From an uncultured delta proteobacterium (GTDB lineage Bacteria > Myxococcota_A > Polyangia > Polyangiales > Polyangiaceae): a stretch of 64,000 nucleotides of DNA. The DNA lies in the NCBI GenBank assembly GCA_963782055.1, contig CAWAIF010000003.1, positions 3,104,001 through 3,168,000 of the forward strand. The letters run 5' to 3'. Position numbers and translations under genes: made by a program. Below, piece after piece: positions 1 through 64,000 of this stretch; position 1 is the first letter of the stretch, and each line of letters begins with the position of its first letter. The notes beneath the pieces were generated by a model, which searched no databases, had not been told where the DNA came from, and saw only the letters and a list, made by a program, of their open reading frames with translations.

Positions 1-934
1 TCGGCGTCCCGGCGTGCCCGAGCGTGCCCATCTCCGCCGCCACCTGCGCCGCGCTGTCGCCGGGGCCGAAGACGCGGTTGCGCGCGCGCAGCGCCCACTC
101 CAGCGCGGTGAAGGCCACGGCCTTGACCACCTGCATGCGCTCCTCGCCCATCCACTCCATGCCGCGCACGCGGTCGACGGACCAGGTGACGAGGTTGCCG
201 GGCACCGCGCGCTCCCCGGGGGATACGCGCACCCAGCCGGAGCCCTCCACCGCGGCGGGCTTCTCGCCGTCGAGCACGATGCGGCGGCCGTCGGCGGTGA
301 CGTCGAGCAGGCCGGAGTCCTCGAAGCGCAGCGCCACGTCGGTCGCGACGGGGTCGAGGGAGAAGACGTTGTGCACCACGCCGGCGGTCTGTCCGGTGAG
401 CTGCAGGTTGGTCAGCGCCGCCTGCCAGCGCTGCACGCGGGTGAAGCCGTCGTAGGCCGACGAGCCCCACCCGCGCAGGTCGACGACGTGCACCGCGGTG
501 TGGATGTCGCCCGCGCTCGTCGCGTAGGCGATCTCCTCGCCGTGCAGCAGCGGGCGGTCCTCGTCGATGCTGGACGTGCGCGTCAGATCGTAGACGTTGC
601 CCACCGCGAGCAGCGCGCCCTCCGGGGAGAGGCGCGCGCTCACCAGGTAGATGTCGCTCGGGTCGCTCCCCTTGTGCGCGCGGACCACCGCGCGCGCCCC
701 GCCCACGAACGCGCCGCGCACGCCGCTCGGCCCGGTCTCCCAGACGACGTCCGCCTCGGTGGTGGACAGGCCGCGCCTCGCCAGCACGTCGACGAGCGCC
801 GCGGTGCGCGAGCCCGCCGCCTGGTTCACGTCCGACCCGCGCATCCGCGCGATGAGCCACGCGACGAAGATCGCCGCGACGATCGGACGGAAGAGGGGCC
901 GCTGCAGCCATAGGACGAGAGCGGAGCGGCGCAT
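1..934 (-). CDS. Hypothetical membrane-anchored protein, partial (runs off the left end)
   Basis: Read by hand from ATG at 934: MRRSALVLWLQRPLFRPIVAAIFVAWLIARMRG...; open to the window edge with GC3-rich codons; absent from the ORF track because it has no stop in the window. Confidence 0.7.
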   Translation of the reverse strand, partial: MRRSALVLWLQRPLFRPIVAAIFVAWLIARMRGSDVNQAAGSRTAALVDVLARRGLSTTEADVVWETGPSGVRGAFVGGARAVVRAHKGSDPSDIYLVSARLSPEGALLAVGNVYDLTRTSSIDEDRPLLHGEEIAYATSAGDIHTAVHVVDLRGWGSSAYDGFTRVQRWQAALTNLQLTGQTAGVVHNVFSLDPVATDVALRFEDSGLLDVTADGRRIVLDGEKPAAVEGSGWVRVSPGERAVPGNLVTWSVDRVRGMEWMGEERMQVVKAVAFTALEWALRARNRVFGPGDSAAQVAAEMGTLGHAGTP

Positions 935-1142
935 GTCAGTCGGTGGGTTGCCTGGGCACGGTCACGGTCTCCGAGCGGCAAACGCCGCGGCGCGGGCGGG
1001 CATTCTGCGGCGCGAGGCGGCCCTTGGTCCAGGGCGACCACGCCGGTTTCAGCTCCGCCAACTAAGTTGGCAGAATGGAGGCTCCCGGATGGGAAAACAT
1101 GAGCATTTGACCTGGAGCGTTTCGTGCTACATTGTTGTCACC

Positions 1143-1487
1143 ATGTTCCGGAGGGCCCTGTTCGCGCTGCTGCTCGTCGTCGGGGTGACGGCGTGCCTCA
1201 GCCCGACGCTGCCCCTCCCGCCGCCGGAGGCGCCGTCGCAGTCGCTGGGGAACGAGCCGGGGACCGTGCACCTGTCGTCGTTGAACGGCGTGCAGGGCGA
1301 CGCCTTCGTCATCATCGTCAACAGGAGTCTCGCTCCGCCGGGCGACACCGGCGTGGTGACGCAGGCGGACGGCACCGGGTCCTGGCAGGCGGACGTGAAG
1401 GCGGTCAACGGCGACCACCTGAGCATCAGCCAGCAAGTGGGCAACGACGCGAGCGCGTCCAAGGACGTGATCGTCTCGGTCAAGTAG
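1143..1487 (+). CDS. Small lipoprotein, unknown function
   Basis: MFRRALFALLLVVGVTAC signal peptide and lipobox; TACATT -10-like hexamer at 1128-1133. Confidence 0.75.
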   Translation: MFRRALFALLLVVGVTACLSPTLPLPPPEAPSQSLGNEPGTVHLSSLNGVQGDAFVIIVNRSLAPPGDTGVVTQADGTGSWQADVKAVNGDHLSISQQVGNDASASKDVIVSVK

Positions 1488-1488
1488 C

Positions 1489-2871
1489 TCAGGTCGAGAG
1501 GATCTTCAGCCCGACGCGCTTGCGCGGCGGCGGCGCGCCGGTCTCGCCGATCACCTCGCCCACCAGATCGTAGTCGCTCGCCTGCGAGACGCGCACGCGC
1601 ACCATCTCCCCGGCGTGGACCTCGCCGCCGGAGAGGTACACCTTGCCGTCGATGTCCGGCGCCTGCCCCATGTGGCGGCCCTCCATCACCAGCTCGTGCT
1701 CCTCGCTCGGGCCCTCCACCAGCACCTCCAGCTCGGTGCCGAGGAGCGTCTGGTTCTTCTTGCGCGCGATGCGCCGCTGCAGGGTCATCAGCTTGCGGTG
1801 GCGGCTCGCGGCGACCTTCGCGCTCACCTTGCCCTCGAGCGCGAAGCTCGCCGAGCTCTCCTCGTCGGAGTAGCGGAAGACGCCCATGCGCTCGAACTCC
1901 GCCCAGCGGACGAAGTCGCACAGCTCCTCGAACTCGTCGTCGGTCTCGCCGGGGTGGCCGACGATGAAGGCGGTGCGGAAGGTGAGGCCGGGGATCTTCT
2001 CCCGCAGGCGCGCGACGACGCGCTTCTGCCGGTCCTTGCCGTGGCCGCGCTTCATGCGCCGGAGCATCGCCTCGGCGGCGTGCTGCAGCGGCATGTCGAC
2101 GTAGCGCGCGACGCGCGGGTGGGAGGCGAGCAGCTCGATGAGCGCCTCGTCGATGGTCTCGGGGTAGAGGTAGAAGAGGCGCACCCAGCGCACGCCGCGC
2201 ACGTCGGCGACGCGGCGCACGACGTCGGCGAGATCGTCGCGCTCCGTCTTCGGGAGATCGCGCCCGTAGGCGACGGTGTCCTGCGAGACCAGGTTGATCT
2301 CCTTGACGCCCTCGGCGACGAGCGTCTCCACCTCCCGCACCACGTCATCGGCCCGGCGGGAGCGCTGCTTGCCGCGGAGCTGCGGGATGACGCAGAAGGA
2401 GCAGGTGCGGTTGCAGCCCTCGGCGATCTTCACGTAAGCGCTGGCGCGCGGCCCGGTGACAACGCGCGGATCGGAGGCGCGCACCACCCACTCCGCCGGG
2501 TTGCCGACGAGCACGCGGTCCGCTTCGCCGCGCAGCACGGTGCCGAGCTTGAGCATGTCGCTCGAGCCCAGGAAGTGATCGACCTCCGGCATCTGCGCGG
2601 CGAGCTCCGTCGGGTAGCGCTGGGAGAGGCAGCCGGCGACGACCAGGCGCTCGCACGCGCCGTGCTCCTTCATCGCGGCGAGCTCGAAGATGGTCTCGAT
2701 GGACTCGCGCTTGGCCTCGCCGATGAAGCCGCACGTGTTGACGACGATGACCTCGGCGTCGGTGGCCTCGTCGGTGGGCTCGTAGCCCGCCTGCCGTGCG
2801 ACGCCGACCATCACCTCGCTGTCGACGCGGTTCTTGGGGCAGCCCAGGCTGACGAAGTGGATCTTGCCCAT
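1489..2871 (-). CDS. rimO: Ribosomal protein S12 methylthiotransferase RimO
   Basis: SLGCPKNRVDSE, VNTCGFI, KIAEGCNRTCSFC radical SAM motif, C-terminal TRAM region (QAPDIDG); true start MGKIHF lies inside the 849-aa ORF. Confidence 0.95.
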   Translation of the reverse strand: MGKIHFVSLGCPKNRVDSEVMVGVARQAGYEPTDEATDAEVIVVNTCGFIGEAKRESIETIFELAAMKEHGACERLVVAGCLSQRYPTELAAQMPEVDHFLGSSDMLKLGTVLRGEADRVLVGNPAEWVVRASDPRVVTGPRASAYVKIAEGCNRTCSFCVIPQLRGKQRSRRADDVVREVETLVAEGVKEINLVSQDTVAYGRDLPKTERDDLADVVRRVADVRGVRWVRLFYLYPETIDEALIELLASHPRVARYVDMPLQHAAEAMLRRMKRGHGKDRQKRVVARLREKIPGLTFRTAFIVGHPGETDDEFEELCDFVRWAEFERMGVFRYSDEESSASFALEGKVSAKVAASRHRKLMTLQRRIARKKNQTLLGTELEVLVEGPSEEHELVMEGRHMGQAPDIDGKVYLSGGEVHAGEMVRVRVSQASDYDLVGEVIGETGAPPPRKRVGLKILST

Positions 2872-2873
2872 CG

Positions 2874-4022
2874 TCAGCCGACCATGTCGCGGAAGCGGTT
2901 GAAGAGGTAGAGGGAGTCGTGCGGGCCGGCGGCGGACTCGGGGTGGTACTGCACGCTGAAGGCGCGCAGGTCGGGGGCGCTGAGGCCCTCGCTGGTGCCG
3001 TCGTTGAGGTGGACGTGCGTGGAGCGCACGCCGGCGGGCAGGGTGTCCAGCTCGACGCAGAAGCCGTGGTTCTGGGTGGTGATCTCCACCCGGCCGGTGG
3101 CCAGGTCCTTCACCGGCTGGTTGGCCCCGCGGTGGCCGAACTTGAGCTTGTAGGTCTTCGCCCCGAGGGCGATGGCGAGGAGCTGGTGGCCGAGGCAGAT
3201 GCCGAACAGCGGCTTGTTGCCGAGGAGGGCCTTGATGGTCTCCACGCCGTAGGTGACCGCCGCGGGATCGCCCGGGCCGTTGGAGAGGAAGACGCCGTCG
3301 GGCGACAGCGCGAGGATGTCCTTGGCGCTGGTGGTGGCGGGCACCGCGGTGACGCGGAAGCCCGCGTCGACCAGGCAGCGCAGGATGTTGCGCTTCATGC
3401 CGAAGTCGACGCACACCACGTGCGGGCGGGAATCGCTTGCAGTCTGCAAGCTCTCCGCGCCGGCGCCGGGGGTCCAGTCGCCGCGGCCCTCGGTCCACGC
3501 GTAGGGCTCCTTCGGCGTGACGCGCTTCACCAGGTCGAGGCCCAGCATGGCGGGAGCCTCCCGGGCGAGGCGCAGCAGCTCGTCCTTGCCGGCGGTGCCG
3601 ATGGCGCCGTTCTGCGCGCCGTGATCGCGCAGGTGCCGGGTGAGCTTGCGGGTGTCCACCTCGGTGATGCCGACGACGCCGTGACGCTCCAGGTAGCGGT
3701 CGAGCGGCTCCTCCGCGCGCCAGCTGGAGGAGATGGGGCTGAGATCGCGGACGACGAAGCCGGCCAGGCGGGGCCCGGGATCGCCCCCGGCGGGGTCGAC
3801 CGCCTCGGTGTCGCCGGGGTTGACGCCCACGTTGCCGATCTCCGGGGCGGTCATGGTGACGAGCTGGCCGTAGTACGAGGGATCGGTGAGGACCTCCTGG
3901 TAGCCAGTCAGGGTGGTGGTGAAGACCGCCTCGCCCGTCGTCGTGCCCGCGGCGCCGAAGGCGCGCCCGGGGAAGACGGTGCCGTCGGCCAGGACCAGGA
4001 GGGCGTCGGCGCCGGAGGACAT
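2874..4022 (-). CDS. carA: Carbamoyl-phosphate synthase small subunit
   Basis: GYQEVLTDPSY, LSNGPGDP, GICLGHQ, QNHGF, QYHPE motifs. Confidence 0.97.
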   Translation of the reverse strand: MSSGADALLVLADGTVFPGRAFGAAGTTTGEAVFTTTLTGYQEVLTDPSYYGQLVTMTAPEIGNVGVNPGDTEAVDPAGGDPGPRLAGFVVRDLSPISSSWRAEEPLDRYLERHGVVGITEVDTRKLTRHLRDHGAQNGAIGTAGKDELLRLAREAPAMLGLDLVKRVTPKEPYAWTEGRGDWTPGAGAESLQTASDSRPHVVCVDFGMKRNILRCLVDAGFRVTAVPATTSAKDILALSPDGVFLSNGPGDPAAVTYGVETIKALLGNKPLFGICLGHQLLAIALGAKTYKLKFGHRGANQPVKDLATGRVEITTQNHGFCVELDTLPAGVRSTHVHLNDGTSEGLSAPDLRAFSVQYHPESAAGPHDSLYLFNRFRDMVG

Positions 4023-4206
4023 GGCGGTGAGTTAGCACAGCCCGGGCCCTCCCGGCATGACCCAGGCGGCCCGGATCGCCCGATCGCGAGCATGCTCGCA
4101 GTCGGACGATGTCCGGCGGGGGCCGGGCGGGCCGTCGGAGGGGTGCGCCCTCATGAGCCAGCTTGACCTTTCCCCGGAGGCTAAGTAACCAGGCGTTCCC
4201 ACACTC

Positions 4207-4290
4207 GCGAAGGTGGCGGAATTGGCAGACGCACCAGATTCAGGTTCTGGCGAGGTCACTCTCGTGCGGGTTCAAGTCCCGCCCTTCGCA
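4207..4290 (+). tRNA. tRNA-Leu (anticodon CAG)
   Basis: Acceptor GCGAAGG/CCTTCGC, D-loop GGAATTGGCAGAC, anticodon arm CCAGA-TTCAGGT-TCTGG, long variable arm, GGTTCAAGTCC T-loop; followed by CCG, so CCA is not fully encoded; TTGACC -35-like box at 4163-4168. Confidence 0.95.
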
Positions 4291-4425
4291 CCGACTGTCT
4301 CGGGGGCGGCGCGCGTCGCCCCCCCTCCGCACGAGTGATTCGCGCGGAGCCTCCCCCCACGCGGGCGCGACTTCGTCGCGCGACGTGCCATCATCGGGCG
4401 TCTCTTCCCTCTCGGGGCGGCACCC

Positions 4426-6219
4426 ATGGGTCTCCGGCTCAAGCTCTTCCTGCTCTCGGTGGCGCTGATCGTCGCGTCGGTCGCCGTGGCGGACGTCTAC
4501 CTGCTCGGGGCGGTCGCGGCCGGCCGCCCCCAGCGTGTGCGGAGCGAGCTGGACGCGCGCGCGTCCCTCGTCGCGGCGCACGCCGCCGCGTCGCCGGCCG
4601 CCGCGGACGATCGCCGCGCCTGGGACGCGTTCGCCCGTCAGGAGGCGCGTCTCGCGGCGGGGCGAGTCACGGTGTTCGCGCCGGACGGGGACGTGGCGGG
4701 GGACTCCGAGACGCACGCGTGGGTGGCGGGCAGCGAGCCGGAGGTGAGCGCGGCGCTCGCGGGCCGTCGCGGGTGGAGCGAGCGCGCGGACGGGCCTTCC
4801 GGCGCGACCGTGAGCTACGTCGCGGCGCCCTTCCACCGGCAGGGCGCGGTGGCCGGCGCGGTGCGCGTGGGTCTGCCGGCGGACGCGGAGGGGACGACCG
4901 CGGCGCTGCGGCGGCTGGTCCTGTTCGCGTCGGCCGCGGTGGTGCTGCTCGGCCTCGTGTTCTCCGGCGTCGCCTCCGACCGCATCTCCGCCTCGGTGCG
5001 ACGGCTGACGGCGGCGGCGCGGGAGATGCGCGCGGGGCAGCTCGACGTGCACACGGGCATGTCCGGTGGCGACGACGTCGCCGAGCTGGGGCTCGCGCTC
5101 GACCGCCTCTCCGGCAGCCTCTCGGCGACGATGAACGAGCTGCGCGCGGAGCGCGGCCTGCACGCGCGGATCCTGGAGGGCATGCAGGACGGCGTGCTCG
5201 TCGTCGACGCCACCGGTCGCCTGGAGCTGGTCAACGCGGCGCTGCGCGGGATGCTGCTGGTCGGCGCCGACGCCGTGGGCAAGCTGGTGATCGAGGTGGT
5301 CCGCCACGCGGGGTTGCAGGACCTGCTGGAGCGTGCGCGAACGACGGGGGAGGTGGCGCGGGGCGAGATCGACCTGCCCGGCATCAAGCCGCGGCGGCTG
5401 CTCGTGCACATAGCCCCGCTCTCCGGCGCGGAGGAAGGACTGCTCGCGGTCTTCGTGGACGTGACCGACCTTCGCCGCCTGGAGACGCTGCGCCGCGACT
5501 TCGTCGCCAACGTCTCGCACGAGCTGAGCACGCCGGCCATCGCGGTGCGCGACGCGGTGACGACGCTGCGGCAGGCGATGCCGGTGGACCGGCGGGCGGC
5601 GATGACGCAGGTCGAGATCATCGAGCGCCACGCCGAGCGGCTCAAGGATCTCATCGAGGACCTCCTGGACCTCTCCCGCTTCGAGTCGAAGGAGTTCCGC
5701 CTCAAGCGTGAGCCGGTCGACCTGGACGCGGTGGTGCACATCGTCGCCAGTCGCTTCCACGGCCGGGCGGCGGCGAAGGGCGTGACGCTCTCGGCCAGGG
5801 TGGAGGAGGGGTTGCCGCGACTGGAGAGCGACCAGCGCGCGGTCGAGCAGGTCCTGAGCAACCTGGTGGACAACGCGGTCAAGTACTGCCCGGCGGGTGC
5901 GTCGGTGTCGGTGACCATCGCCTCCGAGGACCAGCGCGTGCGAATGAGCGTCTCCGACACGGGGCCGGGCATCGCGCCGCAGCACCTCCCCCGCCTCTTC
6001 GAGCGGTTCTATCGCGTCGACCCTGACCGTTCGCGCGCGCTCGGCGGCACCGGCCTGGGCCTCTCCATCGTCAAGCACCTGGTGGAGGCGATGGGCGGAA
6101 CCGTCTCGGTGGAGAGCGACGTCGGCAGGGGGACCACCTTCGTCATCGTCCTCTCCGGCACCCGCCGGGTGCCTGGCCCCGGGCCGTCCGAACCCTCCGT
6201 GGGCGCGATTTCCCCCTGA
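4426..6219 (+). CDS. phoR: PhoR-like sensor histidine kinase (TM-HAMP-PAS-HisKA-HATPase)
   Basis: [14 protein letters not shown]-box, [34 protein letters not shown]; directly upstream of pst genes. Confidence 0.8.
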
Positions 6220-6242
6220 AATTCCCGGGCAAGCGCCCCTAC

Positions 6243-6275
6243 GTCACACGATCGTCACAGAGCCTTCACGTTCAG
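6243..6275 (+). promoter_or_regulatory. Pho-box-like direct repeats upstream of pstB
   Basis: GTCAC(6243), GTCAC(6254), TTCAC(6265) at exact 11-bp spacing; CAAAGT -10-like at 6291-6296. Confidence 0.7.
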
Positions 6276-6302
6276 CTCGCATCCGAATCCCAAAGTGCCG
6301 CC

Positions 6303-7097
6303 GTGAACCAGCCCGCGGAGCCGTCTTCCCCGAGCGTCGCGCCGGCCGTGAAGATGCGGACGAAGGACCTCACCGTCCGCTACGGCCAGAAGGTCGCTGT
6401 GAAGGACGTGTCGCTCGACGTCCGCACCAACGAGGTGCTGGCGCTCATCGGGCCGAGCGGCTGCGGCAAGAGCACCTTCCTGCGGTCCCTCAACCGGATG
6501 AACGACACCATCGCCAGCGTCCACGTCACCGGCCAGGTGGAGCTGGACGGCGAGCTCATCTATGGTCCCAACGTCGACCCGGTCCTCGTCCGGCGTCGGG
6601 TGGGGATGGTCTTCCAGCGCTCCAACCCCTTCCCCAAGTCCATCTTCGAGAACGTGGCGTACGGCCTGCGGGTGGCCGGCGTCCACGCCCGCGCCAACCT
6701 CGCCGAGCGCGTCGAGCGCGCCCTGCGCCACGCCGCCCTCTGGGACGAGGTGAAGGATCGCCTCCACGAGTCGGGCACCGGTCTCTCCGGCGGGCAGCAG
6801 CAGCGCCTGTGCATCGCCCGCGCGCTCGCGGTGGAGCCGGAGGTGCTGCTCATGGACGAGCCGGCGAGCGCGCTCGACCCCATCGCCACCGCGAAGGTGG
6901 AGGACCTGGTGTCGGAGCTGCGCGAGACGCTGACGATCGTCATCGTCACCCACAACATGCAGCAGGCGGCGCGCGTGTCGCAGCGCACCGGCTTCTTCTA
7001 CCTGGGGCGGCTGGTGGAGGTGGGAGACACCACCGACATCTTCACCCGCCCGCACGAGCGCGAGACCGAGGATTACATCACAGGACGATTCGGATGA
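6303..7097 (+). CDS. pstB: Phosphate ABC transporter ATPase PstB
   Basis: [39 protein letters not shown], ends YITGRFG. Confidence 0.97.
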
Positions 7098-7108
7098 GGG
7101 GTGACGAC

Positions 7109-7807
7109 GTGCCGCAAGCGCATACCAGCCGAGATTTCGAGTCGGAGCTCCGGGAGCTCCGCGCCCATTCCCTCGCCATGGGCGCCCGCTGCGAGCGCGC
7201 GCTGCAGGTCGCCCTGCAGGCGTTCTGGGAGGGATCGGCGCAGGTCGCCGCGGAGGTGGAGGAGATCGATCGACACATCGACCGCGACGAGATGGACATC
7301 GACGCGCTGGTGCTGCGGATCCTGGCGCTGCGGCAGCCCGTCGCCTACGACCTGCGCTTCCTCGCCGGCGCGCTGCGCCTCGTGACCGACCTGGAGCGCG
7401 TGGGCGACGAGGCGGTCAACATCGCCGAGCGCGCCAAGGAGGAGCACGGCACCGCCAAGGACCAGGTGAAGGAGGAGCTCAAGGCGATGGGGGAGCAGTC
7501 GCAGGAGATGCTCCGCGACGCGCTCGACGCCTTCGTCCAGGGCGAGCCCTCGCGCGCCGAGCAGGTGCTCGCGCGCGACGACGCGGTGGACGCGCTCTAC
7601 GGCAAGATCATCCGCGCCATGACCGCCTTCATGCAGCAGCACCCGCCGCAGGTGGCCGAGGCCATCCGCGTCATCCACGTCTCGAAGTACCTCGAGCGGG
7701 TGGCGGACCACGCCACCAACATCGCCGAGGAGGTCATCTTCATGGTCCGCGGCGAGGATGTCCGGCACGTCCGGACGCACCCGCCGCCGCTCGTGGGTGA
7801 CCGCTAG
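7109..7807 (+). CDS. phoU: Phosphate signalling protein PhoU (copy 1)
   Basis: QPVAYDLR, DLERVGDEA, LERVADHATNIAE; GTG start after GAGGGG (alternative ATG at 7094). Confidence 0.93.
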   Translation: MPQAHTSRDFESELRELRAHSLAMGARCERALQVALQAFWEGSAQVAAEVEEIDRHIDRDEMDIDALVLRILALRQPVAYDLRFLAGALRLVTDLERVGDEAVNIAERAKEEHGTAKDQVKEELKAMGEQSQEMLRDALDAFVQGEPSRAEQVLARDDAVDALYGKIIRAMTAFMQQHPPQVAEAIRVIHVSKYLERVADHATNIAEEVIFMVRGEDVRHVRTHPPPLVGDR

Positions 7808-7832
7808 GCCGACACAGCACGAAAGGACTCTC

Positions 7833-8909
7833 ATGATCCGTCTTCGCATCGCCGTCGCCGCCTGCGCCGCCCTGGTGGCTCTGTCCGCCGCCTCCTGCAA
7901 GAAGTCCACGCCGACATCCGGGGGCGGCGACAAGTCGGGCTCGTCCACGGTCGCGCTCAACGGCGCCGGCTCCACCTTCGTCTACCCGGTGATGTCGCGG
8001 TGGTCGAGCGAGTACCAGAAGGTCGCGCCCAACGTGCAGGTCAACTACCAGTCCATCGGGTCCGGGGGCGGCATCCGGCAGCTCATCGCGCACACCGTGC
8101 AGTTCGGCTGCACCGACGGCCCGATGACCGACAGCCAGCTGAAGGAGGCCAAGTCGCCGGTCATCCACGTGCCGCTGGTGATGGGCGCGGTGGTGCCCAC
8201 GTACAACCTGCCCGCGCTCGCGCACGCCATCAAGTTCACGCCGGAGGTGCTCGCCGGGATCTACCTCGGCGAGATCAAGACCTGGAACGACCCCAAGCTC
8301 ACCGCCGACAACGCCGACCTGAAGCTCCCGGCGACGTCCATCGTCGTGGTGCATCGCTCCGACGGCAGCGGCACCACCTACGTGTGGACCGACTACCTGT
8401 CCAAGGTCTCGCCCGACTGGAAGAGCAAGGTGGGCTTCGCCACGTCGGTCAAGTGGCCGACCGGCCTCGGGGGCCGCGGCAACGAGGGCGTCTCGGGCAC
8501 GGTGCGCCAGACGCCCGGGGCCATCGGCTACGTGGAGCTCACCTACGCGATCCAGAACAAGATGCCCTTCGGCCAGGTGAAGAACGCCGCGGGCCAGTTC
8601 GCCACCGCGAGCGTCGACGCCGTCACCGCGGCCGCCGCGGGCGCCGTCGCCACCCTGCCGGAGGACCTGCGCTACTCCATCACCAACGCCCCGGGCGACA
8701 AGGCGTGGCCCATCAGCGGCACCACCTGGGCCGTGCTCTACAAGGACATGCCCGCCGGGCCGGAGCGCACCGCGGTGGTGTCGTATCTCCGCTGGGCCAT
8801 CCACGACGGGCAGAAGTTCTGCGGGCCTCTGGACTACGCGCAGCTCCCCCCGGAGCTGGTGAAGCGCGCGGAGGCGAAGCTCGATCAGGTGGAGCCGGCG
8901 AAGAAGTAG
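7833..8909 (+). CDS. pstS: Phosphate-binding lipoprotein PstS
   Basis: Lipobox AASC, GAGSTF, YQSIGSGGG, HRSDGSGTT; AAAGGA RBS. Confidence 0.95.
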   Translation: MIRLRIAVAACAALVALSAASCKKSTPTSGGGDKSGSSTVALNGAGSTFVYPVMSRWSSEYQKVAPNVQVNYQSIGSGGGIRQLIAHTVQFGCTDGPMTDSQLKEAKSPVIHVPLVMGAVVPTYNLPALAHAIKFTPEVLAGIYLGEIKTWNDPKLTADNADLKLPATSIVVVHRSDGSGTTYVWTDYLSKVSPDWKSKVGFATSVKWPTGLGGRGNEGVSGTVRQTPGAIGYVELTYAIQNKMPFGQVKNAAGQFATASVDAVTAAAAGAVATLPEDLRYSITNAPGDKAWPISGTTWAVLYKDMPAGPERTAVVSYLRWAIHDGQKFCGPLDYAQLPPELVKRAEAKLDQVEPAKK

Positions 8910-8913
8910 GACG

Positions 8914-9924
8914 ATGGCGATGAACCTGCAGGCCGTGGGGCGCGTGAGCGGCCCCTCGCGGCGATCGCGCTCGCTGCGTCGCTGGGGCCCCCACTGGCTC
9001 CACGGCTGGACGAGCGCGGACGCCATCTTCCGCAAGGCCTGTGCGGCCGTCGCCGCGTCCATCGTCGTGCTTCTCACCCTGCTCATCTACGAGCTGGTGC
9101 GCGGGTCGAAGCTGTCGCTCGTCAAGTTCGGCCTGCACTTCCTGGTCGACAAGGTCTGGGACCCGGTCGCCGAGCAGTTCGGCGCGGCGACCTTCGCCTA
9201 CGGCACCGTGGTGACCTCGACGATCGCGCTGCTGCTCGCGGTGCCGCTCGGCGTGGGGATCGCCATCTTCCTCGTGGAGATGGCGCCGCGGCGGCTGGGC
9301 GCGGCCGTCGGGTTCCTCGTCGAGCTCCTGGCGGCGATCCCGTCCATCGTCTACGGCCTCTGGGGCCTCTTCGTGCTGGCGCCCTTCGTGCGCGACGTCG
9401 TCGCCCCCTTCCTGCACGCGACCCTGGGCTTCTTGCCGATCTTCGCCGGGCAGTCGCACGGCGTCGGCATGCTGACCGGCGGCATCATCCTGGCGGTGAT
9501 GATCCTGCCGTTCATCGCCGCGGTCTCGCGCGACGTCCTCTCCGCCGTGCCGCAGACGCAGCGGGAGGCGTCGCTCGCCCTGGGCGCCACCAAGTGGGAG
9601 ACCATCTGGCACGTGGTGTTGCCGTACGGGCGCGCGGGCATCGCCGGCGCCGTGATCCTCGCCCTGGGTCGTGCGCTCGGCGAGACGATGGCCGTCACGA
9701 TGGTCATCGGCAACAACCCGCAGATCGTCGCCTCCCTCTTCGAGCCCGGCTACACCATGTCGTCGGTCATCGCCAACGAGTACGCCGAGGCCTCCGGCCC
9801 CATGTACCTCTCCGCGCTGACGGAGGTGGGCCTCTTCCTCTTCCTCATCACCTTCGCGGTCAACGGCGTCGCGCAGCTGCTCATCTGGCGGATGACGCGC
9901 GGCAGGGAAGGGGGCGCCGCGTGA
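8914..9924 (+). CDS. pstC: Phosphate ABC permease PstC
   Basis: ELLAAIPSIVYGLWG, LGRALGETMAVTMVIGN. Confidence 0.95.
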   Translation: MAMNLQAVGRVSGPSRRSRSLRRWGPHWLHGWTSADAIFRKACAAVAASIVVLLTLLIYELVRGSKLSLVKFGLHFLVDKVWDPVAEQFGAATFAYGTVVTSTIALLLAVPLGVGIAIFLVEMAPRRLGAAVGFLVELLAAIPSIVYGLWGLFVLAPFVRDVVAPFLHATLGFLPIFAGQSHGVGMLTGGIILAVMILPFIAAVSRDVLSAVPQTQREASLALGATKWETIWHVVLPYGRAGIAGAVILALGRALGETMAVTMVIGNNPQIVASLFEPGYTMSSVIANEYAEASGPMYLSALTEVGLFLFLITFAVNGVAQLLIWRMTRGREGGAA

Positions 9925-10802
9925 CCACCGTCGCCACGCCGCCGCCGCGCCGCACGCTCGCCATCTCGCCGCGGCGCAAGCTGACCAACCACGTGATGCT
10001 CGGCCTCTGCATCCTCGCCACGATCGTGGCGCTGGTCGTGCTCGTGCTCATCTTCGGCTACGTGCTCATGCAGGGCGCGCGCTTCGTCAACCTGGCCTTC
10101 TTCACGCAGCTCCCCACGCCGGTGGGCGTTCCGGGCGGCGGGTTCCTCAACTCGCTGGTGGGCACCGGCATCATGGTGGGCGTCGCCTCTGCCATGAGCA
10201 TCCCGGTGGGCCTGTTCGCGGGCATCTACCTGGCGGAGTTCGGCAAGGGGTGGTTCGCGCGGGCGGTGCGCTTCGTCAACGACAGCCTCAACGCGACGCC
10301 CTCCATCGTCGCCGGGCTCTTCGCCTACACCCTCATCGTCCTGGAGACCCACCACTTCTCCGGCTTCGCCGGGAGCGTGGCGCTCGCCGTGCTGATGGTG
10401 CCCACCATCACCCGCACCACCGAGGAGATGTTCCGCCTGGTGCCGCGCACCCTGCGTGAGGCGGCGCTGGCGCTCGGCGTCCCGGAGTGGCGGATGACGA
10501 TGCAGATCGTCCTGCGCGCCGCGGCGCCCGGGGTCATCACAGGCGTCATGCTGGCGGTCGCGCGGGTGTCCGGCGAGACGGCGGCCCTGCTCTTCACCGC
10601 CTTCAACAACCGCTTCCTCTCCACCTCGCTCGACCAGCCGATGAGCAGCGTCCCGGTGCAGGTCTACACCTACGCCGTGGCCCCCTACGACGACTGGCAC
10701 CACCAGGCATGGGCGGGGGCCCTGGTGCTGGTCTCGCTCGTCGCGCTCTTCAGCGCGGCCGTGCGCCTGGCGACGCGCAGCCGCCACCGCTCGAGCGGCT
10801 GA
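9921..10802 (+). CDS. pstA: Phosphate ABC permease PstA
   Basis: GTGA overlap with pstC; PSIVAGLFAY, LREAALALG, ARVSGETAALLFT. Confidence 0.94.
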   Translation: MTTVATPPPRRTLAISPRRKLTNHVMLGLCILATIVALVVLVLIFGYVLMQGARFVNLAFFTQLPTPVGVPGGGFLNSLVGTGIMVGVASAMSIPVGLFAGIYLAEFGKGWFARAVRFVNDSLNATPSIVAGLFAYTLIVLETHHFSGFAGSVALAVLMVPTITRTTEEMFRLVPRTLREAALALGVPEWRMTMQIVLRAAAPGVITGVMLAVARVSGETAALLFTAFNNRFLSTSLDQPMSSVPVQVYTYAVAPYDDWHHQAWAGALVLVSLVALFSAAVRLATRSRHRSSG

Positions 10803-10886
10803 CCCCCGCCCCTCCCCAGGCGCCAGGGAGCCTGGGCGTTCTCACGTCGCGCTCTGCGTCCGACGGTGGCATCCTACGGGGAGAGT

Positions 10887-11585
10887 ATGCCCGGCACCCA
10901 CACCAGCCGCGACTTCGAGGCGGAGCTCCGCGAGCTCCGGGCCCACACCCTCGCCATGGGCGCGCGCTGCGAGCGCAGCCTGCAGCTCGCGCTCGAGGCC
11001 TACTGGCAAGGCTCGACCGAGCTCGCCGAGGAGGTGGTGGAGCTGGACCGACACATCGACCGCGACGAGATGGACATCGACGCGCTGGTGCTCCGCATCC
11101 TCGCCCTGCGGCAGCCGGTGGCCTACGACCTGCGCTTCCTGGCCACCGCGCTCAAGCTGGTGACCGACCTGGAGCGCATCGGGGACGAGGCGGTCAACAT
11201 CGCCGAGCGCGCGCGGGAGGGGAAGGGCGTCGCCCGCAACCAGGTGCGTGACGCGCTGCGGTCCATGTGCGAGCAGGCCCAGCAGATGCTCCGCGACGCC
11301 CTGGACGCCTTCGTCCAGGCGGAGGTCACCCGCGCCGAGCAGGTGCTGGTCCGCGACGACATCGTGGACGCCGCCTACGGGCAGATCCTCCGCACCATGA
11401 TGCAGTTCATGGAGGAGAACCCGAACGAGGTGCCTCCGGCCGTGCGCGTCACCAAGGTCGCCAAGTGCATCGAGCGGGTCGCCGACCACGCCACCAACAT
11501 CGCCGAGGAGGTGATCTTCATGGTGCGCGGGGAGGACGTGCGCCACCACCGGACGCACCCCCCGCCCCCCGCCCGGGAGGGGTGA
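10887..11585 (+). CDS. phoU: PhoU (copy 2)
   Basis: Same PhoU motifs; close paralogue of 7109-7807. Confidence 0.93.
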   Translation: MPGTHTSRDFEAELRELRAHTLAMGARCERSLQLALEAYWQGSTELAEEVVELDRHIDRDEMDIDALVLRILALRQPVAYDLRFLATALKLVTDLERIGDEAVNIAERAREGKGVARNQVRDALRSMCEQAQQMLRDALDAFVQAEVTRAEQVLVRDDIVDAAYGQILRTMMQFMEENPNEVPPAVRVTKVAKCIERVADHATNIAEEVIFMVRGEDVRHHRTHPPPPAREG

Positions 11586-11640
11586 CGGCGTCATCAGGCC
11601 GCTGCCAGAGCGTCACCGTCGCAACGCGGGCGCCGCAAGT

Positions 11641-11678
11641 TTCACAGTATCGTCCCGAAGTTCACAGAGCCGTCACGA
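11641..11678 (+). promoter_or_regulatory. Pho-box-like repeats upstream of the porin gene
   Basis: TTCAC(11661)/GTCAC(11672) 11 bp apart; ttcacagagccgtcacg differs at 2 of 17 positions from gtcacagagccttcacg in the pstB promoter; second weaker pair TTCAC(11641)/GTCCC(11652). Confidence 0.65.
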
Positions 11679-11716
11679 TGTCGTCCGAGGGTGCAGGGCC
11701 GGAAGGGGCCACACCC

Positions 11717-13390
11717 ATGAACCGACGATTCGCGACCCGATGCTTCGCCTTGATGCTCACCGCCGGGGGCGCCGCGAGCGCGCAGACGCCGCCGCCCGCC
11801 GCCACGCCGCCCGCCGCCACCGCGCCCGCCGCCACGGCTCCGGCTCCTGACGCCGGTGCGGCGCCGGGTGTGGGGACCGCGCCGCCGCCGGTCGCCGCCG
11901 CGCCGCCGCCGCCGCTGCCCGCACCACCGCCGCCGCCTCCACCTCCGGCCCCCGCCTCCTCCGGCGGAGGCGTGGCCACACCCCCGGCGAGCGCCGGGAC
12001 GGGCGCCGGCTTCATGTCGCTGCGGCTGATGCGCGAGAAGGGCATCATCACGCAGGCCGAGTACGACAGCGCCATCCACGACCTCTCCGAGAGCGTCGGC
12101 CGCGCGGCCCCCGACGGCCTGTCCTTCGTCCTCGGCAAGTGGTCGACCACGATGTACGGCTTCGTGGAGGCGGACGGCATCTGGGACTCCACCCGCAGCT
12201 TCAACGACATCGCCGGCAGCGGTCAGGTGGCGCGCTCGGGCACCATCCGCGGCGACAACTCCCGCTTCATGATGAGCGTGCGCAACTCGCGCATCGGCTT
12301 CCGCCTGCGCGCGCCGGAGACGCACGGCATCCGCGCGAGCGCCAAGCTGGAGATGGACTTCCTCGGCACCGAGCTCCCCATCGGGGCGGGGCAGCCCTAC
12401 TTCGGCAGCGAGGGCGCCTACTTCACCAACCCGACCTTCCGCATCCGCCACTTCAACCTGAAGCTGGAGACGCCCATCGTCGACGTGCTCATCGGCCAGT
12501 CGTGGCAGCTCCTCGGCTGGCAGGGCATGTACCAGCCCAACACCGTCGAGTACCAGGGCGTGCCGGGTGAGCTCTACGCCCGCACGCCGCAGCTGCTGGT
12601 CCAGAAGACCATCAAGACGCACGCGGTGACGGTGGACGTCGCGGCGGCGCTCGCCCGGCCGGTGCAGCGCGACTCCTCGGTGCCCGACGGGCAAGCGGGC
12701 GTGCGCCTGGCGATCAACCAGTGGACGGGCTGGACCACCAACGGATCCACCGGCACCAACCTGCAGCCCGCCTCCATCGCGCTCACCGGCAACGTGCGGA
12801 AGATCAGCGTGGACGAGTGGTCGGCCGCGCCGAAGAACACCGTCGACAAGTGGGCGTCGGCCATGGCGGTCGACCTCTTCGTGCCGGTGCTGCCCGGGAC
12901 CAAGACCAAGAAGGCCAACGTCCTCTCGCTCACCGGCGAGTTCGCCTACGGCTACGGCGACTCCGACTTCTACACCGGCCTCTCCGGTGGGGTGACCTTC
13001 CCGGCGCCTCCCAACCCGACGGGCGCGAGCCCCGCGCCCACCTACCCGCAGAACATCGACAACGGCATCGCGACCTACGACCTGGCGGGGGGCCTGCACA
13101 CCATCCAGTGGACGTCCTTCTTCGTGGGCGCGCAGTACTACCTGCCCATCCTGGATGGGCGCGTGTGGGTCTCCGGCAACTACTCGCACATCGGCTCGAA
13201 CAACACGCAGTTCTACGGCGCGGCGAGCAAGACGCGGTCGTCGGAGGACTGGTTCGACGCCAACGTCTTCGCCGATCTCACGCGCGCGGTGCGCTTTGGC
13301 GTGGAGTACGCGCACATCGACGACCACTACAACGACGGCGCCACCGCCACCAACCACCGGGTGCAGCTCTCGGCCTTCTACATCTTCTGA
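11717..13390 (+). CDS. Outer-membrane beta-barrel porin (DcaP-like), paralogue 1
   Basis: Signal peptide, Pro/Ala linker, LMREKGIITQAEY helix, YGFVEAD..., SRIGFR, alternating beta-strands, C-terminal Phe (SAFYIF). Confidence 0.75.
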   Translation: MNRRFATRCFALMLTAGGAASAQTPPPAATPPAATAPAATAPAPDAGAAPGVGTAPPPVAAAPPPPLPAPPPPPPPPAPASSGGGVATPPASAGTGAGFMSLRLMREKGIITQAEYDSAIHDLSESVGRAAPDGLSFVLGKWSTTMYGFVEADGIWDSTRSFNDIAGSGQVARSGTIRGDNSRFMMSVRNSRIGFRLRAPETHGIRASAKLEMDFLGTELPIGAGQPYFGSEGAYFTNPTFRIRHFNLKLETPIVDVLIGQSWQLLGWQGMYQPNTVEYQGVPGELYARTPQLLVQKTIKTHAVTVDVAAALARPVQRDSSVPDGQAGVRLAINQWTGWTTNGSTGTNLQPASIALTGNVRKISVDEWSAAPKNTVDKWASAMAVDLFVPVLPGTKTKKANVLSLTGEFAYGYGDSDFYTGLSGGVTFPAPPNPTGASPAPTYPQNIDNGIATYDLAGGLHTIQWTSFFVGAQYYLPILDGRVWVSGNYSHIGSNNTQFYGAASKTRSSEDWFDANVFADLTRAVRFGVEYAHIDDHYNDGATATNHRVQLSAFYIF

Positions 13391-13420
13391 TGGGCGCGCC
13401 GGCGGCTGGCCGGTCGCGCG

Positions 13421-14089
13421 TCAGACCAGGCCCATCCGCCGCAGGGCGGCGGTCGCGCGGAGCCGGCCGCGCAGGCCGAGCACGAAGAGGAGCACACCCG
13501 GGACGCCGCAGAGGACGGAGAAGAGCAGCGTCTCCACGCCGGCGAGGGTGTCCGCGCCCTGCGTCCACGTCGCCCCGACGACGGCCAGCGGCGCGGCGCC
13601 TGCGCACAGCACCACGCCGAGCACGACGAAGGCGAGGCCGCGCGCGCGGCGCCGCCGCAGCGTGGTCACCCCCGCCGGCGGCGTGGGGGCGACGAGCGGT
13701 CCCTCGTAGCGGACCTGCGGTGCGGGAGCCGCGCCCATCCCGGCCACCGGGGCGAAGCGCGAGGGCATGGTGCCGCTGGGATCGCCCCCGGGCTGCGCCG
13801 GCGCGGGGGAGGGCGCGACGGGCGCGGCGGAAGGACCCGCGGCCGGGCGCGCGCCCACCTGCGGGACGTTGGAAGGAAGGGTGGAGCCGACGGCGGAGGG
13901 GCCTGCCGGAGGGGGCGCCGCGGCCACCGCCGGGGCGAGCGCCTGCACCTCGTAGCCGCCCTGCGCGAGCGGCACGACCTGCACCGTGAGCCCCTGCGCC
14001 GCGGCGTGCGCGCGGTGCTGCTCGACGAGCTGAAGGTCCGCCTGCGGGTTGCCGGTGCGAACCGTCGTCCTCCACCCCTGGCCGCTCAT
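13421..14089 (-). CDS. Hypothetical membrane protein (Pro-rich linker, two C-terminal TM helices)
   Basis: MSGQGWRTTVRTGNPQ...; GC3-rich frame; two hydrophobic segments. Confidence 0.6.
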   Translation of the reverse strand: MSGQGWRTTVRTGNPQADLQLVEQHRAHAAAQGLTVQVVPLAQGGYEVQALAPAVAAAPPPAGPSAVGSTLPSNVPQVGARPAAGPSAAPVAPSPAPAQPGGDPSGTMPSRFAPVAGMGAAPAPQVRYEGPLVAPTPPAGVTTLRRRRARGLAFVVLGVVLCAGAAPLAVVGATWTQGADTLAGVETLLFSVLCGVPGVLLFVLGLRGRLRATAALRRMGLV

Positions 14090-14258
14090 CGCACGCGCTC
14101 GCGCCCCGTCATGCGCGCCATCATGGCAGACGCGGAGGGCCCACGGAAGCGAGCCCAAGGCGCGCCGCGGGAGGGGTGTCTCACCGTTGCGCGCTGCGGG
14201 CGCCGCGGTCACCGCGGCGTCGGGCTTCGGCGTCGCACACCCGAAAAGGAGAAGACCG

Positions 14259-14534
14259 ATGACGGGCAACTGGAAGGCGGGCGCCCTCGCGCTCGCGCTG
14301 GCAGGGGCATGTCTGTTCGCCGCCACGAGCGCGCGCGCCGACGACACCACCTACAACGAGACGAGCAACGGCTCCGGGCAGAACGTCGTCTTCAAGGACG
14401 ACCCGCTCGCCGCCGGCGGCTTCGGGCCGAATGACGCGCTCCTTCACGTCCCGGGCACGCCCAAGCGCGTGATGCTGCTCCGGCCGCGCACGCAGTTCAT
14501 CCCCGAGCTGCTCAAGTCGGTGGAGAACCTCTGA
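14259..14534 (+). CDS. Small secreted protein, GltF/CglF-like
   Basis: AAGGAG RBS; signal peptide ending ARA-D; C-terminus LLRPRTQFIPELLKSVENL resembles the myxobacterial CglF/GltF C-terminus. Confidence 0.6.
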   Translation: MTGNWKAGALALALAGACLFAATSARADDTTYNETSNGSGQNVVFKDDPLAAGGFGPNDALLHVPGTPKRVMLLRPRTQFIPELLKSVENL

Positions 14535-14548
14535 GCGCCTGAAGCGCG

Positions 14549-15322
14549 CTACTTGAAGAACAGGTAGATCACCAGGCCGAGGATCCCGAGCAGGGACAGG
14601 CCGACGGCGATCGCGCAGCCGATGCCGGTGATGCCCAGCACCGAGGACGAGGAAGAGGACGCCGCGCCCACGTTGGTGTCGGCGCGGAGCATCGCCTCTC
14701 CCTGGGCGAGCGACACCAGCACGTTGAACGGCCGCCCCTGACGCGTGCCGTCCACGCGGACGCCGAGCTGCGCGCGGTGCTTCTGGTCACCCTCGCCCCG
14801 CTCCACCCAGCACACCGCCCCGCAGCGGCGGCAGCGCACGGCGGGGTCGTCGGCCGGCGTGGGGGCACCGCACCCGGCGCACCCCGCGGTGATGCCGGTG
14901 GAGTCGTCCACCCAGGCGAGGCGGTACTCGAGCGAGAGGCCGCCGCCCTCCGCGCGTGTCCAGGGCTCCACCCACTGGTCCAGCAGCAGCTCCTCCGCCT
15001 TGCCCTCCAGGGGCTTCTTGCAGTGAGGGCAGGGCAGGGAGACCTGCTGCTTGGAGGAGATGGCCATGGGCATCCCGCAGGAGCCGCAGAAGCCCACGGC
15101 CAGCCCCGGGGTGCCGCTCGCCATCGCCCGCCGCGCCGCCGAGAACCATGTCTGCAGGCGCTGCGGGGTGAAGCTCGCGTCGAAGTCGACGGGGGTACCG
15201 TCGGCGGCGAAGACGAGCGACGACCCGCGCCCGCAGAACTGGCAGCCCATCGGCACGTGGATGTGCGGAGGGTCCGCCAGCGGCTCGGAGCACTCGGGAC
15301 AGCGCGCGCGCGCGAGGGGCAT
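14549..15322 (-). CDS. Multi-zinc-ribbon protein with C-terminal TM anchor
   Basis: Six CxxC motifs (CPEC, CQFC, CGSC, CPHC, CAGC, CRRC); hydrophobic C-terminus. Confidence 0.7.
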   Translation of the reverse strand: MPLARARCPECSEPLADPPHIHVPMGCQFCGRGSSLVFAADGTPVDFDASFTPQRLQTWFSAARRAMASGTPGLAVGFCGSCGMPMAISSKQQVSLPCPHCKKPLEGKAEELLLDQWVEPWTRAEGGGLSLEYRLAWVDDSTGITAGCAGCGAPTPADDPAVRCRRCGAVCWVERGEGDQKHRAQLGVRVDGTRQGRPFNVLVSLAQGEAMLRADTNVGAASSSSSSVLGITGIGCAIAVGLSLLGILGLVIYLFFK

Positions 15323-15334
15323 CGAACGGGAAGC

Positions 15335-15979
15335 TTACTTCGTCGCGGGCGCGGCGCTGCCCGAGGCGGCGGGCGCCGGTGCGGCGGCGGCGGCCATGGG
15401 CTTGCCGTTCATCTCCTCGATGTGGAACTCGGTGCGGCGGTTCTCCGCGCGGCCCGCCTCGGTGTCGTTGGGCTTGAGCGGCTTGGTGTCGCCGAAGCCG
15501 ACGGTGTGCAGGCGGCCCGCGGCGATGCCGTGATCGGTCAGCCACTTGGCCACCGCGTCGGCGCGCTCCTGCGAGAGCTTCATGTTGGCGTCCGCCTTGC
15601 CGACGTTGTCGGTGTGCCCCTCGATACGCAGCTTGGTGACCGCCGCGTTCTGATCCAGGAAGGTCTTGAGGGTGTTGAGGATCGTCTTGTTGGGATCCTT
15701 GGTGTCGTTGAGCGCGTACTTGTTGGTGGCGAACTGGATCTGACCGGGGATGGAGACCTTGTCGCCCTCCAGCTTCACGCCCTTGACCGCGCGCATCGCC
15801 ACGTGGTGCGGGGCCGGGGCGGGCGTCGGGGTCGGGGTGGGCGTCGGGGTCGGGGTGGGCGTCGGGGTCGGGGCCGGCTCCGCCTGGTTGGTCTGCATCT
15901 TTACCTCGCAGGCCGAGATGGCGTAGCCGCCGGTGAGCGCCGCGAGCATGAACGTGGTGACGATGAGCTTTCGAGCCAT
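15335..15979 (-). CDS. OmpA-family peptidoglycan-binding lipoprotein
   Basis: ISAC lipobox, (PT)n linker, IEGHTDNVG, NMKLSQERA, NRRTEF. Confidence 0.9.
   Translation of the reverse strand: MARKLIVTTFMLAALTGGYAISACEVKMQTNQAEPAPTPTPTPTPTPTPTPTPAPAPHHVAMRAVKGVKLEGDKVSIPGQIQFATNKYALNDTKDPNKTILNTLKTFLDQNAAVTKLRIEGHTDNVGKADANMKLSQERADAVAKWLTDHGIAAGRLHTVGFGDTKPLKPNDTEAGRAENRRTEFHIEEMNGKPMAAAAAPAPAASGSAAPATK
15821..15872. repeat. Tandem 18-nt repeat encoding the Pro-Thr linker
   Basis: gggcgtcggggtcggggt repeated about 3 times within the OmpA gene. Confidence 0.8.
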
Positions 15980-16140
15980 GGGTTCGGTCCTCCCTGATCC
16001 CGCGAAAGACGGTCTGGACGCCGACCCGATGCGAAGCTCGGGTCTCGGGCGCACGGCGGGGAGGGTAGGCAAGTCGGCGGGCTTTGGGAAGCGGGTTTAC
16101 CGGCGGCGCCCCGCGGGCGTTCTTTGCTAGAACGCACGGC

Positions 16141-18819
16141 GTGCCCACCACCGCCGCGCGCGCCGACAGCCACGGCCTCGCTTCCCGCGTGCGGGAGGAG
16201 CTCGCCGCGCAGGACGCCGAGCTGGCGGCCATGCTCGCCGCGGGCCAGGACGGCCGCGCGCTGGGAGAGGCGCGCGCCGCCGCCCTGGACGCCATGTTCG
16301 GCTGGGTGTTCGAGGCCGCCTGCGAAGCGCACGGGTGCGATCCGGCCCGCGCGCCCCTCACCCTCGCTGCCGCCGGGAGCTACGGCCGCGGCGCGCTCGC
16401 CGCGCGGAGCGACGTGGACGTCCGCCTCGTGGTGCGCGACCGGCCCCGGCGCGCCGCGGGCCTGGCAGACGCCATCCTCTACCCGCTCTGGGACGCCGGG
16501 ATGGTGCTGGGGCACCAGATCGTGCAGCCGCGGGAGGTGCTCACCCTCGCGCGGACGGATCTGGCGACGGCGACGTCCCTGTTCGACCTGCGACCCATCG
16601 CCGGGGACGCGGAGCCGGTTCGGCGGCTTGTCGCGCGGTTCGTCGGCGGGATGCGGGAGCGGCCTGCCATCGACTTCGCCGCGCGGCTGGCGGCGGACAT
16701 CGCCGAGCGGCACGCGCGCTTCGGCACGTCGGTCTACCTGCTGGAGCCGGACGTGAAGAACGGCGCCGGCGGCGCGCGCGATCTGGAGTGCGCCCGCTGG
16801 GCGGCCAAGGCCCGCTTCCCGGCGGCGCGCGAGGGTGACGCGCTGGCGGCGCTCATCGGCATCGGGGTGCTCGACGCGCGCGAGCTCGCGGCGGTGGCCG
16901 CCGCCGACGAGTTCCTCTGGCGGGTGCGCAACCGCCTCCACACGATGGCCTCGCGCCGCAGCGAGCGTCTCACCTTCGAGGCGCAGGAGGCGGTCGCGCT
17001 CGCCGTGGGCTACGACCAAGACGACGGTCGCGCGGCCGCCGCGGAGCGGATGATGCAGGACTACTACCTGCACGCGCGCGCCATCGGCCGCGTGTGCGAC
17101 CGCGTCGTCGCCCGGGCCGGGGCGCGACCTCGCGGTCGCGTGCGCGTCGTGGATCTGGGCGGGGGACTGCTGCTGCGCGGTGGGGAGGCCGCCGTCGCGC
17201 GGCCGGAGGCGCTGCGCGAGGAGCCGGTGCTCGCGCTGCGTGTCCTCGGCGTCTGCGCGCGCCGCGGCGTGCCGCTCGCCCAGGAGGCGCAGGGCGCCGT
17301 CGCGCGCGCGGCGCAGGACCCGGCGTTCGGCGCGGCCCTCCGCGCGAGCCCGGAGGCCGCCTCGCTCTTCGTCGAGCTGCTGTGCACCGTGGCCGACACC
17401 CCCGTCTCCGGCGGGTCGGTCGTGCGGGAGATGCACGAGCTCGGCCTCCTGCTGGCGATGATCCCCGAGTTTGTCCCCGTGACCGGCCGCGTGCACCACG
17501 ACGTCTACCACGTGCTCACCGTCGACGTGCACAGCGTGGCGACCGTCGACTGCCTGCGCGCGCTGGCCCGCGGAGAGCTCGCGGCGGAGCACACCCTGGC
17601 GTCGCGCCTCGCGGCGGAGGTGGCGCGGCCGCGCCCGCTCTTCCTCGCCGCGCTCCTGCACGACGTGGGCAAGGGGTACCCGGACGCCTCCGGGTCGCGC
17701 CGGAACCACTCGCAGGCCGGCGCGGATCTGTGTGACGTCGTGCTTCCGCGGCTGGGGCTGCGGCCGGAGGAGGTGGCGGAGACGCGCGCCCTGGTGCTCC
17801 ACCACCTGGCGATGTACCACGCCGCCACGCGCCGGGACCTGGACGACCCCGCCACCATCGCCGAGTTCGCGCGGCTGGTGCGCGGCCGCGAGGGCCTGCG
17901 CGATCTGTACCTGCTCACCCTCGCCGACATCAGCACGACCTCCCCGCAGGCGATGACGTCCTGGAAGGCGCGCATGCTGGAGGAGCTGTACCTGCGCGCC
18001 GACGAGCACCTCGCCGGAGCGCGCGATCACGTCTACGACGACGAGCGCGTGGCGCGGCTCCGGGAGGAGGCGCACGCCCTCTTCGAGGGGGACGCTGCCG
18101 AGCTCGACGCCTTCGTCGCTGCCATGCCGATGCGCTACCTGCTCGCCACGCCGCCGGCGGCGGTGGCGGCGCACGCCCGCACCGTGCGCGAGGCCGACGG
18201 CAAGCCGGTCCACGTGGCGCTGGGGCCGGCGCGCCACGCCGACACGGCGGAGCTGGTGGTGGTGGCGGCCGATCGCCCCGGGCTGCTCGCCCGCATCGCC
18301 GCCGCGCTCACCGCGTCGCGGCTGCAGGTGCACGCCGCCGAGATCCACGGCGCCTCCCTCGGCGGGCGGGCGGTGGCGGTGGATGTCTTCTTCGTGCGCG
18401 ATCCGGTGGACGGCGCCGCGGGCGCGGCGCGCAGGCTTCCGCGCGTGCGCGCCGACCTCACCGCCCTGTGCGAGGGGCGGACCACCCCGGAGGAGCTGCT
18501 GGAGGCGCGCACCGGGTCCCGCTCGCCGTGGCGCGAGCGCCCGACGCCCGCGGTGCCCAGCAAGGTCGTCATCGACGAGCGCGGGTCGAGCCGCCACACC
18601 ATCGTCGAGGTCTTCGCGAAGGACCAGCCCGGCCTGCTCTTCCGCCTCGCCCGCGCGCTGGAGCAGCTCGGGCTCTCCATCACGCTGTCCAAGATCAACA
18701 CCGAGGGCACCAAGGTCGCCGACGTGTTCTACGTCAACGAGCTGGACGGCTCGAAGGTCGAAGGCAGGGAGCGCCTCGCGGCGATTCGCGATAGGCTCCT
18801 CTCCGCCACCGGGGAATGA
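16141..18819 (+). CDS. glnD: PII uridylyltransferase/uridylyl-removing enzyme GlnD
   Basis: GSYGRGAL..SDVD, LEPDVKNGAGGARD, YHVLTVDVH, LLHDVGKG (HD), two ACT domains (DRPGLL, DQPGLL). Confidence 0.93.
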   Translation: MPTTAARADSHGLASRVREELAAQDAELAAMLAAGQDGRALGEARAAALDAMFGWVFEAACEAHGCDPARAPLTLAAAGSYGRGALAARSDVDVRLVVRDRPRRAAGLADAILYPLWDAGMVLGHQIVQPREVLTLARTDLATATSLFDLRPIAGDAEPVRRLVARFVGGMRERPAIDFAARLAADIAERHARFGTSVYLLEPDVKNGAGGARDLECARWAAKARFPAAREGDALAALIGIGVLDARELAAVAAADEFLWRVRNRLHTMASRRSERLTFEAQEAVALAVGYDQDDGRAAAAERMMQDYYLHARAIGRVCDRVVARAGARPRGRVRVVDLGGGLLLRGGEAAVARPEALREEPVLALRVLGVCARRGVPLAQEAQGAVARAAQDPAFGAALRASPEAASLFVELLCTVADTPVSGGSVVREMHELGLLLAMIPEFVPVTGRVHHDVYHVLTVDVHSVATVDCLRALARGELAAEHTLASRLAAEVARPRPLFLAALLHDVGKGYPDASGSRRNHSQAGADLCDVVLPRLGLRPEEVAETRALVLHHLAMYHAATRRDLDDPATIAEFARLVRGREGLRDLYLLTLADISTTSPQAMTSWKARMLEELYLRADEHLAGARDHVYDDERVARLREEAHALFEGDAAELDAFVAAMPMRYLLATPPAAVAAHARTVREADGKPVHVALGPARHADTAELVVVAADRPGLLARIAAALTASRLQVHAAEIHGASLGGRAVAVDVFFVRDPVDGAAGAARRLPRVRADLTALCEGRTTPEELLEARTGSRSPWRERPTPAVPSKVVIDERGSSRHTIVEVFAKDQPGLLFRLARALEQLGLSITLSKINTEGTKVADVFYVNELDGSKVEGRERLAAIRDRLLSATGE

Positions 18820-19859
18820 GGACCATGTACTCTACAAATATCTCTCGCGTCGCGATGCTCCTGGCCTTCGGCCTGACCGTGACGGCCTGCGGGCCGGACA
18901 AGCCCGCCAACACCGAGGGCACGCCCCCCGAGCCCTCGGCCACCGCCACGCAGACGGCGGCGCCCCCGCCCAGCGCGACGGCCGCCGCCCCCAGCTCGCC
19001 GGACACGGCGAAGGGAATGAAGGCCCTGCAGTCCGGCGATCTCGCCGGCGCCAAGGCCGCCTTCGAGGCGGCGCTCCAGAGCAACCCGAAGGACGCCGAC
19101 GCCACGTTCTACCTGGGCGTCACCCTGGACAAGGGCGGCGACAAGGCGGGCGCAGAGAAGAACTACGCCGCCGCGCTGCAGCTCCGCCCCGACTTCCCGG
19201 AGGCCGCGCAGAACCTCGCGGCCATCGACATCGAGGCGAAGAAGTGGGACGCGGCCATCATGCTGCTGCGGCCGCTCGCCCAGAAGCGCGCCAACGATCC
19301 CGCCGTCCACGAGAACCTCGCCCTGGCCCTCGCCGGCAAGGGGGACCAGGCGGGCGCGACCAAGGAGTTCGAGGCCGCGCAGCACGCGTCGCCCAACGAC
19401 GCGATGCTCCTGTACACCTACGGCCATCAGCTCGCCGTCTGGAGGGATCCGGGCGCCGTGGCGAAGCTCACCGCCGCGCGCGACGCGGCCACGGACGCCG
19501 ATCTGCTCGCCTCCATCGGGCACGACCTGCTCCTGCTGCGCGCGGTGCCGCAGTGCATCGCCACCTTCGACAAGGCCATCAAGGTCAAGGACAGCGCGCC
19601 TTCCCGCACCGAGCGCGGCCTCTGCAAGATGGCCAGCAAGGACGAGGCGGGCGCCGCCGCGGACCTGCAGGCCGCGATCAAGGCCGACCCGAGCTACGCG
19701 CTCGCGCACTACTGGCTCGGCGCGCACTACGGCCAGTCCAAGAAGTGGAAGGACGCCATCAAGGAGTTCGAGGCCTACCTTAAGATCGCGCCGGACGGCC
19801 CCAAGGCCAGGGCCGCGAAGGCGGCGATCGCCCGCGCCAAGAAGAAGGGCAAGAAGTAG
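18816..19859 (+). CDS. TPR-repeat lipoprotein
   Basis: VTAC lipobox; multiple TPR helices; ATGA overlap with glnD. Confidence 0.85.
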   Translation: MRTMYSTNISRVAMLLAFGLTVTACGPDKPANTEGTPPEPSATATQTAAPPPSATAAAPSSPDTAKGMKALQSGDLAGAKAAFEAALQSNPKDADATFYLGVTLDKGGDKAGAEKNYAAALQLRPDFPEAAQNLAAIDIEAKKWDAAIMLLRPLAQKRANDPAVHENLALALAGKGDQAGATKEFEAAQHASPNDAMLLYTYGHQLAVWRDPGAVAKLTAARDAATDADLLASIGHDLLLLRAVPQCIATFDKAIKVKDSAPSRTERGLCKMASKDEAGAAADLQAAIKADPSYALAHYWLGAHYGQSKKWKDAIKEFEAYLKIAPDGPKARAAKAAIARAKKKGKK

Positions 19860-19866
19860 GAAGGGA

Positions 19867-20724
19867 TCAGCCGCGGAAGCCGCGCACCACGCGGCCCACG
19901 CCCTCGGTCAGCTCGCCGAGCGCCACCAGCCGTCCGCCGGCGTCCACCCACGCGTGCACGCCGGGCGCGGTGGGCGCCAGGTCCGCCGGGTCGACCGGCT
20001 TGCCCACGCGCGCGTGCGCCACGCCTCGCTCGGTCAGCGTCGCGACAGGCAGCACGCGCGCGGCGGCGAGGTGCAGCGGGACGAGGGGAGGGGGGGGCTC
20101 GAGGGGCGAGGCGTCGGCCAGCGAGAAGGCTCCGGAGCGCAGCCGGCGCAGCGCCACCAGGTGCCCCACGGTGCCCAGACGCGCCGCGAGATCGCGCGCG
20201 AAGGCGCGCACGTAGTAGCCCTTCGCGACGACCAGACGCACGCGCACCTCGTCGTCCTCCGTGCCGAGCAGCTCGATCGCGCGCGCCGCCACCTCCCGCG
20301 GGGCGAGCTCCGGGGCCTCCCCCCGCCGGGCGAGCTGGTGCGCCCGCACGCCGCCGGCGTGGATGGCGGAGTACGCCGGCGGCACCTGCGCCGATCGCGC
20401 GCGCTCCGCCTCCAGCGCGGCCGGCAGCACCTCCCGCCACCCCGGCGGCGGCGGCACTTGACGGGTCACGCGTCCCTCGGCGTCGAGCGTGTCGGTCTCG
20501 GCCCCGAGCCGCACCGTGGCCTCGTACTCCTTCTCGTCGGCGGTGAGGTACGGCACCAGCTTGGTGGCCTCGCCCACCGCCACCACGAGCACCCCCGTCG
20601 CCATCGGGTCCAGCGTCCCGGCGTGGCCCACCGCGCGCGTCCCGAGCGCCTTGCGCACCCGCGCCACCACGTCGTGGCTGGTGGGTCCGCGCGGCTTGTC
20701 GACGACGAGGACGCCGTCCCGCAT
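19867..20724 (-). CDS. truB: tRNA pseudouridine(55) synthase TruB
   Basis: VDKPRGPTSHDVV, GHAGTLDPMATGVL, QVPPAYSA, KGYYVR. Confidence 0.95.
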   Translation of the reverse strand: MRDGVLVVDKPRGPTSHDVVARVRKALGTRAVGHAGTLDPMATGVLVVAVGEATKLVPYLTADEKEYEATVRLGAETDTLDAEGRVTRQVPPPPGWREVLPAALEAERARSAQVPPAYSAIHAGGVRAHQLARRGEAPELAPREVAARAIELLGTEDDEVRVRLVVAKGYYVRAFARDLAARLGTVGHLVALRRLRSGAFSLADASPLEPPPPLVPLHLAAARVLPVATLTERGVAHARVGKPVDPADLAPTAPGVHAWVDAGGRLVALGELTEGVGRVVRGFRG

Positions 20725-21980
20725 CAGCCGAAGAACACGCTCCGCCGCTCCCGCACGGCGCCGTCGAGCATGGCCTGGATCGCCCCGCGCACCCGCTCGG
20801 CGAGGCGGCCGACCAGAAGCTCGTCGCCCTCGGCCTCCGGGCCGTAGCCCTTGGTCTCGATGACCTCGCCGAAGAGGATCTTCCACTTGGTGGGTGCCGG
20901 GAGCAGACCGAACGGCCCGAGCCACGGGAAGGTGGGGGTCACCGGCACGTACGGCACACCGAGCACCTTGTTGAGCGACTCCACGCGCACCAGCAGCGGG
21001 TTGGTCTCCTCCGCTCCGACGATCGCGACGGGCACCATGGGCGACTCGGTCCGCAGCGCCAGCTTGACGAAGCCTCCGCGCCCGAAGCGCTGCAGCTGGT
21101 AGCGCTCCCTGAAGAGCTTGCCGATGCCCTTCACGCCCTCCGGGAACACGCCGACGAGCGCGTCCTGGCGCAGCAGGCGCTCGGCGTTCTCCTGGCAGGC
21201 GCGCACCGCGCCGACGCGGTTGGTGAAGCTGCCGATGAAGGGGAAGTGGAAGACGAAGTCCTCCGCCAGCCAGCGGAGGTCGCGCTTCGCCTCGTGCTCG
21301 CGCTTGAAGGCGATCTTGAGCATCGCCCCGTCGAAGGGGACCGTGCCGGAGTGGTTGGCGACGAGCATGCACCGGCCGGTGCGCGGGACGTGCTCGATGC
21401 CCGCGCAGTCCACGCGGAAGTAGTGGTCGTAGAGGAAGTCGAAGAGCGGCCTGACCTTCTCGTCGTAGACCGGGTCGTAGCCGAAGTCGTCCACCTCCTC
21501 CGAGCGGTTGCGCATCCCGAGGCGTCCCCACTTGCGCAGGTAGAAGTCGGTGGAGAGCAGCTCGCGCGCGGTGTCGAACACGGTGGGGTCGGCGTCCGGC
21601 GGCTCGCTGCGCAGGGAGGGGAGCGCGCGCATGGACGGGGGTGGTGGGGAGTCCTCGCTCGGCTGGTGCGCCGCCTCGTCGATGAGGCGGTCCAGGCGCT
21701 CCTCCAGCTCGTGGATCTGGGCGGCGACCTCTCGCCGGCTCTCCGCCTTCGCCCCGGGCGTGGGCTCTGCGGCGAGCGCCTCCTGCTGCGGCGCGGCGGT
21801 CTCCTTCGGCGTGGCCGTCTCCTTCGGCGCGGCCGCCTTCTTCGGCGCGGCCGCCTTCTTCGGCGCGGCCGTCTTCTTCGGCGCGGCCGTCTTCTTCGCC
21901 GTCTTCTTCGGCGCGGCCGTGGCCATGGCGGCGGGCGCGGGCTTCTTTGCTGGCGTCTTGCGCGGCTTCGGGCTCGTCAT
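20724..21980 (-). CDS. PlsC-family lysophospholipid acyltransferase with histone-like N-terminus
   Basis: VANHSG, VFPEG, GFVKLA motifs; N-terminal (KK[T/A]AAP)n repeats. Confidence 0.85.
   Translation of the reverse strand: MTSPKPRKTPAKKPAPAAMATAAPKKTAKKTAAPKKTAAPKKAAAPKKAAAPKETATPKETAAPQQEALAAEPTPGAKAESRREVAAQIHELEERLDRLIDEAAHQPSEDSPPPPSMRALPSLRSEPPDADPTVFDTARELLSTDFYLRKWGRLGMRNRSEEVDDFGYDPVYDEKVRPLFDFLYDHYFRVDCAGIEHVPRTGRCMLVANHSGTVPFDGAMLKIAFKREHEAKRDLRWLAEDFVFHFPFIGSFTNRVGAVRACQENAERLLRQDALVGVFPEGVKGIGKLFRERYQLQRFGRGGFVKLALRTESPMVPVAIVGAEETNPLLVRVESLNKVLGVPYVPVTPTFPWLGPFGLLPAPTKWKILFGEVIETKGYGPEAEGDELLVGRLAERVRGAIQAMLDGAVRERRSVFFG
21789..21920. repeat. 18-nt tandem repeat encoding KKTAAP/KKAAAP
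   Basis: cggcgcggccg(c/t)cttctt units, about 6-7 copies with variants. Confidence 0.85.
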
Positions 21981-23050
21981 GTGGGGGTCTCCTGCAAGAG
22001 CTTGACGTCGCGCAGCCGCTGGGCGCTCACGAAGTCGATCAGCGCCTCGCGCGTGGTGTACGCCGGGAGGAAGCCCATCCCCTGCCGCGCGCGCGCGCCG
22101 TCAGCCACGCAAAGGAAGCGCAGGTAGGGCAGGAAGGTGGGCGGCGCGGGGACGAGCTGCGCGAGCCACCCGAGGGAGGTCAGCGTCTCGGCGAGGGGGT
22201 GCGGGATGGGCAGCGCCACACGGCCCGCGAGCTTGATGACGGTGGAGAGCGGCAGCACGCCGTCGCCCACGATGTTGAACGTCCCGGGCACGTCGCGCTC
22301 CACCGCGAGCTTGAAGGCGGCGATGGCGTCCACCTCGTGGACGAACTGCAGCAGGGGATCGTAGCCCATCATGGTGGGCACGAGCCGGCGGGAGAGGTAG
22401 CGCGTCAGGTAGGAGCGCACGGTGGGGCCGAGCACCGGCGCGGTGCGCAGGATCGTCACGACGGCGCCTTGCGCGCGCTCGGCGAAGCGGGCCGCCTCCT
22501 CCTCCGCCTCGATCTTGTCGGCGAAGAAGGGCTCTCGCCGGGGAGCGCGGGTGGGGTGGCGCTCGGAGAGGAAGTTGGGGTTGGAGGGGTGCGCGCCGTA
22601 GAGCAGCGTCGTCGACTTCATCACCACCTTGCGGACGTGCGCTTGCCGCGCCGCCACCAGCAGGTGCATGGTCCCCACGCTCTCCAGCTCGTGCGCGTAG
22701 GCCACGGCGGGGGTCGGGGAGGAGAGGAAGGCGAGGTGCACCAGGGTGTCGGCGCGCTCGGCCGCCAGGATCTCCGCCAGGCGCGCCTCGGCCGCGGGCT
22801 GGGTCAGGTCCACGTCGTAGGCGCGCGTCTTCTTGCCCGCGGTGGACGGCGGGCGGGCGTCGATCGCCGTGATGCGCGCGACGCGCGGGTCCTCCTCGAG
22901 CAGACCGATGAGGTTGGCGCCCAGGAAGGAGGAGGCGCCGGTGACGACCACGCTCTGGCCGGACCGGCCGCGCGCGGTCGGGTGAGCCGAGCCGGTGCGC
23001 GAGAGGCCCCCCGGCGGTCGGGATGGCGTTTTGTTGGGCGTGCGGGCCAC
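21977..23050 (-). CDS. NAD-dependent epimerase/dehydratase (extended SDR)
   Basis: VVTGASSFLG, LVHLAF, QFVHEVDA, GTFNI; overlaps the acyltransferase start. Confidence 0.85.
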   Translation of the reverse strand: MARTPNKTPSRPPGGLSRTGSAHPTARGRSGQSVVVTGASSFLGANLIGLLEEDPRVARITAIDARPPSTAGKKTRAYDVDLTQPAAEARLAEILAAERADTLVHLAFLSSPTPAVAYAHELESVGTMHLLVAARQAHVRKVVMKSTTLLYGAHPSNPNFLSERHPTRAPRREPFFADKIEAEEEAARFAERAQGAVVTILRTAPVLGPTVRSYLTRYLSRRLVPTMMGYDPLLQFVHEVDAIAAFKLAVERDVPGTFNIVGDGVLPLSTVIKLAGRVALPIPHPLAETLTSLGWLAQLVPAPPTFLPYLRFLCVADGARARQGMGFLPAYTTREALIDFVSAQRLRDVKLLQETPT

Positions 23051-23136
23051 GGCGAGGGAAGCTACATCGAACGGGACGGGCGAAAAAGGGGCCCCATGGC
23101 GGGCCCGCGACCAAATGGTGATACGGTGACCAAAGA

Positions 23137-25158
23137 GTGAGCGGTCCTTCGGCCCCCGCGCCTACGAGGCTCGGCCCCTACGAGCTGCTCGAACGCATCG
23201 CCACCGGCGGCATGGCCGAGGTGTACCTCGCGCGCCGGGCCGGCCCGCGCGGCTTCCAGAAGATGGTGGCCGTCAAGCGCATCCTCCCCCAGCTCGCCAG
23301 CGACGCCGATTTCGTCTCCATGTTCGTCGACGAGGCCCGGGTGTGCGCGCGCCTCGCCCACCCGAACATCGTGCAGGTCTTCGACTTCGGCGAGGAGGAC
23401 GGCGAGCTGTTCATGGCGATGGAGTTCGTCGACGGCACGACCGGGGCGCGCCTCATCCGCGCCGCTGCCTCGCGCGGGGAGGACATCCCGCTGGAGGTCT
23501 CCCTCCACGTCGCGCTCAGCGTGCTGCGCGGCCTGGACTACGCCCACAACGCCCGCGATGACGCCGGCAAGCCGCTGCGATTGGTTCACCGCGACGTATC
23601 GCCGGGCAACGTGCTCATCGACCGCTCCGGCGCGGTGAAGCTGACCGACTTCGGCATCGCGCGTGCCGCCGAGTTCGAGCGACGCACCGACGCCGGGCAG
23701 CTCAAGGGCAAGCTCGGGTACATGTCGCCGGAGCAGGTCGTGGGGCGCGAGCTCGACGCCCGCAGTGATCTCTTCACGCTGGGGATCGTGCTCGCCGAGA
23801 TGGTCACCGTGCGGCCGCTCTTCTCCGGCGGCCGCGAGCTGGACGTGCTCCTGCGCATCCGCGACGCCGACCTGTCCGCCATCGATCGCAACGCCGGCCG
23901 CGTCCCGGAGGACGTCCGCATGGTGCTGGTGCGAGCGCTCGCGAAGGACCCCGGGATGCGCTACCCGACGGCGGCCTCCTTCGCCGACGCCCTCGAGGAG
24001 ATCATCCGGCGCCGTCGCCTCAACGTGGGCCCCTCGCGGACGGCGGCGTGGATCGACCGGCTGGGGCTCACCACCGGCGGGAGCAAGACCGCCGAGGCGG
24101 AGGGGGACGGCGAGGACACGGGCGACACCGGTCGCCGCGTCACGGCGGTGCTGGAGCTGGACACGGGGACGGTGCGCTCCGGGAGCGAGTCGGAGCGGCC
24201 GACCAACCCTCAGGAGGCGCGCGACGTCTCCCCGCAGATCTACCGCGTCAAGATGGGCGACGGCACGGTGCTCGGCCCCATGTCCTACCCGCGCCTGGTG
24301 GAGCTCTTCGCGACAGGGTACATCGGCGGCCAGAGCACCATCTCGCGCGAGGGCGGCACCTTCAAGGAGGCCTCGCACTACGCCGAGTTCACGCGGTTCG
24401 TCACCAGCCCCGCGCTGCGCTGGGACGACGATCCCCCGCGCGACGCGGCCTTCCGCGGCCCCATCGAGCGGCGCAAGCTGCCCGGCCTGCTCTTCCAGCT
24501 CGCCGAAGGTCGCGAGGTGGGCGTGCTGGTGCTGCGCGACGGCCCCAAGCGCAAGAAGATCTACCTCGTGGAGGGCGCGCCGGAGTTCGTCGCCTCGACG
24601 GACAAGAGCGAGCTGCTCGGCGAGCACCTCGTCGCCCGCGGGCAGGTGCTGCGGATGGAGGTGGACATGGCGCTCGCGATGCTCCCGCGCTTCGGCGGCC
24701 GGCTGGGCGACGCGCTGGTGGGGCTGGGCGTGCTGCGCCCCATCGAGCTCTTCCGCGCCATCCACGAGCAGACGCAGCAGCGCTACCTGGAGGTGTTCCG
24801 GTGGAAGAAGGGGGAGCTCGCCTTCGTCAGCGGCGCGCGCTCCCACGAGGAGACCTTCCCCCTGGGCGTCGACCCCTACGAGCTCATCGCCCGCGGCGTG
24901 TCGGGCGGCTACGACGCGGCCGAGATCGAGGCGCTGCTTGCACCCATCGCCGAGGAGGTCCTGCAGCCGGTGGTGCTGCCCCCCGTGCGGCTGGAGGCCT
25001 TCCGGCTGCCCGAGCGTCAGGCGCGCGTCGTGCGGCGCGTGGACGGCACCCTCACCCTCCGCGCGCTGCTGGCCGACGCCTCGCTCGACCCCACCGACGT
25101 GCTCTTCGCCGTCTTCACCGGCCTCTCCTGCCAGCTCCTGAAGGCGGACGGCTTCTGA
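23137..25158 (+). CDS. Hanks-type Ser/Thr kinase with GYF-like and DUF4388-like C-terminal domains
   Basis: GGMAEVY, VAVK, HRDVSPGN, DFG, GYMSPEQ; GDGTVLGPMS (GYF-like); GVLVLRDGPKRKKIYLVEGAP (DUF4388-like). Confidence 0.88.
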   Translation: MSGPSAPAPTRLGPYELLERIATGGMAEVYLARRAGPRGFQKMVAVKRILPQLASDADFVSMFVDEARVCARLAHPNIVQVFDFGEEDGELFMAMEFVDGTTGARLIRAAASRGEDIPLEVSLHVALSVLRGLDYAHNARDDAGKPLRLVHRDVSPGNVLIDRSGAVKLTDFGIARAAEFERRTDAGQLKGKLGYMSPEQVVGRELDARSDLFTLGIVLAEMVTVRPLFSGGRELDVLLRIRDADLSAIDRNAGRVPEDVRMVLVRALAKDPGMRYPTAASFADALEEIIRRRRLNVGPSRTAAWIDRLGLTTGGSKTAEAEGDGEDTGDTGRRVTAVLELDTGTVRSGSESERPTNPQEARDVSPQIYRVKMGDGTVLGPMSYPRLVELFATGYIGGQSTISREGGTFKEASHYAEFTRFVTSPALRWDDDPPRDAAFRGPIERRKLPGLLFQLAEGREVGVLVLRDGPKRKKIYLVEGAPEFVASTDKSELLGEHLVARGQVLRMEVDMALAMLPRFGGRLGDALVGLGVLRPIELFRAIHEQTQQRYLEVFRWKKGELAFVSGARSHEETFPLGVDPYELIARGVSGGYDAAEIEALLAPIAEEVLQPVVLPPVRLEAFRLPERQARVVRRVDGTLTLRALLADASLDPTDVLFAVFTGLSCQLLKADGF

Positions 25159-25170
25159 CCTCCGCCTCGA

Positions 25171-26628
25171 TCAGCGATCCAGCTCGACCTGGTCGATCAC
25201 GTCGTCGCCCGCCACGCCGCCGCCGGAGGCCTTGAGCCCGTAGGCCTTGAGCGTGAGCTTGTGCGCCTCCAGCGTGACGAGTGAGTAGACGCCGACGTAG
25301 GGCGTGCCGCCGCCGAAGCCCATGTTGAAGGCGCGGTACGGCGCCGGGGCGGTGCCGGGGGCGTAGCCGTTCGCCCCCGCGCCCGCGCACACGACGTAGG
25401 TGGTGCCGTCGGTGGTGGAGGTCTGCACGACCGGAGCGTCGGCCGGGCCGGTGATCGGCTTGGTGCGCTCGTAGTTGTGATCGTGGCCGTTGAGCACCAG
25501 GTCCACGTGGTGCTTGTCCCAGATGGGCACGAGCGCGTCGCGCGTGCGGATCACGTCGGCGTCGCTGCCGTGGTTGGCGGTGGAGAACTCCCCGCGGTGG
25601 TGCACCACGATCAAGAAGGGGCGCGACGCGCGGTCCTGCTCCGCCTTGCCGAGGTCGGCGTCCAGGAAGGCGAGCTGCGCCTTGGCCGCGTCGCCCGTGG
25701 GGTCCTCCGCGATGGCCTGGTCGTCGAGCAGCACGATGTGGGCGGAGCCCACGTCCACCGAGGCGAAGGACTCGGCGTAGGGCCCGTCCCCCGGGAGCGC
25801 GAAGTTGCCGTAGAACTGCGAGGAGCTGTTCTCGTGGTTGCCGGGGACCGGCAGGATCATCTGCTGGCCGAGGGTGAGGAACTTGCTCGCGTCGTTGGGA
25901 TCCTTCCACGCGGCGTCCAGCCACTGGCCGTACAGCGACTCCTGCGCGCCCCACAGCACGAAGTCGCCGGAGAAGAGCTGCAGGCTGACGCCGGCGTCCA
26001 GCATGCGCTCCTGCACGAGCTGGTAGACGTTCTTGTCGTCGCGGGAGTCCCCGGAGACGCCGAGGGTGATGGCCCCCGAGGAAGGCACCGTCGTGAAGGA
26101 CTGCGTGGCGCTCCACACCTCGGCCCCCGCCGCGCCGCCGCCGACCTGGTAGTAGTAGGTCGTGCCGGGCTGCAGGCCGCAGACGTGGACCTCGTGCATG
26201 TAGGTGTCCGGCTCGCCGGTGCCGAAGCCCACGGTGGGCGCGGGGGTCGTCCACGAGTAGCCGGCGTGGACGTCGGCGAGGTCGGAGGGGGAGCTGCCCA
26301 GCTTCACCCGCGCGGCGGAGCCCTGCGCGGGCGTCTCCCAGGTGAACGCGGCGGTGGTCGTCGGGTCGGCGTCACCGGAGGCGCCGCCCAGGCCGAGACG
26401 CACCCGCGTGGGGGTGGCGCCGGCGGTGTCGGTGATGGCCTGGCCGTCATCCAGCGTCGCGCCCACGAAGCCACGCACCTCGGGGAGCTGCACGGTGTAC
26501 GAGCAGCCGGCCGGCGTGTAGCTGAAGGTCGTCGCGGCGTCGGCCCCGGCGTCGGGAGCCGGCGTGGTGCCGTCAGGGGAGCTGCAGGCGAGAAGGAAGG
26601 CGGGGGCGGCGAGGAGCAGGCGATGCAT
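25171..26628 (-). CDS. Secreted calcineurin-like metallophosphoesterase lipoprotein with purple-acid-phosphatase-type N-terminal domain (paralogue A)
   Basis: LLAC lipobox; GLQPGTTYYYQVG; GDSR, SGD, GNHE, NGHDHNYER. Confidence 0.85.
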   Translation of the reverse strand: MHRLLLAAPAFLLACSSPDGTTPAPDAGADAATTFSYTPAGCSYTVQLPEVRGFVGATLDDGQAITDTAGATPTRVRLGLGGASGDADPTTTAAFTWETPAQGSAARVKLGSSPSDLADVHAGYSWTTPAPTVGFGTGEPDTYMHEVHVCGLQPGTTYYYQVGGGAAGAEVWSATQSFTTVPSSGAITLGVSGDSRDDKNVYQLVQERMLDAGVSLQLFSGDFVLWGAQESLYGQWLDAAWKDPNDASKFLTLGQQMILPVPGNHENSSSQFYGNFALPGDGPYAESFASVDVGSAHIVLLDDQAIAEDPTGDAAKAQLAFLDADLGKAEQDRASRPFLIVVHHRGEFSTANHGSDADVIRTRDALVPIWDKHHVDLVLNGHDHNYERTKPITGPADAPVVQTSTTDGTTYVVCAGAGANGYAPGTAPAPYRAFNMGFGGGTPYVGVYSLVTLEAHKLTLKAYGLKASGGGVAGDDVIDQVELDR

Positions 26629-26638
26629 CCGGCCGATT

Positions 26639-26665
26639 GTGACACGAAAGTGTCATCCTGGTAAC
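26639..26665 (-). promoter_or_regulatory. Pho-box-like repeats upstream of phosphoesterase A
   Basis: Minus strand GTTAC-6nt-GACAC-6nt-GTCAC, exact 11-bp period, ending 10 nt before the ATG. Confidence 0.6.
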
Positions 26666-26733
26666 GGACGAAAGGCGAGCCGGTGAACAGGCCGCGGGTC
26701 CCTCGCGACCCCGGGCTCCTCTCACCTCGGGGG

Positions 26734-28374
26734 TCAGAAGACGAAGAAGGCGGAGACCTGGCCGCGGTGGTTGACGGAGTGGGCGCCGTCGACGAACCGG
26801 TCGTTGAAGTAGGCGTACTCCAGCCCCACGCGCACGCCGGGCAACGGGTCGAAGAAGGCATTCACGTCGAAGAAGTCCTCGAACTTCCGGACCGCCGCCG
26901 CCGAGACGTAGTCGGAGTTGTTGGGGTTGGGCAGCACGCTGACCGGCCGGGTGTACAGCTCGATGTTGGGCGACTCGGTGTGGGAGTAGTTGCCGGAGAT
27001 CCAGACGCGCCCCTTCAGGCCGGGCAGGTAGTACTGGAGCCCCACCATGAAGGTGTTCCACTGGATGGGGTGCAGGTCCTGGTTGACGTTGTCGAAGACC
27101 ACCAGGCCGTTGTCGATGTTCTGAGGGTAGGCGGGCGGAGGGTTGAGTCCCGTCTTGTTGGGCAGCGTGGGGAACGTCAGCCCGCCCGTCAGCCCGGTGT
27201 ACAGGTCGGCGATCCCGCTGCCCATGACCACCTCGCCGGTGAGCGACAGCGAGTTGCCCATCTTCTTCTTCGTCGCCGGGATGACGGGGAGGAAGACGTC
27301 GCCCGCGACCGAGGCCGTGGTGAGGGTGACGCCGTCGGTCGGCACCTGCGCGAAGGACGGCAGCACGAAGGTGCGCATGTCGCCGGTCACCGCGATGGCG
27401 GCGGGGCGGATGCTGGTGCCGGTGGAGCCGCTGGTGGCGAGCCCCGTCCACTCGTCGATGGCGAAGCGCAGGCCGGCGACGCCGTCGGGGATCATGGAGT
27501 CGCGCTCCGGCGGACGCAGCGCCGCGGCGGCGAGCTCCAGCGTCGTGGGGCCGAGCTTGAAGGCGTGGGAGAGCCGGATCTGCGGTGTGCGCGCGTAGAG
27601 CTGCCCCGGCAGCCCCTGGATCTGCACCGAGTTGGGGTGGAAGTCCGACTGCCAGCCGAACAGGTGCCAGTACTGGCCGATGAGGACGTCCACGATCGGC
27701 GTCTCGATCTTCACGTTGGCGTGGCGGACGCGGAGCGTGGGGCTGGTGAAGACGGCGCCCTCGCTGCGGCCGGAGCCGGAGCCGTAGCTCGGGCCCGGGT
27801 CGTAGCCCATGAAGTCCATCTCCAGCGTGGCGCTGGCGCGGACGTGGCTCACCTCCGGCGCGCGCAGCCGGAGGCCGAAGCGGCTGTTGCTGACGCCGAA
27901 CTGCACGCGGCCGTTCTCCGCCGTGTACGTGGACTGCGTCGCGGGCAGCGGCGCTGGATGCCCGGAGGGGCGCACCAGCACCGCGTTGCCGGCGAGCGCG
28001 CCGAAGCTCTGCGTGGAGTCCAGGATGCTGTCGGCCTCCACGAAGCCGTAGAGGCTGAGCGACCACCTGCCCATCACCACGCTGTTGGCGTCGGCGGCGC
28101 GCGCGCCGGTGGAGTCGCCCACGTCGTGCAGCGCGGAGGCGTACTCGGCGTCGGTGAGGATGCCCTTGTCGTGCATCACCCGCAACGTCGACAGCCCCAC
28201 GGGCGAGCGCCTCGTCGCCGGCGGGGGCGCGGCCGGGGCGGGCGGCGGCGGCGTGGCGGCGGGGGGCGGCGTGGCCGTCCCGCCGTCGGGCGCCGGGTCC
28301 TGCGCGAGCGCGGCGCTCGTGAGCGTGAGACAGACCGAGGCCGCGGTGAACGCGGCGGCGAGCGATGCGCGCAT
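26734..28374 (-). CDS. Outer-membrane beta-barrel porin (DcaP-like), paralogue 2
   Basis: Clear paralogue of 11717-13390 (YGFVEAD, LRAPE, LEMDF, KIETPIVDVLIGQ, YPQNIDNG); C-terminal Phe. Confidence 0.75.
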   Translation of the reverse strand: MRASLAAAFTAASVCLTLTSAALAQDPAPDGGTATPPPAATPPPPAPAAPPPATRRSPVGLSTLRVMHDKGILTDAEYASALHDVGDSTGARAADANSVVMGRWSLSLYGFVEADSILDSTQSFGALAGNAVLVRPSGHPAPLPATQSTYTAENGRVQFGVSNSRFGLRLRAPEVSHVRASATLEMDFMGYDPGPSYGSGSGRSEGAVFTSPTLRVRHANVKIETPIVDVLIGQYWHLFGWQSDFHPNSVQIQGLPGQLYARTPQIRLSHAFKLGPTTLELAAAALRPPERDSMIPDGVAGLRFAIDEWTGLATSGSTGTSIRPAAIAVTGDMRTFVLPSFAQVPTDGVTLTTASVAGDVFLPVIPATKKKMGNSLSLTGEVVMGSGIADLYTGLTGGLTFPTLPNKTGLNPPPAYPQNIDNGLVVFDNVNQDLHPIQWNTFMVGLQYYLPGLKGRVWISGNYSHTESPNIELYTRPVSVLPNPNNSDYVSAAAVRKFEDFFDVNAFFDPLPGVRVGLEYAYFNDRFVDGAHSVNHRGQVSAFFVF

Positions 28375-28387
28375 GGGTTCCGGCGGT

Positions 28388-29875
28388 TCAGTGGGTGAGC
28401 TGTACCGTGTCGAGTACGTCGTCGTCGGCGACCTTGGTGCCCGAAGCCTTCAGCCCGTAGGCGTTGAGCGTGAGCTGGTTGCCCGAGAGCGTCAGCAGGG
28501 CGTAGGTGCCGATGTAGCTGGTGCCGTTGCCGAAGGCGGCGTTCTTCTCGCGGAAGGTGGAGGCGGTGGTGCCGACGGCGTACGGGTCGGCGCCGGCGCC
28601 GGCGCAGATGACGTAGACGGTGCCCTTGCCGACGACCGGATCGCCGCTCGGCGGGCTGCCCGCCTGGAGGGGCTTGGAGCGCTCGTACTCGTGGTCGTGG
28701 CCGTTGATGACCACGTCCACCTTGTACTTGTCGAACACCGGCGCGAGCTGCGAGCGCGCGTAGAGCACGTCGCCGTCGGTCGAGTGGTTGGAGGTCGAGT
28801 ACAGGCCGCGGTGGCTGATGACGACGATGAAGGGCACCTTGGCGCGGTTGGCGTCGGCGCGGGAGAGATCGCCGTCGAGCCAGCTCAGGATGGCGGCGCC
28901 GCCGGTGCTGCCTTCCTGCGAGACGGGCTGATCGTCGACCAGGACGAAGTGCGTGTTGCCCACGTCGAAGGACGCGTACTGCTCGGCGTAGTCCGGGTCG
29001 TCGCCCGGGATGGCGAAGTTCGCGTAGAACTGCGACGCCTCGTTCTCGTGGTTGCCGGCGATGGGCACCATCATCTGCTGGCCGAGCGTGATGAACTTGC
29101 CGCTCGCGTCGGGGTCCTGCCAGATGGCGTCGAGCCACTGGTCGTAGAGGTTGGACAGCGAGCCGATGTCGACGACGTCGCCGCCGACGAGCTGCATGGC
29201 GGCGCCGGCGTCGAGCATCCGGCGCTGCACGAGCTGCCAGGTGGAGACCTTGTCGCGCGCGTCGCCCAGCACGCCTACGGTGATGCTGCCGCTGTCGGGC
29301 ACCGTGGTGAAGGACTGCGTCGCGCTCCACACCTCCGAGCCCGTGGGGCCGCCGCCGACCTGGTAGTAGTAGGTCGTGGCGGGCTGGAGCCCGCAGACGT
29401 GGACCTCGTGCATGTACTCCGGCACGCCGGAGCTGAAGCCGATGGTCGGCGGAGGCGTGGTCCACGAGTAGCCCGCGTGGACGTCGGAGAGGGTGCCCGG
29501 GTCGGTGCCCATCTTCACCTTCGCCGCGTGGTCGGGCGCGGCCGTCTCCCAGGTGAAGGCGGCGGTGGTCGTGGGGTCGGCGTACCCCGCCTGCCCGCTG
29601 GTGGTGCCGCCACCCAGCCCGACGCGCACGCGCATCGGCGTGGCCTTGCTCGCGTCGTCGAAGGCGGAGGTGTCGTCGGCGGCCATGTCGGTGTAGCCGC
29701 GCGTCGCCGGGGGCGTCACCGTGTAGGCGCACCCGGCTGGCGAGTAGGTGAAGGAGGCGGTGCCCCCGTCGGCGCCGGTGCCGGCGTCGTCGCCGGTGTC
29801 ATGATTGGATTTTCCGGACCCGCAGCTCGTGACCGCGACGAGCAAGCCCAGCGAAGCCCACGTCAAAGCGCGCAT
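28388..29875 (-). CDS. Secreted metallophosphoesterase lipoprotein (paralogue B)
   Basis: VTSC lipobox; GDAR, GGD, GNHE, NGHDHEYER; long near-identical peptide blocks with paralogue A. Confidence 0.85.
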   Translation of the reverse strand: MRALTWASLGLLVAVTSCGSGKSNHDTGDDAGTGADGGTASFTYSPAGCAYTVTPPATRGYTDMAADDTSAFDDASKATPMRVRVGLGGGTTSGQAGYADPTTTAAFTWETAAPDHAAKVKMGTDPGTLSDVHAGYSWTTPPPTIGFSSGVPEYMHEVHVCGLQPATTYYYQVGGGPTGSEVWSATQSFTTVPDSGSITVGVLGDARDKVSTWQLVQRRMLDAGAAMQLVGGDVVDIGSLSNLYDQWLDAIWQDPDASGKFITLGQQMMVPIAGNHENEASQFYANFAIPGDDPDYAEQYASFDVGNTHFVLVDDQPVSQEGSTGGAAILSWLDGDLSRADANRAKVPFIVVISHRGLYSTSNHSTDGDVLYARSQLAPVFDKYKVDVVINGHDHEYERSKPLQAGSPPSGDPVVGKGTVYVICAGAGADPYAVGTTASTFREKNAAFGNGTSYIGTYALLTLSGNQLTLNAYGLKASGTKVADDDVLDTVQLTH

Positions 29876-29919
29876 TCGATGCCTCCGCCGCCAGTCTCTT
29901 GCGGTGGCACGTCAAAGGG

Positions 29920-29946
29920 ATGACGAGCGTGTGGCGGTCGTGTGTC
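29920..29946 (-). promoter_or_regulatory. Pho-box-like repeats upstream of the phosphoesterase B/porin 2 operon
   Basis: Minus strand GACAC-6nt-GCCAC-6nt-GTCAT, 11-bp period. Confidence 0.55.
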
Positions 29947-29980
29947 GCCACCCGGATGTCACGCGCGCGACGTCGCGTCG

Positions 29981-30574
29981 TCACGTCCCCAGGCGGCGTC
30001 GCAGCACGGGGTAGGGCCCGTCGTCGTGGACGGTCGCGTAGCCCGCCTCCACGAACACCTCGAGCGGCCCCATCCACCGCTCCTCGTCGTGGATGGGGGC
30101 CTCCGCGCGCCGGGGGTACGCCTCGAGCGCCTGGCCGCCGCGCGCCCGCACGTAACCCTCCGCGCCGGCGACCAGGGCGCGAGCCACTCCGCGGCGCCGG
30201 TGGGCGGGGTCCACCAGGAAGCACCCCACCGACCACACCCCTTCGTCCGCGCCGAGGTCCAGCGCGCGGTAGACCGGCAGACCGCGCAGCCGGGGCAGCG
30301 CGCGCCGGGGAGCCAGCTTCATCCAGCCGACCGCGTCCTCGCCGAGCATCGCCACGAGGCCGCCGCCCGCCGGGTCCTCGTCGCGCACCAGCGCGGACTG
30401 CTCCTCCAGGCTGCGCTCCGGCTCGAAGGCGCACCGCGCGAGCCAGTCGTTCTTGTGCCCCTCGAAGTGCCAGTAGCGGCAGTAGCAAGGGCAGCTGGCG
30501 CGCTCGAAGAGCGCCGCCCAGGTGCCCAGCAGCCGGGCGTCGAGCGGGACGACGCGCAGATCGTCGGCGGTCAT
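29981..30574 (-). CDS. GNAT-family N-acetyltransferase
   Basis: CYCRYW, WSVGCFLVDPAHRRRGVARAL, LEAYP; ATGA overlap with gatA. Confidence 0.85.
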   Translation of the reverse strand: MTADDLRVVPLDARLLGTWAALFERASCPCYCRYWHFEGHKNDWLARCAFEPERSLEEQSALVRDEDPAGGGLVAMLGEDAVGWMKLAPRRALPRLRGLPVYRALDLGADEGVWSVGCFLVDPAHRRRGVARALVAGAEGYVRARGGQALEAYPRRAEAPIHDEERWMGPLEVFVEAGYATVHDDGPYPVLRRRLGT

Positions 30575-32031
30575 CTCGGGTCGGGGGCCGCGCGCGGCGC
30601 GTGGTGGCGCTCGCAGGCGGCGGCGAGGGCGAGCAGCGTCTCCTCGCCCAGGTGCTTGCCGATGATTTGGAGGCCCACCGGCAAGCCCCCCGACGTCGGC
30701 GCGCACGGCACGCTGACGGCGGGCAGCCCGGCGAGGCTCGGCGGCAGGGTGCACACGTCGGACATGTACATGGAGAGCGGGTCGCTCACCTTCTCGCCGA
30801 GCAGGAACGCGGGGGTGGGGGAGGTCGGGCACACCACCGCGTCGACGCCGGCGAAGGCGGCGTCGAAGTCGCGGCGGATGAGGGTGCGGACCTTCTGCGC
30901 CTTGAGGTAGTAGGCGTCGTAGTACCCGGCGGACAGCACGAAGGTGCCGAGCAGGATGCGCCGCTTCACCTCCCGCCCGAAGCCCGCGTCGCGCGTGTCG
31001 CCGTAGATCTGCTTCAGGTCGCGGCTTCGCTCGACGCGCAGGCCGTAGCGGATGCCGTCGAAGCGCGCCAGGTTGCTCGAGGCCTCCGCGGTGGCGATCA
31101 CGTAGTACGTGGCCACGGCGTGGCGCGTGTGCGGCAGGGTGATGGGCTTCACCTCGCAGCCGTCCTTCTGCAGCTCGGCGATGGCGGCGCGCACGCTGGC
31201 CTCCACCTCGGCGTCCACGCCCTCGCCGAAGTACTCGGCGGGGACGCCCAGGCGCAGGCCCTTCACCGCCCCGTCGCACGCGGCCTCGAAGCGGCCGACC
31301 GGCGCGGTGAGCGAGGTGGCGTCCTTGGGGTCGTGGCCGGCGATCACCTCCAGGATGCGCGCGGCGCCGCGCACGTCGCTGGCGAAGGGGCCGACCTGGT
31401 CCAGGCTGGAGGCGAAGGCGATGAGGCCGTAGCGCGACACCCGCCCGTAGGTGGGCTTGATGCCGACGACGCCGGTCAGGGCTGCGGGCTGCCGGATGGA
31501 CCCGCCGGTGTCGCTCCCCAGCGAGCCCGGTGTCATGCGCGCGGCCACCGACGCCGCGCTCCCGCCGGACGACCCGCCGGGGATGCGCGCGGTGTCCCAC
31601 GGGTTTTTGCACGGCCCGTAGGCGCTGTTCTCGTTGGACGAGCCCATCGCGAACTCGTCCATGTTGGTCTTGCCGGGGAGCAGCGCGTCCGCGGCGCGCA
31701 GCCGCGCGACCACCGTGGCGTCGTACGGCGGCACGTAGCCCTCGAGGATCTTGGAGCCGCTGGAGGTCGTCATCCCGCGGGTGCACAGCGCGTCCTTGAT
31801 CGCCACCGGCACGCCGGCGAGCGGTCCGAGCGCCTCGCCGCGCGCGCGCTTCTCGTCGACGGCCTTCGCCTGCGCCATCAGCGACTCGCGGGAGGTGGTG
31901 AGGAAGGCGTGGATGCCGGGGTCGATCCTCTCGATGCGCGCCAGCGCGGCCTCGGCGACGTCCTGCGCGCGCACCTCGCCTTGCTTCACCTTCGCGGCGA
32001 GCTCCAAAATGCCGAGCGTGGTCGGGTCCAT
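30571..32031 (-). CDS. gatA: Asp/Glu-tRNA amidotransferase subunit A
   Basis: GKTNMDEFAMGSS, PGGSSGGS, GSDTGGSIRQPA, SSNLARFDG, GYYDAYY. Confidence 0.97.
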   Translation of the reverse strand: MDPTTLGILELAAKVKQGEVRAQDVAEAALARIERIDPGIHAFLTTSRESLMAQAKAVDEKRARGEALGPLAGVPVAIKDALCTRGMTTSSGSKILEGYVPPYDATVVARLRAADALLPGKTNMDEFAMGSSNENSAYGPCKNPWDTARIPGGSSGGSAASVAARMTPGSLGSDTGGSIRQPAALTGVVGIKPTYGRVSRYGLIAFASSLDQVGPFASDVRGAARILEVIAGHDPKDATSLTAPVGRFEAACDGAVKGLRLGVPAEYFGEGVDAEVEASVRAAIAELQKDGCEVKPITLPHTRHAVATYYVIATAEASSNLARFDGIRYGLRVERSRDLKQIYGDTRDAGFGREVKRRILLGTFVLSAGYYDAYYLKAQKVRTLIRRDFDAAFAGVDAVVCPTSPTPAFLLGEKVSDPLSMYMSDVCTLPPSLAGLPAVSVPCAPTSGGLPVGLQIIGKHLGEETLLALAAACERHHAPRAAPDPR

Positions 32032-32034
32032 CGG

Positions 32035-32325
32035 TCAGCTCTCCACGAAGGCCGGCACCGCGAAGCCGTCCTGCGCCGTGCGGGGCGCCTGGGAGAGGGC
32101 GTCCTCGTGGGAGACGCCCGGCTTCACCTCGTCCGCGCGCCACGGGGCGGCTTCCGCGACGACGTGGGAGGTGGGCATCACGCCGGTGGTGTCGAGCTGG
32201 TTCAGCTCCTCCACGTAGCGGACGATGGCGTCGAGGTCGGTGGCCATCTCGCCGATCTCCTCCTCCGTGAGGGAGAGGGAGGCGAGCTCGGCGACATGCT
32301 TGATCTGGTCGCGGTCGATGGGCAT
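32035..32325 (-). CDS. gatC: Asp/Glu-tRNA amidotransferase subunit C
   Basis: IKHVAELASL...LDTTGVMPTSH...RAD...FAVP; directly upstream of gatA. Confidence 0.93.
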   Translation of the reverse strand: MPIDRDQIKHVAELASLSLTEEEIGEMATDLDAIVRYVEELNQLDTTGVMPTSHVVAEAAPWRADEVKPGVSHEDALSQAPRTAQDGFAVPAFVES

Positions 32326-32353
32326 CGCGGGGAGGTTCTAGCCGGTTGGGGGA

Positions 32354-32602
32354 TCAGGGGCCAGCGTCGGCGGGCGGTGGCGGTGTCGCGGGGGTCGGAG
32401 GCGCGGAGGCGGACGCGGCCGCGGATGGGGCGGCGGTCGCGATGGGGGTCGGGGTCGGGGCCGGGGCCGCGGAGGGAACGGGGACGGTGACGGGGTCGGG
32501 CTCGTACTCCGGCGGCGGACCGGAGGGCAGCCCCTTGGGGCCGCAGGCGAGCCCCGCAGCGAGGGCGGAGGCGAGCGCGAGGTAGGCTGGGCCGCGGTGC
32601 AT
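32354..32602 (-). CDS. Small Pro-rich lipoprotein
   Basis: GLAC lipobox, GPPPEYE; TAGAGT hexamer 7 nt before the ATG. Confidence 0.6.
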
Positions 32603-32754
32603 GGCCAGGACTCTACCCGCGCGCGCCGGCACCGGGGAGATCGTTCGCAGCGCCCCGCCTTGACGAACGGCCCGCCCCGTGCTTCCTTTCGCGCCCCTTC
32701 GCTTCGCTTCGACCCAGAAAACACGGGGTCCCGGCTCGCCGCGCCCCCGAAAAT

Positions 32755-32844
32755 CCACACGCTCCCCTCGCGCAAGGTCCGCACCCGGTGCAGTTCGCTT
32801 CAAACGAAGCGCTGCTGGTGCAGACGGGGAGCGGAGGCCCAACC
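32755..32844 (+). ncRNA. rpsB 5' leader (S2 autoregulatory / t44-like RNA)
   Basis: ACACGCTCCCC...GGGGAGCGGAGGCCCAACC stem with internal CGCTTC/GAAGCG hairpin, immediately upstream of rpsB. Confidence 0.7.
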
Positions 32845-32859
32845 GAAAGGAATCGCGCC

Positions 32860-33705
32860 ATGACCCAGTCTACTGAAACGAACGGGATGCCCCGCATGCC
32901 GGGCGAGCTCCCGCTCCCCATCAAGACCCTCCTCGACGCCGGCGTTCACTTCGGCCACCAGACCAAGCGCTGGAACCCGAAGATGCGGCCCTTCATCTAC
33001 GGCGCCCGCAACGGGGTCCACATCATCGACCTCGACCAGACCGCGCGCCTCTTCGCGCGGGCCTACCAGTTCGTGACCGAGACGGTCTCGCGGGGCGGGC
33101 ACCTGCTCTTCATCGGCACCAAGCGCCAGGCCCAGGACATCGTCAAGGAAGAGGCGGCCCGCTCCGGCTCCTTCTACGTCGTCAACCGCTGGCTGGGCGG
33201 CACGCTCACCAACTTCCGCACCATCAAGCAGGGTCTGGACCGCATGCGCCAGCTCGAGCGCATGCGCGACGACGGCACCTACCAGCAGCTCCCGAAGAAG
33301 GAAGTGTCCCGCCTCGAGAAGGAGCGCGAGCGCTTCGAGAAGTACGTGGGCGGCCTCAAGAACATGAGCGCGCTGCCGGCGGCGGTGTTCGTCATCGACC
33401 CGTCGATGGAGACCATCGCGGTGCAGGAGGCCAAGAAGCTCGGCATCCCCATCATCGCGATCACCGACACCAACTGCGACCCGGACCTCATCGACTACGT
33501 CATCCCGGGCAACGACGACGCCATCCGGTCCATCAGGCTCATCACGTCGCGCGTCGCCGATGCCGCGCTCGAGGGCGCGCAGCGTCGCAAGGAGTACACC
33601 CCGCGCGAGGCGGAGCGCGGCCCCTCGGCCGACGTCTACCAGAGCCGCCGCGGCGCGCCGCATGGCGACCGCCCCGCCCCCGACAAGGGCCCCGGCACGA
33701 ACTGA
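32860..33705 (+). CDS. rpsB: 30S ribosomal protein S2
   Basis: [42 protein letters not shown]. Confidence 0.98.
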
Positions 33706-33862
33706 CTCTTCCGTGGCGCGCGGCGTCGTCGGCGTCGGCAGGTCGGGCCTCTCTCGCCCGTCTGTGTCTCGCCGGCGCCCGCCGCGCCGTCACTGTGGTC
33801 GGCCGACGGCCGGCCGACGGCCCGAAGGGCACGAAGACCGATTTCCAACCTGAGGTACGAAG

Positions 33863-34813
33863 ATGGCTGACATCACAGCAGCGATGATCAAGGAGCTCCG
33901 CGAGCGCACGCAGGCGGGGATGAGCGACTGCAAGGCCGCGCTCGTCGAGGCCGAGGGCGACATGGACAAGGCGGTCGAGGGGATCCTCAAGAAGGGGATC
34001 GTCAAGGCCGCGGCCCGCGCCGGCAAGGTCGCCGCCGAGGGCGAGGTCCGCACGCTGGTGTCCGACGACAGGAAGAAGGGCACGATCGTCGAGGTCAACT
34101 GCCAGACCGACTTCGTCGCGCGCGACGAAAACTTCAAGAGCTTCGTCGGCAAGGTGCTCGAGGTGGCCGCCGCCCAGAGCGCTGGCGCCGACCTCGCCGG
34201 GCAGAAGTACCCCGGCAGCGCCCAGACGGTGGACGAGTTCCGCAAGGAGCTCATCGCCAAGACCGGCGAGAACATGGTGCTCCGTCGCTGGGGCCGCGTG
34301 GAGGCCAAGGGCGCGGGCGGCATCGTCCACTCCTACATCCACATGGGCGGCAAGCTCGCCGTGCTGCTCGAGGCCCACGCCCCGAGCGACGCGGCCGCCA
34401 AGGACAAGGACTTCGTCGAGTTCGTCGACAACTGCGCGATGCAGATCGCAGCGATGAACCCGCGCGTCGTGTCCAAGGAGCAGCTCGCCGACGCCGACGT
34501 GGCCAAGCAGAAGGAGATCTTCCTCGCGCAGATGCACGAGGAGAAGGCCGCCGGCACGCTCAAGGCGCCGGAGGCGGCGTGGCCCAAGATCGTCGACGGC
34601 AAGGTGAACAAGTGGTTCACCGAGGTCACCCTCCTCGGCCAGGACAGCGTCACCACGCCGGGCAACTCGGTCGACAAGCTCCGCCAGGAGCTCGGCAAGA
34701 AGCTGGGCGGCGAGGTGAAGCTCACCAGCTTCGTGCGATACGAGCTGGGCGAGGGCATCGAGAAGAAGAAGGACGACCTCGCCGCCGAGGTCGCCAAGAT
34801 GACGGGGGCCTGA
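33863..34813 (+). CDS. tsf: Elongation factor Ts
   Basis: IKELRERTQAGMSDCK, EVNCQTDFVA, ELGEGIEKK. Confidence 0.97.
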   Translation: MADITAAMIKELRERTQAGMSDCKAALVEAEGDMDKAVEGILKKGIVKAAARAGKVAAEGEVRTLVSDDRKKGTIVEVNCQTDFVARDENFKSFVGKVLEVAAAQSAGADLAGQKYPGSAQTVDEFRKELIAKTGENMVLRRWGRVEAKGAGGIVHSYIHMGGKLAVLLEAHAPSDAAAKDKDFVEFVDNCAMQIAAMNPRVVSKEQLADADVAKQKEIFLAQMHEEKAAGTLKAPEAAWPKIVDGKVNKWFTEVTLLGQDSVTTPGNSVDKLRQELGKKLGGEVKLTSFVRYELGEGIEKKKDDLAAEVAKMTGA

Positions 34814-34828
34814 GGCCGGGCGGCGGTG

Positions 34829-35758
34829 ATGCGGCTCTGCGCCCTCAGCGTCGATCTGGACGAGATCCCCAACTACTTCGCCATCCACGGGCTGGAGCCG
34901 TCGCCGCGCGCGTCCCTCACCGCGGTCTACGACGTCGCGGTCGACAGGCTCCTCGACTTCGCCCGGGAGAACGCCCTCCCTCTCACCCTCTTCGCCATCG
35001 GGTCCAATCTCGTGCGCGAGGCGGCCGCGCTGCGCCTCCGCGCGGCCGCCACCCTCGGGCACGAGATCGCCAACCACACCCTCGACCACCGCTACGACCT
35101 CACGCGGATGGACCGCGCCGGGATCGTGGAGCAGATCCGGGGTGGCGCCGACGCCATCGAGGCCGCGACGGGCGAGCGGCCCTACGGCTTCCGCGCGCCG
35201 GGCTACACCATCACCGACGAGGTCTTCGACGTCCTGCGCGAGATGGACGTCGCCTACGACTCGTCGGTGTTCCCTTGCCCCTCGTACTACGCGGCCAAGG
35301 CGCTCTCCATCCAGATGTACCGCGCGCGCGGCCGCGAGAGCCGCTCGGTGGTCGACACGCCCAACGTGCTCCGCGCGCCGACGCGGCCGTACTTCGTCGG
35401 GCGGCCGTACTACAAGCGCGGCGAGGGCGGAGGGGAGCGCCCGCTGCTGGAGGTGCCCGTCCAGGTCACACCCAGGCTGCGACTGCCCTTCATCGGCACC
35501 TCGGTGACGATGGCCGGGCCCGCCGGCGCGCGGCGGCTTGCGCGCATGTGCGTGGGCGAGCCGCTGGTGAACCTGGAGCTGCACGGCATCGACGTGCTGG
35601 ACGAGCACGACGGCCTGGAGGAGCTGCGCCCGCACCAGCCGGACGTGCGCGTGGCGAAGGAGCGCAAGCTGGCGGCGATCCGCGCCGTCGTGCAGGAGCT
35701 CCGGGCGGAGGGCTACGCCTTCGTGACGATGCGCGAGGCCGCGGCGCAGTTCGTTTGA
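34829..35758 (+). CDS. Polysaccharide deacetylase (NodB-like)
   Basis: SVDLD, GHEIANHT, GFRAPGY, YDSS. Confidence 0.85.
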   Translation: MRLCALSVDLDEIPNYFAIHGLEPSPRASLTAVYDVAVDRLLDFARENALPLTLFAIGSNLVREAAALRLRAAATLGHEIANHTLDHRYDLTRMDRAGIVEQIRGGADAIEAATGERPYGFRAPGYTITDEVFDVLREMDVAYDSSVFPCPSYYAAKALSIQMYRARGRESRSVVDTPNVLRAPTRPYFVGRPYYKRGEGGGERPLLEVPVQVTPRLRLPFIGTSVTMAGPAGARRLARMCVGEPLVNLELHGIDVLDEHDGLEELRPHQPDVRVAKERKLAAIRAVVQELRAEGYAFVTMREAAAQFV

Positions 35759-35812
35759 AACGATAGTCCGCGGCGCTCAACTTCGCCGGCGGTCTCGCGT
35801 AGCATCGCTGTC

Positions 35813-37936
35813 GTGGCGCCCTCCTCACGCATCGGCGAGGTCATCGTGTACCGGCAAGGGGCGCGGGTGACGCGCGTCGTGCCCGTCCTCGCCGCGGGCG
35901 AGCTGCGCGTGGGGCCACTGCCGCTCTGCCTGGAGGACGGCTCGGTGCGCGTGCGCGTGGAGGGCGAGGGCGTGCGCGCGCTGGACGTTCGGGTGGCGCT
36001 CGCCGTCGCGCCCGCGGACGCATCGCTGCCGCCGGCCGATGACGAGGCGCTCCGGGCGGCGCGGCGGCACGCCGAGACGCTGCGATCCGAGCTGGAGCGG
36101 CTGAACCGCGCCCACGATCGGCTGCAGGCGCTCGAGATGCTGCCGCGCCCCAAACCGAAGGCGGGCGAGGCGCCTCTCGGCGTTCCCCTGGACTCGCGCC
36201 TGGCGCTCCTGGCCCTGCGCGGCGCGGAGTCGGAGCGCATCGAGCGCGAGCGCTCTCGCATCCGGGAGGAGCTGTCGCAGGCCGATCACGCGCTCGCCGA
36301 GGCGGAGGATCGCCACCGGCGCACATCGACGCAGCGCAGCGCGCGGGAGCACGCCCTCTGCAAGGAGGCTGTGGTGCGGCTGGAGGGCGCGCCGTCGTCG
36401 GGGTCGACGCTCTCGCTCGAGTACGTGGTGCCGGGCGCGCGATGGAGCCCTGCCTACGCGCTGACGCTGGACGCCGAGGGCCGGGCGCCGGCGCGGCTGG
36501 AGATGCGCGCGCTCGTCGCGCAGCGCACCGGCGAGGACTGGAGCGGCGCGAGGCTGGTGCTCTCCACCGCCGACCCGGACAGGTTCGTGGAGCTGCCCGA
36601 GCTGCCCAGGCTGCGTATCGGGCGGGCGCAACCGCCCCCGGCGCGACGGGGGTTTCGCGCGCCGCCGGAGGGTGCCGAGGCGCTCTACGCCGATTACGAC
36701 GCGGCGTTCGGCTCTCGCACGGAGGAGGCGCCGGAGACGACCCCGGCGACCGCCGCCGCGGTTGGATCGCGAGGGGGCTTCGGCGGGGCGCCGGGGGAGT
36801 CGTTTCAAACGAATGACGCGGAGGCCGGGCTGGAGCTGGCCGCGGTGGCCGGCATCATGGATGAGCAATCACTCCCCCCGCCGGCGCCTCCTCCTCCTCC
36901 GCTGGCGGCGGCGCCCGCGCGGGCGATGAGGGTGCGGGCGGGGACGCTCGAGAAGTCGTCCGGGCCGTCGCTGGGCGGGGTGGTGCCGCAGGGCGCCGCC
37001 GACATCCCCGCGTATCCCCGTGCCGAGCCGGCGATCCTGCGTCCCGCCGCGCCTGACCTGGACCTGGAGGCGCTCGCCTTCGCGCGGCTGCGCATGGCCT
37101 CTGCCGACGGCGAGGGACGGGGGGAGCTGCGCGCGGTGACGTGGTCGTCGGCGTACGTGGAGGACCTGGGGGGAGTCGTCACGGTGGACGTCGTGTCGGC
37201 GGTGCGCGTCGCCTTCGGCCGCGCGCAGGAGATCGGCGCGCCGCCGCCGGGGCACGAGACGGCGTCGGCCCCCGACGGCTTCTACGACGCCTACGCGGCG
37301 GACCTGCCGTGCGACGTGCCGTCCGACGGCGCCTTCCACGCGGTGCCGGTGACGGCGTACGAGGCGCCCGGCGCGATCCGATACGTGACCGTCCCGCGCG
37401 AGGGACCGGAGGTCTACCGCGTGCTGGAGCTGCAGAGCCCGCTCTCGGGATCGCTGCTGCCCGGTCCTGTGGACATCTACGAGCGCCGGGACGAGCAGGT
37501 GACCTTCCTGCTGACGGCGCGTGTGGATGCCGCGCCTCCCCGGGCGGAGGTGCGCCTGGGGCTCGGCGTGGAGCAGTCGGTGAAGGTGGCGCGCAACACG
37601 ACCTTCACCGAGCAGACCAAGGGCTTGCTCGGCGGGGGCCTCTCGCTGGTGCATGACGTGGAGGTGGACGTGCAGAACCGGCTCGCCCGGCCGGTGACGG
37701 TGGAGGTGCGCGAGCGGGTGCCGGTCCGCGCCAACGAGGAAGACGACGCGGTCGAGGTGGAGATGGGGACCGTGGCCCCGGCGTGGGAGCGCTGGGATCA
37801 GGAGAAGACCCTGCGGGGTGGGCGCCGCTGGGTGGTGGAGGTCGGCGCGCGCGCGTCGCGCAAGCTCTCCGCCCGCTACACCGTGCGCATCGCCTCCAAG
37901 CACGAGCTGCGCGGCGGCAACCGGAGGGAGTCGTGA
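35813..37936 (+). CDS. DUF4140/DUF4139 family protein
   Basis: VIVYRQGARVTR, YVVPGARWSPAY, QRTGEDW, LLPGPVDIY, LGLGVE. Confidence 0.8.
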   Translation: MAPSSRIGEVIVYRQGARVTRVVPVLAAGELRVGPLPLCLEDGSVRVRVEGEGVRALDVRVALAVAPADASLPPADDEALRAARRHAETLRSELERLNRAHDRLQALEMLPRPKPKAGEAPLGVPLDSRLALLALRGAESERIERERSRIREELSQADHALAEAEDRHRRTSTQRSAREHALCKEAVVRLEGAPSSGSTLSLEYVVPGARWSPAYALTLDAEGRAPARLEMRALVAQRTGEDWSGARLVLSTADPDRFVELPELPRLRIGRAQPPPARRGFRAPPEGAEALYADYDAAFGSRTEEAPETTPATAAAVGSRGGFGGAPGESFQTNDAEAGLELAAVAGIMDEQSLPPPAPPPPPLAAAPARAMRVRAGTLEKSSGPSLGGVVPQGAADIPAYPRAEPAILRPAAPDLDLEALAFARLRMASADGEGRGELRAVTWSSAYVEDLGGVVTVDVVSAVRVAFGRAQEIGAPPPGHETASAPDGFYDAYAADLPCDVPSDGAFHAVPVTAYEAPGAIRYVTVPREGPEVYRVLELQSPLSGSLLPGPVDIYERRDEQVTFLLTARVDAAPPRAEVRLGLGVEQSVKVARNTTFTEQTKGLLGGGLSLVHDVEVDVQNRLARPVTVEVRERVPVRANEEDDAVEVEMGTVAPAWERWDQEKTLRGGRRWVVEVGARASRKLSARYTVRIASKHELRGGNRRES

Positions 37937-39459
37937 GCGCGGCCGCCGTGGCGCAGACGCGCGTGGAGGAGGTGACCCTCAGCGAGGACCGCGCACACGT
38001 GGTGCGCCGGGGGAAGGCGATGCTGCCCGCGGGCGTGGGGCAGCTGGTGGTGGAGGGGGTGGCGCCGGTGCTCGCGGACAAGACGCTGCGCGTGACGGTG
38101 GCGGGCGCGCGGGTGGGCGTGGTCAAGGTGGAGCGGCGGCGCGAGCTGGTCATCCCGGAGCAGAAGGCGCGCACCGAGGTGCAGGCGCTGGACGCCGAGC
38201 TGGAGAAGCTCGGACGCGAGGCCGGGATGCTGGCGGCGCAGGTGCGTCGCCTGGAGACGGAGGTCGGGCTGGCGGAGGAGGGCGCGCGGCGTGTCCTGGC
38301 AGAGCTCGCCGAGGACGCCGCGCGCGGGGACCTGCCGGCGGACGCGTCGCGCCTGGCCGCGGCGTTCGAGGCGGGCGAGAAGAGGGCCCGCGCGGCGCTG
38401 GTGGAGGCGCGGGAGACGTCGGGCGACGTCGTCGACACCCTCGCGCGCCTGCGTGCGCGGCGCGCGGCGAAGGGGGCGGAGCGCAGCGAGACGCGGGCGA
38501 GCGTCCTGGTGACCGTGTCCGCCGACCGCGCGGGCGAGGCGGACGTGACGGTGGAGTACGTCGTGCCCGGCGCGTGCTGGCGCCCGCAGCACACGGCGAT
38601 CCTCGGCGAGCGCGTGCGCGTGGAGACCGACGCGTGCGTGTGGCAGGCCACCGGGGAGGCGTGGGAGGACGTGCGGCTGCGCGTGTCGACGGAGCGGCCG
38701 TCGCTGGGCACCTCGCCGCCGCGGCTCGCCGATGACCGGCTACAGGTGCAGCGCAAGGCGGAGGTCCTGCGCGTGGAGGCGCGCGATCAAGATGTGCAGA
38801 CCGCGGGCCTGGGCGGGCGCGCGCGCGTGCCGGGCATCGACGACGGCGGCGAGGTGCGGGTGATCGAGGCGGCGCGACGGGCGACGGTGCCCTCCGACGG
38901 CCGCCCTCACCGCGTGCGGCTCGGCGCGTTCGACGCCGACGTGACGACGAGCGTGGTGGCGATGCCGGAGATCGCCGCGGCGGCGGTGCTGCGCGGCGTG
39001 ACGAGCAACGCGGGGACGCTCCCTGTCCTCGCCGGTCCGGTGGACCTCGTTCGCGGCGGAGGCTTCGCCGGGCGCGCCAAGGTCGGCTTCGTCGCGCCCG
39101 GAGAGCGGTTCGAGCTCGGGTGGGGACCGGACCCGCACCTGCGTGTCCGCCGCGAGGCGAGCGCCGTTGACGAGGAGCCGGGGCTGCTGCCCTCGAGCTG
39201 GATCGGCAGGCGGCACGAGGTGCGCGTCACGCTCTCCAACCTGGACAGCACGCCCCGCAGCGTGGAGGTGGTGGAGCGCGTGCCCGTCTCGGAGGTGGAG
39301 AAGGTGCAGATCGACGTGGACGAGAAGCACACCTCGCCGCGCGCGCGGCCGGACGCGGACGGCTTCGTGCGCTGGACGGTGGAGCTACCCCCGCGCGGCC
39401 ACGCCGAGATCGCGCTCTGCTACGTCGTGCGCCGTCACAAGGATGTCGCCGGCGTCTGA
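37933..39459 (+). CDS. DUF4140/DUF4139 family protein (MuiA-like annotation)
   Basis: VTLSEDRAHVVR, WQATGEAW, LAGPVDL, ERVPVSE; GTGA overlap with the upstream paralogue. Confidence 0.8.
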   Translation: MSAAAVAQTRVEEVTLSEDRAHVVRRGKAMLPAGVGQLVVEGVAPVLADKTLRVTVAGARVGVVKVERRRELVIPEQKARTEVQALDAELEKLGREAGMLAAQVRRLETEVGLAEEGARRVLAELAEDAARGDLPADASRLAAAFEAGEKRARAALVEARETSGDVVDTLARLRARRAAKGAERSETRASVLVTVSADRAGEADVTVEYVVPGACWRPQHTAILGERVRVETDACVWQATGEAWEDVRLRVSTERPSLGTSPPRLADDRLQVQRKAEVLRVEARDQDVQTAGLGGRARVPGIDDGGEVRVIEAARRATVPSDGRPHRVRLGAFDADVTTSVVAMPEIAAAAVLRGVTSNAGTLPVLAGPVDLVRGGGFAGRAKVGFVAPGERFELGWGPDPHLRVRREASAVDEEPGLLPSSWIGRRHEVRVTLSNLDSTPRSVEVVERVPVSEVEKVQIDVDEKHTSPRARPDADGFVRWTVELPPRGHAEIALCYVVRRHKDVAGV

Positions 39460-39499
39460 CCCGTAGCACTCGCCCCTCGCTCGCCAGGGCAAGGGCGCG

Positions 39500-40453
39500 T
39501 CAGAAGACCTCGTGCTTGACGGGGGGCTTGGCGGTGCCGCCGCCGGTGTTCGGGGAGTGCAGCAGGCCGCCGGCGCCGGCGCCGCGCTTCTTGTACGTAC
39601 CCTTCATGAACTTCCCCAGCACCGGGGCCACGTTGGCGGCGGTGTTGTCGTCCCACTCGTCGCCGCTGATGGAGTCGACGATGGCCATGGTGTCATCGAA
39701 GCGGAAAAACCAGGGGAGGCCGGGCTTGTCCATCGCCATGCCGGGCAGGTCGTTGTGGAACTCGTCCACGTCCACGCGGACCACGCTCACGTCGGCGAGC
39801 ACGCGCTGCATCTTCGGGTCGGGGAAGGTGGCGAAGACCTCGTCGCAGGAGGTGCAGTCCTCCTGCGTGGTGACGACGAGCATCTTGTCCCCGCGTTCCT
39901 TCGCGGAGGCGAACTCCAGCGCGATCTGCGTCCGGAGCGACCCGCCGGAGTGCTTCAAATCCGTCACGTGGATGAGGCCGGCGTAGGGGATGGGCGTGTA
40001 GGTGCCGCCGCCGGTGGGCGTCGTCGTCGCGGTGCTCGTCGCGGTGGGCGTGGGGTAGTACGCAGGCGGGGGCGGCGTGTAGGTCGGGTATTTCGGCGTG
40101 GTCGCGACCGCGGTGCCGATGATGGCGATGTAGAAGATGGCGTAGGCGATCGTGGCGACGGTGCTGAGGCCCCCGGTGACCATGCCGGCGATGGCGAGGC
40201 CCTCGCCGCCGAGCGCGCCACCGGAGCGGGCGATGTCCCGCTTGGAGAGGGCGCCCAGGATGATGGCGGGGATGCCGGTGAGCGCCCCGCCGCAGCAGAC
40301 CATGCTCAGGATGCCGAGCACGAGGGACGCCACAGCCTTGCCATCGTTGCTGACGGGCGGCGTGTAGATCGGCCCGGGCATCATGGGGGGGCCCATCGGC
40401 GGGCCCATGGGGGGGCCCATGGGAGGTGGCTGCGGGTACGGTCCGGGGGCCAT
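39500..40453 (-). CDS. DUF4190-type membrane protein with C-terminal thioredoxin-like domain
   Basis: Pro-rich N-terminus, GKAVASLVLGILS...GEGLAIAG, then CTSC motif. Confidence 0.7.
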   Translation of the reverse strand: MAPGPYPQPPPMGPPMGPPMGPPMMPGPIYTPPVSNDGKAVASLVLGILSMVCCGGALTGIPAIILGALSKRDIARSGGALGGEGLAIAGMVTGGLSTVATIAYAIFYIAIIGTAVATTPKYPTYTPPPPAYYPTPTATSTATTTPTGGGTYTPIPYAGLIHVTDLKHSGGSLRTQIALEFASAKERGDKMLVVTTQEDCTSCDEVFATFPDPKMQRVLADVSVVRVDVDEFHNDLPGMAMDKPGLPWFFRFDDTMAIVDSISGDEWDDNTAANVAPVLGKFMKGTYKKRGAGAGGLLHSPNTGGGTAKPPVKHEVF

Positions 40454-40492
40454 CGCCCGCATCTTACGTCAAGGCGGCGGGCGACGCTTCCT

Positions 40493-41278
40493 TCAACCTT
40501 GCGGGCCGGGCCGGGGCGGGGGCACCTGGTGCAGGGTGACACCCGACTGGTGGAAGAAGTGGCGGGCGTCCTCGTTGTCGCCGTAAGCGAGCTCCTCCGG
40601 CGTGCCGCGCGCCACGATCTCCCCGCGGATGAGGAGGATGGCCTGGTGGGCGATGCGGAAGCAGCTGGCGATGTCGTGCGAGATGACGATGCTCGTCACG
40701 TTGAAGCGCTCGCGCATCTCCTCGATCATGTCGTCGACCACCCGGCTGGTCAGCGGGTCCAGGCCGCTCGTCGGCTCGTCGTAGACCAGGATGGGGGGCT
40801 CCAGCATGAGCGCGCGGGCGAGCCCCACGCGCTTGCGCATGCCGCCGGAGAGCTGCGCGGGGAACTTGTGGATCACGTCGGCGTCCAGGCCGAGCAGGCG
40901 CAGCTTCTCCACGACGCGCTCGGTGATCTCCTTCTGCTTGAGCTTGGTGTGCTCCACGAGCGGAAAGGAGACGTTCTCCAGCACGGTGCAGGAGTCGAGC
41001 AGCGCGGCGTACTGGTAGACCATCCCGAACTTGCGGCGCACGCGGTTGAGCTCGCGCTCGCCCATGCCGACGATGTTCTCGCCGTCGATGAGGATCTTGC
41101 CCTCGGTGGGCTGCTCCAGCGCGACGATGAGACGCAGCAGGGTGGTCTTGCCGGCGCCCGACCCGCCGATGACGACGGTGGTCTCCGCGCGGCGGGCGAC
41201 CATGTCGATCCCCTTCAGGACGGCGGAGTCGCCGTAGACCTTCTTGACGCCCTCGAGGACGACGATCTCGTCAGTCAT
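40493..41278 (-). CDS. ABC ATPase, MlaF/Mkl family
   Basis: GGSGAGKT, LSGGMRKRVGLARAL, YDEPTSGLDP, ISHD. Confidence 0.88.
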   Translation of the reverse strand: MTDEIVVLEGVKKVYGDSAVLKGIDMVARRAETTVVIGGSGAGKTTLLRLIVALEQPTEGKILIDGENIVGMGERELNRVRRKFGMVYQYAALLDSCTVLENVSFPLVEHTKLKQKEITERVVEKLRLLGLDADVIHKFPAQLSGGMRKRVGLARALMLEPPILVYDEPTSGLDPLTSRVVDDMIEEMRERFNVTSIVISHDIASCFRIAHQAILLIRGEIVARGTPEELAYGDNEDARHFFHQSGVTLHQVPPPRPGPQG

Positions 41279-41343
41279 GGCTTTTCGCGCGCCGCGAAGT
41301 GTGTCACATCCATGCGCCGGATCCAGTCCACAGGCCCGTGCCC

Positions 41344-41625
41344 ATGACACAAGACCACCTCGACGCCATTCTCAAGACCTTTCAGCTCAAGGCCGACAAG
41401 GAGGGTTACTTCGTCCTGCCCGAGGGGACGACGATGACCATCCACGCCGCTCACGGTGGGGCCAGCCTCACGCTCTCGCGCATCGAGGCGGTGCGCGCGG
41501 ACAACGGGCTGGTCTACGCGCGGACGCCCAAGCGCGAGCTCTTCGCCGTCGCGCGGGACGACGTGTTCGCGGTGTCGGTGGACTCGCAGCCGGGGCAGCC
41601 GGCTCGACGGCCCGGCTTCGGGTGA
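41344..41625 (+). CDS. Small hypothetical protein
   Basis: MTQDHLDAILK...RRPGFG; GC3-rich codons; overlaps the next start. Confidence 0.65.
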   Translation: MTQDHLDAILKTFQLKADKEGYFVLPEGTTMTIHAAHGGASLTLSRIEAVRADNGLVYARTPKRELFAVARDDVFAVSVDSQPGQPARRPGFG

Positions 41626-42494
41626 CCCTGGCGCTGCGGCCGCCGTCGCGGCTGCTCGGCGCCGTGGCGCACGGCGCCGGCGCGCTCGCCTGGGACGACC
41701 TGCCGGTCTGCGGGGCGGCGATCGGCGCGCTGGTGGGCGGGCTGCTGCGCGTGCGCAGGGCGCACGTGGAGGCGGCGATGGAACGCGCCGGCGTGGCGGA
41801 CGCATCAGCCGTGGCGGCAGGGATGTACCGGTCGCTCGCCACCGGCCTGCTGGAGCTGCTCTGGGTGATGCGGCGGCCGGAGGAGGCGCGACGCCGGGCG
41901 GTGCTCGGCGACGACACCGCGGCGACGCTGCGGGGCGCCATGCGGGGCGAGAGGGGCTTCGTGCTGGCGGCGTCGCACACCGGCAACTGGGACCTCGCGG
42001 CCTGCGGCCTCGCCTCGCGCGTGCCCTTGCTGGTGGTCACCAAGCGCCTGTCGATGGGCTCGCTGGACGCTCTGTGGCAGAGCTCGCGCGCGCGGATGGG
42101 CGTGCGTCTGACCGGGGCGGCGGGCGCGCTCCGGCGGGGCAGGGCGATGGTGGAGGCCGGCGGCGCGGTCGCGATGATGATCGATCAGGTGCCCGCGCGT
42201 CGCCGCCACGCGGTGCGCGCGGTCTTCCTCGGCGCCCCCGCGTGGGTGGACCGCTCGCCCGCGACGCTCGCCGCGCGCGCGGGGGTGCCGCTCGTCGTCG
42301 GCGCCTCCCGGCGGGACGAGCGCGGCGTGCAGCGGCTGGAGGTGCTGGAGGTGGTCGATCCCCCGCGCGCGGCCGCGGATGCGTGGATCCGGGAGGCGAC
42401 CCTCCGCGCGACCGCCGCGCTCGACGCCTTCGTCCGCGCGCACCCCACCCAGTGGCTGTGGATGCACCGGCGCTGGAAGGACCCGCCCGCGTAG
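41622..42494 (+). CDS. LpxL/HtrB-family (lipid A late) acyltransferase
   Basis: SHTGNWD, MMIDQ, QWLWMHRRWK. Confidence 0.85.
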   Translation: MTLALRPPSRLLGAVAHGAGALAWDDLPVCGAAIGALVGGLLRVRRAHVEAAMERAGVADASAVAAGMYRSLATGLLELLWVMRRPEEARRRAVLGDDTAATLRGAMRGERGFVLAASHTGNWDLAACGLASRVPLLVVTKRLSMGSLDALWQSSRARMGVRLTGAAGALRRGRAMVEAGGAVAMMIDQVPARRRHAVRAVFLGAPAWVDRSPATLAARAGVPLVVGASRRDERGVQRLEVLEVVDPPRAAADAWIREATLRATAALDAFVRAHPTQWLWMHRRWKDPPA

Positions 42495-42531
42495 TCGTCG
42501 CACGGACGTGGGCGTGGCCGGCCCTTCGCCG

Positions 42532-43287
42532 TCAGGGCAGCTTCGCCGGGGTCGGAATGGCCGTCCCGCCGCGCACCGCCCGGGCGATCGCCTTGCTCAG
42601 CCCCTCATCCGCCCGCTGGCACGCGAGCGTCACGTCGCCGGAGATGGCGCCGTGGCACTCGTGGTTGCGCTTGTCGTGGGCCTTCTTGACGCCCGCGTCG
42701 TCCAGCAGCGCGTTCTGCGTGGCGTCGGAGAGGTATCGCCAGGCGATGGCCGACGACTTCGGCGCCGGCGGGCGGTGCATGGTGATCTCGTTCTCCGAGA
42801 GGGTGTAGCAGTTGCCGTCCCAGCGCATCACCTGGTAGCCGCCGCTGCCGCTCACCTGCATCCCGCCGGTGTTGGCGGTGCGCTTGCGGAGCACGAGCAC
42901 CTCCTCGTCGAAGAGGAGCTTGGCCCGCGCAGAGGCGCCGTCGGCGTTCCACCCGTCGACGTTGCCGCGCAGGTAGCCGCGGGTGAAGGGCTGCGACTTG
43001 GCGAAGAGGGCGAGCGCGGCGTCGGGGAAGGAGCCGTTGCACAGGCGCGCCACGAACGCCGCGTCCGGGACGCACACCTCGCCGCCGCCGGGCGCGCACG
43101 CGGTCGGCAGCTGCTTCTCCGGTGCGGCGGCGGCGCTCGCCGACGGCGCGGGACCGGCGGGGGAGGGGGCCGCGGAGGTCGTGGCCGTGGCGGAGGCGGT
43201 CGCCGGTGGGGGGCCGGAGCCGCCGCAAGCGACGAGCACGGTGGCGGCGGCGAGGGCGCTGGTGCGAAGGAGGCTCACCGTCCTCAC
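42532..43287 (-). CDS. Lipoprotein, unknown function
   Basis: LVAC lipobox, Ala/Pro linker, Cys-containing globular domain; GTGA overlap with the ACP gene. Confidence 0.75.
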   Translation of the reverse strand: MRTVSLLRTSALAAATVLVACGGSGPPPATASATATTSAAPSPAGPAPSASAAAAPEKQLPTACAPGGGEVCVPDAAFVARLCNGSFPDAALALFAKSQPFTRGYLRGNVDGWNADGASARAKLLFDEEVLVLRKRTANTGGMQVSGSGGYQVMRWDGNCYTLSENEITMHRPPAPKSSAIAWRYLSDATQNALLDDAGVKKAHDKRNHECHGAISGDVTLACQRADEGLSKAIARAVRGGTAIPTPAKLP

Positions 43288-43532
43288 CCCGCCGGTACGA
43301 GCTTGACCAGCGCCCGGGCCACGTCCTCGACCGTGGCGATGCCCGAGAGCAGGTCCTGGGGGATCTGCACCTCGAAGCGGTCCTCGATGTCGGCCACCAC
43401 CTCCATGACGCCCAGGCTGTCCAGGCCCAGGTCGTTCTGGATGTGATCGGTCGGGACGATCGCGCGCCCCACGTCGACGTGTTGGGTCAGGATGTCCGTC
43501 GTGGCCTGCAGGGCCTCTTCGTACGTCGGCAT
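43284..43532 (-). CDS. Acyl carrier protein (ACP-3)
   Basis: DLGLDSLGVMEVVADIEDRF phosphopantetheine site; TATAAC upstream. Confidence 0.9.
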   Translation of the reverse strand: MPTYEEALQATTDILTQHVDVGRAIVPTDHIQNDLGLDSLGVMEVVADIEDRFEVQIPQDLLSGIATVEDVARALVKLVPAG

Positions 43533-43567
43533 GGGAGCCGGGGTTATACCGCCTTCGGCGTGGTCCG

Positions 43568-44182
43568 TCACCGGGCGGCGAGGGCGGCGGCGGCCCGCGC
43601 GGGCTCGGCGGCGTCGAGGATCGCGCGGATGACCGCGACGGCGTCGGCGCCGGCGTCGAGGCAGGCGCGCGCGGTCGTCTCGTCCACGCCGCCCAGGGCG
43701 ATCAGCACCATGTCGGGCGCGCGGCGGCGCGCCTCCCGCAGCGCGTCCGTCCCGCGCGCGGGGCCCTTGCCCGGCGAGGCGAAGATGGGGCTCACCAGGA
43801 CCGCGTCGGCGCCCGCGGCGCGCGCCGCGTCCACCTCGTCGTCGGTATGCGCGGGGACGCTGAGCCACGCTCCCGCCCCGAGCGTATCGCGTGCAGAATG
43901 CACGGAGTCGAGCGGTACGTGCGCCCCGGTCACGCCGAGCGCCCGCGCGAGGGCGACGCGCCGGTTGACGACCAGGCGCGCCCCGTGGCGCGCGGCGAGA
44001 TCGCGCAGGCGCGTGGCGAGCGGGCGCACCTCGTCGTCGGAGCGCGCGCGATCGCGGAGCTGGACGCACGCCCCGGGCACCGCGCGGCACACGGCCTCGG
44101 CCACCGCCACGATGCGCTCGTCGCTCGCGCGGGGGTCGGTCACGAAGACGAGGGCGGGGGCGTCACCCGCCGTCACGGGCAT
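43568..44182 (-). CDS. thiE: Thiamine phosphate synthase ThiE/TenI family
   Basis: VQLRDR, GAHVP, SPIFASPGK, ALGGV, AVIRAI; could be the TenI paralogue. Confidence 0.75.
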   Translation of the reverse strand: MPVTAGDAPALVFVTDPRASDERIVAVAEAVCRAVPGACVQLRDRARSDDEVRPLATRLRDLAARHGARLVVNRRVALARALGVTGAHVPLDSVHSARDTLGAGAWLSVPAHTDDEVDAARAAGADAVLVSPIFASPGKGPARGTDALREARRRAPDMVLIALGGVDETTARACLDAGADAVAVIRAILDAAEPARAAAALAAR

Positions 44183-44438
44183 CGTCCCAGACGCCGCCGT
44201 CGAGCAGATCGCGCGCGGCCATCGCGTGGCGGCTCGCGGGGTAGCGCTCCAGCAGCACCTCCAGCGTACGCCGCGCGCCCTCGTGATCGCCGTGGGCGTC
44301 CAGGTCGTGCGCCACGCTCCACAGCGCGTCGTCCGCGGTGTCCTCGCGACGCAGCGAGGGGTCCGGGTCGTGCGTGCACTGCATGGGCGCGGCGGCGCCG
44401 AGACCCAGCGCGATGGCCGCGGCGATGGCAAGCCTCAC
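44163..44438 (-). CDS. Small secreted/lipoprotein with a single TPR-like helix pair
   Basis: Signal-like [14 protein letters not shown]...[18 protein letters not shown] overlap with the thiG stop. Confidence 0.6.
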
Positions 44439-45247
44439 TCGATGAGGCCCTTCTGCGGGCTGGAGGCGTTGGCGTAGCGGCTCTTCGGCATGCGGCCGGC
44501 CCGGAAGGCGGCGCGGCCGGCGCGCACCGCGTCGCGCATCGCCTCCGCCATCAGGACCGGGTCCTTCGCGTGGGCGATGGCGGTGTTCATCAGCACGCCG
44601 TCGCACCCGAGCTCCAGCGCCACCGCCGCGTCGCTCGCGGTGCCGACGCCGGCGTCGACGATGACCGGCACCTTCGCCCGCTCGACGATGATCTCCAGGT
44701 TGTGGGGGTTGCGGATCCCCAGCCCGCTGCCGATGGGGGCGGCGAGCGGCATGACCGCCGCGCACCCCACGTCCTCCAGCTTGCGGCACACGATGGGGTC
44801 GTCGATGCAGTACGGCAGCACGGTGAAGCCCTCCTTCACCAGGACCTTCGCCGCCTCCAGCGTCTGCTCGTTGTCGGGGTAGAGGGTCTCCTTGTCCCCG
44901 ATGACCTCCAGCTTGACCATGCCGGCGATCCCGAGCTCCCGCGCGAGGCGCAGGGTGCGAACCGCCTCGTCGGCGGTGAAGCAGCCGGCGGTGTTGGGCA
45001 GCAGCGTCCACCGGAGCAGCTCCTCCGGCGGCTCCGGCGCGCCGACCATGGCGCGGCGGGTCAGCAGGGACATGAGCGAGCCCTCGCTCTTGTCCTTCAG
45101 GTCGACGCGGCGAAGGGCGACGGTGACGATCTCGGCGCGGGAGGCGTCGATGGCCTGCTCGGTCAGCTCCACGCTCGGGTATTTGCCCGTCCCCACGATG
45201 AGGCGGCTGCCGAAGCGCTTCCCGGCGATGACGAGCGGCTGGTCCAT
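44435..45247 (-). CDS. thiG: Thiazole synthase ThiG
   Basis: [46 protein letters not shown]. Confidence 0.97.
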
Positions 45248-45293
45248 GTCTGACTGTCTAGCGAGCCGGCGGGACGCGGACAAGGGGCACCCC

Positions 45294-45361
45294 GGGGGGG
45301 ACCGGTCCCCGAAGGACGAGCGCCCGCCACGGAAGCTCCGTGGCGGGCACCTGTCCCCCCC
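45294..45361. repeat. Nested inverted repeat (REP-like/terminator-like hairpin)
   Basis: gcccgccacgga-agc-tccgtggcgggc (12-bp arms, 45322-45348) inside gggggggac/gtccccccc. Confidence 0.65.
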
Positions 45362-45376
45362 TGTTCTGGCGCAGGG

Positions 45377-45495
45377 TCAGTCGCGCTTGGTGGCCCAGAG
45401 CACCGCGTTGTACATGAGCTGCTTGCCCCAGGTCGTGGTGGCCGCGCGGTCGCAGTCGGATGTGATGACCGATCGCGCGAAGTTCGCGCGCCCCG
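45377..45495 (-). pseudogene. Possible C-terminal gene remnant
   Basis: Startless frame ...TTTWGKQLMYNAVLWATKRD* with strongly GC3-biased codons. Confidence 0.35.
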
Positions 45496-46728
45496 TCAGT
45501 CGTCTTCCATCGGGCCGAGGTCCTCGCCCGACAGCACGAAGAAGGCCTCACCGTAGCTCTTGAGCAGCTCCAGCGCGGTGTCCATGTCCTCTTGCGTGTG
45601 GCCGCGGGTCACGTTGACCCGGAGGCGCTCCTCGCCGATCTTCACGCCCGGGTAGGTGATGGGGACCATCAGCACGCCGCACTCCAGCAAGGCCACGTGC
45701 ATGAAGAGGGTCTTGCGCTCGTCGCGGCACATCACCGGCATGATGTGGGTGTTGCTCTCGCCCAGGTCGAAGCCGGCCTCGACGAGCTTGCCGCGCATGT
45801 AGTCCGCCTTCTGGTGCAGCTCGCGCACCAGCGCCGGGCCGTCGTCCTCCAGCATGTCCAGGATGGTGCTGGCGGCGGCCACGATGGGCACCGGGAGCGA
45901 CGCGGAGAAGACGAAGGACCGCGCGGTGTGCTGGATGAACTCCACCACGTCGCCCTGGCCGAGCAGGATGCCGCCGATCCCGCCGAAGGTCTTGGAGAAG
46001 GTGCTGATGACGACGGGCACGCGGCCGTGCAGGCCCTTCGCCTCCAGGATGCCCTTGCCGTGCTCGCCCAGGGTGCCGGTGCCGTGGGCGTCGTCCACCA
46101 CCAGGACGGCGTCGTACTTCTCGCAGATGTCGACGAACTCCTCCAGGTGCGCGGTGTCGCCGTCCAGGGAGTAGACGCCCTCCACCAGCACCAGCGCGTT
46201 CTTGCGCTCGCGCGTCTTGAGGATGCGCTCCAGGCTGCGGGCCGAGTTGTGGTTGAAGAAGCGCACCTCGCTCTGCCGGCCGGGGATGCCCGCGGCGAGG
46301 AAGGTGCCGTCCAGGATGCAAGCGTGGCTGAAGGCGTCGAGCACCAGGGTGGTGTCCTTGTCCGCCAGGCTCATGATGGTGCCGACCATCGCCTGGTAGC
46401 CCGTGGTGAAGACGAGGCACTTGTCGAAGCCGAACCACTTCGCCAGGCGGCGCTCCAGGTCGACGTGCTCGACCGTCGTGGCCTGGACGCGGGAGCTGGA
46501 GAGGCCGCAGGCGTACTTGTCGAGGGCCGCGTGGGCGGCCTCCTTCACGCGCGGGTGGTTCGTCAGGCCCAGGTAGTCGTTGGAAGAGAAGTTGATGATC
46601 TCGTTGCCGGCGATGCTGGTGTGCAGGCCGCCGCGCTCGAACTCGCGGAAGTACGGGTAGACCTGCTTGTCGCGCGCCTTGCGGATGCGCGCGAGCTCCG
46701 CGTGCGCCTTCTCGTCGATCCAGCTCAT
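45496..46728 (-). CDS. PLP-dependent alpha-oxoamine synthase, serine palmitoyltransferase-like
   Basis: FSSNDYLGL, HACILDG, EGVYSLDGD, VDDAHG, STFSKTFGGIGG (PLP Lys in TFSK context). Confidence 0.8.
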   Translation of the reverse strand: MSWIDEKAHAELARIRKARDKQVYPYFREFERGGLHTSIAGNEIINFSSNDYLGLTNHPRVKEAAHAALDKYACGLSSSRVQATTVEHVDLERRLAKWFGFDKCLVFTTGYQAMVGTIMSLADKDTTLVLDAFSHACILDGTFLAAGIPGRQSEVRFFNHNSARSLERILKTRERKNALVLVEGVYSLDGDTAHLEEFVDICEKYDAVLVVDDAHGTGTLGEHGKGILEAKGLHGRVPVVISTFSKTFGGIGGILLGQGDVVEFIQHTARSFVFSASLPVPIVAAASTILDMLEDDGPALVRELHQKADYMRGKLVEAGFDLGESNTHIMPVMCRDERKTLFMHVALLECGVLMVPITYPGVKIGEERLRVNVTRGHTQEDMDTALELLKSYGEAFFVLSGEDLGPMEDD

Positions 46729-46832
46729 GGAAACTCCTCGAACAGGGCGAGGTGTTTACCGCGAATCGCGGCGCGGCGCACCCGCCCTGAGGCGCGTAAC
46801 GGCCACGCCGATGCGTACGCCGCGACGCGCGT

Positions 46833-47963
46833 CTACTCCTCTCCCTTGCGCTTGCGCGGCTCCACGCCGATCGCCCGGCCGAGCTCGCGATGGACCCGAC
46901 CGACGCGCTCCACCTGGCCCTTGGCCGGGAAGCGCTCGTAGAAGCCCTCCGCGCGGAAGCTCCGCGCGTGCTCGCTCCACGGGGCGAGGCGCTTCTCCCA
47001 GCGCTTCTGCCGGCCGTCCACCGGCTCGGCGTCCACGTGGGCGAGGTCGACGCACACGCGGAGCATCGCCTTGATGGTGACGGGGCGGGTGACCATGTAG
47101 TTCGAGTTGCCCCACGCCGGGCCCCACACCTTCTCCGCGGCCTTGAGGAAGTCGCGCACGACGGCGTAGTAGCGCTCCGCCTCGCGCGGGGCGCTGGCCT
47201 TCTTGGCGATGGCCTTCCAGTCGGCGGAGGCCCACTTGTGCAGCTCGTTGAAGAGCTCCGCCTGGAGGATCCACTTCTCCTGCTTGCTGCGCCCGCCGAG
47301 GCGGTTGATCTTGTAGCGCAGCGGGCTGTCCGAGCCGCTGTAGAGCAGGTCCACGAGGCGCGCGGCGAACTTCTTGTCCGGCGCCGCCCACGAGACGCGC
47401 TCGTAGAGGTCCACCAGGTGGCTCTTGTTGATGCGCGTCGGGGTGGAGTTGATGATGACGAACATCTCGGTGGCGAAGTCCTCGCTCTTGCCGTCGAAGA
47501 TGATGCACGGCACGTGGATGGTCTTCGCGTCGTCCGGGCGGTGGCGCATGTAGAAGTTGAGCGCCGCCAGGCGGTGCTGCCCGTCGATGATGAGGTACTT
47601 GCTGCGCGGCTCCTCCAGGTGGCCGACGTTCTCGAACGGGCGCACCGGGTCGAAGCGCAGCTTGTCCGCGGTGAACAGGAGCACGGTGCCCGGGATGGGC
47701 GGCTGGCTCACCGCCGTCTCGTAGAAGTTCTGGATGGCGGCGACCTTCGCCTTGGAGAGCTGCCGCTGGAACGCCTTGTCGGTCTGCTCGATCTTGGCGA
47801 TGAAGTGCGCGACCTCGTCGCCGGCCTCCGCCTCCTCGGCGGCGATCTTCTCGCCGTCGCCGTAGTAGCGGCTGATGAAGCGCACCTTGTCGAGCAGGTC
47901 CTCGGCCGGGTACGCGGCAAAGTAAAAGACGCCGTCTTTCTGACGAACCTGGGTCGCGAGCAT
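46833..47963 (-). CDS. DGQHR-domain (DndB-like) protein
   Basis: FQRQL, IIDGQHRLAAL, FVIINS. Confidence 0.85.
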   Translation of the reverse strand: MLATQVRQKDGVFYFAAYPAEDLLDKVRFISRYYGDGEKIAAEEAEAGDEVAHFIAKIEQTDKAFQRQLSKAKVAAIQNFYETAVSQPPIPGTVLLFTADKLRFDPVRPFENVGHLEEPRSKYLIIDGQHRLAALNFYMRHRPDDAKTIHVPCIIFDGKSEDFATEMFVIINSTPTRINKSHLVDLYERVSWAAPDKKFAARLVDLLYSGSDSPLRYKINRLGGRSKQEKWILQAELFNELHKWASADWKAIAKKASAPREAERYYAVVRDFLKAAEKVWGPAWGNSNYMVTRPVTIKAMLRVCVDLAHVDAEPVDGRQKRWEKRLAPWSEHARSFRAEGFYERFPAKGQVERVGRVHRELGRAIGVEPRKRKGEE

Positions 47964-48016
47964 GACCGGAGCTTATCCGAACTCGCGGCGGTCCAGAAAG
48001 GGAGGCGCGCCCGGGT

Positions 48017-49174
48017 TCAGACGGCGCGCAGCAGCGTCGCCGAGGCGTTGCCGTAGTAGCCCATCGTCGTCACCAGCACGCTGCGGAGGCGGCCGGGGGC
48101 GGCGCCCCGCACCATCGCCGCGGCGGGGATCCCCTGCATCCAGCCAAGGGCGGCGGCCATCGCCATCGCGCCGCCCGCGCCGAGGGACTCCCCCAGGAAC
48201 TGCTTGGGCGCGGCGACCGGGACGTCCTCGCCGAGGACCGCGGTGATCCCGGCGAGTTCCGCGGTGTCGAAGGCGCGCAGCCCGGAGACGCCGCTCGCGA
48301 CGAGGTCCACGTCTCCCGCGCTCGCGCCGGCCTCGTCGAGGCACGCGCGCGCCGCGCGGGTCATGGCGTCGGTCGACGCGTGGATCATCTGCTTGTCGCT
48401 CGCGGGCGCCTCGAAGGCGCTGCCGCACCCCGCCGCCCACGCGAGCACCTTCGCGCCGCGCGCGGCGGCGAGCTCCGCCGTCTCGAGCACGAGCATCGCC
48501 GCGCCCTCGCCCAGGTGCGTGCCCGCCTCCAGCACGCCGATGCGCTGGAAGGCCAGGTAGAGCGCCTCGCTCATCGCCTCCGCGCCGCCGACGACGAGCG
48601 CGTCGGCGCGCCCGTTGGTCATGTGGATGTCGGCGCAGGCCACGGCGTCGAGCGCGCCGCAGTTGCCGTCGGAGACGGCGACGTTGAGGGCGCGCAGGTC
48701 CTCCCAGATACTGGCGTACCCGCTCGCGCTGTTGGCCACCGTGTTCGGGAACTTGGCGGGGTTGATGTATCGCGCGTCCTCCAGCTCGGCCACGCGGTCG
48801 AGCTCGGTGATCGCCTCCAGGCTTCCGTAGGCGTTGGAGGCGATGCAGCCCACGCGCTCCGGCGTGGCCGGCGGGACGAAGACGCCGTCCTTCTTGAGGC
48901 CGGCGTCGTGCGTGGCCAGGCGCGTGGCCACCACCAGCAGCTTGGTCAGGCGGTCGAGCGTGCGCAGGCCCTTGTCGCCCAGGTACCTGGAGGCGTCGAA
49001 GCCGAGGACCTCCGCCACGCCGGTGCCGGTGTACTTGGCCGTGTCGAAGCTCTCCACCGCGGCGCGCGGCGCGTCGCGGAGCATCACCGGCGCGGCGAGG
49101 GCGCGGAAGAACGCCTCCCGGCCGATGCCGATGGGGGAGCAGACGCCGAGCCCGGTGACCGCGAGCGCTCTCAC
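48017..49174 (-). CDS. Catalytically inactive ketosynthase-like protein (chain-length-factor-like)
   Basis: KS fold motifs (TGLGVCSPIG, FPNTVAN, GEGAA), but the Cys position is Asn and both His motifs are lost. Confidence 0.8.
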   Translation of the reverse strand: MRALAVTGLGVCSPIGIGREAFFRALAAPVMLRDAPRAAVESFDTAKYTGTGVAEVLGFDASRYLGDKGLRTLDRLTKLLVVATRLATHDAGLKKDGVFVPPATPERVGCIASNAYGSLEAITELDRVAELEDARYINPAKFPNTVANSASGYASIWEDLRALNVAVSDGNCGALDAVACADIHMTNGRADALVVGGAEAMSEALYLAFQRIGVLEAGTHLGEGAAMLVLETAELAAARGAKVLAWAAGCGSAFEAPASDKQMIHASTDAMTRAARACLDEAGASAGDVDLVASGVSGLRAFDTAELAGITAVLGEDVPVAAPKQFLGESLGAGGAMAMAAALGWMQGIPAAAMVRGAAPGRLRSVLVTTMGYYGNASATLLRAV

Positions 49175-50448
49175 GACGCGGCCCGCACGCCGCGGGCACG
49201 GCGGCGGACCTCCGCCGGGTGCGGCAGCACCCCCGGCTTCGCGAAGCACGCCACCGCGTTGTAGCCGCCGAAGGCGAGGGAGTTGTTGAGCACGATGTCC
49301 GCCTTGCCCTTGCGCGCGGCGTTGGCGACGATCGCCACGTCGCACTCCGGGTCGGGGGTCTCGTAGCCCATCGTCGGCGGGTAGACGCCCGTCTCCAGGG
49401 TCATCACGCAGGCGATGGCCTCCAGCGCGCTCGCGGCGCCCATGCAGTGGCCGAGGGTGCTCTTGACGCTGGAGATCGGCACGCGCCGGTCACCGAAGAC
49501 GTCCCGCATCACCTTCGCCTCGGCCTGATCGTTGGCGCGCGTGCCGGTGCCGTGCGCGTTGACGAAGTCCACGTGCTCCGGGCCGATGCCGGTGTACTCC
49601 AGCGCCGCGCGCATCGCCGCGGTGCTGCCCGTCGCGTCGGGGTGCGGGCGGGTGATGTGGTAGGCGTCGCACGTCATCCCGTAGCCGCCGACCTCCGCGT
49701 GAAGTTGCGCGCCGCGGCGCATCGCGTGCTCCTCCGACTCCAGCACCAGCAGGCCGGCGCCCTCGCCGAGGATCAGACCCCGGCGGTTGAGGTCGAAGGG
49801 CTGGCAGCGCTCCGGCGCCATCGCCGCGAGGCGGACGAAGCCGGAGAACTCCAGCTTCTGCAGCACCTCCACGGCGCCGGCGATCACCACGTCCGCCCGG
49901 CCGGCGCGGATGAGGTCGGCGGCGAAGCCGATGGCGTAGTTGCCCGCGGCGCACGCGCCGGGCAGCGCCATCACCGTCCCGCGGGCGTCCACCGCGCGCG
50001 CCACGTGGATGGGCAGCAGGGTGGAGCCGTACTTCGGGAGCATGGTGCGGCGCAGCGCGGAGGGGCCGCGGGTGATCCACGCGTGGTCCAGGTCGGCGAT
50101 GAGGCCGGCCTCGCCCATCGTCGTGCCGATGACGACGGAGGTGCGCGGGCCCGCGAGGTGCTCCGGGCGGATCCCCGCGTCCTTCACCGCCATGCGCATC
50201 GCGGCGAGCGACATCGCCGAGCAGCGGCCGGTCTGCTTCAGCTCCGCGGCGGTGAGGTGGTCCTTCGGGTCGAAGTTCTTCACCTCGCCGCCGTACAGGC
50301 GGCCGAGGGACGACGCGTCGAAGGACTCGATCGGCGAGATGCCGACCTTGCCCTCCTGCAGGCCGCGGAAGAACGCCTCGCGACCGAGCCCGATGGAGCT
50401 GACGGCGCCGACGCCGGTGATGAAGACCCGCTGCGGCTCGGCTGACAC
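49171..50448 (-). CDS. Beta-ketoacyl-ACP synthase (FabF-like KS)
   Basis: GACAAG (Cys), NAHGTGT, LGHCMGA, NSLAFGG; GTG start VSAEPQRVFITG. Confidence 0.92.
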   Translation of the reverse strand: MSAEPQRVFITGVGAVSSIGLGREAFFRGLQEGKVGISPIESFDASSLGRLYGGEVKNFDPKDHLTAAELKQTGRCSAMSLAAMRMAVKDAGIRPEHLAGPRTSVVIGTTMGEAGLIADLDHAWITRGPSALRRTMLPKYGSTLLPIHVARAVDARGTVMALPGACAAGNYAIGFAADLIRAGRADVVIAGAVEVLQKLEFSGFVRLAAMAPERCQPFDLNRRGLILGEGAGLLVLESEEHAMRRGAQLHAEVGGYGMTCDAYHITRPHPDATGSTAAMRAALEYTGIGPEHVDFVNAHGTGTRANDQAEAKVMRDVFGDRRVPISSVKSTLGHCMGAASALEAIACVMTLETGVYPPTMGYETPDPECDVAIVANAARKGKADIVLNNSLAFGGYNAVACFAKPGVLPHPAEVRRRARGVRAAS

Positions 50449-50592
50449 ATCGAGCTTATACCCCTGCGCGATGGGGCCCCGCAACGAAACGGGTCCACAA
50501 AACAGGCGCGAATCTCGCTTCGCGCGCGTCCCGCCGTTCGCACGGTCCGCGCCTTGCGCGAGGCGCGCGGCCGAAGTAAGCACCCCGGCGCC

Positions 50593-52380
50593 ATGCCCGC
50601 CACGCCTCGCCTCGTGGCTCCGACGCTCGTCGAAGCGGTCAAGGAGCTCGCCCACAAGACCGACAAGGGGTTCGACTTCGTCCGCGCCGACGGGACGGAG
50701 CGCTTCTGCTCCTTCCACACCATCGACGAGGAGGCGGCGCGGCGCGGCGCGCACCTCGCGGCGAAGGGCGTGAAGAAGGGCGACCGCGTCGCGCTGGTCA
50801 TCCCCGACCCCGACGAGTTCGTCCTCACCTTCCTGGGCGCGATCTACGCGGGCGGCGTGCCCGTGCCGATGTACCCGCAGCTCTCCTTCAAGAACGTGGA
50901 GAGCTACCACGACACCGTCGCGCACATCACCAACGCCTCCGGCGCCGAGCTGCTCGTCACGACGCAGGCGACGCGCCAGTACGTCGAGCCCGTCCTCCCG
51001 CGCGCGCCGAAGCTGCGCGAGGTGCTGGACGTCACCGCGCTCCACGCGCCGGCGCCCGGCGCGCTCGACGTGAAGGTGCAGCCGGAGGACCTCTGCTTCA
51101 TGCAGTTCACCTCCGGGAGCACGTCGCGGCCGAAGGGCGTGATGGTCACGCACGGCAACCTCTCCGCCAACAGCGAGGCCTTCATGATCCACGGCCTCGG
51201 CAAGGACTCGTCGGTCGACAAGGGCGTGAGCTGGCTGCCGCTCTTCCACGACATGGGGCTCATCGGCTTCGTGATCGGGCCGCTCTTCACCGACATCCCG
51301 GTCGTCTTCCTGCCGACGGCGAGCTTCGTGCGCTCGCCGCGCATCTGGCTGGACACCATCCACAAGCACCGCGGCAGCATCACCTACGCCCCCAACTTCG
51401 CCTACCAGCTCGTCGCCAAGCGGCTGAAGGAGAAGGACGTCACGGGCCTCGACCTCTCCTGCATGCGCATCACCGGCTGCGGCGCCGAGCCCATCCAGTC
51501 CAAGACGCTGCGCGACTTCACCGAGCGCCTGGCCCCCGCGGGCTTCGACCCGAAGAGCTTCATCCCGTCGTACGGCATGGCGGAGGCCACCCTCGCCATC
51601 ACCTTCGCGAAGCACGGGACCGGCTTCCACACCGACCGCGTCGAGAGCGCGTCGCTGCAGAAGGGCACCGCCGCCCCGTCGAAGGGCGACGACCCCGAGG
51701 ACGCGATGACGCAGGAGCTCGTGGCGTGTGGCTTCCCGTTCCCCGGCCACGAGGTCGCGGTCATCGACGAGCACGGCAAGCGCCTGGGCGAGCGGCAGGT
51801 CGGCCAGATCGTCACGCGCGGCCCGAGCATCACGCAGGGCTACTTCCAGGAGCCGGAGCTCACCGCGCAGGCCTTCAAGAAGCTGGGCGCCGAGCCGGAG
51901 GGCGAGGTGTGGCTGCACACCGGCGACCTCGGCTACATCGCCGGCGGCGAGATCTTCATCTGCGGCCGCGTGAAGGACATCATCATCATCCGCGGGCGCA
52001 ACTTCTACCCGAGCGACATCGAGTGGGTGGCCAGCGAGCTGCCCGGCGTCCGGCGCGGCAACGTGGTCGCCTTCGGCGTGACGGTGGACGCGGAGGGCCG
52101 CCACGTGGAGGACGGCACCGGCGAGGAGCAGCTCGTCGTCTGCGCCGAGGCCCACTCCAGCGACGCCGCCGCCCTGGTGCAGGACATCCAGAAGGCCGTC
52201 ACCGACCAGATCGGCATCGCCGTCTGGAAGGTCGAGATCGTCCCGCAGGGATCGCTGCCGCGCACCTCCAGCGGCAAGCCGCAGCGCCGCAAGACCAAGC
52301 AGATGTTCCTGGACGGCACCCTCCCGCGCCCGCGCGGCGAGGCACCGGCCCCCGGCACGAAGAATACCGCGAGCGCATAG
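50593..52380 (+). CDS. Fatty acyl-AMP ligase (FAAL)
   Basis: QFTSGSTSRPKGV, SWLPLFHDMGLIG, YGMAEATL followed by a FAAL-type insertion, TGDLG, RTSSGK. Confidence 0.88.
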   Translation: MPATPRLVAPTLVEAVKELAHKTDKGFDFVRADGTERFCSFHTIDEEAARRGAHLAAKGVKKGDRVALVIPDPDEFVLTFLGAIYAGGVPVPMYPQLSFKNVESYHDTVAHITNASGAELLVTTQATRQYVEPVLPRAPKLREVLDVTALHAPAPGALDVKVQPEDLCFMQFTSGSTSRPKGVMVTHGNLSANSEAFMIHGLGKDSSVDKGVSWLPLFHDMGLIGFVIGPLFTDIPVVFLPTASFVRSPRIWLDTIHKHRGSITYAPNFAYQLVAKRLKEKDVTGLDLSCMRITGCGAEPIQSKTLRDFTERLAPAGFDPKSFIPSYGMAEATLAITFAKHGTGFHTDRVESASLQKGTAAPSKGDDPEDAMTQELVACGFPFPGHEVAVIDEHGKRLGERQVGQIVTRGPSITQGYFQEPELTAQAFKKLGAEPEGEVWLHTGDLGYIAGGEIFICGRVKDIIIIRGRNFYPSDIEWVASELPGVRRGNVVAFGVTVDAEGRHVEDGTGEEQLVVCAEAHSSDAAALVQDIQKAVTDQIGIAVWKVEIVPQGSLPRTSSGKPQRRKTKQMFLDGTLPRPRGEAPAPGTKNTASA

Positions 52381-52560
52381 CGGCGTTCGCGGTGCGTGCG
52401 TCGTTACGCGGCGTACGGCCCAAATGTGCAGTCTTCGTATTGAGTCGGGCCGCGTTTTCAGGTAGGTGACGGCCCAAGCTCCCGACGGCATCGCCCTCGC
52501 ATGGGGACGGTACGCCGGGCCCGAGAATGGGCTCCCCAGGGGGCCCGGAGAGAAAGACCC

Positions 52561-52812
52561 ATGGCCTTCAGTCGTGCAGAGCTCCTTCAGATGTTCCAGA
52601 AGACCGCGGCCGAGATCGCGGAGAAGGAGCTGCCCAACATCTCGGAGGGCACCGTCATCAGCGAGCTCGGCATCGACTCCCTCGGCATGCTGGAGATCGT
52701 CGGCGCCATGGAGCGCCAGCTCAAGATCCAGATCCCCGACGAGTCGCTCGCCGGGATCCAGACGGTGAAGGACTTGCTGGAGCTCGTCGAGAAGCGCCAG
52801 CACGCCGCCTGA
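52561..52812 (+). CDS. Acyl carrier protein (ACP-1)
   Basis: ELGIDSLGMLEIV; GGAG RBS. Confidence 0.9.
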   Translation: MAFSRAELLQMFQKTAAEIAEKELPNISEGTVISELGIDSLGMLEIVGAMERQLKIQIPDESLAGIQTVKDLLELVEKRQHAA

Positions 52813-52859
52813 GGATCGCGCTCACGCGGCCGCAGGAAGCCAGAAGAACCGGAGTGATC

Positions 52860-53111
52860 ATGACCGACGAGACGCTCAAGCAAGAGATCAGGGACCTCAT
52901 CTGCGAGATCGCGGAGCGCGACGACCTCCCCGACGACACCCACTTCAAGGACCTGGGGATCGACTCGATGATGGGCGTCGAGATCGTCGCGGCGATCGAG
53001 CGGCAGTACAAGGTCAAGATCGAGGACGCCGAGCTGACCGAGGTCACGACGCTCAACAAGAGCTTCGACCTGGTGAAGTCCAAGCTGGGCGCCGACGCGA
53101 AGGTGGCCTGA
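52860..53111 (+). CDS. Acyl carrier protein (ACP-2)
   Basis: DLGIDSMMGVEIV; GGAG RBS. Confidence 0.9.
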   Translation: MTDETLKQEIRDLICEIAERDDLPDDTHFKDLGIDSMMGVEIVAAIERQYKVKIEDAELTEVTTLNKSFDLVKSKLGADAKVA

Positions 53112-53113
53112 GG

Positions 53114-53144
53114 CCTCTCTCTCCCCGAGAAGGGGAGGGCGAGG
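53114..53144. terminator. Hairpin between convergent ACP-2 and M61 genes
   Basis: ctctcccc-gagaa-ggggaggg inverted repeat. Confidence 0.5.
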
Positions 53145-54881
53145 TCACTTTCCCAGCCAGCCTTCCAGGAGGGCGAGCTGGTCGGGGGTCGCGTCCTTGC
53201 GGCGCGTGAGCTTCACGCGGTCCAGGCGGGGCGGGTCCAGTGTCACGTCCAGGGAGCGGATGCGGCCCTCACGGGCGACCAGCACCGGGACGACGTCCTT
53301 CTCCTTCTTGCCGGAGAGCGCGGCCTCCACGCCCGCCGGATCCAGGACGCGACGTCCGGCGACCGCCACCAGCTCGTCGCCCGGGTCCACGCCCGCGCGC
53401 TGGGCCGCGCCGCCGCGCAGGACGCTCGCCACGTGCACGCGCGCCCCGTCGCCGCGCGTGCGCACGCCCAGGCTGCCGCTCGGCTCCCCCTTGGCGTGGC
53501 GCTCCACCGAGAGCCCGGCGCGGGCGAGCGTGGCGTCGTAGTCGATCTCGTGGGCGCCCCGCACCCAGGCGTCGAAGAGATCGCCCATCCTCGTCCCGGC
53601 GACGTGCTCGAAGATCTCCTGCATGCCGTCCTCCGGCACCGGCCGCTGGTGCCGCCCGAACTCGTTCCACAGGTGGGCCAGCACCGCGTCGAGCGAGGCC
53701 TTGCCGCCGGAGCGCGCGCGCAGCTCCAGGTCGAGCAGCGCGCAGACCATCTCCCCCTTGCGGTAGTAGCTCACCGAGCTGTTGGTGCTGTTCTCGTCCG
53801 GCCGGTACAGCTTCACCCACGCGTCGAAGGAGGCCTCCTCCAGCGGGTGCACCAGCCGCCCCGGTGTCTGGTCCAGGTACGCCACCTCGGTGGCGAGGTG
53901 GTCGAGGTACTCGGTCTCGGTGCAGAGCCCGGCGAGGCGGAGCACGCGCCAGTCGTAGTAGCTGGTGGCGCCCTCGAACCACCAGAGCAGGCGCGTGTGG
54001 TTCTCGTCCTGGTAGCGGTAGGGGTGAAGGCCCGCGGGGCGGATGCGCTTGACGTTCCAGAGGTGGAAGTACTCGTGGGCGACGAGGGAGAGCAGGTCCA
54101 GGGTGCCGTCGTGGGTGTCCATCGCGGTGGCGGAGGCCAGGAGGGACGAGGACGCCAGGTGCTCCAGGCCGCCGCGCCCGCGCGGGGACAGGTGCAGGAT
54201 GAAGGTGTAGCCCTCGTGCGGGAGGGAGCCGCCGAAGAGGCTCGCCTCCGTCTTCACGATGGTCGTCGTGGCCTCCACCAGGCGGCGCAGGTTCGCCTCG
54301 CTCAGCGACTCCGGCGGCCAGACGGCGAAGCGGTGCGGCTTGCCCGCCGCCTCGAAGCGCGCCTCACGGAAGGAGCCGACCTCCATGGGGCTGTCGACCA
54401 GGGTGTCGTAGTCGGCGGCGAGGAAGCGCGGGCGCGCCTCGGCGGCGCCCTCGACCGGAGGCATCGCGGTGGCGACGCGCCAGCCGGAGGGCGCGAGCAG
54501 CTCCACCTCCGCCGGGGCGCCCAGCCGGCCCTCCACCGCGAGGAAGGTGGAGGCGCCGTTGAGGTACCAGTGCGTCGTGTCGACGTGATTGGTGCGCACG
54601 GTGAGGTCGTTGGCGTAGACGCGATAGCGGACGGTGAGCTCCTTGGCGCCGTCGTGCGCGACCGTCCACGCGTTCTTGCGCGTCTTGCGGACGGGGTGTG
54701 TCGGGCACGTCAGGCCCTCCACGTGCCGCGCGTACTCACGGACGAGGTACGAGCCGGGCGTCCAGGACGCCATGAAGAGGACGAGCGGGGAGGGCAGGGG
54801 CTGATCGGACGAGACGGTGGTCTCCACGTCGACGAGGTGCGCGTGGGGGTCGGACACGGAGACGCGGTGCACGAGGCGCAT
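53145..54881 (-). CDS. M61 glycyl aminopeptidase with PDZ domain
   Basis: WTPGSYLVRE, GGLEH, HEYFHLWNVKRIRP, EGATSYY, SYYRKG; C-terminal PDZ. Confidence 0.92.
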   Translation of the reverse strand: MRLVHRVSVSDPHAHLVDVETTVSSDQPLPSPLVLFMASWTPGSYLVREYARHVEGLTCPTHPVRKTRKNAWTVAHDGAKELTVRYRVYANDLTVRTNHVDTTHWYLNGASTFLAVEGRLGAPAEVELLAPSGWRVATAMPPVEGAAEARPRFLAADYDTLVDSPMEVGSFREARFEAAGKPHRFAVWPPESLSEANLRRLVEATTTIVKTEASLFGGSLPHEGYTFILHLSPRGRGGLEHLASSSLLASATAMDTHDGTLDLLSLVAHEYFHLWNVKRIRPAGLHPYRYQDENHTRLLWWFEGATSYYDWRVLRLAGLCTETEYLDHLATEVAYLDQTPGRLVHPLEEASFDAWVKLYRPDENSTNSSVSYYRKGEMVCALLDLELRARSGGKASLDAVLAHLWNEFGRHQRPVPEDGMQEIFEHVAGTRMGDLFDAWVRGAHEIDYDATLARAGLSVERHAKGEPSGSLGVRTRGDGARVHVASVLRGGAAQRAGVDPGDELVAVAGRRVLDPAGVEAALSGKKEKDVVPVLVAREGRIRSLDVTLDPPRLDRVKLTRRKDATPDQLALLEGWLGK

Positions 54882-54979
54882 GCCCCCTTGTACGACAGTC
54901 GCGGCCGGTTGTGGCGCCTCTGGCTCAGGCGCGGCTGCGCTTGACGGGCCGGGCCGAACCTCCTACCGGTGAGGCGCCC

Positions 54980-55498
54980 ATGGAAGCACGGCTCGAAGGC
55001 AGATCCTACCTGACAGGCAAGAAGCTGGTGCTGTTCGGAGGCACCTTCAGCGTCCTGACCATCTTCACCATCACCTTCGGCTTCCGGACGCTGGGCTGGA
55101 CGCGCTTCCAGGCCAACTCCCACCTCCAGGAGGGCCGCTCGCAGGTCATCTACCTCTCCCGGGCGGTGATGGCCTGCACCGAGAAGACGGGCAAGCTGCC
55201 GGAGACCTCGCCCGAGGTCCCGGCCACCCTCGCGCAGGTGGGCGCCAAGACCTACAAGAGCACCGCGGCGGACTGGAGCGCTCCGGCCTTCTCCTGCGAG
55301 CAGTTCACCATCGATCAGCCGCAGCGCTTCCAGTACCAGTGGGACAAGACCGACGCGAACGACGGCGTCGTCCGGGCGAAGGCGGACTTCAACGCCGACG
55401 GCACGGCGGAGGCGGTCTTCGAGCAGAAGATCCTGTGCGGGGTGAAGGACGGGCGGTACCAGTGCCACCCAGGGCCGTTCCTGGACCACGCAAAGTAG
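54980..55498 (+). CDS. Pilin-like membrane-anchored protein
   Basis: TM segment then RFQANSHLQEGRSQV helix, QRFQYQW, ADFNADG, terminal Cys pair; TTGACG-17-TACCGG promoter-like at 54941-54969. Confidence 0.55.
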   Translation: MEARLEGRSYLTGKKLVLFGGTFSVLTIFTITFGFRTLGWTRFQANSHLQEGRSQVIYLSRAVMACTEKTGKLPETSPEVPATLAQVGAKTYKSTAADWSAPAFSCEQFTIDQPQRFQYQWDKTDANDGVVRAKADFNADGTAEAVFEQKILCGVKDGRYQCHPGPFLDHAK

Positions 55499-57598
55499 TC
55501 ACGGGTCCACCACGTAGGCGTCCAGGTCCCACGTGCCCTTCTGGCCGCCCCACCCGTCGATGATCACCCAGTAGGTGCCCGGCGCGAGGGTCTGGTCCAG
55601 GAAGCTGCGCGGGCCGCTGAAGGAGTAGTTGCAGGCGATCTCGGTCCCGGGGCAGCTCGTGCCCTGGCGGAGCGCGAGGATGGTGCCGTAGCTCGAGCCT
55701 TCCATGCTGAGCACCACGCGCTTCTTCTGGGCGAGCACCAGGCGGAGGATCTGGTCGGCCGCGCCGCCCTTCGGCTGGTTGGCGGCGTCGCAGCTGTCGT
55801 CGAAGTCGGGGTTGTGGGTGGTGGTGTCGCCGGTGAAGTAGCCGCCGCTCGCCGGGATGTCGACGAAGGTCCCGCAGTCGTCGGCGCCGGGCACCGCGGT
55901 CGAGGCGACGGTGGGCCGCGCGAGGGTGGTGAGCGTGCCCTGCTGGCCAAAGGTGTCGCCCACCACCGCGCGGTAGCTACCCGCGGCGAGGTTGCGCTTG
56001 CCCGCGCGCACCGGGGTGGACGCCGCCCAGCACAGCAGGTTGTCTGCCTGGGTGCAGCCTGGCGCGTCGAGCGACACCGCGCCGTAGTCGTTCTGCGGGT
56101 AGCGCGCGACGACCAGCACGTCGCTCGGCACGCCCAGCTCCACGTCGTACGCGGCGGTGGGCGCGCCGGGGTAGCAGCCGTCCTGGATGGCGTCCTCGTG
56201 GTTCGCCAGGTCGAAGGGGAGGGTGCCGTTCAGGGTGGCCGGCGGCGCGGAGGAGCACAGCTCGTCGGCGGGCGAGGTGGTGGGCGCGGCGAGCTGCACC
56301 AGCACGCTCGCGTCGATGGGCGTCGTCGCCGCCACGGTGAGCACGTAGGTCCCCGCGGGCACGCCGCGCGCGAAGAGCGGGAGCGAGCTGCCCTTCTTGC
56401 AGTGCAGCTCGTCGGTCTGGCCGGAGCAGCTCGGCGCGCGCAGCCCGACGACCGGCTGGCCGGCGCCCTTCAGCGTGGAGGCGTAGACGCGCACGTCCTG
56501 GGCCTGGGCGAGGGTCAGGGAGTAGGTGAGCTCGCCGGTCACCGCGCCGCACGCGTCGGGGAGATCCAGGCTGGGATCGACGAGGGAGACGGTGGTGGGC
56601 GTGCCCGGCGCGATGGGCGTGGCGGTGCCGCAGTCCTCGTTGGCCGCCTTCGGCGTGGGGGAGAGGAAGTCCACCGAGAGGGTGACCGACGTCTCCAGCG
56701 AGGAGGTGACGACGACGTAGTAGGTGCCCGGCGCCACGTCGCGGGCGCGCGCCCGTGTGCTCCACGCGCCGGCGCCCGCGCCGCACGCCAGCTCGGAGAC
56801 CGGCTGGCCGCACGCCGACTGGATGGCGACCGACATCTCGCCGTTGGTCGGCCCGGCGACCCACACGTCCAGGTCCGCGTTGGGCCCGGCCGGCACGGTG
56901 ACCGCGGCGACCACGTCGTGCGCGGTCTGCGGCTTGCTCACCGTGCAGGAGGTCTGGAAGGTCTTGCCCGCCCCGGCGGTGCTCATGGCGTAGGTGCCCG
57001 GCGCGGTGATGGACATCGCCGTCTGGCAGGTGGCGTTCTGGGCGCTCACGCACCCGGCCTCGTCGGTCTGGCCGTTGCAGTTGTCGTCGACGCCGTTGCC
57101 GCAGATCTCCGAGTGCTTGCTGGAGACGTTGGGGTCGAGATCGTTGCAGTCCCCTCCGCCCTTGCACACCGCGTCGGGATCGCCGTCCTGGTCGAGATCG
57201 CGCGGCTCGTGGGTGCACGACTTGTCCGCCTCGACGCACTTGCTGATCTCGCACGTGGAGGAGGAGCACGCGACGACGGGGCCTGGCTGGCAGCCGCTGG
57301 TCCGCTTGCACAGCTCCTTGCCGTTGCAGAAGACGCCGTCGTCGCAGAGCGTGTCGTCGGGGGTGTTGCGGCAGCGCAGGAGCTGCGGATCGCAGGTGTC
57401 GAAGGTGCAGGCGATGCCGTCGTCGCACTGGGAGTCGTCCTGGCAGGGGGCTCCCAGGATGTCGGCGTCCTCCCCGCCGTCCCCGGTGGAGGCGTCGGGG
57501 GCGTCGGCGCCGGCGTCGAAGGGGTGGACGTTGTTGTCCGGAACCGGCCCGTTGCCGCACGCGACGAGGAAGGCGGCGAGAAGGAGGGCGCGGCGCAC
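55499..57598 (-). CDS. Cys-rich surface lipoprotein with MopE-like putative metal-binding motif and repeated PPC-like beta domains
   Basis: LVAC lipobox; CDDGVFCNG; DCNDLDP...EICGNGVDDNCNG; repeated GTYYVVV/GTYWVIIDG modules. Confidence 0.78.
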   Translation of the reverse strand: MRRALLLAAFLVACGNGPVPDNNVHPFDAGADAPDASTGDGGEDADILGAPCQDDSQCDDGIACTFDTCDPQLLRCRNTPDDTLCDDGVFCNGKELCKRTSGCQPGPVVACSSSTCEISKCVEADKSCTHEPRDLDQDGDPDAVCKGGGDCNDLDPNVSSKHSEICGNGVDDNCNGQTDEAGCVSAQNATCQTAMSITAPGTYAMSTAGAGKTFQTSCTVSKPQTAHDVVAAVTVPAGPNADLDVWVAGPTNGEMSVAIQSACGQPVSELACGAGAGAWSTRARARDVAPGTYYVVVTSSLETSVTLSVDFLSPTPKAANEDCGTATPIAPGTPTTVSLVDPSLDLPDACGAVTGELTYSLTLAQAQDVRVYASTLKGAGQPVVGLRAPSCSGQTDELHCKKGSSLPLFARGVPAGTYVLTVAATTPIDASVLVQLAAPTTSPADELCSSAPPATLNGTLPFDLANHEDAIQDGCYPGAPTAAYDVELGVPSDVLVVARYPQNDYGAVSLDAPGCTQADNLLCWAASTPVRAGKRNLAAGSYRAVVGDTFGQQGTLTTLARPTVASTAVPGADDCGTFVDIPASGGYFTGDTTTHNPDFDDSCDAANQPKGGAADQILRLVLAQKKRVVLSMEGSSYGTILALRQGTSCPGTEIACNYSFSGPRSFLDQTLAPGTYWVIIDGWGGQKGTWDLDAYVVDP

Positions 57599-57624
57599 GA
57601 GGGGAGTGTACTACGCGCCTCGCC

Positions 57625-59556
57625 CTACTTCCTGATGTGCGGCGGCGGCGGCGGATCGGGGGGCGGCAAGTTGACCGTCGGCCGCGGGAGCGGGTCGGGC
57701 GGCGGCGGGAGCGGTCGCTTGCCGGCGTCGGGCCTGGCCATCGGCGTGGGCAGCGGATCGTTGGGCATGACCGTGGGTGGCGGCACCGGATCGGGCGGCG
57801 GGATGGTCTCGGTCGGCGTCGCGGTGGTGGCGGCGTCCGGCGTCTCGACCAGCGTCGGGACAGGGAGCGGGTCGGGTGGCGGCGGCGCCGTCGCGTGGTC
57901 GCACGCCGTGAGCGGAATGAGCGCCAGCGTCGCGGCGCTCAGGGCGCCCCAGCGCGAGGCCGTCCGCGCCCGCCTGGCGACCTTCGGGGCGATCGCGGCC
58001 CGGACGATCGCGTTGGTCCCCTCCTGCACGCGCGCCTCGAGCTCCACGTTGGCGCGCTCCACCTCCTCGGTCATCCGCGCGGTGAAGTCCTGGAACGCGG
58101 CGGGGTCCTCCGACGTGCTCGACTCGGCGAAGTCGAGGATGCGGACCATCTTCTCGTTGCAGTCCAGGTTGACCGCGCGCGTCGTCTCGGTCGTCATCTC
58201 GCGAAGCTGCTGCGTGAGGGCGTGCGGGTAGAACGTGCGGAGCAGGTGCAGGTGGTAGCCGAGGCCGAGCGTGGAGTTCATCAGGCCGTCGCACCGGAAG
58301 TTGCGATCCAGAAAGGCGCTCGCGAAGACCCGGAAGGCGCGCTCCGCCCTCGGATCGCGGATGGCGTAGTCCCAGCCGAAGACGTCGCCGCGCAGCCGGC
58401 CCTCGCGCTCCAGCTTCGTCATGAGCGGCGTGCCCACGTAGATCTCGGTCCGGCAGAAGTTCATCGGCACGTCGGCGTATTCGCGCAGGAAGGCGAAGCT
58501 CTGGCGGAGTGACTCCAGGCGGGACTCGGGGTCGAAGACGAGCATGTTGAAGCACGCGTAGACGTCGCGATCGCGCAGGAACTCGAGCGCGCGGCGGTTG
58601 GTCTGGAGGTCGACGCTGCGCCCGAGCGTCCGGAGGCCCTGCGTAGAGCCCGCCTCGATGCCGATGTAGACGCGCAGCAGGCCGATCTCCCGCAGCACGG
58701 AGAAGACGCGCTCGTCCACGTCGTCCGGTCGCGCCTTGACGACGAGGGCGACGTCGTCGACCCGCCGCGCCTTCAGCGCGTCGCGCAGCGCCTCCATGCG
58801 GGCCAGGTCGCGATCGTGATCGCGCGTGAAGAAGTCGTCGTCGTGGAAGACGAACATGCGCGCGCCGCGAGTCCGGCGCAGCTCCGCCATCTCGTCGGCG
58901 ACGTTCTCCGGGCTGCGCCAGCGGTACATCTGGCCGCCCGCGGACTTGAGGTACGCGTGGATGCAGCAGAAGGTGCAGTGCCCGAAGCAGCCGCGCGTGC
59001 CCACCATGAAGGCCGCGGGGACCCCGAGGTGGAGCTGCGGCTGGCCGGTACGCTTCGGGAAGGGGAGGGCGTCCAGGTCCTCGATCAGCGGTCGCGGCTC
59101 GCTCGCCACGACCGCGCCGTCGTCGGCGCGGTACGCGAGGCCACGGATGCCGGCGAGGTCCGCCAGGCGGCCGCCGCGCTCGACGGCGCGGCACAGCTCG
59201 ACGATCGTCACCTCGCCCTCGTGACGGACGATGGAGTCGATGGCCGGGAAGGCCTCCAGGCACTCGCGGTAGGCGAAGGTCGGGAAGTGCCCGCCGCCGG
59301 TGACGTGCCCGCCGTAGCCGTGCTCGCGGAGCGCGGAGGCCAGGGCGCCGAACTCTCTGGCGCGGAACTGGAACGTCATCGACATGCCGACGAGCGCCGG
59401 CCGCGTGCGCGCGACGGCGTCGAGCACGTCCCCGGTGTCGCCCGGACCGTTGAACGTCGCGAAGTGCGGCGTGTGTCCCGCCGCTTCCAGCGCGGACGCC
59501 AGGTAGCGGAGGGCGAGATTTTCTTCGAGCTCGGCGCCGACGAGAAGAACGTCCAT
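57625..59556 (-). CDS. B12-binding radical SAM enzyme (class B methyltransferase-like) with C-terminal lipobox and Pro/Asp repeat tail
   Basis: GGHFPT and HEGE (cobalamin domain), RGCFGHCTFC, FHDDDF, YIGIEAG; GGAAAGGGAG RBS. Confidence 0.88.
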   Translation of the reverse strand: MDVLLVGAELEENLALRYLASALEAAGHTPHFATFNGPGDTGDVLDAVARTRPALVGMSMTFQFRAREFGALASALREHGYGGHVTGGGHFPTFAYRECLEAFPAIDSIVRHEGEVTIVELCRAVERGGRLADLAGIRGLAYRADDGAVVASEPRPLIEDLDALPFPKRTGQPQLHLGVPAAFMVGTRGCFGHCTFCCIHAYLKSAGGQMYRWRSPENVADEMAELRRTRGARMFVFHDDDFFTRDHDRDLARMEALRDALKARRVDDVALVVKARPDDVDERVFSVLREIGLLRVYIGIEAGSTQGLRTLGRSVDLQTNRRALEFLRDRDVYACFNMLVFDPESRLESLRQSFAFLREYADVPMNFCRTEIYVGTPLMTKLEREGRLRGDVFGWDYAIRDPRAERAFRVFASAFLDRNFRCDGLMNSTLGLGYHLHLLRTFYPHALTQQLREMTTETTRAVNLDCNEKMVRILDFAESSTSEDPAAFQDFTARMTEEVERANVELEARVQEGTNAIVRAAIAPKVARRARTASRWGALSAATLALIPLTACDHATAPPPPDPLPVPTLVETPDAATTATPTETIPPPDPVPPPTVMPNDPLPTPMARPDAGKRPLPPPPDPLPRPTVNLPPPDPPPPPHIRK

Positions 59557-59696
59557 GGTCGCTCCCTTTCCGCCGCGCACCCGATGCACGTGCGCGCAGC
59601 CGCTGCGGCAACGCGCGCGTACTTCCGCGGGCTTGCCCCATCGCCCGAGTCGCGAAGCGAAACGTGTGCCCGGGGTGCCCTCCCGGCCCTCGGCGC

Positions 59697-60722
59697 TCAG
59701 TCGTCGTGCCGGATGCACCGGACGACGCCGACGGGGTCCTCCGCGCAGATCCAGTCGGAGCCGCCGAAGACCGCGCGCGCCGGGCCGGCGCCGGGGACGG
59801 GGACGAGCTTCCACGAGTGGTCCAGTCCGCAGAGCAGCTGCCCGGCGCGGTCGACGGCGCACGGCACGTCGCCGGGCGGCGGGCTCGAGCCCGGCGCGGC
59901 CGCGTCGGGGGTCATCTGCACCACGCCGGTGGCCACCTGCGTGACGGGCCCGGCGAGCTTCCGCGTCGCGAGGAGGCGGCCGTCGCGGGTGAGCACCCAG
60001 AGCGCCTCGTCGCTCTTCCAGATGCGCGCGGCGTCCTTCACGCCCGCGACGGGCTGCGGCGTGGCGGCGACGTCGTGGTCCACGCAGGCGACGCCGCCGC
60101 CGCGCTCGCGATAGCAGGAGCGCGTGGCGTACCAGCTGCTCGCCGCCTGCACCGCGTCGTGCACCGCGCGGACCTTCGCCCAGCCCGGCGACGCGTAGCC
60201 GATGGCGTCCCGGTTGGTGGTGACCGAGAGGGTGCCGTCGCGGTGGGAGGCCGCGTGGAGGCCCAGGCTGGTGAGGTCGGCGAGTCGCGGCGGCCCCTGC
60301 GTCGCCTTGTCGGCGGGCGGCACGTTGCAGACGAGGGCGCCGCCGTCACCCACCCCGCAGAGGAAGGTGAAGCCCCAGATGGCGCTGGGGGAGGTGATGG
60401 GCGTGGTCGCGAGGGGGCCGAGGCCGACGGACGCGTCGAGGCAGCGGACGCCGGCGGCGGTCGTCGCGCAGAGCGACGTGGTGGCCGAGAAGACGTCGCG
60501 CGCGCCCCGGAAGGTGTCGACCGGCTTCCACGCGGCGTCCCAGCGCGCCGCGGGCGGCGCGGGCGGCCGCGGCTCCCGCGCGCTGGCGGGCGCGGCCGGC
60601 GGGTGCGCCGCCGCCAGGCTCGGGGTCTGCGCGGGCGCGGGCGCACCAGCCCCCGCACCGCCGCAGGCCGCGAAGGCAACGAGGGGCGCGAGGAGCGGGC
60701 CGAGCGTGTCGTGGAGGCGCAT
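59697..60722 (-). CDS. Lipoprotein with degenerate RCC1-like repeats
   Basis: FAAC lipobox; repeated C-A-x(3-4)-G-x-V-x-C units. Confidence 0.6.
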   Translation of the reverse strand: MRLHDTLGPLLAPLVAFAACGGAGAGAPAPAQTPSLAAAHPPAAPASAREPRPPAPPAARWDAAWKPVDTFRGARDVFSATTSLCATTAAGVRCLDASVGLGPLATTPITSPSAIWGFTFLCGVGDGGALVCNVPPADKATQGPPRLADLTSLGLHAASHRDGTLSVTTNRDAIGYASPGWAKVRAVHDAVQAASSWYATRSCYRERGGGVACVDHDVAATPQPVAGVKDAARIWKSDEALWVLTRDGRLLATRKLAGPVTQVATGVVQMTPDAAAPGSSPPPGDVPCAVDRAGQLLCGLDHSWKLVPVPGAGPARAVFGGSDWICAEDPVGVVRCIRHDD

Positions 60723-60774
60723 GACCATGCGGCGTAGCCGTGCGCCCGAAACGCGTCAACGCGGTGGGAGTAAC

Positions 60775-61239
60775 ATGGCGCGCATGCCCCATCCCGTCGC
60801 GAAGACGTCCGCCGCCGGCAAGCCGCTGCTGACCAGGCTCCGTCGCATCTGTCTGGCCCTGCCCGGCGCGGCGGAGAGCCTCAACCACGGCCGCCCGTGC
60901 TTCACCGTCAAGGAGAAGACCTTCGTCATGTTCATGGACAACCACCACGGCGACGGGCGCATCGCGCTCTGGTGCAAGGCGCCGCCGGGGGATCAGGCCG
61001 ACATGGTGGAGACCGACCCGTCGCGCTTCTTCGTGCCGCCATACGTCGGCCCGCGCGGGTGGGTGGGCGTGCGGCTGGACGGCGGGGTCGACTGGAAGCT
61101 GGTGACGGACATCGTGGAGGAGGCGCACCGCATGACCGGCGCGAAGCGACCCGTCGCCACGCCGGAGGCGAGGGCCGCCACGCCGCGGCCGAAGGCAACT
61201 GCCCGTCGTCCGTCCGCGCGATCGCGGCGCGCGCGCTGA
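60775..61239 (+). CDS. MmcQ/YjbR family protein
   Basis: LRRICLALPGA, RFFVPPYVGPRGWVGV; GGGAG RBS. Confidence 0.85.
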   Translation: MARMPHPVAKTSAAGKPLLTRLRRICLALPGAAESLNHGRPCFTVKEKTFVMFMDNHHGDGRIALWCKAPPGDQADMVETDPSRFFVPPYVGPRGWVGVRLDGGVDWKLVTDIVEEAHRMTGAKRPVATPEARAATPRPKATARRPSARSRRAR

Positions 61240-61281
61240 GGTGCCGGCGTCCCGCGCCACGCGCGAATGGCGAGGGCGGCG

Positions 61282-61686
61282 TCAGGTCAGGCGCAGCACG
61301 ATCCCGTGCCGCGGATCGCGCTGCGGCTCCGGCGCGGGCAGCCCGCGCAGCGCCTCCCACAGGATGGCGCGCGACCGCTCGTCCATCTCGCAGAACTCGA
61401 TCCCCAGCGCGCGACCGCGATCGCCCGGCCGGCGTCCGTGCACGACCCGCGCGACCACCGCCGCGGCGTCGACCCACTTGTTGGTGCTGGGCGGGCGGAA
61501 GGCGACCACCACCTCCTCGCCGGTCAGGACCTTCTCGCGTGTCGAGATCAGCATCCCGTCGGTGGACAGATCCAGCGCGAGATCGCCGATGACACGGAAG
61601 TCGTGCTCCCGCACGACCTGGCAGTCGAGCCGCACGAAGCGGCGGAAGGCCCTCCGGGGCCGCGGGCGGGAGAGAATGGCGCTCAT
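61282..61686 (-). CDS. PilZ-domain protein
   Basis: RRAFR (RxxxR) and DLSTDG (DxSxxG) motifs, GIEF. Confidence 0.85.
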   Translation of the reverse strand: MSAILSRPRPRRAFRRFVRLDCQVVREHDFRVIGDLALDLSTDGMLISTREKVLTGEEVVVAFRPPSTNKWVDAAAVVARVVHGRRPGDRGRALGIEFCEMDERSRAILWEALRGLPAPEPQRDPRHGIVLRLT

Positions 61687-61723
61687 GGCGAGAGCGTATC
61701 CATGAGGCGTCGCGTGGCCCAGT

Positions 61724-63328
61724 TTACGGCGAGCCGTCGTCGCCCTGATCGTCCTCGTCGAGCGGAACGTCCGCCTCGTCCGGCGTGATGAGGACGCTGA
61801 TCTGCCCGTCCGCGCCGCGCGTCAGGATGGGGGCGAACACGCCCACCGGCTCCCGCGTCCAGTAGCGGCCTGTCGCGCGCAGGATGGCGGGCGTCGTCAT
61901 GTGGTACTGCCAGAGCACCGCGCGCACGTAGCGCGGCGGGCGCCCGTGGAAGGGGTCGTACGCGAAGAGGGCGAGCACGTCGGGGGAGCCCTCCAGCAGC
62001 CGCTGCTCCACGCCGACGACCCAGGCGTTCCGTGTCCACGGCTCGAGCGAGGCGAACCACAGGTTCCACTCGAAGCGCGGCTGGTACGGCGCGAAGATCC
62101 CCGGCGCCGCGTCCAGACGCTGCGGCTTGTAGCGGAAGGGGTACGGGGTCCAGCGCGCGTCGTCGTCGGAGCCCTCGAAGGCGATCTCGTAGCGCGCGGG
62201 GGTCATGGTGGCGAAGAGGCCGTAGCGGTTGGCGACGCGCAGCGGCTCCAGCAGCGCGGCGGGGGCGTCCAGCGCGCGGATGGGCTCCGGCGCGCCGGCG
62301 AAGGCGAAGGTGGCGATGGTGGCGTAAAACAGCCACGAGAGCGCCACCGCGGAGACCCACGCGCGCCACCGCGGGGGCGGTCGCGGCGTGGCGGCGCGCC
62401 GCGCGCGCCTCGCGAACGGCAGCCCGATCCGCGCCAGGTGGCCGTCGTCCAGCAGCAGCACGCCGAGCAAGAGCACCAGGTAGTTGAGGAAGCAGTAGTT
62501 GGAGGTGGCGATGATCCCCACCTGCAGCGCGGAGAGCACCCCGAACACCCACGGCCGCACCCTGCGCGGGCCGAACATCAGCCACACGAAGGGCAGCTCG
62601 ACGAAGAGGGTGAGCGCCGCCGTCGCCGCGTGGAAGCCGTGCGGGAGCTGCTGCGCCCACCAGCCGATCCACGTCGGGAGCGGGCCGTTCTCGTAGTAGT
62701 GGTCCATCGCGGTGAAGTTGCGCCACGTCGGATCACCGCTCGCCAGCTTGGCCACCCCCGACTCGAAGTAGATACGGAAGCACTCCCATAAGAGGAGGAA
62801 GCGCGCCGCGCGGCTGGGCGGCCGGTCTGCGGCCAGGCCGGGGAAGAGCCCCGCGGGGAAGAAGAAGAGCCCGATGGCCGTCGCCTCGAGGAGCATCCCG
62901 TCGGACTGGTAGGAGGAGAACTCCTGCGCCGCGGTGACGAAGGAGACGAAGAGCACCCCGCACACGAGCAGGCTGGCGCGCGGCGCGACGCCCAGCAGCA
63001 GGGTGAGCGACGCGACGAGCCCGAGGACGACGAGCGCGGACAGCGCGGCGTCGGAGGAGTCGATCCACAGCAGGGAGGGCACGTACCAGAAGCGCGCGAG
63101 CGGGTGCGCGTGGCGGACGTAGGGCAGGAGCTGCGCGACAGGCAGGATGCCGCGCGCGCCGATGAGCCCGTGGATCTGGTAGGCGAGGGAGTAGAAGACG
63201 GAGAAGTAGATCGCGCCCATCGCGCGCCCGAGGATCCAGCGCGCTCCCAGGAACCCGGGCGTACGCGCGTCGGGCATGAAGAGCGCGTCGAAGAGCTTGC
63301 GCCGGTCCTCGGGGTCGGACAGGTCCAC
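61724..63328 (-). CDS. Lipase maturation factor (LMF1) family membrane protein
   Basis: YQSDGMLLE, SGVAKL, HYYENGPLP, YGLFA, APYQPRFEW; start may extend to 63343. Confidence 0.88.
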   Translation of the reverse strand: MDLSDPEDRRKLFDALFMPDARTPGFLGARWILGRAMGAIYFSVFYSLAYQIHGLIGARGILPVAQLLPYVRHAHPLARFWYVPSLLWIDSSDAALSALVVLGLVASLTLLLGVAPRASLLVCGVLFVSFVTAAQEFSSYQSDGMLLEATAIGLFFFPAGLFPGLAADRPPSRAARFLLLWECFRIYFESGVAKLASGDPTWRNFTAMDHYYENGPLPTWIGWWAQQLPHGFHAATAALTLFVELPFVWLMFGPRRVRPWVFGVLSALQVGIIATSNYCFLNYLVLLLGVLLLDDGHLARIGLPFARRARRAATPRPPPRWRAWVSAVALSWLFYATIATFAFAGAPEPIRALDAPAALLEPLRVANRYGLFATMTPARYEIAFEGSDDDARWTPYPFRYKPQRLDAAPGIFAPYQPRFEWNLWFASLEPWTRNAWVVGVEQRLLEGSPDVLALFAYDPFHGRPPRYVRAVLWQYHMTTPAILRATGRYWTREPVGVFAPILTRGADGQISVLITPDEADVPLDEDDQGDDGSP

Positions 63329-63383
63329 GCGCTCATCATGCACGAAGCGAGCGCGCCCGGAGACGTGCTAGATCCGCGAGGTC

Positions 63384-64000
63384 ATGAGCGACTACGCCAA
63401 GCTGCGCGCGGAGTGGGAGGAGAAGGTGCGGGGGCCGCTGGAGAAGAAGGCGAAGCCCCGCGAGCGCATCGGCACGCTCGCCGGCAAGGCGGACGCGGCG
63501 CCCCTCTACGGGCCGGACGATCTGGAGGCCCTCGGCTTCGATCCCGCGCGCGATCTGGGCGTGCCCGGCAAGCCGCCCTTCACCCGCGGGGTGCAGCCCA
63601 ACATGTACCGCGGCCGCCTCTGGACGATGCGCCAGTACGCCGGCTTCGGCACCGCGAAGGAGTCCAACGAGCGCTACCACTACCTGCTCGAGCAAGGCCA
63701 GACGGGCCTGAGCGTCGCCTTCGACCTGCCCACGCAGATGGGGCGCGACTCCGACGATGCGCTCGCCGCCGGCGAGGTGGGCCGCGTCGGCGTCGCCATC
63801 GACTCCCTGGAGGACATGCGCGTGCTCCTGCGCGGCCTGCCCCTCGGCAAGATCTCCACCTCCATGACCATCAACGCGACCGCCGCGGTCCTGCTCTGCC
63901 TCTACATCGCGGTGGCGGAGGAGAACGGGGTCTCGCGCGACAGGCTCGCCGGCACCATCCAGAACGACATCCTGAAGGAGTACATGGCGCGCGGGACGTA
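63384..64000 (+). CDS. Methylmalonyl-CoA mutase large subunit, partial (runs off the right end)
   Basis: Read by hand: [57 protein letters not shown]; Tyr in RQYAGF favours MCM over isobutyryl-CoA mutase. Confidence 0.92.

Follow-up and report, generated by a model that had tools for sequence, protein, structure and literature searches.

In the borosins, an OphMA-type SAM-dependent α-N-methyltransferase is fused to its own core peptide, which is modified at several sites; to our knowledge, these proteins carry no export signal and are not radical SAM enzymes, and a prolyl oligopeptidase releases the product. In the anSME/sulfatase and QhpD/QhpC systems, the protein to be exported is first modified, at a short motif, by a radical SAM enzyme in the cytoplasm; anSME and QhpD, which are encoded separately, belong to the SPASM and not to the B12 type. 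For the class B (B12-type) radical SAM enzymes, the commonest reaction is C-methylation. As described in the main text of the DAG-RiPP study (PNAS 2026; PMC13056109), lipo-DybAH and lipo-NedABC were shown experimentally to be modified in the cytoplasm by MNIO enzymes and then processed by the lipoprotein pathway, the precursor's lipoprotein signal peptide leading through Lgt and LspA to a lipidated, membrane-bound product. Bufferins and oxazolins, according to PMC12452194, are MNIO-modified precursors (some of them whole proteins) that have Sec signal peptides and are modified before export, and about 16% of Buf2 precursors have predicted lipoprotein signals.

Here we analyse a gene in a 64,000-nucleotide stretch of DNA (the window) from a soil myxobacterium, an uncultured delta proteobacterium of the Polyangiaceae. 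The gene, on the minus strand like all features given below, occupies positions 57625..59556, ends with the stop codon at 57625-57627, and its 643-aa product is a class B radical SAM protein that includes an internal export signal and a repeat tail. The sequence-only reading had noted that the frame continues from the radical SAM body into the signal and the tail, and the translation indeed reads through all 643 codons with no internal stop. A Shine-Dalgarno-like AAGGGAG lies upstream of the ATG, and M1 agrees with the N-terminus of homologues.

The enzyme body is as it had been described, that is, a cobalamin-binding domain and a CxxxCxxC radical SAM core, with both Pfam domains scoring above their cut-offs. 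The B12-binding domain (PF02310, E 3.5e-15, 56 bits against a cut-off of 32) spans residues 11-121 (59194..59526), and the Radical SAM core (PF04055, E 1.8e-16, 61 bits against 29.5) spans residues 185-345 (58522..59004); the latter contains the [4Fe-4S] motif CFGHCTFC at residues 190-197 (58966..58989), the three cysteines of which (C190, C194 and C197) do not vary across an alignment of 145 sequences. The AF2 secondary structure adds a C-terminal helical region at residues 400-522 (57991..58359; pLDDT 93-99), closed by a long final helix at 485-522. With pLDDT above 93 for the body as a whole and for the B12-binding domain, the model is matched by Foldseek to OxsB, TsrM, MgmA, TokK and CysS with E values between 5e-22 and 7e-16. 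As judged by domains, motif and fold, the protein is a class B radical SAM enzyme, for which cobalamin binding and SAM cleavage are predicted. No named NCBIfam model reaches its cut-off on the window protein: the best, BchE (TIGR02026), misses its equivalog cut-off at 134 bits versus 481, and the nearest named families, all far below their cut-offs, include the lipid-modifying HpnR and HpnJ and the ladderane lipid radical SAM enzyme. Some sources name homologues BchE. Complex prediction of the body (residues 1-522) with the tail (553-643), SAM and the 4Fe-4S cluster gave an ipSAE of 0.01 in two runs, a value that we take neither for nor against docking of the tail.

The signal-like segment follows this body. 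A basic n-region, KVARRARTASR (residues 525-535; 57952..57984), is followed by the h-region and lipobox WGALSAATLALIPLTAC (residues 536-552; 57901..57951); this 17-residue hydrophobic segment reads WGALSAATLALIP and then L-T-A-C, and the codon of the lipobox cysteine, Cys552, lies at 57901-57903, exactly where it had been placed. The lipobox [LVI][ASTVI][GAS]C, the short h-region and the basic n-region are all present in the window protein. Prediction tools and the PROSITE-type rule expect a lipoprotein signal at the N-terminus; here a 520-aa enzyme precedes the segment, which occupies residues 525-552 of the 643. The genome encodes the lipoprotein-processing enzymes, with two Peptidase_A8 (LspA) and three LGT matches, all above cut-off.

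To follow the segment in relatives, we read the best 120 of 765 homologue matches (56-100% identity, 559-712 aa), using a simple signal pattern of at least 11 uncharged residues followed by Cys. The pattern is present in 100 of these 120 sequences; in another 17 the Cys follows a short insertion, with a polar or acidic residue separating it from the hydrophobic run, two have no Cys and one is truncated. Among the 100 pattern-fitting sequences, residue -1 is always small (Ala in 75, Gly in 22, Ser in 3) and residue -3 is Pro in 66, which is non-classical for a lipobox. Across the clade the charges obey the positive-inside rule, with on average 4.2 Lys and Arg versus 0.3 Asp and Glu upstream of the hydrophobic segment and 0.75 versus 2.0 downstream of it. 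The claim of likeness to a lipoprotein signal thus gains from the A/G/S at -1 and from the charges, and by charge pattern, length and small-residue/Cys ending the segment has the features of such a signal; in a wider set of 94 diverse fused representatives, only 56-65 have a Cys at the end of the segment. We infer an N-in/C-out topology, which the charges fit, with the enzyme cytoplasmic and the tail outside. The hint of Tat export that had been read into the RR pair did not survive: the consensus S/T-R-R-x-F-L-K directly before the h-region occurs in none of the 120 clade members, and we reject Tat targeting for this clade; in the window protein, the RR lies 8-9 residues ahead of the h-region and lacks the F-L. 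A canonical internal twin-arginine signal is present in two of the 94 distant representatives (P0131 and P0144). The Tat tail-anchored proteins of PMC10924467 have no bearing on this design.

The tail runs from residue 553 to residue 643 (57628..57900), is 41% proline and ends in HIRK. Its previously given length of 92 aa is correct if the Cys is counted; what follows the Cys is 91 aa. All five DP-centred repeats that had been proposed were located: PPPDPLPVP at residues 559-567 (57856..57882), PPPDPVPPP at 586-594 (57775..57801), MPNDPLPTP at 597-605 (57742..57768), PPPDPLPRP at 618-626 (57679..57705) and PPPDPPPPP at 631-639 (57640..57666). Shuffling the tail yields at least five DPxP in 150 of 100,000 cases, and among all stop-to-stop ORFs of 60 aa or longer in the 7.58-Mb genome, the window gene alone has PDP[LPVI]P at least twice. 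AF2 models the tail with low confidence (pLDDT 36-69).

The repeats recur in the homologues with variable number and spacers, as had been suggested for a follow-up: among 118 homologues, 28 have three, 42 four, 28 five, 13 six, six seven and one eight. Throughout the clade the first repeat keeps its register relative to the Cys, the final motif stands 9-12 aa short of the C-terminus in 91 of the 118, and the last residue is K or R in 79. For three pairs of relatives, dN/dS is 0.35, 0.19 and 0.24 in the tail and 0.18, 0.16 and 0.26 in the body. We found no neighbour gene common to the nine loci with 2-6 kb of flank, nor a conserved operon partner within 1.5-kb flanks.

Could the fusion be apparent only? 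An assembly or sequencing artefact, in which a lost stop codon or a frameshift joined two genes, has next to no probability, given that the same fusion recurs in more than 100 independently assembled homologues, in nine other genomes of the order and in five metagenome contigs; we found nothing in its favour. The public reads listed for this DNA were two soil-metagenome DNA runs, each with 0.06 of the sampled words, and no RNA run. It is also very improbable that one gene yields two products through an internal start before the signal, from which a separate small lipoprotein would be made. A candidate codon does exist, namely the GTG for Val in ...LEARVQEG..., which has a GAGG before it and lies 42 codons ahead of Cys552; however, the same Val is encoded by GTC, a non-start codon, in three of the five loci read (L004, L005 and L006), Met is no more frequent ahead of the signal (0.015) than in the body (0.022), and the reading frame is continuous in every full-length homologue. 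On this lack of conservation across the five loci we rejected the internal start. The fusion itself, put forward from a single gene, is kept as a design in nearly all of the best 120 homologues, and on this evidence the joining of enzyme, signal and tail is real, conserved and under purifying selection.

In the wider family, the window's DP[LP]P repeats belong to a shared motif, acidic-hydrophobic-hydrophobic-P-x-P, which occurs in fused tails of differing kinds. Unsupervised enrichment on the tails of 94 diverse representatives returned ahhPPP (26 observed versus 0.6 expected) and hhaPhP (27 versus 1.6). On the enzyme tree, motif type changes 11 times as compared to 54.7 times with the labels shuffled, a level reached in 0 of 500 shuffles, although this statistic overstates co-evolution because kin share labels. 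In other clades a conserved β domain follows the repeats, and the members of one small clade (P0190, P0206 and P0253) have a true C-terminal membrane helix only, with no exported tail; membrane tethering alone can therefore be the point. A Pfam search with 62 from among the 94 long representatives gave just one tail domain above threshold, Ank repeats in a single protein, and TPR_19 and TAT_signal as sub-threshold matches outside the two enzyme domains. NCBIfam, run on seven representatives and one partner lipoprotein, gave only sub-threshold radical SAM models, apart from P0219 with its sub-threshold matches to CglD and MtsD; among the models run, none from either collection covers the tails or the partner lipoproteins. 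Of the genomes sampled, 40 of 151 in the order and 38 of 401 in the phylum have the family, and 2-4 copies per genome are frequent.

Some relatives lack the tail, and we surveyed ten of these that have downstream sequence. At seven of the ten, a motif-bearing lipoprotein gene adjoins the enzyme stop codon, starting between -38 and +20 nt from it at the five loci where the offset was computed, one of which is the paralogue in the same genome (C3:3557060-3558577); at the remaining two, L045 and L054, adjacency was judged by eye from the ORFs. A clear motif-bearing downstream lipoprotein was not found at the other three. The separate adjacent gene that the sequence-only reading had envisaged as a possible form of the tail is thus found in a tail-less related clade. 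In 81 homologues of this split-form lipoprotein, the motif-containing VVDP[ML]PxPxxC is kept in 79 and an N-terminal leader, PE[VIL]LPxP, in 76, which places both among the best-conserved parts of the protein; conservation extends to the signal peptide, including the lipobox Cys, and to a second Cys (C205). For P0274, the lipoprotein paired with the paralogue of the same genome, in which the motif peptide reads VVDPMPAPARC, AF2 predicts a β-sandwich at residues 125-234 (pLDDT above 90), with no Foldseek match at E of 0.001 or below; the best match, the DsbD N-terminal domain fold (E 4e-3, TM-score 0.22-0.43), was rejected as too weak. The tail-less sister P0121 is absent from the 401 genomes of the phylum, and a metagenome scan for its locus returned only members of the fused clade, at 43-55% identity. 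The motif travels with the enzyme family, whether fused to the enzyme or encoded next door.

What, then, might the tail be for? The explanation that we favour, at a little under an even chance of being right, is that enzyme and exported tail form a cognate pair, modification of the tail in the cytoplasm being followed by export, lipidation and cleavage by signal peptidase II. In its favour we count the conserved fusion, the signal-like features of the segment, the fused and split forms, the motif enrichment, the tracking of enzyme clades by motif type, the lack of shared neighbour genes and the precedents of the DAG-RiPPs and bufferins. The cytoplasmic cobalamin-dependent enzyme would act on the tail motifs, in cis or on the tails of other copies, and would have to do so before translocation since the motifs lie beyond the export signal. 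The internal signal would then drive Sec export of the tail, Lgt would lipidate Cys552 and LspA would cut just before it, releasing a modified, lipid-anchored, proline-rich peptide, while the spent signal would keep the enzyme on the membrane. Against such a pair speaks its cost, for spending a 520-aa enzyme on each tail would be wasteful unless the enzyme is also active in trans. The frequent Pro at -3, the 17 sequences with an insertion before the Cys, the fused representatives that have no Cys at the end of the segment, the helix-only clade, the three tail-less loci with no clear partner lipoprotein and the low confidence of the modelled tail count against it too. A more specific version, which we consider rather unlikely, is a polyprotein in the order enzyme, signal peptide, substrate. 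The radical SAM domain would be the attached leader and would modify the acidic-hydrophobic-hydrophobic-P-x-P motifs of its own tail; signal peptidase II would sever it at the internal lipobox and leave it as a tail-anchored membrane protein. What is released, possibly Lpp-like, would be a polyproline rod that is modified, anchored by its lipid and conserved in its basic C-terminal residue (Lys/Arg). Such a rod could tie the membrane to the cell wall in these myxobacteria in the manner of Braun's lipoprotein; where enzyme and lipoprotein are split, PEVLPxP, the leader ahead of the signal peptide, would stand in for the covalent link.

The main and serious rival to the cognate pair is a plain membrane anchor, which we regard as possible though doubtful: an uncleaved signal-anchor would hold the enzyme at the cytoplasmic face of the inner membrane, where it would act on some other substrate, lipid or protein, and the tail would be a periplasmic spacer, for which the proline-rich spacer of TonB is a precedent. 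The N-in/C-out charges suit this, as do the helix-only proteins P0190, P0206 and P0253 and the lipid-modifying HpnR, HpnJ and ladderane enzymes among the nearest NCBIfam names, far below cut-off as these are. However, the hydrophobic core is short, with about 11-15 residues before a Pro, and the A/G/S-Cys ending of all 100 pattern-fitting sequences is needed by a cleaved lipoprotein signal, not by an anchor; a mere spacer, moreover, would not retain one motif across unrelated tails, and the motif is also kept in separate neighbouring lipoproteins, with its type tracking the enzyme clades. It is less probable still that the repeats and the basic C-terminus serve to bind a periplasmic, peptidoglycan or outer-membrane partner, so that the tail, lipidated or not, would span the envelope and localise or regulate the cytoplasmic enzyme, or that the tail is a structural element of the envelope that arises as the by-product of a polyprotein. 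While this would accommodate the conserved C-terminus (both its K/R and its spacing from the last motif), the β domain after the repeats in other clades and a polyproline-rich composition that fits an extended rod (in Braun's lipoprotein, the C-terminal Lys is the site of peptidoglycan attachment), it leaves the constant pairing of the motif with a radical SAM enzyme unexplained, and the nine loci have no conserved partner gene nearby.

If the tail is the substrate, as in the cognate pair that we favour, we would have here the first radical SAM enzyme among the RiPP-lipoprotein hybrids, a recently recognised group, and the first modifying enzyme placed upstream of an internal lipoprotein signal, where signal peptidase II would part enzyme from product; it would broaden the definition of a lipoprotein precursor and would suggest that a simple motif receives a new protein modification. 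One gene, or two adjacent genes when split, makes up the whole of this compact and testable system. Even if the tail is a mere anchor, it would be new for a class B radical SAM family to be tethered to the membrane and to have a domain outside the cytoplasm.

How does this design compare with the described systems? With OxsB (Foldseek E 5e-22), TsrM, TokK, CysS and MgmA/QCMT (E 4e-18 for MgmA) the window protein shares the N-terminal B12-binding domain and the CxxxCxxC radical SAM core, and MgmA/QCMT, the glutamine C-methylase of methyl-coenzyme M reductase, shows that class B enzymes can modify a protein residue; unlike the window protein, the matched entries are described without a repeat tail and without any segment for membrane insertion or export. 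Our search of the full-text literature, in which most subscription journals are outside coverage, found no description of a lipobox or export signal in fusion with a radical SAM enzyme. The NF040546 CUAEP/CCAEP-tail radical SAM (seleno)protein, compared by its model name alone, also has a conserved C-terminal tail motif, in that case a short Cys/Sec motif, and matches the window protein weakly (E 6e-6, 25 bits versus a cut-off of 500). The logic of enzyme and substrate tail in a single chain would be shared with the borosins while the enzyme family is not: by Pfam, the window protein has only the B12-binding and Radical_SAM domains and no α-N-methyltransferase domain. The bufferins and oxazolins, as described in their source, differ in enzyme family, in their Cys-based motifs and in that enzyme and precursor are unfused. 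Finally, the DAG-RiPPs follow the same route as we propose here, from cytoplasmic modification to lipoprotein processing. In the main text of PMC13056109, where the terms 'radical SAM' and 'fused' do not occur, the signal peptide stands at the N-terminus and the enzymes are MNIOs with genes of their own, whereas in the window protein it is the enzyme that occupies the position of the leader.

The enzyme gene (window 57625-59556, minus strand) translates as a single open frame of 643 codons that starts with an ATG at 59556, with AAGGGAG just upstream; M1 is nearly invariant among homologues, and the start agrees with their N-terminus. Pfam places a B12-binding domain at residues 11-121 and a Radical_SAM domain at residues 185-345, the latter with the cluster motif CFGHCTFC (residues 190-197). 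With 145 aligned sequences as input, AlphaFold2 models residues 1-522 with confidence (pLDDT 93-99, pTM 0.84), and Foldseek groups this body with the solved class B radical SAM enzymes OxsB, TsrM, MgmA, TokK, CysS and AprD4. Among named NCBIfam families none scores above its cut-off; BchE does best (134 bits against 481), and the name 'anaerobic Mg-protoporphyrin cyclase', which some sources give to homologues, is therefore not justified.

Past the body's long terminal helix the frame runs on without a stop into a basic segment (KVARRARTASR, residues 525-535, minus strand) and a hydrophobic segment ending in Cys (WGALSAATLALIPLTAC, residues 536-552, minus strand; Cys codon 57901-57903), a continuity that the sequence-only reading had described and that translation bears out. 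The tail after Cys552 is 91 aa long and 41% proline, and holds, at the positions given in that reading, its five repeats, each centred on DP. When the tail was shuffled 100,000 times, at least five DPxP came up in 150 cases, and the enzyme gene is the sole stop-to-stop ORF in the 7.58-Mb genome with at least two PDP[LPVI]P.

A word-index search returned 765 matches, of which we examined the best 120 (56-100% identity, 559-712 aa; named members Polyangiaceae, Byssovorax, Labilithrix and 'Myxococcales'). In 100 of these 120 a run of 11 or more uncharged residues leads directly into a Cys; in another 17 the Cys follows a short insertion with a polar or acidic residue (...SAVDC, ...VTDC, ...AGMEGC), two homologues (P0098 and P0103) lack it, and one (P0119) is truncated. 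The recurrence of repeats in variable number, raised earlier as a way to judge the tail, is what we see: 118 sequences carry three to eight (three in 28, four in 42, five in 28, six in 13, seven in six and eight in one), and among the best 120 the spacers vary freely. The same body-signal-tail design is found in nine other genomes of the order and in five metagenome contigs. In three pairs of relatives the tail dN/dS is 0.35, 0.19 and 0.24, against 0.18, 0.16 and 0.26 for the enzyme body. Given this conserved design and low tail dN/dS, the fusion is genuine and the tail is kept as a protein sequence; that an artefact joins enzyme and tail is scarcely conceivable.

Several features bear on whether the middle segment is an export signal. 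Among the 100 sequences that fit the Cys pattern, small residues precede the Cys (Ala in 75, Gly in 22, Ser in 3); Leu and Ala predominate at position -2, and position -3 is occupied by Pro in 66 and by Leu in 23. The window's L-T-A-C is a classical lipobox, whereas the commoner clade form, P-L-A-C, is non-classical at -3. Asp or Glu directly follows the Cys in 75 of the 100. Upstream of the segment the mean charges are 4.2 Lys+Arg and 0.3 Asp+Glu, against 0.75 and 2.0 downstream, an asymmetry that by the positive-inside rule points to an N-in/C-out topology: enzyme on the cytoplasmic side, tail beyond the membrane. Ahead of the Pro, the helical hydrophobic core spans about 11-15 residues, the length of a signal-peptide h-region and not of a membrane helix, and the genome encodes both LspA (two matches) and Lgt (three matches). 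The hint of Tat export read into the paired arginines does not hold up: none of the best 120 homologues has the twin-arginine consensus. Two distant members, P0131 and P0144, carry a canonical RRQF[LM] (RRQFL or RRQFM) directly after the radical SAM body, that is, an internal Tat-type signal, which on sequence grounds indicates that internal segments of this family can be true export signals. An internal start that yields a separate small lipoprotein is very improbable, since the sole candidate start is a Val codon that reads GTG in the window and, in three close relatives, GTC; nor is there any enrichment of Met ahead of the signal.

The motif also occurs as a separate adjacent gene, an arrangement that the sequence-only reading proposed to look for. 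In the FastTree of enzyme bodies, a tail-less clade (19 rows, support 99) includes the window genome's own paralogue (G000:C3:3557060-3558577, 44% identical). Ten tail-less loci had downstream sequence: in seven a motif-bearing lipoprotein gene starts beside the enzyme's stop codon (offset -38 to +20 nt in the five loci computed; in L045 and L054 the start was judged by eye from ORFs), in one the downstream ORF is small and ambiguous, and in two no such gene follows. In the window genome's split locus L002 (G000:C3:3555560-3560077, outside the window), two lipoprotein genes with GY.VVDPMPxPxRC stand in tandem behind the paralogue, and the first has an N-terminal leader, RRLGLMPEVLPAPT, before its signal peptide. 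The partner lipoprotein P0274 (L002:653-1357, minus strand) has 81 homologues, all 'hypothetical' and with no Pfam domain; 79 have VVDP[ML]PxPxxC, and 76 have a leader PE[VIL]LPxP about 40 residues ahead of the classical lipobox Cys, i.e. before the signal peptide. An alignment of 74 homologues places the invariant or nearly invariant positions mainly in leader, signal peptide and motif, alongside R31 and C205 and the nearly invariant A133 and G208. The mature part, a predicted beta-sandwich with two invariant Cys (C122 and C205), is otherwise poorly conserved, and its fold is only faintly similar to the DsbD N-terminal domain (Foldseek E 4e-3). Leader E-V-L-P-x-P and mature D-P-M-P-x-P are variants of a single motif, and the signal lies between them. 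Where lipoprotein and enzyme are encoded apart, the leader may recruit the enzyme, a role that the covalent link would fill in fused forms.

When just the enzyme body served as query, a full HMMER scan retrieved 1,232 cluster representatives at E 1e-30 or better; among those listed, 149 are new, 94 of them at least 600 aa long. A hydrophobic segment directly follows the body in 91 of these 94 and ends in Cys in 65, with a small residue at -1 in 56 of the 65. The tails are very unlike one another, and Pfam found nothing in 59 of the 62 extensions searched. An unsupervised count in a reduced alphabet nonetheless recovered a single short motif, as acidic-hydrophobic-hydrophobic-P-P-P (26 seen, 0.6 expected), hydrophobic-hydrophobic-acidic-P-hydrophobic-P (27, 1.6) and hhahhP (41, 6.1). 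By eye, one large clade has VVDP[PVAL]PxDAG repeats and then a conserved beta domain of about 110 aa; other forms are THMxEMAPxP and I/V-x-E-A-A-P-P-P or CEYAAPP, and the window's PPPPDPLPxP is a further one. On a FastTree of 196 enzyme bodies the Asp-bearing (D-type) motif requires 11 changes, against 54.7 with shuffled labels (reached in none of 500 shuffles), which shows clustering of motif type and not proof of co-evolution, since relatives share labels. The window's clade (23 rows, support 100) adjoins other D-type clades.

Across nine loci of the window's clade (2-6 kb flank) nothing but the enzyme gene is common: its only constant companion is its own tail. Directly downstream, 27 nt after the enzyme's stop, lies a predicted 699-aa lipoprotein (MRRALLLAAFLVAC..., 55499-57598, minus strand) with a Cys-rich MopE-type putative metal-binding motif (PF11617, E 6.7e-9); upstream lies a predicted 343-aa lipoprotein (...LVAFAAC..., 59697-60728, minus strand) with no Pfam or NCBIfam match. 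Neither is conserved beside the enzyme's relatives. The minus strand further encodes a 134-aa PilZ-domain protein (61282-61686), a 578-aa M61 glycyl aminopeptidase with a PDZ domain (53145-54881) and a 539-aa protein with strong LMF1 and LMF1_C matches (61724-63343; E 8e-45 and 5e-42), a lipase maturation factor family known mainly from eukaryotes.

The data establish how the protein is built, that this build is conserved, and that enzyme and motif are genetically coupled; the mechanism that we propose on top of this has slightly less than an even chance. The enzyme would modify the tail motifs in the cytoplasm, the internal signal would then carry the tail through Sec, and Lgt and LspA would attach a lipid and cleave at Cys552. 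A modified proline-rich peptide with a lipid anchor would be released, and the spent signal would hold the enzyme in the membrane. In that end state it would resemble three natural family members: P0190, P0206 and P0253 form a small clade of tail-anchored radical SAM enzymes that have no exported tail and whose last 20 or so residues are a true membrane helix. These members support a plain membrane anchor, a somewhat unlikely reading that leaves both the A/G/S-Cys ending and the travelling motif unexplained. That the tail is a tether or binds a partner is quite improbable, although its conserved end hints at such a role: clade tails finish in ...DP[LP]PxP-[HTY]-x-K/R (window 57628-57639 and the homologues' C-termini), with K or R last in 79 of 118 homologues, resembling the C-terminal Lys of Braun's lipoprotein, and the last motif 9-12 aa from the C-terminus in 91 of 118.

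Class B enzymes mostly C-methylate, and one of them, MgmA, is a precedent for a protein as substrate. Experiments on MNIO-modified DAG-RiPPs (PMC13056109) have demonstrated modification followed by the lipoprotein pathway, in a report whose main text uses neither 'radical SAM' nor 'fused'. The route is foreshadowed by bufferins (PMC12452194), where the text consulted mentions no radical SAM enzyme, nor a fused one. In the full-text literature, with few subscription journals covered, no account turned up of a lipobox or export signal attached to a radical SAM enzyme. The related known kinds are class B radical SAM enzymes, enzyme-substrate fusions and RiPP-lipoprotein hybrids; if internal-lipobox cleavage and self-modification are true, the present system would be more than a variant of these.
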